This document shows positions 1 to 32,000 of a stretch of 32,000 nucleotides of DNA, in pieces; the first letter of the stretch is position 1, and every line of letters starts with the position of its first letter. This DNA comes from Massilicoli timonensis (GTDB lineage: Bacteria; Bacillota_I; Bacilli_A; Erysipelotrichales; Erysipelotrichaceae). Both the position numbers and the translations under genes were made by a program. Under the pieces are notes generated by a model that saw nothing but the letters and a program-made list of their open reading frames with translations, did not search any database and was not told the origin of the DNA. The stretch lies in contig NZ_LT963434.1 of the NCBI RefSeq assembly GCF_900199515.1, positions 54,057 to 86,056 on the forward strand, written 5' to 3'.

Positions 1-2
1 AA

Positions 3-386
3 AAACGGGGGATGAAGTATGACAACTTCATTGAGATTCCGAAGGAATATCGCTCCTCTTACTTGTATCTGAAAGAGTATTTTGCCAAAAAGCGTCATCA
101 GCTGGTGCTGACGTATCGTGATTCACAAGCGCTGGCGGTGCTGAATTCAGCCAAAGAGCAGGCGCAGCCGATTGCGATTCCACAGGAGATGGAAGTCGTT
201 TGTATCCTTGACAGCAAATACAATGCGATGGCGCGTCCGCAGATTTCCGGTTATAAGATCCCGGATTATGACATGGGTGCGATGGCAATGCGTATGATTA
301 CCAAGATGCTGGCGGAGAACAGTGAGCCGTTTGAAAAAGAATTGGAGATGTTCAGCATCTATACACCGCGTCAGTCCACCAAATAA
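3..386 (+). CDS. LacI/GalR-family transcriptional regulator, C-terminal sugar-binding-domain fragment (5' end outside window)
   Basis: The frame is open to the left edge. The C-terminal pattern (IAIPQEMEVV...D...MG..A..M......R.ST) resembles the effector-domain tail of LacI-family repressors by eye. Confidence 0.55.
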   Translation, partial: KRGMKYDNFIEIPKEYRSSYLYLKEYFAKKRHQLVLTYRDSQALAVLNSAKEQAQPIAIPQEMEVVCILDSKYNAMARPQISGYKIPDYDMGAMAMRMITKMLAENSEPFEKELEMFSIYTPRQSTK

Positions 387-389
387 GGA

Positions 390-417
390 TTGACAAATAA
401 AAGAAACAGGTTATACT
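390..417 (+). promoter_or_regulatory. sigmaA-type promoter for the tyrS leader
   Basis: TTGACA at 390-395, a 16-nt spacer, then TATACT at 412-417. Confidence 0.6.
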
Positions 418-419
418 GT

Positions 420-637
420 TAGCGTACATGCAATGAAGAGAAAGAGTACCAAAATGAAATGTATAGAGAGATGATGGCCGGTGAAAATCATTCAGGAAGT
501 TTTGGGAATACACCTCGGAGCAGCTTTATGCAAAGTAAAGCCGTAGGTCTTACGTTACAGACAAGAGCGCATATGAGCAATCATATGAAATAAGGTGGTA
601 CCGCGTTACAGACGTCCTTAGAAAGGGACGTTTTTTT
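420..637 (+). promoter_or_regulatory. T-box leader (tyrosine specifier) with intrinsic terminator
   Basis: The conserved T-box core GGTGGTACCGCG lies at 594-605. An AGAGA-like box and GGTGAAA distal-loop-like sequence are present, plus a CGTTA F-box-like element. The GAA-TAC-A specifier context places a Tyr UAC codon at 509-511. The terminator hairpin ACGTCC/GGACGT spans 612-631 and is followed by T7. The element sits directly upstream of tyrS. Confidence 0.85.
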
Positions 638-661
638 ATGGAAAAGGAAGGAAGAAAAGAA

Positions 662-1894
662 ATGAAATTGTATGATGAATTAAAGTGGCGAGGACTGATC
701 AATGATGTCACCAGCCCCGAACTGGAAGAAAAGCTGAATCAGGGGGGGCTGACCTTCTATATCGGCACCGATCCGACTGCCGATAGTTTACATATCGGTC
801 ATTTTTCCTCTTTGCTTTGTGCGAAGCGCTTAAAGGAGCATGGACATCATCCGATCATGCTGGTCGGCGGAGCAACCGGCTTTATCGGTGATCCGAAGGC
901 AAGCGGAGAGCGCAATATGCTGAGCAAAGAAGTTCTGCGGCACAACTATGAAAAATTAAGCGAGCAGATCGAGCGTTTATTCGGTTTTACGATGGTAAAC
1001 AATTTAGATTGGACCAAAGACATTACTGTGATCGACTATCTGCGGGATTATGGAAAGTTTTTCAACGTCGGCTATATGCTGAGCAAGGATACGGTAAAAA
1101 GGCGTTTGGAAAGCGGGATTTCCTATACTGAGTTTTCTTATATGATCTTGCAGTCACTGGATTTTTTACATCTGTATGAACATTACAACTGCACATTGCA
1201 GTTAGGCGGACAGGATCAGTGGGGAAACATTACCTCCGGCTTGGAGCTGATTCGCAAGAAGCATGGTGCGGATGTCGCCTGCTATGGTTTGACGATGCCG
1301 CTGATCACCAAAGCGGACGGTACGAAATTCGGCAAGAGCGAAGCGGGAACGGTATGGCTGGATCAGGAAAAGACTTCTGCTTATGAAATGTATCAGTTTC
1401 TGGTAAACAGCGAAGATGAAAAAGTGATCGACTATCTGAAAAAACTGACCTTCTTGTCAAAAGCGGAGATCGAAGCGCTGGAAAAAGCGGTTCAAACGCA
1501 GCCGCATATGCGGGAAGCGCAAAAAGCTCTGGCAAAAGAAGTGGTTACGTTTCTGCATGGGGAAGCAGCTTATGAAACGGCGCTGCGCATTACCAATGCC
1601 TTATTTGGCGGTGATGTAAAAGCTTTGAACTTAACAGAGCGTCGAGATGCGCTGAAAAGCTTTGCGGCGGTAGATGTCGATGATGCGATCAAATGCATTG
1701 ACTTTTTGGTAAACGGCAAGGTGGCCGCTTCGCGTCGTGAAGCAAGAGAATGGCTGAAACAGGGATCGATCCAGATCAATGGGGTAAAGGTACAGGATGA
1801 GAATCAGATCATATCCAAAGCAGATGCTTTAGTGGATGATCTGCATCTGGTAAAGCGGGGGAAACGCAATTATTCCGTTATCCGCCAGCATTAG
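662..1894 (+). CDS. tyrS: tyrosine--tRNA ligase
   Basis: HIGH motif (DSLHIGHF), KFGKS (KMSKS-type) motif and a C-terminal S4-like domain. The start is moved from 638 to the ATG at 662 (MKLYDELKWRGL), which follows a GGAAGGAAG Shine-Dalgarno; position 638 abuts the terminator T-run. Confidence 0.95.
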   Translation: MKLYDELKWRGLINDVTSPELEEKLNQGGLTFYIGTDPTADSLHIGHFSSLLCAKRLKEHGHHPIMLVGGATGFIGDPKASGERNMLSKEVLRHNYEKLSEQIERLFGFTMVNNLDWTKDITVIDYLRDYGKFFNVGYMLSKDTVKRRLESGISYTEFSYMILQSLDFLHLYEHYNCTLQLGGQDQWGNITSGLELIRKKHGADVACYGLTMPLITKADGTKFGKSEAGTVWLDQEKTSAYEMYQFLVNSEDEKVIDYLKKLTFLSKAEIEALEKAVQTQPHMREAQKALAKEVVTFLHGEAAYETALRITNALFGGDVKALNLTERRDALKSFAAVDVDDAIKCIDFLVNGKVAASRREAREWLKQGSIQINGVKVQDENQIISKADALVDDLHLVKRGKRNYSVIRQH

Positions 1895-1915
1895 GAGCAA
1901 ATGCTCCTTTTTATT
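1894..1915 (+). terminator. intrinsic terminator after tyrS
   Basis: GGAGC-AAAT-GCTCC hairpin followed by TTTTTATT. Confidence 0.6.
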
Positions 1916-1941
1916 ATACGCATCTTCTTTTATTTCTAGGC

Positions 1942-1968
1942 ACATTGCCCGCCTTTCTACATACGATA
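1942..1968 (+). promoter_or_regulatory. mother-cell (sigmaK/sigmaE-type) promoter candidate for dpaAB
   Basis: AC at 1942-1943, 16 nt, then CATACGATA at 1960-1968, matching the AC-N16/17-CATAnnnTA sigmaK consensus. The B. subtilis spoVF operon is sigmaK dependent. Confidence 0.4.
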
Positions 1969-1989
1969 GCAATGTGAGGAGGCATAGAC

Positions 1990-2760
1990 ATGAAAGTAGT
2001 GGTAATGGGAAGTGATTATCGGATGCGGGAAGTGTATTACCGTTTTGCTTCTTATGTGGAAACCATTTTGATCAATGAAACAAGCGATCTTCATGAGATA
2101 AAAGGGTTTGATGTATTGGTGCTGCCGGTCCGTGCAGTCGATGCACAAGGAAACCTGTGTTTTCCAAACACGCTGGTAAAAAGCGATGAGGCGTTTTGGA
2201 AACAGGCGGAAAAGGGAATGATCTTCGCAGGATCACGCTGTCCTTTTTTAGATCAGCTCGATAATCAGATCTATTATTACATGGAGGAGGAAGCGTTAAA
2301 GAAACAAAATGCGATCTTAACGGCTGAGGGAATCTTATATTATATGATCGATCATACTGCGACTTCGATCTTTGCATTAAAAGTCGATATCATCGGCAAG
2401 GGCATATGCGGCAGTGCATTCGGCACATTATTGCGTCAGTTGGGCATTCGCCATCGCTATGTGAGAAGAGCGGCGCAAGGGGAAGATGAGATAACGATCG
2501 AAGCATGGAAGCAAAGCAAAGCGGGCGATGTGGTGATCATAACTGCGCCGGTCGAGATCATTGATGAAGCATGGCTGTACGCCCAGCAGCATCATCCGCT
2601 TTTGATCGACATTGCCAGCGGCAAGGTAGTGGACGCACATACAGCGGGGAAGCTTGGCTTTCCTTATGTAAAAGCACTGGGCATTCCGAGTATCTTTGCG
2701 GCAAAGAGCGCCGGTAACATCTTATTTGAGTGGATATGGGGGAAAGTGCATGAAGAATAA
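1990..2760 (+). CDS. dpaA: dipicolinate synthase subunit A
   Basis: The GAGGAGG Shine-Dalgarno precedes the start. The N-terminal pattern is MKVVVMG..., followed by VLVLPV and a Rossmann-like GKG.CG segment. The gene is translationally coupled to an unmistakable dpaB. At 256 aa it is shorter than B. subtilis SpoVFA. Confidence 0.8.
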   Translation: MKVVVMGSDYRMREVYYRFASYVETILINETSDLHEIKGFDVLVLPVRAVDAQGNLCFPNTLVKSDEAFWKQAEKGMIFAGSRCPFLDQLDNQIYYYMEEEALKKQNAILTAEGILYYMIDHTATSIFALKVDIIGKGICGSAFGTLLRQLGIRHRYVRRAAQGEDEITIEAWKQSKAGDVVIITAPVEIIDEAWLYAQQHHPLLIDIASGKVVDAHTAGKLGFPYVKALGIPSIFAAKSAGNILFEWIWGKVHEE

Positions 2761-3337
2761 AAAAATCTTGATCGGTATCAGCGGCTCTTTTTGTAATCAC
2801 CGCGCGGTTTTGGAAGAAGTGCGCAAGCTGGCTGTGGATAATGATATTACCTTTGTCATCAGTGAAAATGTAAAGAACTTGTCCACGCGTTTTTTTGAAA
2901 GAGAAGCTTTTTTAACAGAACTGCGCACGATCAGCGGAAAAGCGATCATTGATGATTTATTGCAGGCAGAGGTATTAGGACCGCAGGATCGTTTTGATAT
3001 CATGGCTATCGTACCGCTCAGTGCAACGATGTGTACGCGCATGGTGCATGGCCTTTACGATAGTCCGGTAACCTTGGCGGCCAAAGCGATGATCCGCAAT
3101 CAGAAAAATATCGTGTTTGGCTTTGCGAGCAATGACGGGCTGGGCATCTCCGGTACCAATTTGATGCGTCTATTGAATATGAAGCATTTTTATGCGGTGC
3201 CTTTTCGTCAGGATGCGCCGTCCGCAAAGCCACGCAGCATTGTCGCCGACTGGCAAAAACTGGAACAGACACTGGATGCGGCATTTCATAACGAGCAGCT
3301 GCAGCCGCTTTTGTTAGGAAGTGAAAGCGATGACTAA
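2750..3337 (+). CDS. dpaB: dipicolinate synthase subunit B (flavoprotein-like)
   Basis: Strong by-eye match to SpoVFB (GISGSFCN; DSPVTLAAKAMIRN; SNDGLGISGTNLMRL; FRQD.P..KP.S.VA; QLQPLL). The start ATG at 2750 overlaps the dpaA stop. Confidence 0.9.
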   Translation: MKNKKILIGISGSFCNHRAVLEEVRKLAVDNDITFVISENVKNLSTRFFEREAFLTELRTISGKAIIDDLLQAEVLGPQDRFDIMAIVPLSATMCTRMVHGLYDSPVTLAAKAMIRNQKNIVFGFASNDGLGISGTNLMRLLNMKHFYAVPFRQDAPSAKPRSIVADWQKLEQTLDAAFHNEQLQPLLLGSESDD

Positions 3338-4202
3338 ACGCTGCATGGTTGCGCTGATTACCCCGTTTCATGCGGATGGCTCGATCGATTACATGAGCAT
3401 GGCAAGACTGATCAGACGTTTACTAAAAGAAGGATGCGATGGCTTCATCGTATGCGGCACTACGGCTGAAACACCGACGCTGCGCAAGGAAGAACGCAGG
3501 CAGATCCTGCGCTTTGTCATCTCCCAGGTAAAGGGGAAAGCAGCAATCTATTATGGCTGCGGCAGCAATGACACATTAGCGACGATTGCGGCATGCAAGG
3601 AAGTCGAAAAGGAAGCGATCGACGGCGTGTTATTAGTAACCCCTTATTATAATAAACCATCGCAGGAAGGCCTATATCGTCATTTCAGTGCGATCGCACA
3701 GGCAACTACACTGCCGATCATGCTTTATCAGGTACCGGCACGCTGCGGCGTCGCAATGGAAGCGGAAACGATCATTCGTCTGGCGCACGATCATGAAACT
3801 ATCAAGGCGCTTAAGTTTGCCAGCAGTGATTTCGCTTTGATCAGGAAAGTCAAAGAAAACTGTGATCTTACGATTTACAGCGGAGAGGATGAAATGCTGC
3901 TGGAAGGGTTAGAGGAAGGCATGCAGGGCATCATCTCAGTCAGTGCCCATCTGATCCTGCCACAGATCAAAAAGCTGATGGAACAGTATGAGCAAAGCTG
4001 TATCGATCCGCTTCTGCATTTACAGATCAAGGCTTATGCACGGCATTTGTTTATGGAAAGCAGTCCGGCGCCGTTAAAATACCTGTTATCCAAGCGGGAA
4101 GAATGTGAGAATGTGCTGCGGCTGCCCTTAGTCGGCGTATCGGCGCAAACCCAAAAAACATTAGATGCTTTCTTTGCTTCGACAACATTCTTTTTTGACT
4201 AA
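3330..4202 (+). CDS. dapA: 4-hydroxy-tetrahydrodipicolinate synthase
   Basis: DapA signatures are present: ALITPF, CGTTAE, TPYYNKPSQEGLYRHF, LYQVPARCG and a catalytic-Lys context ALKFASSD. ATG 3330 lies 8 nt after AGGAAG; GTG 3321 is an alternative start. Confidence 0.9.
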   Translation: MTKRCMVALITPFHADGSIDYMSMARLIRRLLKEGCDGFIVCGTTAETPTLRKEERRQILRFVISQVKGKAAIYYGCGSNDTLATIAACKEVEKEAIDGVLLVTPYYNKPSQEGLYRHFSAIAQATTLPIMLYQVPARCGVAMEAETIIRLAHDHETIKALKFASSDFALIRKVKENCDLTIYSGEDEMLLEGLEEGMQGIISVSAHLILPQIKKLMEQYEQSCIDPLLHLQIKAYARHLFMESSPAPLKYLLSKREECENVLRLPLVGVSAQTQKTLDAFFASTTFFFD

Positions 4203-4217
4203 GCGCATACTTGAGAC

Positions 4218-4394
4218 ATGAAAGTAATCGTATTTGACGAACAGCATGAAGACGACCTCACCAACGCGATCAATGCGTGGATTGAAGACAACGCGCCCAA
4301 GATCTGTGAAATTCGTTTTTCCACTTGTGCGTTTGCCTTACAACAAGAACAGATCTACTGTTTTTCCGCACTCATTCTCTATGAGGAGGAATAA
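4218..4394 (+). CDS. cse60: sporulation protein Cse60 family (58 aa; below the ORF-track cutoff)
   Basis: My own translation gives MKVIVFDEQHEDDLTNAINAWIEDNAPKICEIRFSTCAFALQQEQIYCFSALILYEEE. The VFDE.HE.DL and EQIYCFSALI.Y motifs are typical of Cse60/YteV. No Shine-Dalgarno is visible. Confidence 0.65.
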   Translation: MKVIVFDEQHEDDLTNAINAWIEDNAPKICEIRFSTCAFALQQEQIYCFSALILYEEE

Positions 4395-4438
4395 ATGCGA
4401 AAACGCTGCGCATACTACAGGCAGGAGGTCGTAAAAAG

Positions 4439-4600
4439 ATGAAAACAGAAATCTTATGTAACGTGCATTCCTGTGTTTTCCACACAGATGATGATCGCTG
4501 CCAGGCAAAGACCATTTCGGTTACCTGCGATCGAGCGATTCAACCGCACTGTTTTTCGGAAACTGCCTGTCAGTCATTCCGCTGTAAAAACGAACAGTAA
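4439..4600 (+). CDS. DUF1540 domain protein (53 aa, Cys-rich)
   Basis: My own translation gives MKTEILCNVHSCVFHTDDDRCQAKTISVTCDRAIQPHCFSETACQSFRCKNEQ. This fits the C.V..C......C.A..I.V...ET.C.SF pattern of DUF1540. AGGAGG lies at 4423-4428. Confidence 0.7.
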   Translation: MKTEILCNVHSCVFHTDDDRCQAKTISVTCDRAIQPHCFSETACQSFRCKNEQ

Positions 4601-4602
4601 AA

Positions 4603-4641
4603 ATGCATTGCCGCGGTGATCAAGCGGCAGTGCATTTTTTC
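4603..4641 (+). terminator. intrinsic terminator
   Basis: A 12-bp stem pairs ATGCATTGCCGC (4603-4614) with GCGGCAGTGCAT (4624-4635), with one G-U pair, followed by T6. Confidence 0.8.
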
Positions 4642-4844
4642 TCCTTAAACAAAACGGATCAACCTCTTGGTACAGACGGATGCGTTTTTTTCATATGAGA
4701 TATTGAAAGATATTAAGAAAGCGCACATAAGCGATGCGAGGATAAAACACTATCTTATAAGTGTATCAAATATTCCATATAATGAGGGCGTACACATGAA
4801 AAGAGAAGTCGTAAAAAACTTTTCAAGAATGATGGAAATGAGCG

Positions 4845-4920
4845 AATGACAAAGCAGCGAAAACACAATAAAGAAAAACGTAAGAAGTCCTATGTCACAA
4901 ATGAATGATGTAGTTTTTCT
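4845..4920 (+). repeat. degenerate copy of the 3' end plus terminator region of the 8970-10751 gene (left copy)
   Basis: Positions 4845-4896 align without gaps to 10721-10772 with 47/52 identities by hand count. Weaker gapped similarity continues to about 4920/10800. Confidence 0.7.
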
Positions 4921-4961
4921 TAGTAATTGATTGATTTTCTACTTAAACTGTAAAATTTTGG

Positions 4962-4990
4962 TTGTAAAAGGGTGTAAAAAATGTTAGAAT
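4962..4990 (+). promoter_or_regulatory. sigmaA-type promoter candidate (P1) upstream of the AGAC repeat
   Basis: TTGTAA at 4962-4967, a 17-nt spacer, then TAGAAT at 4985-4990 with an extended -10 TG at 4982-4983. Confidence 0.45.
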
Positions 4991-5032
4991 AACACTGGGA
5001 GAGAAATCTTGCCAAAAAAAAGCGAAAAGGGG

Positions 5033-5061
5033 TTGACAGCAATGCAGATGGTTGCGACAAT
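5033..5061 (+). promoter_or_regulatory. second sigmaA-like promoter candidate (P2) abutting the AGAC repeat
   Basis: TTGACA at 5033-5038, a 17-nt spacer, then GACAAT at 5056-5061. The predicted start site would fall inside the repeat. Confidence 0.35.
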
Positions 5062-5120
<59 letters not shown>

Positions 5121-5184
5121 TAAGGTAAAGTCTGCGCTTTTTTGCGCCCTTTTTTACGTAGTTACATTATTTAATAGCTTATTA

Positions 5185-5239
5185 GGCGTGTTGCGCCCGT
5201 GTAGAAACTATCACGGACGCGACGCGCCTTTGTTTGTCT
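5185..5239 (+). terminator. long GC-rich hairpin with U-rich tail (terminator/attenuator candidate) upstream of the Rrf2 gene
   Basis: A 17-bp stem pairs 5185-5201 with 5212-5228 (1 mismatch, 2 G-U pairs) around a 10-nt loop. It is followed by TTTGTTTGTCT. Confidence 0.5.
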
Positions 5240-5287
5240 AAAAATCAAACCAAGACCAGTGTGGATTGAGTTTTGCAAAGGAGGGAT

Positions 5288-5710
5288 ATGTTGCAGCTTA
5301 ATATCACAACAGACTACGCAATCCGAATTGTTGTTTATTTGGGAATGACAGGCGGTTTTGCGGCTTCAAGGGATATATCCGGCAGCATGGGTATTCCTTA
5401 CGGTTATGTGCTGAAAATCGTCCGTAAATTAGCAGCGGCGGGGATTGTAACGACCAGCACGGGGATTTACGGGGGTATATCTTTGAATAAGAAGCCGGGC
5501 GATATTTCCCTGCTGGACATTATTCAAACCATGGAAAGCACGGCCAAAATTAACCGCTATTTGGAGAAGGACAAATATTGCAGCCGCTTTGCAACGGAAA
5601 CCTGCCCGGTAAGGCAGTTCTACTGTGTTTTGCAGGACGAGCTGGAAAGCAAACTTTCTTCTATTACGGTTGCTGCTTTATTGCAACAGAAAAAAGGAGA
5701 TGTATCATGA
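5288..5710 (+). CDS. Rrf2-family transcriptional regulator
   Basis: The N-terminal winged helix reads TDYAIRIVVYLG...SRDIS...GIPYGYVLKIVRKLAAAGIV. A C-terminal C-x8-C-x6-C cluster could ligate Fe-S. ATG 5288 follows AAAGGAGGG. Confidence 0.85.
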   Translation: MLQLNITTDYAIRIVVYLGMTGGFAASRDISGSMGIPYGYVLKIVRKLAAAGIVTTSTGIYGGISLNKKPGDISLLDIIQTMESTAKINRYLEKDKYCSRFATETCPVRQFYCVLQDELESKLSSITVAALLQQKKGDVS

Positions 5711-8468
5711 CAATGAAAAAAGACAAGAAACTGTTAAGCCTGTTGCTCTGCTGTGTGATGTGCCTGACGGTTATCCCCGTGTCGGTATTTGCACAGGCGA
5801 TACAGCCCAAAGGCATTACCTCATTCACCGGGCAGGATTTGGTGAACGAGGGACTGATCGAGGACATCAACTTTGCCAACGCGATTGCAGAATCCATTAT
5901 GGCAGATACGGATAATTTTTACGGGGACTACTACGGCGATACCAGTAAAACCATTGAAAGCTACGATACGTTGGAAGATGTATTGCAAAACTTCACCGGC
6001 GTTATTGACGCAAGGGATAGAGGAATTACATCGCTGGTAGGGTTCCCCAACCTGCGCCATGCGCTGGAAGTGCATGTGGAGAACAACGAGATTAACGACC
6101 TCACACCTATCGCAGTGGAAGAACAAAATTATTATGGCGATGTAAGAAAAAGATTTGAGTACAGAAATACAGAGGTATATATCGCCGGGAATCCGGCAAC
6201 GAAGTTTCCTGAAAATTTCGGAGGCGCTTTGGATTTTCCCGATTTTTCCGATGCAGGGTTTATTTCCGAAGTATACACCTTTATCTCAACCGGGGAGACC
6301 CCCCGATTTTAACGCAAATATTGATGCGAGCATCCAAATTGGCGACGGTTATGCCACAATAAATGAAGCACCCCTTAGTTTATATTTTGAAGACGGTCAA
6401 TTTGTGACGACAAATTTTGACCTTTATGAAAACCTGTCGAAAACCAATGCTGAGATTGATCGTACCCAAATCAATACAGACCATTTATATATTTTGAATC
6501 ATATCAAATCGACCGGTTTCGGTTTTGGAGGGTTTTCGCAAGTTAATGCGAGCACTGGCGGCGTACTACAAGTCAACTGGCAAAAAGCAATAATAAGCAA
6601 TGTAACGCCTAATAGCAAATCAAGGGAATGGCTGCTCCCCATTGCCACCCAAATCATAAGCAAGGTGGAAAAAGGGACGCTGCAATCGGATTTTAGCATT
6701 GATTTCACCAAGACCAGCGCGAAAACGAATCAAGTCCTGCCGGGCGCGACATACGGCCTGTACCGGGACGGAACAGACGAGCTGATCGGCAGCTATACCA
6801 CCGACGACGACGGAGCCTTTTCCATTCCCAACGACAAGCTGCAAGGCGAAAAATTTTACCTGAAAGAGATTACCGCGCCGGTGGGACACCAGCTAAATCC
6901 TGAAAAAATCCCACTGACGTTGAAAAACGGCTCGATTGCACTCGCTTCTAAAACAGGCAGCAAGGTGACGGAAAATACTGGAAGCACCACGCAAGAACAT
7001 GATTTAGGCGACAACGGCGTGTTTGCCATTGGCGGGGGTATGCTCACTATGCCCGACCCGAATAACCCCGGACAAAGTATAACCGTAGACCCGGCTGGGC
7101 TGGATTTACAAATTATCCTGCCGGAAGTCAACGGGCAAAAGGGTACATTAAAATCCTTGACCGTCACCCGTACCAAAGGCAACAATACCACGATTACGGA
7201 ACAGGGGATGGAGGAAACTTTCACAGGTTCCGTAGAAGAAGTAGAAGAAGCGGCGTTGGAATTTATCAACAAGGCGGTCAAAGGCGGTCACGGAATACGC
7301 TCATGTGGAGGTTTCCGCTGAATTTGAAATGGACGCCACGGCAACACAGAGCGACAAGGTTTCCAGTTCTTTTGAGATTACAAAGGAAACAGTTGGCGGT
7401 GCAAAGGAAGATAAGGACAAGGAATTTTCTTTCACGGTAACGCTTGAAAAAGACGGGCAGCCCTATACCGGCGACTATACCATTGACGGCGAAGCCGGAA
7501 CGGATAAGGACGGTAGCTTTGAGGTATCGCTGAAAGGCGGCGAAAGCGTTATCATCGGCAGTCTGGACGAGGGCACCGAGTACACAGTGACCGAAAACAA
7601 AATCGAGGGCTGGCAGGCCGAACAGGAAAGCATTTCCGGCGTTACCCAAGCGGACAAGGTAACGGAGGGAAAAGCGGAACCGGCGACCAGCGCGGACTTT
7701 GTGAATATCAAAATCCCAGAGCTGTCCTACACAATGGACAAAAACCGTCTCACTCTGGCGAAGTTAAAGCCCGGAACAACAGACCAGTATGGTTTAGAAA
7801 AAGGCGATACGGTAGAGTATGCCATAACCATTAAGAACACCGGCGACTGTGAGCTTACGATGGACGTAACGGATAAATTCACTGACGCGGACAAATTTAC
7901 TGATTTGAAAGTAACCAAAGTAGAGGGTGCAACAAGGAACAGCGACCTTACCGATAAGGTAGGCGTAAACATCACCGTCAAAGTCGGAGAAACTGCGACG
8001 ATTACCTTTAGTGCTGTAGTAGCAACGGACATTGAAATCTTGTCCAATGCTGCCACAGACGATGGCAAAGGGTATGAAAACATTGCCGAAGCGTCCAACG
8101 TCAAGGGGATCTATAAACAAGGGAATGACAAAACCATTGTCTATTCCCCCGATCCAAAGGACGGCGAAACACAGTACCCGGACAACCCGGACGGCACAAA
8201 TCCGTTAGATCCGCAGGAGGATAGGGCAACCACACCAGTTTACAAAGCGGACGAGGAACAACCACCGGTAGATCCGGAAGAACCGACCGACCCGGAACCC
8301 AGCGACCCTGAAAATCCGAGTGAGTCGGGCAATTCGGACGTACCCCAAACTGGTGATAAAAGCAATCCAGCTTTGTACTTTGCTCTCATGGGTGCAGGAA
8401 TGATTGGCCTTATCGCAAGCCTTTTCCTCAATAGGAAACAGAAAAAGTACGCAAAACACAGACGGTAA
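5707..8468 (+). pseudogene. large cell-wall-anchored adhesin split into three ORFs by two frame disruptions
   Basis: The three ORFs are 5707-6312, 6155-7321 and 7305-8468. Domain order runs: signal peptide (MTMKKDKKLLSLLLCCVMCLTVIPVSVFAQA), internalin-like LRR N-region, SpaA/SdrD-B-like domain (LPGATYGLYRDG...FYLKEITAPVGHQL), pilin-isopeptide-like domain (EFSFTVTLEKDGQPYTGDY...YTVTENKIEGW), DUF11-like repeat (GDTVEYAITIKNTGDCEL), Pro-rich stalk, then VPQTGD + TM + basic tail. Frames are rejoined by a -1 nt change at the G4/C6 run (6292-6304) and by removing one copy of the 10-bp duplication at 7271-7290. Confidence 0.75.
7271..7290 (+). repeat. exact 10-bp tandem duplication (AAGGCGGTCA x2) causing a +1 frameshift in the adhesin
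   Basis: Read directly. Deleting one copy gives ...INKAVTEYAHVEVSAEFEMDAT..., which joins ORF 6155-7321 to ORF 7305-8468. Confidence 0.95.
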
Positions 8469-8477
8469 CACGACGTA

Positions 8478-8513
8478 GCGGTTACAGGTACAAAACATTC
8501 CATACCTGACCGC
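8478..8513 (+). other. stable hairpin between adhesin and HU genes (no U-tract)
   Basis: An 11-bp stem pairs GCGGT(TA)CAGGTA with TACCTGACCGC, with a 2-nt bulge. It is followed by an A-rich rather than T-rich sequence, so it is not a canonical terminator. Confidence 0.3.
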
Positions 8514-8543
8514 CGCAATAAAAAACGATTGGAGGAAATAACT

Positions 8544-8822
8544 ATGACGAAAAACGAATTGATTGAACAAATGGCAGCAGGAGCCGGAATTACAAAAGCC
8601 TCTGCAAAGGCGGCTTTGGATACGGCCTTAAACGCAATCACAAATTGTCTGGCAGAGGGCGGCAAGGTACAGCTTCCGGGTTTTGGAACTTTTGAAACCC
8701 GCCAGCGCGCCGCACGCACCGGCATGAACCCGCAGACAAAGAAACCTGTTGCCATTCCCGCTGCTACCGTACCGGCTTTCAAAGCTGGCAAGGGCTTAAA
8801 GGACAGTGTGGATAAAAAATAG
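8544..8822 (+). CDS. hup: HU-family DNA-binding protein
   Basis: MTKNELIEQMA...GGKVQLPGFGTFETRQRAARTGMNPQTKKPVAIPAATVPAFKAGKGLKD is a canonical HU/IHF fold signature. ATG 8544 follows GGAGG. Confidence 0.9.
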   Translation: MTKNELIEQMAAGAGITKASAKAALDTALNAITNCLAEGGKVQLPGFGTFETRQRAARTGMNPQTKKPVAIPAATVPAFKAGKGLKDSVDKK

Positions 8823-8969
8823 GCTGTAACAACGCAAGAATGGTTTTTGCGCTGAATTTGGTAACGGGCATACCTTATGCCTGATTGAAAGTTTCAATAA
8901 ATGCGCCTGTCCGCATTTTGTAAATAGGCGCATATAAAGATTTGCTATATAAAGAGAGGAGAAAATCAA

Positions 8970-10751
8970 ATGATGAAAGTAAAAAAACAAATTTTGGCGA
9001 TCGTGCTAGGAGTAGGTATGGTACTATGCTTGCTTCCGGGCATAGTATTGGCACAGGGACCAACAGGTGGCACGTCGCACATCGCGGATAAAAGCGTGCT
9101 TGCAATCAATGCAGCAACAAACGATGCGGCGATGGTGTATTTCGGAAGTGAGGGCGATCCAATTAAATGGCGTGTCGTTGAAGCAGGAGATGGTCAGCTT
9201 ACTCTGTTATCGTTAGATATCCAGGGGATGACTGAGTTTGGACCAACGAATACCAATGCCTATAAGGACAGCTATTTGCATCAGGCGATCACAGCAATAG
9301 CCGATGCTAAATTAAGCGCAGCAGAAAAGACTGCCGTTGTCAAAAGAGATTTAACGGTGAGTGAGTTTAACAAGTATGATACAGACGGAATAGCAGGAGA
9401 ACCGGTGGATGACCAGTTGTTATGGCCGTTATCAACGAAAGAGGTGATGAGCATGAACACCGCTGTCGGTGGTTCAATTTTACAGGCGAGCTTCGATTGG
9501 TGGACTCGCTCCCCCGGTAATCCCATGTTTGGTAATGCTCTTGCCGGCGCTGTCTCCGGTGCGGGTGTTGTTGATGAAAATGGTCGATTAGTCGCCGACA
9601 TCAATGTACTTGGAGTACGTCCTGCTTTCTATTTGAATCTGAATCAAGTCTTGTTTGCATCAGCTGCAGATAACGGAAAGTCAGATGTATTGGCAGGAAA
9701 CAATCCGATTTTCGAAAACGAGTCAGCCAACGATACCAACGAATGGAAATTAACCGTTTTAGATGATGCACACGCAAACTTCAAAGCAGAGTATCAAAGT
9801 ACGGATGGCAATACGGTTAAGATATCTTATGAGAATGCCAATACTACCGATACCAACGGTTATATCTCCGTGATTGTGCAAGATAACACGACCAAGGAAT
9901 ATACGCATTATGTAAAGTTAGAGAAAGTAACCGGAGAAAATGGAACAGTCAGAGTCGATCTGACTGGTGTGGATATGAGTAATAAAACTTTGTATGTGTT
10001 CAATGAACAATGCAACGATGCAAAGAAAACCGATTATGCCAGTCCGCTTCAACCAATTGATTTATCAAATCAAAAAGCAACAAATGATTGGAACTCTGAA
10101 CTGACAATCGATGGCTGGACGTATGGAGAATATGACGCTATAGAAAATGCGCCGAAGATTGAATCCCAATATGGAGAGCCTACCTATTGGTACAGTGATA
10201 GCGAAGATGGTCCATGGACAACAACCGTGCCTACGGAAGCGGGAACATATTATGTGAAAGCAACGGTGGAAGCCACCGATGAGTATGAGGGATTGGAAAG
10301 TGATCCGGTTTCCTTTGTCATTAAACAGGCAAACGGTCAAGTGACAATCATCGAAGATTTGGATAAGTTATATGATGGAGAAGCGGTAAAAGATCCGCAG
10401 GTGGACACACACGGAAGCACAGGTAAAGTTACTTTTACGTGGGAAGTGGAGCAAGACGGTACATGGAAAGTTTTAGATGGTGCGCCGACAAATCCAGGAC
10501 ACTATCGCGTAACGGCAACATTGGCACCGGATCGCAATTACACCCAAGCTACCGCAAGCAAGACGTTTACGATTACTGAGAAAACGACGAAGCCAAACGA
10601 ACCAAGTAGTGGCGAGGATGGAAACAAAGAGGAATTTTCCATCATAGAGACAGGAGCAAACAGCCATTTGATGATGTGGGGAATCCTGATGCTTGTGTCA
10701 CTGGCGGTAATGAGCATCGCAATGACAAAGCAGAGAAAATACAATAAATAA
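8970..10751 (+). CDS. secreted surface protein with DUF6273-like N-domain, MBG-like repeats and a C-terminal sorting signal
   Basis: A signal peptide ends in VLAQG. WWTRSPG and VRPAFYLN motifs are typical of DUF6273. GTYYVKATV and PGHYRVTATL strands look MBG-like. The C-terminus is IIETGA + TM + KQRKYNK. Confidence 0.8.
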   Translation: MMKVKKQILAIVLGVGMVLCLLPGIVLAQGPTGGTSHIADKSVLAINAATNDAAMVYFGSEGDPIKWRVVEAGDGQLTLLSLDIQGMTEFGPTNTNAYKDSYLHQAITAIADAKLSAAEKTAVVKRDLTVSEFNKYDTDGIAGEPVDDQLLWPLSTKEVMSMNTAVGGSILQASFDWWTRSPGNPMFGNALAGAVSGAGVVDENGRLVADINVLGVRPAFYLNLNQVLFASAADNGKSDVLAGNNPIFENESANDTNEWKLTVLDDAHANFKAEYQSTDGNTVKISYENANTTDTNGYISVIVQDNTTKEYTHYVKLEKVTGENGTVRVDLTGVDMSNKTLYVFNEQCNDAKKTDYASPLQPIDLSNQKATNDWNSELTIDGWTYGEYDAIENAPKIESQYGEPTYWYSDSEDGPWTTTVPTEAGTYYVKATVEATDEYEGLESDPVSFVIKQANGQVTIIEDLDKLYDGEAVKDPQVDTHGSTGKVTFTWEVEQDGTWKVLDGAPTNPGHYRVTATLAPDRNYTQATASKTFTITEKTTKPNEPSSGEDGNKEEFSIIETGANSHLMMWGILMLVSLAVMSIAMTKQRKYNK

Positions 10752-10800
10752 AAATGTAAGAAGGCCTATGTCTATGAATCGAAGAGATAGGCTTTTCTTT
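10721..10800 (+). repeat. right copy of the 4845-4920 repeat (functional gene end plus terminator)
   Basis: See 4845-4920: 47/52 identities over the ungapped core. Confidence 0.7.
10761..10800 (+). terminator. probable terminator of the 8970-10751 gene
   Basis: A GCCTAT (10764-10769) / ATAGGC (10787-10792) stem extendable by A-U/G-U pairs, with a large 17-nt loop, followed by TTTTCTTT. Confidence 0.4.
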
Positions 10801-10953
10801 ATCTGTAACGCGGATATACTTTCATGTAATATGCCATGAAAAAGGGGAATGTCTCGGTATGGATAAAGAACCTTTGAAAATAGGGTAGTCTTCTTTTAGT
10901 ATGAGGTGGGATTGTCTATACGTCCTGATAGCGATCAACGTGAAATACTGAAA

Positions 10954-11076
10954 ATGTATCGCAATTTGATTTTTGTTTGGACTGCTGTTTTTTTCATTGG
11001 CGAAGGATTGGCCTTTGTCTTAATCACGTCTCTGCGCCAAAGCGTCAAGCGTCGTGAGGTGCTCGAACACCGATGA
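10954..11076 (+). CDS. possible small membrane protein (40 aa; alternative TTG start at 10912)
   Basis: My own translation gives MYRNLIFVWTAVFFIGEGLAFVLITSLRQSVKRREVLEHR, i.e. one hydrophobic helix plus a basic tail. A weak hairpin and T6 follow. The Shine-Dalgarno is poor. Confidence 0.25.
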   Translation: MYRNLIFVWTAVFFIGEGLAFVLITSLRQSVKRREVLEHR

Positions 11077-11152
11077 AATCAAGTGTCTTGGCAGACGTTT
11101 GACTTTTTTATAGTAAAATAGTAAGAAATACATGAAGGTGTAGAAATAAGTG

Positions 11153-11161
11153 TGCTATAAT
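11153..11161 (+). promoter_or_regulatory. extended -10 promoter element upstream of the lipoprotein gene
   Basis: TGcTATAAT at 11153-11161. There is no good -35. Confidence 0.45.
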
Positions 11162-11180
11162 AGAAAATGAGGTGAACGCT

Positions 11181-11699
11181 ATGCGAAAAAGCATCGGTTT
11201 GATTGTATTGGCATGCTTATTGTGCGCCTGTTCCGGCACACAGCGCTATGATGAAGAAGCACAGGAAAAATATCAGGAATATGTAGCGGCGATCGCAGCG
11301 AATAAAGGTGCGGAAAGCAGTGATATTCCGTTTGCACATGATATAACGATGGAAAAGGAAACAGATGGCTATGCTTATGAGATCACGATAAAAGAGCCTA
11401 TTACCGCCATGTATCAGATTGAATTCATGGCAGTGGACGGCGAACAGATCAAGGCGGATGATGTGACCCATCCAAGCTTAGGTATCTTGGACAGCGATGA
11501 GGTGTATCATATGGTGCCTTATCAGGAAGATAAAGAAAAAGGCTTTTATCGTTCGCTTTCCTTGAAAGGGAAGGTAAAGAAAAGCGAAGGATCGCTGTAT
11601 GTGATGGTCGCATGGAAGGATTATGCGAAACTGAATACCCATCGCGTGTATTTTACGTATGCTTATCAAAATGATGAAGCGCAGGAAAAAGAGGAATAG
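11181..11699 (+). CDS. hypothetical lipoprotein
   Basis: MRKSIGLIVLACLLCACSG is a signal peptide with a lipobox-like LCAC. ATG 11181 follows GAGGTGA. Confidence 0.7.
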   Translation: MRKSIGLIVLACLLCACSGTQRYDEEAQEKYQEYVAAIAANKGAESSDIPFAHDITMEKETDGYAYEITIKEPITAMYQIEFMAVDGEQIKADDVTHPSLGILDSDEVYHMVPYQEDKEKGFYRSLSLKGKVKKSEGSLYVMVAWKDYAKLNTHRVYFTYAYQNDEAQEKEE

Positions 11700-11712
11700 A
11701 GAGTGATGTCAT

Positions 11713-13329
11713 ATGAATAGGGAAAAGCGGAAGCAGTCGATCCTGGCCGGTGGACTGATCAGTACCGCAGGTATTTTTGTATCCAAGCTGATCGGCTTGC
11801 TTTATATGGTGCCTTTTACCGCTATTGTCGGTTCGGAAAATATGATCTTTTATTCACTGCCGCTCAATGTTTATACGTATATCCTGAATGTGGCGACTGC
11901 GGGACTTCCTTTTGCGGTGGCGACGATGGTGGCGCGTTCCGTTACCTTTGATGATTATAAGACGAGCCTGCTGATCAAGAAACTGGCGCATATCGTCATG
12001 TTTGCGTTTGGCGTCGTATCGATGCTGCTGCTGGTTCTTTGTTCCGGTTTGATCTCTTCCTTTCAGGTTGCGCAAGAATATGCGGATCAGCTGCGCAACA
12101 GTTATTTGATCTTGGCAGCGGCGCTGATCTTTGTGCCGATGCTCAGTGCGGGCAGAGGCTTTTATCAGGGGTTAAAGGATATGGAGCTCAATGCTTTGTC
12201 GCAGACGCTGGAACAGATCGTGCGGGTTGCCTTTGTTTTGTGTGCAGGCGCCCTCTGTGTGTATGTGTTCCATCAGGATCAGATCTGGGCAGCTTATTTC
12301 GGCGTAATGTCTACGGGCATAGCGGCGATTGCCGCGCTGCTTCATCTGCGCTTTTATGACCGCAAGCAGATGCCGAGGCTTAGAAAATTAGCCAAAGAAC
12401 AGGAAACAAAGGGCAATGACGATAAGCAGGCACTGTTAAAGGAAATGCTGTGGATCGCGTTTCCTTATCTGCTCATGGCAGCGCTTGGCTACAGTGATAT
12501 GATCGTCAATTCGCTGTTTTTGAATCAAGGACTGCTTGCGTATGGCTATAGCGAAGCTGCCAGCAGTCTGATCAGCGGCGCGATTACCGGACAGATCCAG
12601 AAGCTGATGTCGATCCCGATGGTGTTGGCACCGGGGTTTTCCGCAGCGATCGTTCCTTATCTGACGGTCAATATCGCCAAAAAAGATTGGAAACAAGTGC
12701 GCCGCAACATTGACGATTGTTTAGGTTCGGTGCTCTATATCGGCATTCCGATCTCTTTCTGCCTGTTTGCCTTTGCCACGCCGATCTATTATGTGATGTA
12801 TGGCGGCGGGGAAATGCTGCCGATCTATGGTGATATTTTGCGCTGGTATGCACTGGAGGCGTTTTTGAATACGATCGGACCGATCTTTAACGCGTTTATG
12901 ATGGCGGGCGGCTTGGCAAAGCTAAATCTGCGCAATCTGGGAATCTTCGCCTTGTTAAAGATCATTTTGACATATCCGATGATCATGCTGTTTGGTTACA
13001 GCGGTTCCGTGCTTTCCACCGTCATCGCTTATGCGATCAATATCTTGTTGGATGTGTATGCCTTCAAAAAATATTTTCATTTTTCCTTTCGCTATGTCAA
13101 TCGCCGTATGATTTTAATGCTGATCTGTACCGGCGCACTGTATGCAGTTTCACTTGTTTGCCCATTCATCGGTTTGAAAGGCTATGACTGTGGACGGTTT
13201 ATGGCGCTCATCCAACTAGGCATTGCCGGACTTTTATCAGTAGGTGCTTATGCGGCGCTGTCCTGTTATTTCCGCCTGCCGCAGACGATCTTTCATATTG
13301 ATTTCAAAAAGATTTTGAAGAGAGGATAA
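11713..13329 (+). CDS. MOP-superfamily polysaccharide/lipid II flippase-like protein (YtgP/SpoVB-like)
   Basis: A 538-aa polytopic membrane protein with about 14 hydrophobic segments and the N-terminal pattern GGLISTAGIFVSKLIGLLYMVPF. Adjacency to an rsuA-like gene mirrors B. subtilis ytgP-ytzG. Confidence 0.8.
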   Translation: MNREKRKQSILAGGLISTAGIFVSKLIGLLYMVPFTAIVGSENMIFYSLPLNVYTYILNVATAGLPFAVATMVARSVTFDDYKTSLLIKKLAHIVMFAFGVVSMLLLVLCSGLISSFQVAQEYADQLRNSYLILAAALIFVPMLSAGRGFYQGLKDMELNALSQTLEQIVRVAFVLCAGALCVYVFHQDQIWAAYFGVMSTGIAAIAALLHLRFYDRKQMPRLRKLAKEQETKGNDDKQALLKEMLWIAFPYLLMAALGYSDMIVNSLFLNQGLLAYGYSEAASSLISGAITGQIQKLMSIPMVLAPGFSAAIVPYLTVNIAKKDWKQVRRNIDDCLGSVLYIGIPISFCLFAFATPIYYVMYGGGEMLPIYGDILRWYALEAFLNTIGPIFNAFMMAGGLAKLNLRNLGIFALLKIILTYPMIMLFGYSGSVLSTVIAYAINILLDVYAFKKYFHFSFRYVNRRMILMLICTGALYAVSLVCPFIGLKGYDCGRFMALIQLGIAGLLSVGAYAALSCYFRLPQTIFHIDFKKILKRG

Positions 13330-13333
13330 TCAG

Positions 13334-14047
13334 ATGCGATTAGATAAGTTTTTGGCACATGCGCAGATCGGTACGCGCAGCGAAGTGAAAAAACTGGTGC
13401 GCAAAAAACGCGTAACCTGCAATGGTGTGGTCACAGTGAAAAGCGATCTGGAGATCGACACAGATCATGATGTGATCATGATCGATGGGGAGGAAGTCGT
13501 TTATGAAGCGCATCTCTATATCATGCTGCATAAGCCGCAGGACTGTATTTGCACAACTGCCGATCCCGATCAGATGACCGTCATGGATCTATTTGAGCCA
13601 CCGCTTCCAAACGATTATTTTCCGGTCGGCAGACTGGATAAAGATACGACCGGTCTGGTGCTGATCTGCAATGATGGAAAATTGGCGCATCAGCTGTTGT
13701 CACCGCGCCATCATGTCGATAAGCTGTATGAAGTGCATACGGCGGAAGCGATCACTTCATCGCAGGTGGCAATGCTTTCTGCAGACATACAGCTAAAAGA
13801 TGTTTGTTACCGCGGGGCAAAGGTCGAGGTGCGTGATACGCACTGTATGTGGATGCGGATCGCCGAAGGGAAATTCCATCAGGTCAAGCGCATGGTTGCC
13901 CATTGCGGCAATCAGGTCGTTTCTTTGAAACGATTGGCGATGGGACCGCTCACGCTGGATGAAACGCTGGGGGAGGGGGAATATCGTCTATTAACTGACG
14001 AGGAGCTTGCACAGCTGCGTGAGTGTGGAAAGGGGAAAAGATCATGA
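13334..14047 (+). CDS. rsuA: RsuA/RluB-family rRNA pseudouridine synthase with S4 domain
   Basis: MRLDKFLA...SEVKKLVRKKRVTCNG forms the S4 domain. The catalytic motif is GRLDKDTTGLVLICNDG, and FHQVKRM is present. Confidence 0.85.
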   Translation: MRLDKFLAHAQIGTRSEVKKLVRKKRVTCNGVVTVKSDLEIDTDHDVIMIDGEEVVYEAHLYIMLHKPQDCICTTADPDQMTVMDLFEPPLPNDYFPVGRLDKDTTGLVLICNDGKLAHQLLSPRHHVDKLYEVHTAEAITSSQVAMLSADIQLKDVCYRGAKVEVRDTHCMWMRIAEGKFHQVKRMVAHCGNQVVSLKRLAMGPLTLDETLGEGEYRLLTDEELAQLRECGKGKRS

Positions 14048-14517
14048 TCGCCTGTATCGTCTGCATGAGTCCCAACGGCGTGATCGGGAAAGATGGCGTC
14101 ATGCCATGGCATGATCCACAGGAACTGCACTATTTTAAGGAGCAGACGATGGGAAAAGACATTTTGATGGGAAGTGTGACCTATGCGCATTTGCCAAACC
14201 CGTTACCGGGCAGAAAGATCCATGTCTTGACCCGCCATACAAACATCATTCAGAAAGAAGCGATCACTTTATGGAGCGAGAAAGCGGCGGTGCTGGATCG
14301 CTGGAAAGACAGTGATGATATCTTGATGGTGTGCGGCGGCGCCAGTATTTACGAGCAGTTTCTGCCTTATGCAAAGCGGCTCTATCTTTCTATATTGAAA
14401 ACGAATTATGAAGGCGATCGCTTCTTTCCTGCATTTGATGAAGAAATGTGGGAACTGATCGAAAAACGGCAGTATGAGACATTTGACGCGTATCAGCTGC
14501 AGCGGAAAACAAAGTGA
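14044..14517 (+). CDS. folA: dihydrofolate reductase
   Basis: MIACIVCMSPNGVIGKDGVMPW......F...TMGKDILMGSVTY...LPGR is a DHFR signature. ATG 14044 overlaps the rsuA stop. Confidence 0.85.
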   Translation: MIACIVCMSPNGVIGKDGVMPWHDPQELHYFKEQTMGKDILMGSVTYAHLPNPLPGRKIHVLTRHTNIIQKEAITLWSEKAAVLDRWKDSDDILMVCGGASIYEQFLPYAKRLYLSILKTNYEGDRFFPAFDEEMWELIEKRQYETFDAYQLQRKTK

Positions 14518-14529
14518 GGAGATGACACG

Positions 14530-15831
14530 ATGCGTTTTGTAGATATCATTGAAAAAAAGAAAAGCGGACAGGCGCTCAATAAAGCGGAGATCGACTTTTG
14601 GATCAACGGCTATGTGGCACAGGAAATACCGGATTATCAGGTAGCGGCGCTGTTGATGGCGATCTGCTTCCAAGGCATGACGATCGATGAGACCGTTTGG
14701 CTTACCGATGCCATGCTGCACAGCGGTGATGTGATCGATCTAAGCAAGATCAACGGTGTAAAGGTAGATAAGCACTCCACCGGCGGAGTGGGGGATAAGA
14801 CTTCGCTTGCTTTGACCCCGATGGTGGCGGCATGCGGCGCAAAGGTCGCAAAGATGAGCGGCCGTGGTCTTGGGCATACCGGCGGGACGCTGGATAAGTT
14901 AGAATCCATCAGCGGTTTTCAGATCGATATGGAGGAAAGCCGCTTCATCGAACAGGTCAATGAGATCGGTCTGTCGATCATCGGACAGACGACCCAGGTT
15001 GTACCGGCAGATAAAAAACTATATGCACTGAGAGATGTAACCGCATGCGTCAATGCGATCCCGCTCATTGCCAGCAGCATCATGTCGAAGAAACTGGCAA
15101 GCGGTGCTGATACGATCTTATTGGATGTCAAGTACGGAGAAGGCGCTTTTATGAGCGATGTGGCTTCGGCACGCACCTTGGCAAAGACGATGATCGCCAT
15201 CGGCAAAAGACTGGGCAAGGATACACGAGCGATGATCACAAACATGAATCAGCCTTTGGGCAATGCGATCGGCAATGCGCTGGAGGTAAAAGAAGCGATC
15301 GACACCCTGCATGGAAAAGGGCCTGCGGATTTTACGGAATTGTGTTTGGAAGCAGGCAGCGTGATGCTGATGCAGGCAAAGCTTGCAAACGATCATGCGA
15401 GCGCCAGAAAGATGCTGGAACAGGTGATTCAAGACGGCAGTGCATTTGCGAAATTCGCGGCAATGGTAAAGGCGCAGTCGGGCGATGTAGAAGAACTGTA
15501 TCATCCTGAAAAGCTGCCGCAGGCACCTGTTACATGTGAATTAACAGCGCAGGAAAGCGGCTATATCTGCGATATGAACGCCCTGTCGCTTGGTGTTGCG
15601 GCGATGCGCTTAGGCGCCGGCAGAGCGTTAAAGGAAGATCAGATCGATCCATCAGTCGGCATCGTATTGCATAAAAAGGTAGGCGATCATGTGGAAAAAG
15701 GCGATTCCCTTGCCACGATCCACCATCGTACACCGCTTTCACAGGATTTCATGGATGCGTGTCTTGCGGCATATACGTTTCATGAAACTGCCTGTGAAAA
15801 ACCACAGCTTATCGAGGAGATCATCGAATAG
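14530..15831 (+). CDS. pdp: pyrimidine-nucleoside (thymidine) phosphorylase
   Basis: DKHSTGGVGDKTSL and SGRGLGHTGGTLDKLES motifs in a 433-aa protein. Confidence 0.92.
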   Translation: MRFVDIIEKKKSGQALNKAEIDFWINGYVAQEIPDYQVAALLMAICFQGMTIDETVWLTDAMLHSGDVIDLSKINGVKVDKHSTGGVGDKTSLALTPMVAACGAKVAKMSGRGLGHTGGTLDKLESISGFQIDMEESRFIEQVNEIGLSIIGQTTQVVPADKKLYALRDVTACVNAIPLIASSIMSKKLASGADTILLDVKYGEGAFMSDVASARTLAKTMIAIGKRLGKDTRAMITNMNQPLGNAIGNALEVKEAIDTLHGKGPADFTELCLEAGSVMLMQAKLANDHASARKMLEQVIQDGSAFAKFAAMVKAQSGDVEELYHPEKLPQAPVTCELTAQESGYICDMNALSLGVAAMRLGAGRALKEDQIDPSVGIVLHKKVGDHVEKGDSLATIHHRTPLSQDFMDACLAAYTFHETACEKPQLIEEIIE

Positions 15832-15845
15832 ATCTCCTTTTTTTC
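15816..15845 (+). terminator. intrinsic terminator after pdp
   Basis: GGAGATC (15816-15822) pairs with GATCTCC (15831-15837), followed by T7. Confidence 0.75.
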
Positions 15846-16006
15846 AGCATTTCACTAGGAACGTATGAAAAGATGGAATAAATTGACAAAATAAGACAAA
15901 TCATATATCACTATGTAGAATAAAGAGGGTTTTGCTGGAAGGATCCCAGCAGGAAAAAAAGTATTACAGAATGCTGGATCTGTAAGAATTAGAAGGAGAT
16001 GGATTT

Positions 16007-16642
16007 GTGAAGTGGAACGTAAATAACAAGATGATGAACAATATCAACAAAAACAGACAGAATAAAGATCTGGAAGAAGATGCAGCAGCATTGCGCACGG
16101 AAGAAAAATTGGATGAAATGCTTGCAAATGATATTCCTGTAAATGATAGCGATGAGCTGATGGCCGCAATCAATCGCTATGAGGAAGGAAGCAATTTAGA
16201 AACGCCTGCAGAAAGAGAAGTGTCGGTGATTGAAGCCAAGACGACGGTTTACGGCAATATTGAATGTGAGGGCGATCTGCATGTCAAAGGCGTGATCAAC
16301 GGTGATTTAGCGGTAAGCGGAAAAGTGATGTCCGGCGGTAAAACAAACGGTACGATCGAAGCGGAGAGCGTTGTGCTGCACGATGCCAAGCATGAGGGCG
16401 ATATCCGCTGTGCAAAAGAAATCACGCTGGGAAGTGAAGTATCCGTCGTAGTCGGCAATATTACGGCGCAGTCGGTCAATCTTTTAGGTAAAGTAAAAGG
16501 GAATGTGAGCGTGAATGAACGCTGTCATATCGGCGCACAGGCTGTGGTGATCGGCGATATCTGCGCGAAAGTGATCGAAGTCGAAGCCGGTGCCGTCATC
16601 AAAGGTCATCTGGATATTACGCAGGACGCGGCTGTTGAATAA
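16007..16642 (+). CDS. bactofilin-family polymer-forming protein with acidic N-terminal extension
   Basis: The C-terminal two-thirds shows a beta-helical repeat pattern (V.G.I..EGDLHVKGVINGDL.VSGKV...G.I.A.SV.L.G.V.G.V......I...A.V.G.I). GTG 16007 lies 8 nt after AGGAG. Confidence 0.75.
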   Translation: MKWNVNNKMMNNINKNRQNKDLEEDAAALRTEEKLDEMLANDIPVNDSDELMAAINRYEEGSNLETPAEREVSVIEAKTTVYGNIECEGDLHVKGVINGDLAVSGKVMSGGKTNGTIEAESVVLHDAKHEGDIRCAKEITLGSEVSVVVGNITAQSVNLLGKVKGNVSVNERCHIGAQAVVIGDICAKVIEVEAGAVIKGHLDITQDAAVE

Positions 16643-16648
16643 AGGGGA

Positions 16649-17062
16649 ATGGATAGTATGATGAATGAAACTGCAAACAATAAAACGATCATCGCCCGCA
16701 AGTGCAAGATCGTAGGTGAGATCAGCGCCAATGATGATTTATTGGTATATGGAGAAGTAAAAGGCAATGTGAATTGCGTAAACGATATGGTGGTAGGCGG
16801 CAGCGTCGAGGGCGATGTCGAGGCCAGAGAATTGCGGGTCCATGGAAAGGCGGAGAACAATGGGAAAGCCGGGGCGATCTATGGACAGGTGGCAGTGGCA
16901 AACTGTATCGTAAACGGCAAGATCGAAGGAGATTGTCATATTGAGGGCGATATGATCGTCGGCAGTACGGCTGATCTGATCGGTGAGATCAACGCCGGCA
17001 GCATTGAAATTCAAAAAGGCGCCGCTTTGAAAGGCAGTCTGAATATCAATAATCAAGGATGA
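16649..17062 (+). CDS. bactofilin-family protein (second paralog)
   Basis: A compact DUF583/bactofilin pattern: IVGEISANDDLLVYGEVKGNV.....VVGGSVEGDV.A.ELRV.G...G.I.G......G.I.GD.....I.I..GA.LKG.L. Confidence 0.8.
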   Translation: MDSMMNETANNKTIIARKCKIVGEISANDDLLVYGEVKGNVNCVNDMVVGGSVEGDVEARELRVHGKAENNGKAGAIYGQVAVANCIVNGKIEGDCHIEGDMIVGSTADLIGEINAGSIEIQKGAALKGSLNINNQG

Positions 17063-17082
17063 TTTGGTAATCGTCTTTCATG

Positions 17083-17110
17083 AAAAGATGGCTTAGCGCC
17101 ATCTTTTTCA
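17083..17110 (+). terminator. intrinsic terminator after the bactofilin pair
   Basis: AAAAGATGGC (17083-17092) pairs with GCCATCTTTT (17098-17107); the T-run extends to 17108. Confidence 0.75.
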
Positions 17111-17154
17111 TATTTTCTGCCGTTTCCTCATACATTGAAGTGAGGTAGATAGAA

Positions 17155-18327
17155 ATGAAACGCATACAAAAACAAATTGGTTTTTTCATGGCCTTTGTGC
17201 TGTTTTTCGAGTTATGGCTCTTTCCGGCCTCGCCAAAAGCCCAAGCGCAGACGACCCTCGCTTCCAGTGCACAGTCAGCTTATTTGATGGAATATGAAAG
17301 CGGTGCTGTCCTATTTGAAAAAAATGCGGATGAAAAGTTATATCCGGCTTCCATGACGAAGATGATGGGCCTGCTTTTGATCTATGAGGCATTAAATGAG
17401 GGCAGCTTAAAGTGGGATGATACGGTCAGTGCCAGCGCGCATGCGGCTTCGATGGGAGGCAGTCAGATCTTCTTAGAAGAAAATGAAACGATGACTGTGG
17501 AAGATCTGGTAAAAGCGATCTGTATCGGATCGGCCAATGATGCCATGGTAGCGATGGCAGAAAAGATCGGCGGCAGTCATGAACACTTTGTGGAAATGAT
17601 GAATGAGAAAGCACAGACGCTTGGTTTGACCAATACCCATTTTGTCAATGCGACCGGCCTTCATGATAAAGACCACTACTCCAGCGCCAAAGACATGGCG
17701 ATCATCGCACAGGCACTCATTGCGAAGGGAGGAGATGATCTGTTGAAGATCACCGGTACTTATGACGCATATATTCGCGAGGACGGCGATGATAAATTCT
17801 GGCTCGTCAATACCAACAAACTGTTAAAGCAATATCCCGGGGTAGACGGCTTGAAGACCGGTTTCACCCAAGAGGCGATGAGCTGCATCACCGCTACCGC
17901 TAAAAAAGAGCGTGTACGGCTGATCGCGGTCGTCATGAAAGAACCAAATTCCAAGCAGCGCAATCTGGAAGCAAAGCAGCTGCTGGATTATGGCTTTTCG
18001 CAGATGACCCAAGGTATTTTGATGAAGAAAGATACGGTTGCCGAAACGATTACTTTAGAGAACGGTAAACCGCAGATCGTGAAGTTGAAATTAAAGGAAG
18101 ATGCGATCGCCGTTTATCCGAAAGGGGAACAGCCGGCAGTCGTAAAAAAGGAAATCACTTTGACCAAGGAACTGCCCTATCAGAAAAAAGAAACCGTTGC
18201 CACATTGACCTTGACACTTGACAATCAAACAAAAGTCAAAGTACCTCTTTACAGTGATCGCAATGTTGAAAAACGCACCTTCTTTGATTTATGCAAGCAT
18301 ACGCTGCTGGCATTATTTTTTGCCTAG
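17155..18327 (+). CDS. dacF: D-alanyl-D-alanine carboxypeptidase (sporulation-type PBP5 homolog)
   Basis: A signal peptide is present, with SMTK (SxxK), SAND (SxN) and KTGFT (KTG) motifs. Its position directly upstream of spoIIAA-spoIIAB-sigF matches B. subtilis dacF. Confidence 0.85.
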   Translation: MKRIQKQIGFFMAFVLFFELWLFPASPKAQAQTTLASSAQSAYLMEYESGAVLFEKNADEKLYPASMTKMMGLLLIYEALNEGSLKWDDTVSASAHAASMGGSQIFLEENETMTVEDLVKAICIGSANDAMVAMAEKIGGSHEHFVEMMNEKAQTLGLTNTHFVNATGLHDKDHYSSAKDMAIIAQALIAKGGDDLLKITGTYDAYIREDGDDKFWLVNTNKLLKQYPGVDGLKTGFTQEAMSCITATAKKERVRLIAVVMKEPNSKQRNLEAKQLLDYGFSQMTQGILMKKDTVAETITLENGKPQIVKLKLKEDAIAVYPKGEQPAVVKKEITLTKELPYQKKETVATLTLTLDNQTKVKVPLYSDRNVEKRTFFDLCKHTLLALFFA

Positions 18328-18360
18328 CGCATGCTTTTTTTGTTGATGGATAAGAGGTTT

Positions 18361-18404
18361 TGTCGAGGATTCCCAAAAGGAAAATAAAACGTGCTAAGAT
18401 AGCG
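18361..18404 (+). promoter_or_regulatory. candidate Spo0A box plus sigmaH-like promoter of the spoIIA operon
   Basis: TGTCGAG at 18361-18367 matches the 0A box TGTCGAA at 6/7 positions. AAAGGAAAAT sits around 18376-18385 as a -35-like element, and AAGATAG around 18397-18403 is a weak -10 (GAAT expected). Confidence 0.3.
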
Positions 18405-18419
18405 GACAGGAGGGATCAT

Positions 18420-18737
18420 GTGGACTATCAATTACAGGATCAGACCCTCATTTTTCACTTTGAGGGAGACTTTGACAATGTGGCGGTTGGCAAAGTAAAA
18501 GAAACGTGCGCGGCGCTGATCGAAACGCATCGCCCTAAGCTCGTCAAGCTGGACTTTCAAAAGGTCGATTTTGTGGACAGCACCGGTATCGGTTTCGTTT
18601 TGGCGCGCTACAAGCAAATAAAAAAATATGACGGAGAACTCGTATTATGTAATTTATCAAGCAGCCAGAAAAGGCTGTTTCATATGTCGGGCATCTTTCG
18701 CATCATCAGATTAGAACAAAGCGAGGTGTTGATATGA
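18420..18737 (+). CDS. spoIIAA: anti-sigma-F factor antagonist (STAS domain)
   Basis: DFQKVDFVDSTGIGFVLARYKQIKKYDGELVLCNLSSSQKRLFHMSGIFRIIRLEQSE closely parallels B. subtilis SpoIIAA, including the phosphorylatable Ser in DST/DSSG. GTG 18420 lies 7 nt after AGGAGG; the track start at 18360 adds an implausible basic extension. Confidence 0.9.
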   Translation: MDYQLQDQTLIFHFEGDFDNVAVGKVKETCAALIETHRPKLVKLDFQKVDFVDSTGIGFVLARYKQIKKYDGELVLCNLSSSQKRLFHMSGIFRIIRLEQSEVLI

Positions 18738-19171
18738 ACCGGATGAAGCTGTCTTTTTGCTCTCATTTGGAAAATGAAGCGTTTGCCCGTACGAGCGTGA
18801 TTGCCTTTCTGATGCCGCTTTCGATGAGCGTAGAAGAAGTGATGGAGATCAAAACGATCATGGCAGAAGCAATCGTCAATGCGATGATCCACGGCTACGA
18901 GGGAAGAGAGGACGGAGAAGTCATCGTCAGCGTTTCCTACGATGAACAAAAGATCGTTACGATCATTGTCGAGGATCAGGGATGCGGTATCCCTGACATT
19001 GATCTGGCAATGCAGCCGCTTTATACTTCAAAAGCCCATTTGGAGCGCAGCGGGATGGGAATGAGCATCATGAGCGCGTTTGCCGATGAATTCTATGTGA
19101 ATTCTAAGGTGGACTGCGGTACGACGGTAACGATCATCAAACAGATCCATGGCATCGAAGATCAGCAATGA
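18734..19171 (+). CDS. spoIIAB: anti-sigma-F factor / serine protein kinase
   Basis: The HATPase N-box is EAIVNAMIHGY, the G-boxes are DQGCGI and GMGMSIM. The gene overlaps spoIIAA by ATGA-type coupling. Confidence 0.92.
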   Translation: MNRMKLSFCSHLENEAFARTSVIAFLMPLSMSVEEVMEIKTIMAEAIVNAMIHGYEGREDGEVIVSVSYDEQKIVTIIVEDQGCGIPDIDLAMQPLYTSKAHLERSGMGMSIMSAFADEFYVNSKVDCGTTVTIIKQIHGIEDQQ

Positions 19172-19871
19172 CGAGCTGCTTGCACGCATCAAAACGGGTG
19201 ATGAAAGCGCCTTGGTACAGTTTGTGGAACAAAATAAGCCGTTGGTCGTTTCCATTGTCAAACGCTTTTCCCGCAGCGGTATTGATGAGGATCTGCTTTC
19301 GATCGGCATGGTCGGTCTGATGAAAGCGATCCATCATTTTAATGCGGACTATCAGGTACGTTTTTCTACATATGCGGTGCCGATCATCATGGGCGAGATC
19401 AAACGCTTTTTTCGCGATGACGGCAATATGCGCATTTCACGCAGCTTAAAAGAAGGCTATGTGGCAATGACAAAGGTCAAGGAAGAGCTGATTCAGCAGC
19501 ATGGAAGGGCAGTCAGCTATCAGGAGATTGCCGATGCGATGCATTTAGAGGTAGGAGATGTGATCTTAGCGTTTGAAGCGAATCAGTTTGTGTATTCATT
19601 GGATGAACCGGTCTATGAAAAAGACGGCAGCACGATTCATCTTTCTGATCGTGTGAGCAGTGCAGAACGCGATGTCGCACTGCATGTCGCTTTATGTGAT
19701 GAAATCAAACGGTTAAGTGAAAAAGAACAGCAGCTGCTGTATTATCGCTATACATTGTCGATGAAGCAGGAAGATACGGCAAAACGCTTACAGATCTCGC
19801 AGGTGCAAGTATCAAGACTGGAAAAGAAGATCATCGAAAAGCTGCGCATGGCATTATTAGAGCAGGCATAA
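19149..19871 (+). CDS. sigF: RNA polymerase sporulation sigma factor F
   Basis: Sigma70 region 2 reads LVVSIVKRFSRSGIDEDLLSIGMVGLMKAIHHFNADYQVRFSTYAVPIIMGEIKRFFRD. Region 4 contains the HTH QEDTAKRLQISQVQVSRLEKK. It is third in the spoIIA operon. Confidence 0.92.
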   Translation: MASKISNDELLARIKTGDESALVQFVEQNKPLVVSIVKRFSRSGIDEDLLSIGMVGLMKAIHHFNADYQVRFSTYAVPIIMGEIKRFFRDDGNMRISRSLKEGYVAMTKVKEELIQQHGRAVSYQEIADAMHLEVGDVILAFEANQFVYSLDEPVYEKDGSTIHLSDRVSSAERDVALHVALCDEIKRLSEKEQQLLYYRYTLSMKQEDTAKRLQISQVQVSRLEKKIIEKLRMALLEQA

Positions 19872-19873
19872 AG

Positions 19874-19903
19874 ATACCCGAAGAAAGCATCGGGTATTTT
19901 TTC
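19874..19903 (+). terminator. intrinsic terminator after sigF
   Basis: ATACCCG (19874-19880) pairs with CGGGTAT (19891-19897), followed by T6. Confidence 0.8.
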
Positions 19904-19982
19904 GTGAACAGGGATATAGCAAAGCGCTTTCAAGGACGAACAGCAGATTTGTCAAAATATGTAAAATATCGGTTTCGCACTA

Positions 19983-20015
19983 TTGACAAAAACGCTGGGG
20001 GGGGGGGGGTACAAT
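19983..20015 (+). promoter_or_regulatory. sigmaA-type promoter whose spacer contains a G13 tract
   Basis: TTGACA at 19983-19988 and TACAAT at 20010-20015 are separated by 21 nt, 13 of which are G. Confidence 0.5.
19997..20009 (+). repeat. homopolymeric G13 tract
   Basis: Counted directly (4 G + 9 G across the 20000 boundary). Confidence 0.98.
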
Positions 20016-20089
20016 ATTTACAGTATAAAGCTATCTGATTGTCTTATAAACAAAGAGAATCGGGGCTTCACATACGAGGAGGAAGATAT

Positions 20090-21808
20090 ATGAAACGAAA
20101 AAATGTAGTATTTACTACACTGACGTCGTTTGCACTTGCGGCTGCTATGTTTTCCAGCACAGTACCGGTTCATGCAGACGGCGCATTGAGCCAAACTGCT
20201 TTTATGGAACAACTGAAACAAAGCAATTATCAGTTTGATGAAGCAGTGGTGGTGGAAGTAACCAGTATGCTGGAGCTTAATCAAAAAGCCAGCATCAGCA
20301 ATGTTACCTTTGTTGATAAGGGGATCCAAAATGCACATGTCGTGTGGATCAACGGCGAGGTAACCTTGAACAATGTAACCATTCAGGCAGAGGAAACAAG
20401 CAAAAGTGGGTTATATGTCGGAGCAGGTGCAGATCTGAGCGTAAATGATCTGACGATCTCACATAACAGTGCAAAAGGCGCGCCGATCATTGCCAATCGA
20501 AATGCCAAAGCGGACTTTAACGGCAAACTGGATCTGACACTTAGTGAAGGATCATGGTATGGAATCAATGTGGATAGCGGGGCAAAAGTTGATTTAAGCG
20601 ATGCAGATCTTGTTGTCAAGACACATGACAATAACAAAACACAGTCAGCTCTCTGTATTGATGACAGCGATGCGAATACGGTGGTCATGCCGAAAGACAG
20701 CACCCTTTCCACAGTAGCGACGGAAGATGGTCAGCTGGCATATGTGAATGCGGATGATCTCGGCGATTTCATCATGGCAAAAAAAGACAAAGATGTAACC
20801 GAAGTGGTATTAAATTCTGATATTACTTTGACATCGCCGCTGTATTTGCAGGAAGGCATGACGATCAAAGGAAATGGTCATGCATTCAAAGGCAGCGAAG
20901 CCCTTGGCAAGGAAAATGTGGTTACAGCCATGGCAAAAGATGAAGTAGTTGTTTTAGATGATGTGCAAATCGTAACAACAGAATTTAACAAGAGCGGTCT
21001 GCATGTTTACGGCGGAAACGTAACGGCAAATGATCTTGTGATCGACAATACGAAAACAGCAGGCGGCGCCGCAGTGGTATTAAACGGCGGTACGCTGGAA
21101 ACAAGCAACGCGACCTTCCTGTTAGGAGACAATTCATGGGGCGCAGTCAATGTGGATAACCGCAGCGGTGTAGAGCCGAAGTTAACGATTGCCGATTCAG
21201 TGAAAGTAGAAGCACCGGAAGGAAAATCAACCAGTCTGTTCTATGTAGATGAAGATAAGGCTGATGCGATCGATCTGAATGATACGGTGGATATCAAAGC
21301 TGATACGACGATGACGGTAAACGGCGATACATTCACGCTGGGTGAAGACGGTGAGATCATTCCTCATATCATGATTACGATTGCCGCTGTCGTAGATGGC
21401 AAAGTAGTAGACCTGAGTGATGTCGTGGATCCAAGCGAGCTGTCCGTAGAAGCGTTAAAAGGCTATGTATTCAGCGAAGCGGATCTGGAAGAACTGTCAG
21501 CGATCGCGAAAGATCTTGATTTTGAAGGCCATGTATTCCAAGGATTCTTCTTAGATCAGGAAGGAACCAAAGCATTAAAGGCAAATGAAGCGATCAATGA
21601 AGATACGACCATTTACATGATTTGGAACAAAAAAGCGACGATTACACCGGTCGATCCGACAACACCGCAGGATAAGCCACAGACACCGAATACAACACCG
21701 TCTGCACCGAATACCGGTGATACGACGACTGCAGGTGCCTATGCGTTATTGGCACTGTTGAGCTTAGGATTAGCAGGCACGATCGCTTTGAAGAAAAAAC
21801 TGAACTGA
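20090..21808 (+). CDS. secreted parallel-beta-helix-like surface protein with Flg_new-type repeat and C-terminal sorting signal
   Basis: The start is moved to ATG 20090 (MKRKNVVFTTLTSFALAAAMFSSTVPVHADG) after GAGGAGG. Periodic V.LNNVTI / LSVNDLTI / VTANDLVI segments are present. FEGHVFQGFFLDQEGTKALKANEAINEDTTIYMIW resembles the Listeria-Bacteroides repeat. The C-terminus is a Pro/Thr stalk followed by APNTGD + TM + KKKLN. Confidence 0.8.
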   Translation: MKRKNVVFTTLTSFALAAAMFSSTVPVHADGALSQTAFMEQLKQSNYQFDEAVVVEVTSMLELNQKASISNVTFVDKGIQNAHVVWINGEVTLNNVTIQAEETSKSGLYVGAGADLSVNDLTISHNSAKGAPIIANRNAKADFNGKLDLTLSEGSWYGINVDSGAKVDLSDADLVVKTHDNNKTQSALCIDDSDANTVVMPKDSTLSTVATEDGQLAYVNADDLGDFIMAKKDKDVTEVVLNSDITLTSPLYLQEGMTIKGNGHAFKGSEALGKENVVTAMAKDEVVVLDDVQIVTTEFNKSGLHVYGGNVTANDLVIDNTKTAGGAAVVLNGGTLETSNATFLLGDNSWGAVNVDNRSGVEPKLTIADSVKVEAPEGKSTSLFYVDEDKADAIDLNDTVDIKADTTMTVNGDTFTLGEDGEIIPHIMITIAAVVDGKVVDLSDVVDPSELSVEALKGYVFSEADLEELSAIAKDLDFEGHVFQGFFLDQEGTKALKANEAINEDTTIYMIWNKKATITPVDPTTPQDKPQTPNTTPSAPNTGDTTTAGAYALLALLSLGLAGTIALKKKLN

Positions 21809-21833
21809 TTTTCTTCACTAACAGATACATAGG

Positions 21834-21860
21834 AAGCAGGGAAATCCCTGCTTTTCTTTT
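21834..21860 (+). terminator. intrinsic terminator
   Basis: AAGCAGGG (21834-21841) pairs with CCCTGCTT (21846-21853), followed by TTCTTTT. Confidence 0.8.
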
Positions 21861-21887
21861 GCTTTTTACAATGGTATTTGGTATAAT
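21859..21887 (+). promoter_or_regulatory. extended -10 promoter candidate
   Basis: TGgTATAAT at 21879-21887 with a weak -35 TTGCTT at 21859-21864 (17-nt spacer). Confidence 0.45.
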
Positions 21888-21931
21888 GGGAACGCATTTG
21901 TGGATGTTAGTTTCAAGAGAGGAAGAAGCAG

Positions 21932-22996
21932 ATGGACGCAAGATCACGCATGGTACAGTTTTGGCGCTGGTTTCAGGGAATAGAAGGCGCTTTCTATACT
22001 GCTTTACAAAAGCAGCAAAGCGAAGAAAGAAATCGCTATGAAGAAATGATCAATCAAAAGATGGAGCAGTTATGCGGCTGTAAAGCGGTATATGAGGTCG
22101 ATGATCACTACATGGAAATGACCTGTGAGAGCGGTGCCCGTAAGAATATCCAGTATTTATGCGGCTTATGGGAAACCTGTGCACCGCAGGAACTGCGTTC
22201 TCGCTGGATCTTCAACGCATTTCGCAAGCCGCTTGGAGAAATGGCGCAGCATGCGTATTTTGAACTAAAGGGAAAACGCTATGGCGGTCACGATATCAAG
22301 GTGTATTATACGATCGACGATGCCGCGAAGCTTTTGCATCTGCAGCTTTACTGTGAAGGCTTTTGTTATGTAGAGAAAAAAGCGGCGAAGGAAATGGCCA
22401 TGTATTTGTTGGAGCTTTATATCGGTGAGCTGGAACTGGAAGCACGCATCGGTGATGTTTCGATCTTGGATGCACCGACCGATGCACAAGATGTGGTGCT
22501 ATTGCCAAATCTCTATGAGGATATTTGTGATATCGTAATCGATCGCAACTGGCTGGAATACCGCGATCCAACCCAGATCTATTTTGCTTATCAGTTGGAT
22601 CAGCCTGTGCAAAATGAAAGTCTGCGCAAAGATATGGTGGCGATCGTAACCAGTCATCCGCTGCTGTTTGAGGAACTGGTAAATCAGACTTACGACCAGC
22701 TGCATGAATTTAGCACTTTTGGGGCAGAATATGGGTATCTGTATTATGAACCGCTTGCGGAAAAGGGAAAGGAAAGCATGATCCGAGCCCAGTATGAAAA
22801 ACAAATTCACGAGCTGTTATCCCCTTTGGGAATCGCCAGAACGATCGGCGGCGCGATCGGCACCAAATATGCGTATATCGACATGGCGATATTTGATAAA
22901 AAAGCCTTTTATCAGGCACTGGAGAAAATCAATGAAAAAGTCGATGTGATGTTCACCTATCGAGCGTTTATGGGTGAAGAGGAAGGAAAGGAGTAA
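21932..22996 (+). CDS. hypothetical cytoplasmic protein (354 aa), no family recognised
   Basis: A long ORF with coding-like composition, a GAGAGGAAG Shine-Dalgarno and its own promoter. It has no signal peptide and no motif I can name. Confidence 0.6.
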   Translation: MDARSRMVQFWRWFQGIEGAFYTALQKQQSEERNRYEEMINQKMEQLCGCKAVYEVDDHYMEMTCESGARKNIQYLCGLWETCAPQELRSRWIFNAFRKPLGEMAQHAYFELKGKRYGGHDIKVYYTIDDAAKLLHLQLYCEGFCYVEKKAAKEMAMYLLELYIGELELEARIGDVSILDAPTDAQDVVLLPNLYEDICDIVIDRNWLEYRDPTQIYFAYQLDQPVQNESLRKDMVAIVTSHPLLFEELVNQTYDQLHEFSTFGAEYGYLYYEPLAEKGKESMIRAQYEKQIHELLSPLGIARTIGGAIGTKYAYIDMAIFDKKAFYQALEKINEKVDVMFTYRAFMGEEEGKE

Positions 22997-23000
22997 TCAG

Positions 23001-23423
23001 ATGAAAAAACTATTGGCAGTTGTAAGCGTATTGCTGTGCATGGGCTGCACCAGCAGCAAGGATATCGTAACCGGAACAGCTCAGAGCGAACCGGATGAGG
23101 AGGGGAACTATACGGTCGTTACCGTGGAATATTCCAAAAGCAAGGATAAAGTAGTAGATGTAAACATTGATGAGTACAAGAACGGCGTTTCTAAAAAATC
23201 AATGGGCGATGATTATGGCTTAAAAGCGGTATCGGGAGTCGGCCGTGAATGGGATGAACAGATCCATTACTTGGAAACCTTTATCAAGGATTACAGCATT
23301 GCCGATCTGCAAATGAATGAATACGGCGTGTTGGAGAATCCTGATGTCATAAGCGGATGCAGCATCTATGTGGGACATATGATCCCGCTCGTAGAAGCAG
23401 CCATCGCCGATGCAAAGGGATAG
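23001..23423 (+). CDS. lipoprotein with FMN-binding-domain-like architecture
   Basis: MKKLLAVVSVLLCMGCTSS carries a lipobox. The layout Y.VVTVEY...DKVVDVNIDE......(D)VISGCSIYV......EAAIADA resembles FMN_bind domains, which read D.vSGAT.T; here the equivalent is SGCS. ATG 23001 lies 7 nt after AAAGGAG. Confidence 0.6.
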   Translation: MKKLLAVVSVLLCMGCTSSKDIVTGTAQSEPDEEGNYTVVTVEYSKSKDKVVDVNIDEYKNGVSKKSMGDDYGLKAVSGVGREWDEQIHYLETFIKDYSIADLQMNEYGVLENPDVISGCSIYVGHMIPLVEAAIADAKG

Positions 23424-23572
23424 AACATCAAGATCGTTTAAGAAAGTCTTGCACCTGTTGTAGAACAGAGGTAAGGCTTTTTGTTATGGAACAGTGGTTT
23501 GTTGAGATATGAGGGAAGAACAATACTGTGGGATATGTAAATGATTGGAAAGAATGACATTTTTGATAAAAG

Positions 23573-23601
23573 TAGATAAATATGAGAAAATATGATATAG
23601 T
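23573..23601 (+). promoter_or_regulatory. promoter candidate for the LRR surface-protein gene
   Basis: TAGATA at 23573-23578, a 17-nt spacer, then TATAGT at 23596-23601 with TG at 23593-23594. Confidence 0.4.
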
Positions 23602-23655
23602 GTAAGCAAGCAAAGATAGCGTCTGTAAAAAAAACAGACGAAAGGAGGAAAATAG

Positions 23656-25439
23656 ATGAAAAAGAAAGTATCGTTGCTTTTGGCAAGTCTATGCCTGATG
23701 TTGGGCATGGCAGTAAAACCGAACATGATTTTTGCCCAGGGGGGGGGGGTACTGTAAATCAGTACTCTGAAACTGAGGCAGGTGGCCTAACGCTAAGTGA
23801 TTGGGATTATACAGAAACAAGTGATAAGATCACATTAACGAAGTACAAAGGGAATGCCGTAAATGTTGTCATTCCATCAGAGTTTGAAGAAAGACCAGGT
23901 GTATCAGTAGAGGTTGCAACTTTTGATGGAATGTTTGATAATCTTAAAAAAGAGAATTCATCAGGAAATCCAAAATACTATAATGAATTAGTATCCTTGA
24001 AAGTAGGAACAACGGATCAGAAAGTAACACTGGGGATAGATTCGATTAACAGTGTATTTTATGAAGCAAATTACTGGTTTACTGAGTTAGAAACAGTAGA
24101 TTTGAGTGGACTAGATACGAGTAATGTTACTAATATGTGTGGGATGTTTTTAGGATGTGAAAACCTAAAAAACATCAAGGGATTAGAGACATTAGATACA
24201 AGCAAGGTAACAAATATGAGTGGGATGTTTTTCAGGTGCAAATCTTTAGAACATATAGATGTTAGTAATTTTGATACAAAAAATGTAACAACTATGAGTA
24301 ACATGTTTCAAGACTGTACCAGTTTAGAAAGTTTGGATCTTAGTAATTTCAATACTTATAAACTTGAATATATGTTTATAATGTTTGGTGGCTGCACAAA
24401 TTTGAAAAGCATTAAATTTTCAGATACATTTGATACTAGTAATATTGTTGATATGGGATCTGTGTTTCAAGGGTGTAATCATTTAGAAAGACTAGATCTT
24501 AGTAATTTTGATACAAGCAAAGTAACAACAATGAATTGGATGTTTTTCGGTTGCAGTAGTTTAGAGACGTTGGATTTAAGCAACTTCAATACAGAAAAAG
24601 TTGCAGATATGAGTTATATGTTTGCTGGTTGTACCAATCTGAATCATGTAAAAGGATTAGAAACTCTTGATACAAGTTCTTGCAAAAGGTTTTCGGGCAT
24701 GTTTCAGAATTGTGGGAAATTCAATATTATTGATTTAAGTAATTGGAATTCTAATGAAAACTGTTATATCAATGGTATGTTTTATTACAATGAATCAGAA
24801 ATTGAACTTATACCGTTAGATGACCCGATTCCATTAATGATCATAACAGAAGATAAAAGAATTATTGATAATATTGATCCAGAGGATAAGTGGATGACTT
24901 ATTATAATAGAACCCCATACTATGCAAAAGTTGTATATCATGGAAATGACGGTACTTTTAATAATGGGAATACAGAAAGTGAAGCGATCGTATATCAAGC
25001 AGATCATTTCATCTACTCCACAATGGCAGAAGCAAAACAAGATTTTACCTTAACCGGTACAACCATATTAACCAATAACCCATCTGCTAGCCTAAGCAAA
25101 GAGGGATTCATATTCAATGGCTGGTATTTAGATGAAGCGTGTACGATGCCATTAGCGGAAACCGATCTGATCGATTTTATGACATTAGAAAATGGTACGT
25201 TACAGTTATATGCAGGATATAAAGAAGAAACACCGAAAGAGCCGGAAATCCCAGAGAAAAAACCGACAAAACCGGAAGAGAATAAGGGAGAAAGCAGTAT
25301 AGAGGAGATCAAGAAAGAGGAGAATGAAACAGTACATACAGGAGATGAAGTAAGCAAGGGAATGTACTATGTACTGCTAGGGGGAAGTGTGATCGTATTC
25401 GCTGCAATGTTACGCAAGAACAGAAGCAGCGAACAGTAG
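23656..25439 (+). CDS. DUF285/BspA-like leucine-rich-repeat surface protein, frameshifted (phase-OFF) at a G11 tract
   Basis: AAAGGAGG is followed by ATG 23656, which encodes the signal peptide MKKKVSLLLASLCLMLGMAVKPNMIFAQ and then GGG. That frame stops at 23755-23757. The 582-aa body (track ORF 23691-25439) lies in the frame reached by adding 1 G. The body has about 9 repeats of the LD(L)SNFDTS.VT.M..MF.GC..L type, then a Flg_new-like GFIFNGWYLDEACT...LQLYAGY segment, then TVHTGD + TM + RKNRSSEQ. Confidence 0.8.
23739..23749 (+). repeat. homopolymeric G11 tract inside the 5' coding region
   Basis: Counted directly (2 G + 9 G). Confidence 0.98.
24081..24792 (+). repeat. coding tandem array of about 25-aa DUF285-type LRR units
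   Basis: The periodicity is visible in translation: ...LDTSNVTNMCGMFLGCENLKNI / LDTSKVTNMSGMFFRCKSLEHI / FDTKNVTTMSNMFQDCTSLESL ... Confidence 0.7.
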
Positions 25440-25454
25440 TAAAACAATGCAAAT

Positions 25455-25490
25455 GAGCAGGTAGGAAAGGCTACCTGCTCTTATCAATTT
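25455..25490 (+). terminator. probable terminator
   Basis: GAGCAGGTAG (25455-25464) pairs with CTACCTGCTC (25471-25480). The tail TTATCAATTT is only moderately U-rich. Confidence 0.6.
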
Positions 25491-25521
25491 ATGATAAAAT
25501 ACTGGAAAGAGGGTGATGAAG

Positions 25522-26847
25522 ATGCAGACACTGTTTACCAACGAATTACAAGATCCTTTAGCAAGCAGGATGCGTCCGCAAACATTAGAAGAATATATCG
25601 GGCAGCATCATTTGATGGATGAAGGGAAACTGCTTCGTCAGATGATCTGTGCCGATCAGGTGCCGTCCATGATCTTTTGGGGGCCGCCGGGCGTTGGGAA
25701 AACAACGCTTGCGCAGCTGATCGCAACGCTGACACATGCCCGTTTTATAGAGTTCAGTGCGGTTACCAGTGGCATGAAGGAAATCAAAGAAGTGATGAAA
25801 GATGCGACACAGGCTTATGCTTATGGCGAAAAGACGATCTTGTTCGTTGATGAAATTCATCGCTTCAACAAAGCCCAGCAGGATGCGTTTTTGCCTTTTG
25901 TGGAAAAGGGAACGATTACTTTGATCGGGGCAACGACGGAAAATCCTTCTTTTGAGATCAATTCTGCGCTGTTAAGCCGCTGTAAGGTATTTGTCTTAAA
26001 GGCATTAAGCAATGAAGATCTGGTGCAGGTATTAAAGCATGCGCTGCAGGCGGAGCGCGGTTTTGGAAAGCTGCATGTGCGCTGTGATGAACGCTATTTG
26101 CGCATGATCGCGGATTTTGCGGGAGGAGATGCGCGCATGGCGCTGAATACACTGGAAATGGTGGTGCTGAATGCGAAGCGCAAAGATGATGCGATCTTCA
26201 TTGAGGAAGAAGACCTGAAGCAGTGTATCAGTGTAAAATCGATGCTCTATGACAAAAAAGGGGAAGAACACTACAATTTAATCTCCGCCTTACATAAAAG
26301 TATGCGCAACAGTGATACACAGGCGGCGCTGTATTGGCTTGCGAGAATGCTGGAAGCGGGGGAAGATCCGCTTTATGTGGCAAGAAGACTGGTGCGTTTT
26401 GCCAGTGAGGATATCGGTATGGCAGACAGCCGTGCTTTAGAAATCTGTGTGGCGGTTTTTGATGCCTGCCATGATTTGGGGATGCCGGAGTGCAGCGTAC
26501 ATCTGGCGCATGCTGTCACCTATCTCTCGCTTGCACCGAAATCCAACGCATTATATGTGGCATATGAAAAAGCCGCCGCAGATGCGCGCAAGACAAGTGA
26601 AGAAGGCGTGCCGTTACAGATTCGCAATGCGCCGACGCGGTTGATGAAAGAGCTGGATTATGGAAAAGACTATGATTATGCGCACGATCATGAAGAAAAG
26701 ATCACCGGCATGTACTGTCTGCCGCCGGCACTGGAAGGGACGATTTATTACACCCCGACCACGCAGGGAAGCGAGGCTAAGGTAGGTATGCGGATGAAGC
26801 AGTTAGAGGAACTGCGCAGACAGCTGCGAAAGAAGAAGCCGCAGTGA
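25522..26847 (+). CDS. rarA: replication-associated recombination protein A (AAA+ ATPase)
   Basis: RMRPQTLEEYIGQ, Walker A GPPGVGKTTLA, Walker B ILFVDEIHRFNK and the C-terminal MgsA pattern LYWLARMLEAGEDPLYVARRL. The start is ambiguous among 25513, 25516 and 25522. Confidence 0.9.
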   Translation: MQTLFTNELQDPLASRMRPQTLEEYIGQHHLMDEGKLLRQMICADQVPSMIFWGPPGVGKTTLAQLIATLTHARFIEFSAVTSGMKEIKEVMKDATQAYAYGEKTILFVDEIHRFNKAQQDAFLPFVEKGTITLIGATTENPSFEINSALLSRCKVFVLKALSNEDLVQVLKHALQAERGFGKLHVRCDERYLRMIADFAGGDARMALNTLEMVVLNAKRKDDAIFIEEEDLKQCISVKSMLYDKKGEEHYNLISALHKSMRNSDTQAALYWLARMLEAGEDPLYVARRLVRFASEDIGMADSRALEICVAVFDACHDLGMPECSVHLAHAVTYLSLAPKSNALYVAYEKAAADARKTSEEGVPLQIRNAPTRLMKELDYGKDYDYAHDHEEKITGMYCLPPALEGTIYYTPTTQGSEAKVGMRMKQLEELRRQLRKKKPQ

Positions 26848-26879
26848 TAAAGGATAAGAGGAAGAAAGGTGGAAAAGGA

Positions 26880-27374
26880 ATGAAACAAATGCGTAGAGCA
26901 AAACAACAATTAAGCGATGCAGATGCTTTGAAGCTGTTGAAAGAAGGTACATCAGGGGTATTGGCGTTAAATGGCGAATATCCGTATGCGGTGCCGCTCA
27001 GTTATGTATATGAGGAAGGAGCGATTTATTTTCATTGTGCCAAAAGCGGACATAAGCTGGATTTATTAAAAGCGTGTGCGCGTGCCTCATTTTGTGTGAT
27101 CGGGAAAGATCAGGTGATCAGTGAGGAATTTACGACTTATTTTCGCAGTGTGATCGTATTCGGTACGGTGGAGATCATTGAGGAGGAAGCACAGCTGCGC
27201 AGTGCATTAAGGCTGCTTGCGGCAAAATACAGTCCACGGGAAAGTGAAGCACACTTGGCAAAGGAAATTGAGGGTGCGCTTGCGTCAGTCTGTATCTTGA
27301 AGCTGCATGTGGAAGAAATGAGCGGGAAAGAAGCAGTTGAGCTGATGCGTCAAAGAACAAAGTGCGCATATTGA
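26880..27374 (+). CDS. pyridoxamine 5'-phosphate oxidase family protein (Nim-like flavin-binding split barrel)
   Basis: GVLALNGEYPYAVPLSYVYEEGAIYFHCAKSGHKLDLL...ASFCV matches the Pyridox_ox_2/Nim pattern by eye. ATG 26880 follows AGGTGG. Confidence 0.8.
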   Translation: MKQMRRAKQQLSDADALKLLKEGTSGVLALNGEYPYAVPLSYVYEEGAIYFHCAKSGHKLDLLKACARASFCVIGKDQVISEEFTTYFRSVIVFGTVEIIEEEAQLRSALRLLAAKYSPRESEAHLAKEIEGALASVCILKLHVEEMSGKEAVELMRQRTKCAY

Positions 27375-27420
27375 CAATCGCTTGGAAACATGGCATCATA
27401 GTGCAATACGGAGGAATGCG

Positions 27421-27786
27421 ATGAACAAAGCAGATAAGATCTTGATCTTGATCATCCTGTTAGCGGCGGTTTGTACCTATGTGCCGATTTATTTTTCCTA
27501 TGGAAAAGAAGCGGGCGATATTGCGGTGGTGCGTTATCGTAATGAAGAAGTGCTGCGCTTGGATCTGCATCAAAACGGCATCTATCATGTCAAAGGGACA
27601 AATGGAACAGTGGAGATCGAAGTAAAGGATGGAGCGGTTGCGGTAATCGAAGAAAATTCACCTTATCATCTTTGTTCACTGCAGGGATTTGTTTCTTCGG
27701 GAGCTGAGCCGATCATCTGTTTGCCTAATGAGATCGTGATCAGTATTGAAGCGGATGACGGCGATGTGGATGTGGTGATGCAATGA
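27421..27786 (+). CDS. NusG domain II-containing membrane-anchored protein (DUF1312-like)
   Basis: An N-terminal TM helix is followed by a beta-rich domain, ...IYHVKGTNGTVEIEVKDGAVAVIEENSPYHLCSLQGFVS...IICLPNEIVISIE. The gene overlaps the following Gx transporter gene, a commonly seen pairing. Confidence 0.75.
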   Translation: MNKADKILILIILLAAVCTYVPIYFSYGKEAGDIAVVRYRNEEVLRLDLHQNGIYHVKGTNGTVEIEVKDGAVAVIEENSPYHLCSLQGFVSSGAEPIICLPNEIVISIEADDGDVDVVMQ

Positions 27787-28283
27787 AAGTAAGGAAGTTA
27801 TGTGAATGTGCGCTGTTGATCGCAATGGCGATCTTGTTTCAGCTGATCGAGGCAAGCATTCCTTTGCCTTATGTCATTCCCGGCTTTAAGCTGGGCTTGG
27901 CAAACTGTGTCGCCATGATCGCGCTTTATCGCTATGATAACAAGACGATGACCTTTGTGAATCTGATGCGGGTGGTGCTGGCGGCTTTGATGCGCGGCAC
28001 GCTGTTTCAGATCTCATTTTGGCTTTCTTTTGCAGGGGCGATCTGTGCTTCGCTTGCAATGTGGTTCACTAAGCGTTTTACGCCTTGTACGATTTATGGA
28101 ACCGGAATGGCGGGAAGCAGTGCACATGTGATTGCACAAGTCGCTGTTATTATGTTATTATATGAGCAATGGCGCATGATTGCGGTTTTGCCGCTGCTGC
28201 TTGTTACCGGGATCCCGACCGGGATCGCGATCGCATGGATCGCTGCTTTGGTATTAAAGCGGCTGCCGATGAAGGAGGGGTAG
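27783..28283 (+). CDS. Gx transporter family protein (formerly heptaprenyl diphosphate synthase component I-like)
   Basis: A 166-aa protein with about 5 TM helices. IPGFKLGLANCVAMIALY and RVVLAALMRGTLF motifs are typical of the family. Confidence 0.75.
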   Translation: MKVRKLCECALLIAMAILFQLIEASIPLPYVIPGFKLGLANCVAMIALYRYDNKTMTFVNLMRVVLAALMRGTLFQISFWLSFAGAICASLAMWFTKRFTPCTIYGTGMAGSSAHVIAQVAVIMLLYEQWRMIAVLPLLLVTGIPTGIAIAWIAALVLKRLPMKEG

Positions 28284-28285
28284 GA

Positions 28286-28543
28286 ATGAAGCAATTTACA
28301 TATCGACCGAAGGGCGTGTGTTCATCGCGTATGGATTTTACCGTTGACGGGGATAAGATCGTCAAGGTACAGATTACCGGCGGATGTCCGGGTAATTTAT
28401 TGGGTATTTCAAAAATTTTAGAACAAAAAACGATCGCCGAAACGATTGCTGCTTTTGAAGGGGTGCGATGCGGTGGGAAACAGACATCCTGCCCTGATCA
28501 GATTGCCTGTGCATTGAAAGAATATTTACAGACACAGGTATAA
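28286..28543 (+). CDS. TIGR03905-family TSCPD-like 4-Cys protein
   Basis: MKQFTYRPKGVCSSRMDFTVDGDKIVKVQITGGCPGNLLGISKILEQKTIAE...GVRCGGKQTSCPDQIA. The start is moved from 28169, which overlaps the Gx gene, to the ATG after GAAGGAGGGG. Confidence 0.75.
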   Translation: MKQFTYRPKGVCSSRMDFTVDGDKIVKVQITGGCPGNLLGISKILEQKTIAETIAAFEGVRCGGKQTSCPDQIACALKEYLQTQV

Positions 28544-28577
28544 TTGCGTGCGCTTTCACACATACTAGAAATAGGTG

Positions 28578-28712
28578 ATGAAAGTGAAAGCAAAGGAACA
28601 GCTCCAAATAGCGGAGGTGCTGAGCGAAATGGGGATGAGTGATGAAATTGTGGAGATCATCACGCAGATAAAACCGCATCAGCCCTGCGAGGAGGAAGAA
28701 GACAGTCAGTAG
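28578..28712 (+). CDS. possible small acidic protein (44 aa)
   Basis: My own translation gives MKVKAKEQLQIAEVLSEMGMSDEIVEIITQIKPHQPCEEEEDSQ. AGGTG lies immediately upstream with tight spacing. A clean terminator follows directly. Confidence 0.3.
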   Translation: MKVKAKEQLQIAEVLSEMGMSDEIVEIITQIKPHQPCEEEEDSQ

Positions 28713-28714
28713 GA

Positions 28715-28738
28715 AATAGGCGAAAGCCTATTTTTTTA
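28715..28738 (+). terminator. intrinsic terminator
   Basis: AATAGGC-GAAA-GCCTATT hairpin followed by T7. Confidence 0.8.
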
Positions 28739-28757
28739 TGAGGGAAGGAGTGAGAAA

Positions 28758-30551
28758 ATGAAAGTCATTGCATTTTTGATGAAGCATGCGCATGGATGCA
28801 GGCGCTACCTGCTGCAGGTGTTTGGCAATGTCCTGCTTTATGTGATATGCGGTTTGGTGTATCCGCTCATCATTTCACTGATGATCGATCATGTGATCGG
28901 CAATGCGCCGATGGAAAACGGCATGATCGCCGTATTAGGACAGTTGCTCGGCGGAACGGCGTTTTTGAAGGAGCATATGTGGGTCGGTGCGGTTACGATC
29001 ATTTTGGTAAACGGTCTTTGTGCGCTGGCGATGTTTCGCAGGAGCTATTTAAGCGGGAAGCTGGGAGAGCATTTGGCAAATCGACTGCGTTTGGCGATGT
29101 ATGATCATTTGCAGAAACTGCCTGATGCTTATCATAAAAGTCATGACAGCGGGGATCTGATTCAGCGCAGCACTTCGGACATTGAACAGATCAGAAGATT
29201 TTTAGGCGTACAGATCGCGGAAATGATGAATGCGGTTTTCATGGTACTGTGTGCGGCTTTTATTTTAGGAAACCTGCATCTGCGTTTGATGGGGGTTGCG
29301 GTTTCGATCATGCCGCTTTTGATGTTCATCGGCTATGTGTTTTTCACGAAGGCGAAAAAGATCTTTTTAACGGTAGATGAAGCAGAAGGCGCCATGACGA
29401 CGGTCTTGCAGGAAAACTTGAATGCGACGCGGGTCGTCAAGGCGTTTCATCGGGAGCGCTATGAAATCGAGAAATTCGAGGAAGTCAATGAGAGCTTTCG
29501 CAAGAAGCTCTTTGAATTGATGCATGCGCTGGGAATTTATTGGAGCGCGACGGACTTTTTATGTATGGGGCAGATCTTATTGGTAACGGTGGTCGGTATC
29601 TTTATGGCGCGTTCGGGCGAGATCACCGTCGGCAATCTGTTTGTCTTTGTCACGTATGAAAGCATGATCGTGTGGCCGATGCGTCAGTTAGGACGGATCT
29701 TGGCTGATATGGGCAAGGTCAGCGTGGCGGTCGGACGTTTAAGTGAAGTATTAGATGCGCCGGCTGAGGATCTGGTAAGCGGAGAACGCAATGAGATCCG
29801 CGGTGAGATCGTGTTTGATCATGTATCGTTTGCTTATGAGGATGATCAAAACCATGTGCTGCGTGATCTTTCCTTTACCATTCATGCCAAGCAGCGAGTG
29901 GCGATCATGGGACCGACGGGAAGCGGTAAATCTTCGCTGGTACAGCTGTTGGTGCGGATGCAGGATTATGAAGGCTCGATCAAGATCGACGGGGTGGAGC
30001 TGAGGAATATTGCGAAGGAGTGGATCCGTTCTCAGATTCGGATCGTGCTGCAGGAACCGTTTTTGTTCTCTAAAACGATCGAAGAGAATATCGCTTTGGC
30101 AAAGCGAGACGCGTCTTTTGAGGAGATTCGCCATGCGGCGCGTATTGCCAGCATTCATGAGGATATCGAAGGCTTTGATCAGGGCTATGCCACAGCGGTC
30201 GGGGAAAAAGGGGTAACGCTGTCGGGGGGACAGAAGCAGCGTATTGCGATTGCCCGCACGATCCTGGATCAGCCTCCGGTGTTGATCTTCGATGATTCTT
30301 TGAGTGCATTGGATATGCAGACGGATGCGCGGATCCAGCAGGCGTTACAGGCCTTGAAGGGAGATCTGACGATGATCATGATCACTCATCGGGTGTCTTC
30401 GGCGATGCATGCGGATCAGATCATCGTGCTGGAAAACGGCCGTATCGTCCAGTCCGGCACGCATGCAGAGCTGATGAAAGAAGAGGGCTTATATCGCCGC
30501 ATCGCGATGATCCAAAATGAAGGAGGTGAGGAAGCATGGCAGCAGTCATGA
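28758..30551 (+). CDS. ABC transporter ATP-binding protein/permease (exporter type, subunit 1 of a likely heterodimer)
   Basis: A six-helix TMD is followed by an NBD with Walker A GPTGSGKSS, signature LSGGQKQRIAIART and Walker B VLIFDDSLSALD. Confidence 0.92.
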   Translation: MKVIAFLMKHAHGCRRYLLQVFGNVLLYVICGLVYPLIISLMIDHVIGNAPMENGMIAVLGQLLGGTAFLKEHMWVGAVTIILVNGLCALAMFRRSYLSGKLGEHLANRLRLAMYDHLQKLPDAYHKSHDSGDLIQRSTSDIEQIRRFLGVQIAEMMNAVFMVLCAAFILGNLHLRLMGVAVSIMPLLMFIGYVFFTKAKKIFLTVDEAEGAMTTVLQENLNATRVVKAFHRERYEIEKFEEVNESFRKKLFELMHALGIYWSATDFLCMGQILLVTVVGIFMARSGEITVGNLFVFVTYESMIVWPMRQLGRILADMGKVSVAVGRLSEVLDAPAEDLVSGERNEIRGEIVFDHVSFAYEDDQNHVLRDLSFTIHAKQRVAIMGPTGSGKSSLVQLLVRMQDYEGSIKIDGVELRNIAKEWIRSQIRIVLQEPFLFSKTIEENIALAKRDASFEEIRHAARIASIHEDIEGFDQGYATAVGEKGVTLSGGQKQRIAIARTILDQPPVLIFDDSLSALDMQTDARIQQALQALKGDLTMIMITHRVSSAMHADQIIVLENGRIVQSGTHAELMKEEGLYRRIAMIQNEGGEEAWQQS

Positions 30552-32000
30552 AAGAGCAGACGTTTCATGGACGTTCTTTAGAGGTATCGCTTTGGAAGCG
30601 GATCTTGCACCATTTGATGGAGTTTAAGCAAACGATGATCTGGCTGATTTTAGCAAATGTCGTCGTGGCGGCTACCGATGTGGCACTGCCGATGTTTTCT
30701 CAGTATGCGATCAATGAACTGGTGCTCAATCAGGGAAATGACGATCAGATCGTCTGGTTTGCTTTAGCTTATTTGATCACTGTGGCAGTACAATGTCTCA
30801 GCATTTATCTGTTTTTCAGACTGGCGGCTTATTTGGAAGCGTCGTTTGGTAAGCGTTTGCGGGAAAAGGCGTTTACGAAGTTACAGGTATTGTCGTTTTC
30901 GTATTTTGATAAGACGAGCAACGGCTGGCTGATGGCGCGGGTCAGCGGTGATATCAGCCGTTTGGCAGAGATCTTGTCATGGTCGCTGATCGATATCGGT
31001 TGGGGGCTCATGGTCATGATCGGCGTAAGCATCGTCATGCTTTCTTATAACTGGAAGCTGGCATGCTGTATCTTTGTGGTCGTGCCGGTACTGGCTTATG
31101 CGAGCTATTATTTTCAAAATAAGATCTTGAAAGCGCACCGGGAAACGCGTGTGATCAATTCACAGCTGACCGCCTCGTTTGTGGAAGGGATCAACGGGGT
31201 CAAAACGACAAAGACTTTGGGATTAGAGAAGGATAATTTTGCGGAGTTTGCGAAGCTGAGTGAAAAAATGCGTGAGAAATCGGTTTATGCGACGCGGATC
31301 AACGCAATGTTTCAGCCGGTGGTCTATCTGCTTTCAGCAGTGGCGATCGCTTTGTTGTTACAGATCGGCGGACAGCAGGTGCTGTTAGAAACGATCCAGT
31401 TCGGTACGTTGGCGATGTTTATTCAGTACACCGGCACCTTCTTTGATCCGTTAAAGGGCATTGCGCGGGTCATGGCAGAGCTGCAGATGGCACAGGCGAG
31501 CGCGGAACGGGTCTTATCACTGCTGGAGGAAACGCCAAGTGTCGTCGATTCTGCGGAAGTGATCGCGAAATATGGCACGATCTTAGAAACGCCTAAGCAG
31601 GATGTGAAGCTGATGGGCAATGTACGCTTTGATCATGTATCGTTTCACTATCTGCAAGAGGAATCGGTACTGGAAGATTTTTCACTGGATGTAAAGGCGG
31701 GGGAAATGGTGGCGCTCGTCGGAGAGACCGGCAGCGGGAAAAGCACGATCGTGAATCTTTTGTGCCGTTTCTATGAACCGATCAGCGGGCAGATCTTGAT
31801 CGACGGCGTGGATTATCGAAAGCGTTCACTGGGCTGGCTGCATGAAAATATCGGCTATGTACTGCAGACGCCGACGCTGTTTTCCGGTACGGTCAAGGAA
31901 AATATCCGCTATGGCAAACTGGATGCAAGCGATGAGGAGATCATCGCCGTGGCGAAACTGGTCAATGCCCATGAATTTATCATGCGTATGGAACATGGCT
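30548..32000 (+). CDS. ABC transporter ATP-binding protein/permease (subunit 2; 3' end beyond window)
   Basis: ATG 30548 overlaps the upstream stop (ATGA). My own translation gives MKEQTFHGRSLEVSLWKRILHHLMEFKQTMIWLILANVVVAATD... A TMD is followed by Walker A GETGSGKST, in frame around 31720. The frame stays open to the window end. Confidence 0.9.
   Translation, partial: MKEQTFHGRSLEVSLWKRILHHLMEFKQTMIWLILANVVVAATDVALPMFSQYAINELVLNQGNDDQIVWFALAYLITVAVQCLSIYLFFRLAAYLEASFGKRLREKAFTKLQVLSFSYFDKTSNGWLMARVSGDISRLAEILSWSLIDIGWGLMVMIGVSIVMLSYNWKLACCIFVVVPVLAYASYYFQNKILKAHRETRVINSQLTASFVEGINGVKTTKTLGLEKDNFAEFAKLSEKMREKSVYATRINAMFQPVVYLLSAVAIALLLQIGGQQVLLETIQFGTLAMFIQYTGTFFDPLKGIARVMAELQMAQASAERVLSLLEETPSVVDSAEVIAKYGTILETPKQDVKLMGNVRFDHVSFHYLQEESVLEDFSLDVKAGEMVALVGETGSGKSTIVNLLCRFYEPISGQILIDGVDYRKRSLGWLHENIGYVLQTPTLFSGTVKENIRYGKLDASDEEIIAVAKLVNAHEFIMRMEHG

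What the first reader, a model, noticed from the sequence alone, without database searches (positions are those of the whole stretch)
19983..20015. G13 tract fills the spacer of a consensus-like promoter upstream of a beta-helix surface protein
Seen in sequence. A perfect -35 (TTGACA) and a near-consensus -10 (TACAAT) are separated by 21 nt because of 13 consecutive G. The optimal sigmaA spacing is 17 +/- 1, which G9-G10 would give. The downstream gene (20090-21808) encodes a secreted, sorting-signal-bearing protein. Repeat-length control of -35/-10 spacing is an established transcriptional phase- or level-variation mechanism; examples are Neisseria porA/opc poly-G/C, Haemophilus hif TA repeats and Mycoplasma vlp poly-A. 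No other convincing promoter is visible between the sigF terminator (19903) and the gene.
Basis: partly seen in the sequence, partly recalled or inferred. Interest (0 to 1): 0.75.

Follow-up and report, generated by a model that had tools for sequence, protein, structure and literature searches.

The report
Variable poly-G promoter switch, gut bacterium adhesin
A run of 13 G's sits between the two recognition boxes of the promoter of a cell-wall-anchored surface protein in the human gut bacterium Massilicoli timonensis; its length differs (10 to 14 G) between otherwise identical strains and the same layout is kept in related genera, so it is very probably a slippage-driven on/off or volume switch of a familiar kind, newly seen in this bacterial family.

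Summary
TTGACA (19983-19988) and TACAAT (20010-20015) are separated by 21 nt, and the last 13 nt are G (19997-20009). The window comes from Massilicoli timonensis (Erysipelotrichaceae).

Across 29 independent assemblies the tract is G10 (5), G11 (12), G12 (7), G13 (4) or G14 (1). Sixteen of these share identical sequence for 80 nt upstream and 1800 nt downstream, yet show five different lengths. Two intergenic haplotypes are only 65% identical, but ACTATTGACAAAAACGCT-Gn-TACAATA is invariant in both.

Homologous adhesin genes (35-45% identity) in Massilimicrobiota and a third lineage lie in other genomic contexts. They carry the same module, TTGACA, 9 nt, G9/G10, TAnnAT, giving spacers of 18 or 19 nt. 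One relative has the tract broken (GTGAGAGGG) at exactly 18 nt.

A second tract, G11 at 23739-23749, lies just after the signal peptide of the next surface-protein gene and frameshifts it. Twenty of 21 assemblies are out of frame there.

The window's G13 is probably a low or off state. The transcription start and the effect on expression are untested. This is a new member of a known kind, of moderate interest.

The parts
19870..19903 (+). Intrinsic terminator of the dacF-spoIIAA-spoIIAB-sigF gene cluster
   Evidence: Hairpin of -15.7 kcal/mol, z = -5.0, with 0 of 200 shuffles folding as well, followed by a U run. Identical in both intergenic haplotypes.
19955..19966 (+). Conserved A/T-rich block AAATATGTAAAA upstream of the -35 box; possibly an UP-like element (inferred)
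   Evidence: A 12-nt exact match between two haplotypes that are otherwise 65% identical. The homologous promoters also have A/T-rich stretches upstream of their -35 boxes.
19983..19988 (+). -35 hexamer TTGACA (perfect consensus)
   Evidence: Invariant in 29 M. timonensis assemblies and in all 7 homologous promoters from two other lineages.
19989..19996 (+). Non-repeat part of the spacer, AAAACGCT
   Evidence: Invariant in both haplotypes. 9 nt long and of different sequence in the other lineages.
19997..20009 (+). Hypermutable poly-G tract, G13 in this window
   Evidence: G10 x5, G11 x12, G12 x7, G13 x4 and G14 x1 in 29 assemblies. Five length states occur among 16 loci with identical flanks. 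The chance expectation for a run of 13 or more G is 2.3e-4.
20010..20015 (+). -10 hexamer TACAAT (5 of 6 consensus positions); there is no TGn extended -10 motif
   Evidence: The block TACAATA is invariant. The other lineages have TACTAT or TAATAT directly after the G tract.
20021..20023 (+). Predicted transcription start (inferred, not mapped)
   Evidence: It lies 6-8 nt after the -10 box. By analogy, the T-box leader at 424 starts 7 nt after the TATACT of the TTGACA-16-TATACT promoter at 390-417.
20023..20075 (+). 5'-UTR stem-loop at the predicted 5' end of the mRNA
   Evidence: -16 kcal/mol, z = -3.0. Haplotype B predicts the same fold, with a compensatory C-G to U-A change. The Massilimicrobiota UTR also begins with a hairpin.
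20076..20082 (+). Ribosome-binding site GAGGAGG
   Evidence: The block AGGAGGAAGA is conserved between haplotypes.
20090..21808 (+). Monocistronic gene for a 572-aa cell-wall-anchored surface protein (WP_102266460.1): signal peptide, beta-helix-like passenger, Pro/Thr-rich stalk, PNTGD sorting signal
   Evidence: LPXTG_anchor TIGR01167 scores 18.2 bits against a cut-off of 15.9. Pfam Pectate_lyase_5 is just below its cut-off. The AlphaFold model has pLDDT 76 and every top PDB match is a right-handed beta-helix. NCBI name.
21832..21865 (+). Intrinsic terminator of the surface-protein gene
   Evidence: A 10-bp stem followed by a T-rich tail. The next gene has its own TTGCTT-17-TGgTATAAT promoter.
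23656..23757 (+). Signal-peptide reading frame of the neighbouring PARCEL/DUF285 surface-protein gene. It ends two codons after the G11 tract, so the gene is in the off state in this window
   Evidence: Translates as MKKKVSLLLASLCLMLGMAVKPNMIFAQGGGVL*.
23739..23749 (+). Second hypermutable poly-G tract (G11), inside the coding sequence just after the signal-peptide cleavage site
   Evidence: G8 x3, G10 x13, G11 x3, G13 x1 and one in-frame G3AG8 in 21 assemblies. G9 or G12 would restore the frame. An in-frame allele cluster, P0115, exists.
23691..25439 (+). Body of the PARCEL/DUF285 BspA-like LRR surface protein, in the frame that needs G9 or G12 to join the signal peptide
   Evidence: Pfam DUF285 at 4e-53. 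TIGR02167 PARCEL repeat at 7e-62.

Best explanation
The G tract is a hypermutable simple-sequence repeat inside the spacer of the sigma-A-type promoter of a monocistronic adhesin gene in Massilicoli timonensis.

Slipped-strand mispairing during replication adds or removes G's. This changes the distance and the rotational phasing between TTGACA and TACAAT; the spacer is 8 + n nt. G9-G10 (17-18 nt) would allow efficient promoter recognition, G11 (19 nt) would weaken it, and G12-G14 (20-22 nt, including this window's G13) would largely silence it. A clonal population therefore always holds a few cells in a different expression state for this LPXTG-type, beta-helix surface protein.

The neighbouring PARCEL/DUF285 surface-protein gene is switched independently by a second poly-G tract that shifts the reading frame after its signal peptide.

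Shown here:
- the position of the tract between conserved hexamers;
- its length polymorphism against identical flanks;
- conservation of the module across genera;
- a fixed 18-nt spacer where the repeat is broken.

Inferred:
- that these hexamers are the active promoter;
- which lengths are on or off;
- the slippage mechanism and its reversibility;
- the selective agent.
For: Anatomy:
- TTGACA, 21 nt, TACAAT, with G13 abutting the -10 box.
- It is the only strong hexamer pair in the intergenic region.
- There is no TGn extended -10 motif, so the -35 box, and hence the spacing, should matter.
- A strong terminator lies upstream and the gene has its own terminator downstream.
- A canonical TTGACA-16-TATACT promoter directly precedes the T-box leader, which shows that this consensus is used in the organism.

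Hypermutability:
- 29 independent assemblies carry G10-G14.
- 16 loci with zero substitutions in 1880 flanking nt show 5 length states. A second group of 5 identical loci shows 4.
- The A7/T7 runs in the flanks compared are invariant.
- Two sister samples with the same protein differ, G9 against G10 (L051 and L052).
- Contigs often break at the coding-region tract. 82 of 194 collection blocks that hold the gene have a longest contig of 2-5 kb, which matches the 3.7 kb between the two tracts.

Selection on the promoter:
- All 25 non-G core positions are identical where the surrounding sequence is 65% identical (p about 2e-5 per placement).

Deep conservation:
- Homologues in Massilimicrobiota and in a third lineage (35-45% protein identity, different neighbouring genes) have TTGACA, 9 nt, G9/G10, TACTAT or TAATAT.
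- L050 has GTGAGAGGG in place of the tract, at exactly 18 nt.

The organism uses poly-G switches:
- The only other long G run in the window frameshifts the next surface-protein gene. The lengths observed there avoid the in-frame values, a pattern that sequencing error cannot produce.

Precedent:
- Poly-G tracts between the -35 and -10 boxes of T. pallidum tp0126 and N. meningitidis porA set transcription, with an optimum at 17 nt (PMC7864442).
Against: - There is no transcription-start or expression data. The hexamers are consensus matches only.
- No assembly shows G9 (17 nt). The mode is G11 (19 nt), so if the model is right most natural populations sit in weak or off states. Alternatively, this promoter may tolerate longer spacers than assumed.
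- Assembly consensus lengths of runs of 10 or more G on Illumina data can be off by a base.
- Variation between samples is not the same as switching within a clone.
- One homologue (L047) has no tract upstream.
Confidence: 0.78

Rival explanations
1. The tract really is hypervariable but does not affect expression. The gene would be transcribed from another start (read-through from sigF, or an unrecognised promoter), and the G run would be only a mutational hotspot lying by chance between two hexamer-like words.
For: No expression data exist. The commonest lengths give spacers of 19-20 nt, which would be poor for a promoter that is in use. One homologue, L047, lacks the tract.
Against: A neutral homopolymer would decay. 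Instead the tract keeps its exact position, abutting a TAnnAT box 17-19 nt after a perfect TTGACA, in three lineages with 35-45% protein identity and unrelated neighbouring genes. Where it did decay (L050), the spacing stayed at 18 nt. A strong terminator separates the gene from sigF. The hexamers are invariant inside a diverged region.
Confidence: 0.1
2. The length differences are sequencing or assembly artefacts of a long G homopolymer, and the real tract has a fixed length.
For: Illumina chemistry and de Bruijn assemblers handle runs of 10 or more G poorly. Many contigs end at the tracts.
Against: The range is 5 lengths for the promoter tract and 8-13 for the coding tract, across different studies and assemblers. 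The coding tract's lengths avoid multiples of three: 0 pure in-frame tracts in 21 assemblies, and 13 of 14 allele-cluster representatives are out of frame. Random error would not produce that. The A7/T7 runs in the flanks compared are stable. The tract is also present in the 2.09-Mb isolate contig.
Confidence: 0.05
3. The G run is part of a recognition element rather than a spacer. Examples would be the GG of a sporulation-sigma (sigma-F/G type) -10 element, GGnnAnAHTR as I recall the Bacillus subtilis consensus, or the binding site of a regulator. Its length would then matter only indirectly.
For: GGGTACAATA fits that recalled pattern, and the gene lies directly downstream of sigF in this species.
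Against: The perfect TTGACA is a sigma-A-type -35 box, and no sigma-F-type -35 lies at the required distance. The other lineages have TACTAT or TAATAT, which break the pattern, and their genes are not next to sigF. The product is a vegetative-type sorted surface protein.
Confidence: 0.04

Closest known systems
Treponema pallidum tp0126 (OmpW homologue) and tpr gene promoters with poly-G tracts
   Same: A G homopolymer lies between the -35 and -10 boxes of a surface-protein gene. Its length varies in vivo. Transcription is best when the spacing is 17 nt and is lost with longer tracts (PMC7864442, read).
   Different: The host is a spirochaete pathogen and the proteins are outer-membrane proteins. 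Reporter and fragment-length data exist there and none exist here. Here the tract is longer (10-14) and the observed spacers are 18-22 nt.
Neisseria meningitidis porA (poly-G in the spacer) and opc (poly-C at the -35 box)
   Same: Homopolymer length sets promoter strength in steps ('volume control') for a surface antigen. In porA the tract lies between the -10 and -35 boxes (as summarised in PMC7864442).
   Different: The host is a Gram-negative pathogen. Expression falls when the porA tract shortens below the optimum, whereas here most natural lengths are above it. The opc tract overlaps the -35 box and is thought to act through a regulator.
Mycoplasma hyorhinis vlp poly-A and Mycoplasma mycoides/capricolum TA-repeat promoter spacers (from my own knowledge, not checked here)
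   Same: A repeat in the -35/-10 spacer switches surface-protein genes on and off. Mollicutes are among the closest relatives of Erysipelotrichia, and the neighbouring gene here belongs to the PARCEL/DUF285 family shared with mycoplasmas.
   Different: The repeats are A or TA, not G. The products are lipoproteins, not sortase substrates. No sequence homology between the promoters was tested.
Campylobacter/Helicobacter poly-G/C contingency loci
   Same: G/C homopolymers of 8-13 nt, both intragenic and intergenic, at genes for surface structures in a gut-dwelling organism. Off states are often dominant (abstracts of PMC8355987 and PMC2823697, listed; off-state dominance is from my own knowledge, not checked here).
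   Different: The hosts are Epsilonproteobacteria, and most of their tracts are intragenic. Here a spacer tract and an intragenic tract lie 3.7 kb apart in a spore-forming Gram-positive commensal.
Streptococcus pyogenes Spy1336/R28 intergenic homopolymer
   Same: A Gram-positive example in which a one-nucleotide indel in an intergenic homopolymer changes the transcript level of an LPXTG surface protein (abstract of PMC7098570).
   Different: That paper was not read in full here. I did not check the composition of that tract or its position relative to the promoter hexamers.

Membership tests
SSR-mediated transcriptional phase/level variation through promoter-spacer length (porA / tp0126 / vlp type) | The repeat tract lies between the -35 and -10 elements of the promoter of the regulated gene | tested here: met
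   TTGACA 19983-19988, G13 19997-20009, TACAAT 20010-20015. This is the only strong hexamer pair in the intergenic region. Caveat: the promoter is predicted from consensus and conservation, not mapped.
SSR-mediated transcriptional phase/level variation through promoter-spacer length (porA / tp0126 / vlp type) | Tract length is polymorphic while the flanking sequence is constant | tested here: met
   G10-G14 in 29 assemblies, with 5 states among 16 loci sharing 1880 identical flanking nt. G9 against G10 in sister samples of a related lineage.
SSR-mediated transcriptional phase/level variation through promoter-spacer length (porA / tp0126 / vlp type) | High-frequency, reversible length change within a clonal population | not testable with these tools
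   Only assembly consensus sequences were available. Contig breaks at the coding-region tract and the contig-length classes are consistent with heterogeneity within samples but do not prove it.
SSR-mediated transcriptional phase/level variation through promoter-spacer length (porA / tp0126 / vlp type) | Transcript or protein level depends on repeat number | not testable with these tools
   No expression data. Indirect support: the relative with a broken tract is fixed at an 18-nt spacer, and the other lineages alternate between 18 and 19 nt.
SSR-mediated transcriptional phase/level variation through promoter-spacer length (porA / tp0126 / vlp type) | The regulated product is surface-exposed or mediates host interaction | tested here: met
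   Signal peptide and an LPXTG-anchor model above its cut-off. A beta-helix passenger resembling adhesins and glycan-binding proteins.
Sortase-anchored (LPXTG-type) cell-wall proteins | N-terminal signal peptide plus a C-terminal sorting motif, hydrophobic segment and positively charged tail | tested here: met
   TIGR01167 scores 18.2 bits against a cut-off of 15.9, over residues 540-570. The C-terminus is PNTGD, then AGAYALLALLSLGLAGTIAL, then KKKLN. The motif is PNTGD rather than the canonical LPXTG, and the cognate sortase was not identified.
Right-handed parallel beta-helix (pectate-lyase-like) adhesive domain, Pfam PF20585 | Match to the family model at its curated threshold | tested here: not met
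   PF20585 scores 22.5 bits against a cut-off of 24.3, E = 1.4e-4. I therefore do not file it as a member of this Pfam family.
Right-handed parallel beta-helix fold class | The predicted structure superposes on solved beta-helix proteins | tested here: inconclusive
   The model has pLDDT 76, above 85 for residues 50-370. The listed PDB matches are almost all beta-helix or beta-solenoid proteins (GH55, AlgE, PL6, AlgG, tailspikes, Ag43, SRRP), but the best E-value is 9e-4 and TM-scores are at most 0.31.
SSR-mediated translational phase variation (frameshift in the 5' coding region); applies to the second tract at 23739-23749 | A homopolymer inside the ORF whose length changes move the downstream frame in and out of register with the start codon | tested here: met
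   G11 gives a stop two codons after the tract. G9 or G12 gives a 594/595-aa protein with a signal peptide. Natural lengths are 8, 10, 11 and 13, plus one in-frame G3AG8 (L020) and an in-frame allele cluster, P0115.

The most novel reading that the evidence does not exclude
The poly-G promoter may be more than an isolated slippery tract. It could be an ancient module, maintained by selection and inherited together with this adhesin family across Erysipelotrichaceae genera. It would then be one visible part of a wider, undescribed repertoire of poly-G contingency loci in spore-forming gut commensals. In that repertoire, off states would dominate in the human gut, for example under IgA or phage pressure, with on variants kept as a minority. 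This would put simple-sequence-repeat phase variation alongside invertible promoters as a major way for gut Firmicutes to vary their surface.
Probability: 0.35. Interest if true: 0.65.

Novelty: new member of a known kind. Interest (0 to 1): 0.55.

Why it matters
Phase variation in human gut commensals is known mainly from invertible promoters, in Bacteroides and in Clostridioides difficile. Homopolymer switches are known mostly from pathogens such as Neisseria, Haemophilus, Campylobacter, Helicobacter, Treponema and the mycoplasmas.

My full-text searches found nothing on phase variation in Massilicoli, and no report of repeat-driven phase variation in Erysipelotrichaceae.

If confirmed, this locus would show three things:
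- A spore-forming commensal of the Erysipelotrichaceae varies two adjacent adhesins with two poly-G tracts, one acting on transcription and one on translation.
- The promoter version has been kept across genera.
- Public metagenome assemblies already record the length states, mostly off.

There are practical consequences too. Gene callers mis-annotate both genes according to tract length, and assemblies break at the tracts.

Tried and rejected
- Two exact-pattern scans of the JGI metagenome contigs found nothing: one used the promoter core plus G7, the other the sigF terminator. All strain comparisons therefore come from exact-protein look-ups.
It did not name the species. The species came from cluster names instead.
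- The exact look-up of the window's 354-aa protein was not on record.
- A search with only the N-terminal 120 aa of the reconstructed 'on' PARCEL protein gave three off-frame fragments and nothing else.
- Rfam found no known RNA element in the 5' UTR; the only hit there was a chance-level one (E about 1) over the sigF terminator. A riboswitch explanation was dropped.
- The tool's own promoter scan does not list the site because it allows only 16-18-nt spacers. I rescanned with 15-22 nt.
- A sigma-F/G-type promoter reading was considered and rejected (see rivals).
- A G-quadruplex or other structural role was not pursued, since a single G run cannot form a quadruplex on its own.
- The first Markov simulation timed out and was rerun.
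- The in-frame avoidance at the second tract is only suggestive. If samples are treated as independent, P(at most 1 of 21 in frame) is about 2e-3 (my arithmetic). The samples share ancestry, though, and counting distinct states gives only about 0.07.

Full report
**1. What is in the sequence**

The finding's coordinates are exact.
- TTGACA is at 19983-19988.
- The 21-nt spacer is AAAACGCT followed by G13 at 19997-20009.
- TACAAT is at 20010-20015.
- The RBS GAGGAGG is at 20076-20082, and the ATG at 20090 opens an ORF that ends at 21808.

Upstream lie a dacF-like carboxypeptidase gene, spoIIAA, spoIIAB and sigF. They are closed by a strong intrinsic terminator: -15.7 kcal/mol, z = -5. Downstream the gene has its own terminator at 21832-21865, and the next gene has its own promoter. 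The gene is therefore a single-gene unit that needs its own promoter.

A permissive rescan with spacers of 15-22 nt finds only this hexamer pair (11 of 12 matches) in the intergenic region. Only three pairs that good exist on both strands of the whole window. One of the other two, TTGACA-16-TATACT at 390-417, ends 7 nt before a T-box leader that Rfam places at 424-622. That is an internal control showing that the organism uses this consensus.

The G run is far beyond chance. G runs in the window stop at length 7, apart from one G11 and this G13. A first-order Markov model expects 2.3e-4 runs of 13 or more.

**2. The organism and the product**

Exact-sequence cluster look-ups name the source as Massilicoli timonensis, Erysipelotrichaceae, a human-gut isolate. 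The product is WP_102266460.1, annotated as an LPXTG cell wall anchor domain-containing protein.

- It has a signal peptide.
- Its C-terminus (PNTGD, a hydrophobic stretch, then KKKLN) passes the TIGR01167 cut-off.
- Pfam gives only a sub-threshold match to a pectate-lyase-like adhesive domain.
- An AlphaFold model built on 20 homologues has pLDDT 76, and above 85 for residues 50-370.
- Its PDB matches are almost all right-handed beta-helix or beta-solenoid proteins, though weak: best E = 9e-4.

'Beta-helix surface protein' is therefore reasonable at the level of fold class.

**3. The tract is hypervariable**

I looked up the exact SigF, surface-protein, lipoprotein and MgsA sequences in public assemblies. 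This returned 28 further independent samples, mostly human-gut metagenomes, with the same gene order.

The promoter tract lengths are:

| Length | Assemblies |
|---|---|
| G10 | 5 |
| G11 | 12 |
| G12 | 7 |
| G13 | 4 (including the window) |
| G14 | 1 |

Sixteen loci are identical over 80 nt upstream and 1800 nt downstream, yet show lengths of 10, 11, 12, 13 and 14. A second group of five identical loci shows 10, 11, 12 and 13. The tract therefore changes orders of magnitude faster than the flanks acquire substitutions. The A7 and T7 runs in the flanks compared do not change.

Assemblies often break at the tracts. Contigs end at or inside the second tract. In 82 of 194 collection blocks that hold the gene, the longest contig is 2-5 kb, which matches the 3.7-kb distance between the two tracts.

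**4. The promoter elements are under constraint**

Window-type and L001-type strains are 100% identical over about 4.4 kb upstream and 99-100% identical inside the gene. The roughly 200 nt from the terminator to the start codon exists as two haplotypes that are only 65% identical outside the core.

Inside this diverged stretch, ACTATTGACAAAAACGCT-Gn-TACAATA is invariant. All 25 non-G positions are identical, with p about 2e-5 per placement. The next longest conserved blocks are an A/T-rich 12-mer upstream of the -35 box and the RBS.

Tract length varies within each haplotype.

The predicted 5' UTR begins with a hairpin at 20023-20075 (z = -3). Haplotype B predicts the same fold, with a compensatory C-G to U-A change. 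This fits a transcript that starts just after TACAAT.

**5. The module is conserved across genera**

Homologues of the protein at 35-45% identity occur in Massilimicrobiota timonensis, Massilimicrobiota sp. An105 and an unnamed third lineage. Their neighbouring genes are unrelated to those in the window. The upstream regions read as follows:

| Locus | Promoter | Spacer (nt) |
|---|---|---|
| L045 | TTGACA-aaaatacgc-G10-TACTAT | 19 |
| L048, L049 | TTGACA-aaaatacac-G9-TACTAT | 18 |
| L051 | TTGACA-aaatcacac-G10-TACTAT | 19 |
| L052 (same protein as L051, sister sample) | same, with G9 | 18 |
| L046 | TTGACA-atgtgcata-G10-TAATAT | 19 |
| L053 | TTGACA-atgtgcata-G9-TAATAT | 18 |
| L050 | TTGACA-aaatcatac-GTGAGAGGG-TACTAT | 18 (repeat interrupted) |

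The sequence just after the -10 box (TAC[A/T]ATATTTA[C/T]AGTA) is also shared between Massilicoli and Massilimicrobiota. The promoters are therefore homologous rather than convergent.

None of these promoters has a TGn extended -10 motif, so recognition should depend on the -35 box and on its spacing.

One homologue (L047) has no tract upstream, and the distant Oscillospiraceae matches have none either.

A repeat kept in the same place for this long, and replaced by a fixed 18-nt spacer where it is lost, is what a functional spacer switch predicts. A neutral hotspot does not predict it.

**6. A second switch next door**

The only other long G run in the window is G11 at 23739-23749. It lies immediately after the signal peptide (MKKKVSLLLASLCLMLGMAVKPNMIFA/Q) of a PARCEL/DUF285, BspA-like LRR surface protein.

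With G11 the frame stops two codons later. G9 or G12 would give a 594/595-aa secreted protein.

In 21 assemblies the tract is G8 (3), G10 (13), G11 (3) or G13 (1). One is G3AG8, which is 12 nt long and in frame (L020).

Among 14 allele-cluster representatives that share this N-terminus, 13 start in one of the two off frames. One (P0115, 30 member sequences) is in frame with the signal peptide.

This is classical translational phase variation. It also argues that the length differences are biological, because sequencing error would not avoid multiples of three. The statistical support for off-state selection is only suggestive, since the samples share ancestry.

**7. Mechanism and state of the window**

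The best-supported reading is slipped-strand mispairing in a promoter-spacer homopolymer, which sets the spacer to 8 + n nt.

From the comparative data, 18 nt is a working state. It is the fixed length in L050, one of the two states in the other lineages, and corresponds to G10 in five M. timonensis samples.

From established knowledge of sigma-70/sigma-A promoters, and from the poly-G precedents (tp0126 with its optimum at 17 nt, and porA; PMC7864442), spacers of 19 nt should be weak and 20-22 nt largely inactive. The window's G13 (21 nt) is therefore predicted to be off or very low.

No assembly shows G9. Together with the mostly off second tract, this suggests that both adhesins are usually silent in the dominant gut subpopulation.

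All statements about expression are inference.

**8. Rivals**

- A neutral hotspot: about 0.10.
- A sequencing or assembly artefact: about 0.05.
- A role as part of a sporulation-sigma -10 element or a regulator site: about 0.04.

Each is weighed in its own entry. The cross-genus conservation, the fixed 18-nt variant and the frame-aware length distribution count against all three.

**9. Comparison and novelty**

Functionally this is the same kind of device as porA in N. meningitidis, tp0126 and the tpr genes in T. pallidum, and the repeat-spaced promoters of mycoplasma surface-protein genes.

It meets the sequence-level defining features:
- a repeat between the -35 and -10 boxes;
- length polymorphism on constant flanks;
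- a surface product.

The functional features, length-dependent expression and reversible switching within a clone, could not be tested.

My literature searches found nothing on phase variation in Massilicoli, and no report of repeat-driven phase variation in Erysipelotrichaceae.

It is a new member of a known kind. Three points add interest: the host is a spore-forming gut commensal, the module is conserved across genera, and it is paired with an intragenic switch 3.7 kb away.

Noticed in passing
window 23739-23749 (gene 23656-25439): A second poly-G tract, G11, lies just after the signal peptide of a PARCEL/DUF285 BspA-like surface protein and frameshifts it to off in this window. It is G8, G10, G11 or G13 in 20 assemblies and in frame in only one (G3AG8 in L020). 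Gene callers annotate false N-termini (MPDVGH..., MPRGGGT...).
   Followed up: yes
window 23620-23640: Hairpin CGTCTGT-A8-ACAGACG (-9.2 kcal/mol, z = -5.2) directly 5' of the RBS of the PARCEL gene. The A-run loop varies between A7 and A9 among assemblies, and in another haplotype it is interrupted (AAAAGAAAA). Its function is unknown.
   Followed up: partly
window 19904-20100 compared with L001 6756-6950: Two sharply different haplotypes (about 65% identity outside the promoter core) are confined to the ~200-nt intergenic and 5'-UTR region. The flanks are 100% identical for kilobases on both sides. This suggests a local recombination import or an unusually high local divergence. The origin of the second haplotype is unexplained.
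   Followed up: partly
window 23800-25400 compared with L007 and others: The body of the PARCEL/DUF285 gene is extremely divergent between strains: 29-87% nucleotide identity where the two align, and allele lengths of 474-959 aa. The 5' end (signal peptide, G tract and first ~50 codons) is conserved. This looks like cassette-type antigenic diversification behind a constant switch.
   Followed up: partly
window 390-622: A T-box leader (Rfam RF00230, 135.8 bits) lies upstream of the tyrosine-tRNA ligase gene (638-1894). It is preceded by a near-perfect TTGACA-16-TATACT promoter at 390-417.
   Followed up: partly
L048 601-2643 and L049 222-2264 (Massilimicrobiota lineage): With G9, an upstream ORF runs in frame through the promoter into the adhesin gene. 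Gene callers therefore report 671-680-aa products instead of 618-620 aa. This is an annotation artefact that depends on tract length.
   Followed up: partly
L047 3447-3456: This homologue has no G tract in its promoter. It does have a G10 run in the intergenic region 3' of the gene, next to the end of a convergent NAD synthase gene. Its meaning is unknown.
   Followed up: no
window 8970-10751: A third predicted surface protein, with a signal peptide, DUF6273 and MBG domains, and a C-terminal hydrophobic anchor with a charged tail. It has an A7 run in codons 4-6 (8981-8987). Whether that run varies was not checked, because the fetched loci do not cover it.
   Followed up: no
window 16007-17062: Two adjacent bactofilin-domain genes lie directly upstream of the dacF-spoIIAA-spoIIAB-sigF cluster.
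   Followed up: no

What the first reader, a model, noticed from the sequence alone, without database searches (positions are those of the whole stretch)
23656..23757. G11 tract just after the signal peptide puts a BspA/DUF285-like LRR surface protein one G out of frame
Seen in sequence. A strong Shine-Dalgarno (AAAGGAGG) and ATG 23656 encode a textbook signal peptide ending in AQ, then poly-Gly from the G tract at 23739-23749. With 11 G this frame reads GGGVL and stops at 23755-23757. The 582-aa LRR body, with its C-terminal sorting signal, sits in the frame reached by +1 G (G12) or -2 G (G9), which would give ...IFAQGGGGTVNQYSE... The only in-frame ATG for the body (23691) lacks a signal peptide. 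A long homopolymer at the 5' end of a surface-protein gene is the classic geometry of slipped-strand translational phase variation, as in Neisseria, Campylobacter and Haemophilus. That mechanism is little described for spore-forming Bacillota.
Basis: partly seen in the sequence, partly recalled or inferred. Interest (0 to 1): 0.8.

Follow-up and report, generated by a model that had tools for sequence, protein, structure and literature searches.

The report
Poly-G on/off switch in gut-bacterium surface protein
A run of 11 G's just after the export signal of a surface-protein gene in the human gut bacterium Massilicoli timonensis is a real, fast-mutating length switch: the run ranges from 7 to 13 G in other public samples and usually leaves the gene off, a mechanism already known from pathogens and mycoplasmas.

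Summary
SD AAAGGAGG, ATG 23656 and a signal peptide are followed by G11 at 23739-23749 and a stop at 23755-57. The 562-codon DUF285/PARCEL ("BspA-like") body lies in the frame reached with G9 or G12.

It is neither a one-off assembly error nor a dead gene. The window matches Massilicoli timonensis (Erysipelotrichaceae; RefSeq WP_102266466.1 is called from the internal ATG 23691). In 14 unselected public assemblies of this locus plus one chosen for being ON, the tract is G8 (2), G9 (1), G10 (10), G11 (1) and G13 (1). Flanks of 680 nt differ by 0-1 substitutions. Two samples carry the same allele at this locus with identical flanks: G9 gives a full 675-aa protein with signal peptide, G8 is out of frame.

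At least 11 diverged alleles or paralogues share the same 5' cassette. Their bodies are intact, with dN/dS 0.24-0.62. About 7% of contigs are in frame.

A second tract, G13 at 19997-20009, sits between TTGACA and TACAAT upstream of a neighbouring LPXTG protein and varies from G10 to G13.

Best reading: slipped-strand phase variation of a multigene surface-protein family. Switching within a clone and protein expression are untested. This is a new member of a known kind, with close precedents in Mollicutes.

The parts
23573..23601 (+). Candidate sigma-A promoter of the BspA-like gene: TAGATA, 17 nt, then TG-n-TATAGT. This is where the 5' cassette shared by paralogues at other loci begins.
   Evidence: The promoter scan found the site, although the count of such sites is not above shuffles, so it is a consensus match only. 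In the alignment of 19 cassettes, homology between different chromosomal loci (L012, L014, L015) starts at ...AAAAGTAGATAAATATG. The function as a promoter is inferred.
23620..23640 (+). 5'-UTR hairpin CGTCTGT-A7-ACAGACG placed directly before the Shine-Dalgarno. Its loop includes the A8 run at 23627-23634.
   Evidence: The hairpin is present in the minimum-energy and centroid folds. The loop A run is A7, A8 or A9 in other samples. L016 has CGTTTGT...ACAAACG, a change on both sides that keeps the pairing. Its role, perhaps mRNA stability, is inferred.
23641..23648 (+). Shine-Dalgarno AAAGGAGG, 7 nt before the start codon.
23656..23738 (+). Start codon and signal-peptide coding region, MKKKVSLLLASLCLMLGMAVKPNMIFA|Q (the first base of the Q codon lies before the tract).
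   Evidence: The same leader is joined in frame to the body in natural ON forms: P0022, P0142, P0169, P0175, P0237, P0255 (G9) and P0149, P0213, P0217, P0230 (G12).
23739..23749 (+). G11 homopolymer, the hypermutable tract. The gene is ON at G9, G12 or G15 and OFF here.
   Evidence: The length varies from G7 to G13 in public assemblies with near-identical flanks.
23755..23757 (+). TAA stop that ends the 33-aa leader ORF in the G11 state.
   Evidence: The identical 33-aa peptide is on record from other contigs (P0131).
23748..25439 (+). Mature protein body in the frame reached by +1 G or -2 G: an N-terminal TVNQYSE... module, DUF285/PARCEL LRR repeats, a Flg_new-like region, and a Pro/Glu-rich stalk.
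   Evidence: Pfam DUF285 scores 178.9 bits (cutoff 25), LRR_5 42.1 bits, and NCBIfam TIGR02167 204 bits. The ORF is intact in all full-length alleles and dN/dS is 0.24-0.62.
23691..23693 (+). Internal ATG used by the RefSeq call (WP_102266466.1, 582 aa). It has no Shine-Dalgarno and gives no signal peptide, so it is an annotation by-product of the OFF state.
25332..25436 (+). C-terminal tail VHTGDEVSKG, a hydrophobic stretch (MYYVLLGGSVIVFAAML), then RKNRSSEQ. It has the shape of a sorting or anchor signal.
   Evidence: There was no LPXTG-model hit for this protein, whereas the neighbour 20090-21808 with ...PNTGD..., a hydrophobic stretch and KKK scores 18.2 bits against a cutoff of 15.9. It is conserved across alleles.
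25455..25480 (+). GC-rich hairpin after the stop codon; candidate terminator.
   Evidence: One search scored it on the minus strand; the + strand tail is T-poor, so this is a weak call.

Best explanation
The G11 run is a slipped-strand (simple-sequence-repeat) contingency tract. It sits at the junction between the signal peptide and the mature part of a DUF285/PARCEL ('BspA-like') surface protein of Massilicoli timonensis.

During replication the run gains or loses G's. Only lengths divisible by three (G9, G12) join the signal peptide to the 562-codon body, so that the protein can be exported and displayed. Every other length ends translation after 32-38 residues. The window is in an OFF state, one G short of G12 and two G's over G9.

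The gene belongs to a family of at least 11 diverged alleles or paralogues, with at least 5 in one genome. All carry the same promoter, hairpin, SD, signal peptide and poly-G cassette, and each tract varies independently. Any one population therefore shows few of them, in the manner of Neisseria Opa proteins or mycoplasma variable lipoproteins.

**Shown:** the tract geometry, the between-sample length variation with identical flanks, one ON/OFF pair at this locus, and intact, selectively constrained bodies.

**Inferred:** replication slippage as the cause, reversibility within a clone, actual export and display, and the selective agent (host antibody, phage or niche).
For: 1. **Geometry.** Searches confirm the layout. 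Runs of 11 or more G occur in 0 of 100 shuffles.

2. **Length survey at this locus.** This covers 14 unselected samples plus one fetched because it is ON. The tract is G8 x2, G9 x1, G10 x10, G11 x1 and G13 x1.

3. **Length changes without flank changes.**
- L021, L022, L023 and L025 carry G10, G13, G10 and G8, with 0-1 substitutions in 680 nt.
- The window (G11) against L002 and L008 (G10) has 0 substitutions.

4. **ON/OFF pair.** L026 has G9 and encodes a 675-aa protein with signal peptide. L017 has G8. They are the same allele at the same locus, with 0 differences in 2,200 nt.

5. **ON and OFF forms inside six allele clusters.** Listed members of 10 allele clusters give roughly:
- G10 on about 182 contigs
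- G11 on about 82
- G8 on about 15
- in-frame G9 or G12 on about 21

In-frame forms are therefore about 7%. For the window's own allele, leader peptides correspond to G10 (103 contigs), G7 (33) and G11 (5).

6. **Not a pseudogene.** Bodies of 457-834 aa are intact. dN/dS is 0.24-0.62 at dS 0.2-1.6. The promoter, hairpin, SD and leader are conserved across loci.

7. **Hypervariable antigen-like locus.** Between the window and L017, flanks are 97-100% identical, while most of the body is about 50-70% identical, dipping lower where one allele has insertions.

8. **Assembly behaviour.** Many contigs stop at or within 100 nt of the tract; L005 ends exactly at ...GCCCA. This is expected if reads there are mixed or poor.

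9. **A second poly-G tract in the window.** It sits in a promoter spacer of another surface-protein gene and varies from G10 to G13 between samples.

10. **Precedents.**
- Mycoplasma agalactiae has poly-G tracts of up to 13 G at the 5' ends of surface-lipoprotein genes, and a hypervariable DUF285 family (PMC2824730).
- Ca. Mycoplasma girerdii has BspA-like genes switched by repeats, with the wild type mostly OFF (PMC5476646).
Against: - No reads were available, so heterogeneity inside a single population, reversibility and switching rate are not shown.
- All lengths come from consensus assemblies of short-read data, where long G runs are error-prone. A +/-1 miscall in a low-coverage contig cannot be excluded for any single locus, including the L026/L017 pair (coverage about 27x and 16x).
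- For the window's own allele no in-frame form is on record. Exact look-ups of six in-silico ON proteins found nothing.
- In-frame states are much rarer (about 7%) than the one-third expected if the three frames were equally likely. This needs an extra assumption: selection against ON, or expression by another route.
- Contig counts are not phylogenetically independent, and only 15 members per cluster are listed.
- Expression, export and anchoring of the protein are untested.
Confidence: 0.8

Rival explanations
1. Homopolymer miscall. The type strain really carries G12 (or G9), the gene is an ordinary intact gene, and G11 is a MiSeq or assembly error.
For: The genome was assembled from MiSeq Nextera data with several assemblers and GapCloser (PMC6796691). 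Long G runs are error-prone, and contigs in other assemblies often break at the tract.
Against: - Fourteen unselected assemblies of this locus give G8, G10 or G13, and none is in frame.
- The window's allele appears as G10, G7 and G11 on more than 100 contigs, and never as the in-frame protein.
- A systematic error would not produce lengths from 7 to 13.
- No other gene in the window is broken at a homopolymer.

Even if the consensus for this culture were wrong by one, the tract would still be polymorphic in nature.
Confidence: 0.06
2. Fixed pseudogene. The frameshift is a permanent inactivation and the gene is decaying.
For: - The consensus state is out of frame in about 93% of contigs.
- No ON form of this particular allele is on record.
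- A truly decayed copy does exist elsewhere: L013 has a 5'-truncated cassette and a stop after 42 codons.
Against: - Bodies are intact over 457-834 codons in every full-length allele.
- dN/dS is 0.24-0.62 between copies with dS up to 1.6.
- The start codon, SD, leader and promoter are conserved in all copies.
- In-frame forms occur in six clusters and at this same locus.
- The only lesion is always the tract length.
Confidence: 0.03
3. Recoding rather than, or in addition to, DNA switching. RNA polymerase slippage on the G10-G11 run, or +1/-1 ribosome slippage on the consecutive GGG codons, makes some full-length protein from 'OFF' alleles, so the common G10 state is a low-expression state rather than a silent one.
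For: - Out-of-frame lengths dominate far beyond chance, at about 93% of contigs.
- G10 is the mode at this locus in 10 of 15 samples, and its +/-3 relatives G7 and G13 occur.
- Runs of 9 or more identical bases are known slippage sites for RNA polymerase (own knowledge, e.g. dnaX of Thermus, mxiE of Shigella).
- Every position in the run allows perfect re-pairing of tRNA-Gly.
Against: - Both out-of-frame classes are common (G10 about 182 contigs; G11 plus G8 about 97). No single frame relation is conserved, as it would be for a programmed frameshift.
- No conserved stimulatory structure follows the tract. The short TACTG/CAGTA repeat is broken in L017.
- There are no RNA or protein data.
- This reading does not exclude DNA-level switching, which is directly seen between samples.
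Confidence: 0.1

Closest known systems
Poly-G tracts at the 5' ends of surface-lipoprotein genes, and the DUF285 ('drp') family, in Mycoplasma agalactiae / M. bovis (Nouvel et al. 2010, PMC2824730)
   Same: - The protein family is the same (DUF285/PARCEL repeats).
- There are 12-13 scattered copies, located in the regions that vary most between strains, and only 2 were detected as protein.
- One copy is broken by a homopolymer length change.
- G runs of up to 13 lie at the 5' ends of surface-protein genes, and G9 restores a full P68.
- The host clade (Mollicutes) is the sister group of Erysipelotrichia.
   Different: - In M. agalactiae the drp frameshift reported is a poly-A tract. The poly-G tracts belong to other families (spma, P48-like), and most lie in 5' UTRs.
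- Those proteins are lipoproteins of wall-less pathogens.
- Here a walled gut commensal carries the G run inside the coding sequence, right after a type-I signal peptide, in every family member.
- The authors judged phase variation of drp itself 'unlikely'.
BspA-like surface proteins of Candidatus Mycoplasma girerdii switched by simple sequence repeats (Costello et al. 2017, PMC5476646)
   Same: - It is a large BspA-like family (at least 28 copies).
- Repeat-length variants that frameshift the gene were measured in metagenomic reads.
- The dominant variant is predicted OFF, and a minor variant is ON.
   Different: - The repeats are dinucleotides (for example CA10), not a homopolymer.
- Their position in the gene is not tied to the signal peptide.
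- Within-population frequencies were measured there but could not be measured here.
Neisseria Opa proteins (CTCTT repeats in the leader-peptide coding region; own knowledge)
   Same: The repeat lies inside the signal-peptide region. The family is multigene, with each copy switching independently. Most copies are OFF at any time, and the exposed parts are hypervariable with conserved ends.
   Different: The repeat is a pentamer, not a homopolymer. The proteins are outer-membrane beta-barrels of a Gram-negative pathogen and are unrelated in sequence.
Campylobacter jejuni / Helicobacter poly-G contingency genes (own knowledge; PMC2823697 and PMC6097035 listed)
   Same: G8-G11 tracts lie in the 5' coding regions of surface-structure genes. 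The length spectra are similar (mode G9-G10), and ON/OFF is set by frame.
   Different: Those are Epsilonproteobacteria that lack mismatch repair, and the genes are mostly glycosyltransferases and flagellar modification genes rather than one paralogous adhesin-like family sharing a cassette.
Promoter-spacer repeat switches: M. hyorhinis vlp poly-A, N. meningitidis porA/opc poly-G/C, H. influenzae hifA/B TA repeats (own knowledge)
   Same: This is the analogue for the second tract (19997-20009). A repeat between -35 and -10 changes the spacer length and therefore promoter strength.
   Different: Not tested here beyond sequence and polymorphism. Observed spacers are 18-21 nt and never the optimal 17.

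Membership tests
Simple-sequence-repeat (slipped-strand) translational phase-variable gene / contingency locus | A homopolymer of about 8 nt or more (or a short tandem repeat) inside the 5' coding region | tested here: met
   G11 at 23739-23749 occupies codons 28-32. There were 0 such runs in 100 shuffles.
Simple-sequence-repeat (slipped-strand) translational phase-variable gene / contingency locus | Changes of repeat number move the gene between a full-length frame and early stops | tested here: met
   G9, G12 and G15 give 593-595 aa. G7, G8, G10, G11, G13 and G14 give 32-38 aa.
Simple-sequence-repeat (slipped-strand) translational phase-variable gene / contingency locus | Repeat length is polymorphic among strains or samples while the flanks are conserved | tested here: met
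   G8-G13 were seen at this locus in 15 samples, with 0-1 substitutions in 680-nt flanks.
Simple-sequence-repeat (slipped-strand) translational phase-variable gene / contingency locus | Both ON and OFF lengths occur for the same allele | tested here: met
   At this locus, L026 (G9) and L017 (G8) have 2,200 identical flanking bases. Six of 10 allele clusters contain both states. This was not met for the window's own allele, where only G7, G10 and G11 are on record.
Simple-sequence-repeat (slipped-strand) translational phase-variable gene / contingency locus | High-frequency, reversible switching within a clonal population | not testable with these tools
   No read-level data were available. The only indirect hint is that contigs break at the tract.
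Simple-sequence-repeat (slipped-strand) translational phase-variable gene / contingency locus | Protein or phenotype follows tract length | not testable with these tools
   This needs a western blot, surface proteomics or reporter fusions.
BspA-like / DUF285 (PARCEL) leucine-rich-repeat surface protein | Match to the family models above their curated cutoffs | tested here: met
   Pfam DUF285 scores 178.9 bits (cutoff 25) and LRR_5 42.1 (27.7). NCBIfam TIGR02167 PARCEL repeat scores 204.3 (30) with 7 stretches. RefSeq names it a BspA family LRR surface protein.
BspA-like / DUF285 (PARCEL) leucine-rich-repeat surface protein | N-terminal export signal | tested here: inconclusive
   By eye the leader has n-, h- and c-regions (KKK, a 16-residue hydrophobic stretch, I-F-A|Q). 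Natural ON forms keep it. No signal-peptide predictor was available.
Sortase-anchored (LPXTG-type) wall protein | C-terminal motif, hydrophobic segment and basic tail recognised by the LPXTG anchor model | tested here: inconclusive
   There was no TIGR01167 hit for this protein at E <= 0.01. The tail is VHTGD, a hydrophobic stretch, then RKNR. The neighbour 20090-21808 (PNTGD, hydrophobic, KKK) scores 18.2 against a cutoff of 15.9.
Programmed frameshift / transcriptional-slippage recoding site | The same frame relation between upstream and downstream ORFs is conserved across homologues | tested here: not met
   All three frame classes occur: n mod 3 = 1 on about 183 contigs, n mod 3 = 2 on about 97, and in frame on about 21.
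Programmed frameshift / transcriptional-slippage recoding site | A slippery run long enough for RNA polymerase or tRNA re-pairing | tested here: met
   There are 10-13 identical bases, read as consecutive GGG codons. This is necessary but not sufficient.
Pseudogene | Relaxed constraint (dN/dS near 1, extra stops or indels, loss of start or SD) | tested here: not met
   dN/dS is 0.24-0.62, and all full-length bodies are intact. SD, ATG and leader are conserved. The one decayed copy (L013) looks different.
Promoter-spacer repeat switch (for the second tract, 19997-20009) | The repeat lies between recognisable -35 and -10 hexamers, and its length is polymorphic | tested here: met
   The layout is TTGACA (19983-88), AAAACGCT, Gn, then TACAAT (20010-15). 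In 17 samples n = 10 (3), 11 (6), 12 (5) and 13 (3), with 0-1 substitutions in 600-nt flanks. The effect on transcription was not tested.

The most novel reading that the evidence does not exclude
The out-of-frame consensus seen on about 93% of contigs (mode G10) is not silence. On this reading the G run doubles as a recoding site: RNA-polymerase slippage, or +1/-1 ribosome slippage on the consecutive GGG codons. Every paralogue would then be exported at a low constitutive level, and DNA-level G9 or G12 variants would act as rare high-expression states. That would be a two-tier (RNA plus DNA) expression dial on one homopolymer in a gut commensal.
Probability: 0.1. Interest if true: 0.7.

Novelty: new member of a known kind. 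Interest (0 to 1): 0.55.

Why it matters
Multi-locus repeat-driven phase variation is known almost only from pathogens. A 2025 review asks whether that restriction is real or a database bias (PMC11868660).

Here a common human gut commensal of the Erysipelotrichaceae shows the following:
- at least five paralogous surface-protein genes per genome, each behind its own poly-G tract;
- a promoter-tract gene next door;
- natural length variation visible in hundreds of public metagenome contigs.

This gives a concrete, testable system for asking how a commensal Bacillota varies its surface under antibody or phage pressure. It also links the antigenic-variation toolkit of mycoplasmas to their walled relatives.

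There is a practical consequence. Current annotation of this family is wrong by construction: starts are called at internal ATG or TTG codons, and products are labelled 'partial' or 'hypothetical'. Metagenome assemblies also break at these tracts.

Tried and rejected
- **Scan of genome contigs** with ATGATTTTKGCCCAGGGGGG.
- **Homologue search with only the first 79 residues** of the ON protein. It returned 4 short fragments, all OFF or chimeric, and was useless for counting ON forms.
- **Look-up of the upstream lipoprotein from GTG 22974**. It failed because the called start is ATG 23001.
- **P0008**, a paralogue in the type strain, is not on record for contig retrieval.
- **The first dN/dS script** timed out and was rewritten.
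- **Expression from ATG 23691 or the TTG before the tract**, as gene callers assume. I rejected this: there is no Shine-Dalgarno, and the product would lack a signal peptide while keeping a C-terminal anchor tail.
- **The idea that the frame class n mod 3 = 1 (G7, G10, G13) is itself the selected, functional frame.** It dominates at this locus (11 of 14 unselected samples). Across allele clusters, however, the other OFF class is also common, at about 97 contigs against about 183. I therefore record it as unexplained rather than as evidence.
- **G7 in tyrS (742-748).** It is in frame in a housekeeping gene and is not a switch.
- **A downstream stimulatory RNA structure for frameshifting.** None is conserved.
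Full report
**1. The observation**

The sequence is as described.
- AAAGGAGG lies at 23641-23648, 7 nt before ATG 23656.
- The leader is MKKKVSLLLASLCLMLGMAVKPNMIFAQ.
- The G run has exactly 11 bases (23739-23749).
- The frame then reads GGGVL and stops at TAA 23755-23757.
- The 582-aa ORF 23691-25439 starts at an ATG inside the leader, in another frame.

I rebuilt the gene with 7 to 15 G. Only G9, G12 and G15 join leader and body, giving 593-595 aa. Every other length stops after 32-38 residues.

A run of 11 or more G occurs at two places in the window and in none of 100 dinucleotide-preserving shuffles. All other G runs are 7 or shorter.

**2. The gene and the organism**

The corrected protein matches three models:
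- Pfam DUF285 at 3.5e-53
- the BspA-type LRR_5 at 9.5e-11
- the NCBIfam PARCEL repeat at 7.4e-62

The 582-aa ORF is identical to WP_102266466.1, 'BspA family leucine-rich repeat surface protein', of Massilicoli timonensis. This species belongs to the Erysipelotrichaceae. It was isolated from human stool and sequenced on MiSeq (PMC6796691).

The gene lies between a small lipoprotein-like gene (23001-23423) and rarA/mgsA (25513-26847). It is downstream of dacF-spoIIAA-spoIIAB-sigF.

**3. Assembly error or pseudogene?**

Neither fits. I fetched this locus from public assemblies through exact matches to the flanking proteins and read the tract in each.

| Tract length | Samples (of 15 different samples) |
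|---|---|
| G8 | 2 |
| G9 | 1 |
| G10 | 10 |
| G11 | 1 |
| G13 | 1 |

The G9 locus was fetched on purpose. Of the 14 unselected loci, none is in frame.

The flanks barely differ:
- L021, L022, L023 and L025 carry G10, G13, G10 and G8, with 0-1 substitutions in 680 nt.
- The window (G11) and L002 and L008 (G10) have none.

The cluster that holds the window's protein also holds leader peptides back-calculated to G10 (103 contigs), G7 (33) and G11 (5). A pattern scan of JGI metagenomes added G10, G10, G8 and G7.

Five of the eight places returned are contigs that end within about 100 nt of the tract. One ends exactly at ...GCCCA.

**4. An ON/OFF pair at this locus**

P0003 is 48% identical to the window's protein, yet it occupies the same chromosomal slot in another strain (L017). 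Its cluster contains a 675-aa member with the full signal peptide (P0255).

I retrieved its contig (L026) and compared it with L017. There are 0 differences in 300 nt upstream and 1,900 nt downstream. The tract is G9 in L026 (in frame) and G8 in L017 (out of frame).

**5. A family with a shared 5' cassette**

Among the best 120 homologues, 17 begin with the frameshifted reading of the same leader, or with the leader itself.

I classified the listed members of ten allele clusters by N-terminus. All that carry a name are M. timonensis, apart from one MAG protein (Candidatus Onthosoma merdavium) in cluster 3.

| Tract length | Contigs (approx.) |
|---|---|
| G7 | 1 |
| G8 | 15 |
| G10 | 182 |
| G11 | 82 |
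| in frame: G9 | 16 |
| in frame: G12 | 5 |

- In-frame forms are therefore about 7%.
- Six of the ten clusters contain both ON and OFF forms.
- One sequenced strain has members of five clusters (MCQ512... accessions). The type strain has at least three on one contig, so the family is multicopy.
- These counts are contig-weighted and not phylogenetically independent. They are limited to 15 listed members per cluster. G12 was inferred from proteins only.

Aligning 19 cassettes shows that homology between different chromosomal loci begins at the candidate promoter (TAGATA, 17 nt, TGnTATAGT; 23573-23601). It then runs through a 5'-UTR hairpin (23620-23640), the SD, the leader, the tract, and about 60 codons of the mature N-terminus.

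Between the window and L017:
- the flanking genes are 97-100% identical;
- most of the body is about 50-70% identical per 100 nt, dipping lower where one allele has insertions;
- the last 100-200 nt are 91-99% identical again.

Conserved ends around a divergent middle are what recombinational allele replacement would produce.

**6. Constraint**

All full-length bodies are intact ORFs of 457-834 codons.

Nei-Gojobori dN/dS between diverged copies is 0.24-0.62, at dS 0.2-1.6. That is well below the neutral value expected for dead genes.

One copy (L013) lacks the start of the cassette and has a stop after 42 codons. It shows what real decay looks like.

The closest pair with enough changes (window against L018) has 18.5 non-synonymous and 3.5 synonymous differences. 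This hints at diversifying change or patchy recombination, but the numbers are small.

**7. Mechanism**

The best-supported reading is replication slippage in the G run. It turns export of each family member on (G9, G12) or off.
- **Shown:** the geometry, the natural length spectrum, the ON/OFF pair, and the constraint on the bodies.
- **Inferred:** slippage as the cause, reversibility, display of the protein, and the selective agent.

One thing is unexplained: in-frame states are so rare (about 7% against one-third) and G10 is so dominant. Three explanations are possible:
- selection against the ON state in the gut;
- assemblies reporting only the majority of mixed populations;
- some expression from OFF alleles by slippage of RNA polymerase or ribosomes on the run.

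The third is not excluded. Against it, both OFF frames are common, so no single frame relation is conserved, and no conserved stimulatory structure follows the tract.

**8. The second tract**

G13 at 19997-20009 lies between an exact TTGACA (19983-88) and TACAAT (20010-15). It is about 75 nt upstream of the ATG (20090) of a 572-aa protein. That protein has a signal peptide, a weak pectate-lyase-like adhesin match, and an LPXTG anchor just above cutoff.

In 17 samples the run is G10 (3), G11 (6), G12 (5) or G13 (3), again with 0-1 substitutions in 600-nt flanks. The spacer is therefore 18-21 nt and never 17.

This is the classic geometry of a promoter-strength switch. It was not part of the finding as given. 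It supports the view that this genome uses poly-G tracts as contingency loci.

**9. Comparison with what is known**

The kind is well known. The closest precedents are in Mollicutes, the sister clade of Erysipelotrichia.
- M. agalactiae has 12-13 hypervariable DUF285 ('drp') genes, of which two are expressed and one is broken by a homopolymer. It also has G runs of up to 13 at the 5' ends of surface-lipoprotein genes (PMC2824730).
- Ca. M. girerdii has 28 or more BspA-like genes. Eight of them are switched by dinucleotide repeats, and the dominant variant is often OFF (PMC5476646).
- By my own knowledge, Neisseria Opa proteins share the repeat-in-the-leader, many-copies-mostly-off logic, and Campylobacter shares the G8-G11 spectrum.

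Full-text searches found nothing on this for Erysipelotrichaceae, or for M. timonensis beyond its description.

**10. Verdict**

It is a new member of a known kind.

It is of moderate interest for three reasons:
- it extends multi-locus repeat-driven surface variation to a walled gut commensal, a gap flagged in a recent review (PMC11868660);
- it is already visible in hundreds of public contigs;
- the family is systematically mis-annotated.

Noticed in passing
window 19983-20015 (G13 at 19997-20009), upstream of ORF 20090-21808: A second long poly-G tract lies between an exact TTGACA and TACAAT, upstream of a 572-aa signal-peptide/LPXTG protein. The run is G10-G13 in 17 samples with near-identical flanks, giving a spacer of 18-21 nt and never 17. 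This looks like a promoter-strength phase switch on a second surface-protein gene.
   Followed up: partly
window 23620-23640; L016 4829-4849: A 7-bp hairpin (CGTCTGT/ACAGACG) lies directly before the Shine-Dalgarno of every cassette. Its A-rich loop varies (A7, A8, A9, or AAAAGGAAA) between samples. L016 has CGTTTGT/ACAAACG, a change on both sides that keeps the pairing. It may be an mRNA-stabilising 5' stem; this was not tested.
   Followed up: partly
window 23790-25310 vs L017 6090-7900: The slot between the lipoprotein gene and rarA holds quite different LRR bodies in different strains (582, 663 or about 540 aa; 48-56% aa identity), while the flanking genes are 97-100% identical. This points to allele replacement through the conserved 5' and 3' ends of the gene.
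   Followed up: yes
L013 (VOFI01002152.1), minus strand around 3647-3760: A copy of the cassette lacks its promoter, SD and start codon. It carries G8 and has a stop 42 codons after the tract. This is a genuinely decayed family member, useful as a contrast with the intact copies.
   Followed up: partly
L003-L007 (contig ends at locus coordinates 5689-5832): Five of the eight returned places are contigs that terminate within about 100 nt of the coding G tract, and one ends exactly at ...GCCCA. The tract breaks short-read metagenome assemblies, which fits mixed lengths or poor reads there.
   Followed up: partly
window 17155-19871: A dacF-spoIIAA-spoIIAB-sigF operon is present. spoIIAB matches its NCBIfam sporulation equivalog above cutoff; sigF (228 bits against a cutoff of 321) and spoIIAA (91.5 against 114.75) score below theirs. 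The species description nevertheless calls the organism non-spore-forming (PMC6796691).
   Followed up: no
window 15838-15844 (T7) and 15954-15960 (A7): The intergenic region before the bactofilin genes shows small homopolymer length differences between samples: T7 against T6, and A7 against A5. These are much less variable than the G tracts.
   Followed up: partly
window 23691-25439; proteins P0121, P0139, P0140, P0170 and others: Public annotation of the family follows the OFF state. Starts are called at an internal ATG, at a TTG just before the tract ('MPRGGGTVNQ...'), or far downstream. Many entries are labelled 'partial' or 'hypothetical protein'.
   Followed up: yes
window vs L018/L020, first 373 codons after the tract: The closest allele pair with enough changes has 18.5 non-synonymous against 3.5 synonymous differences (dN/dS about 1.25), in contrast to 0.24-0.62 for diverged pairs. 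This could reflect diversifying selection or a small recombination patch, but the numbers are too small to say.
   Followed up: no
coding tract, all loci: At this locus the length classes G7, G10 and G13 (all n mod 3 = 1) account for 11 of 14 unselected samples, and G10 is the overall mode. In-frame lengths make up only about 7% of contigs. No explanation tested here accounts for this skew.
   Followed up: partly
window 742-748: The only other G run longer than 6 is a G7 inside tyrS (codons NQGGL). It is in frame in a housekeeping gene, so it is not a switch. It would serve as an error control for read-level tract counting.
   Followed up: yes
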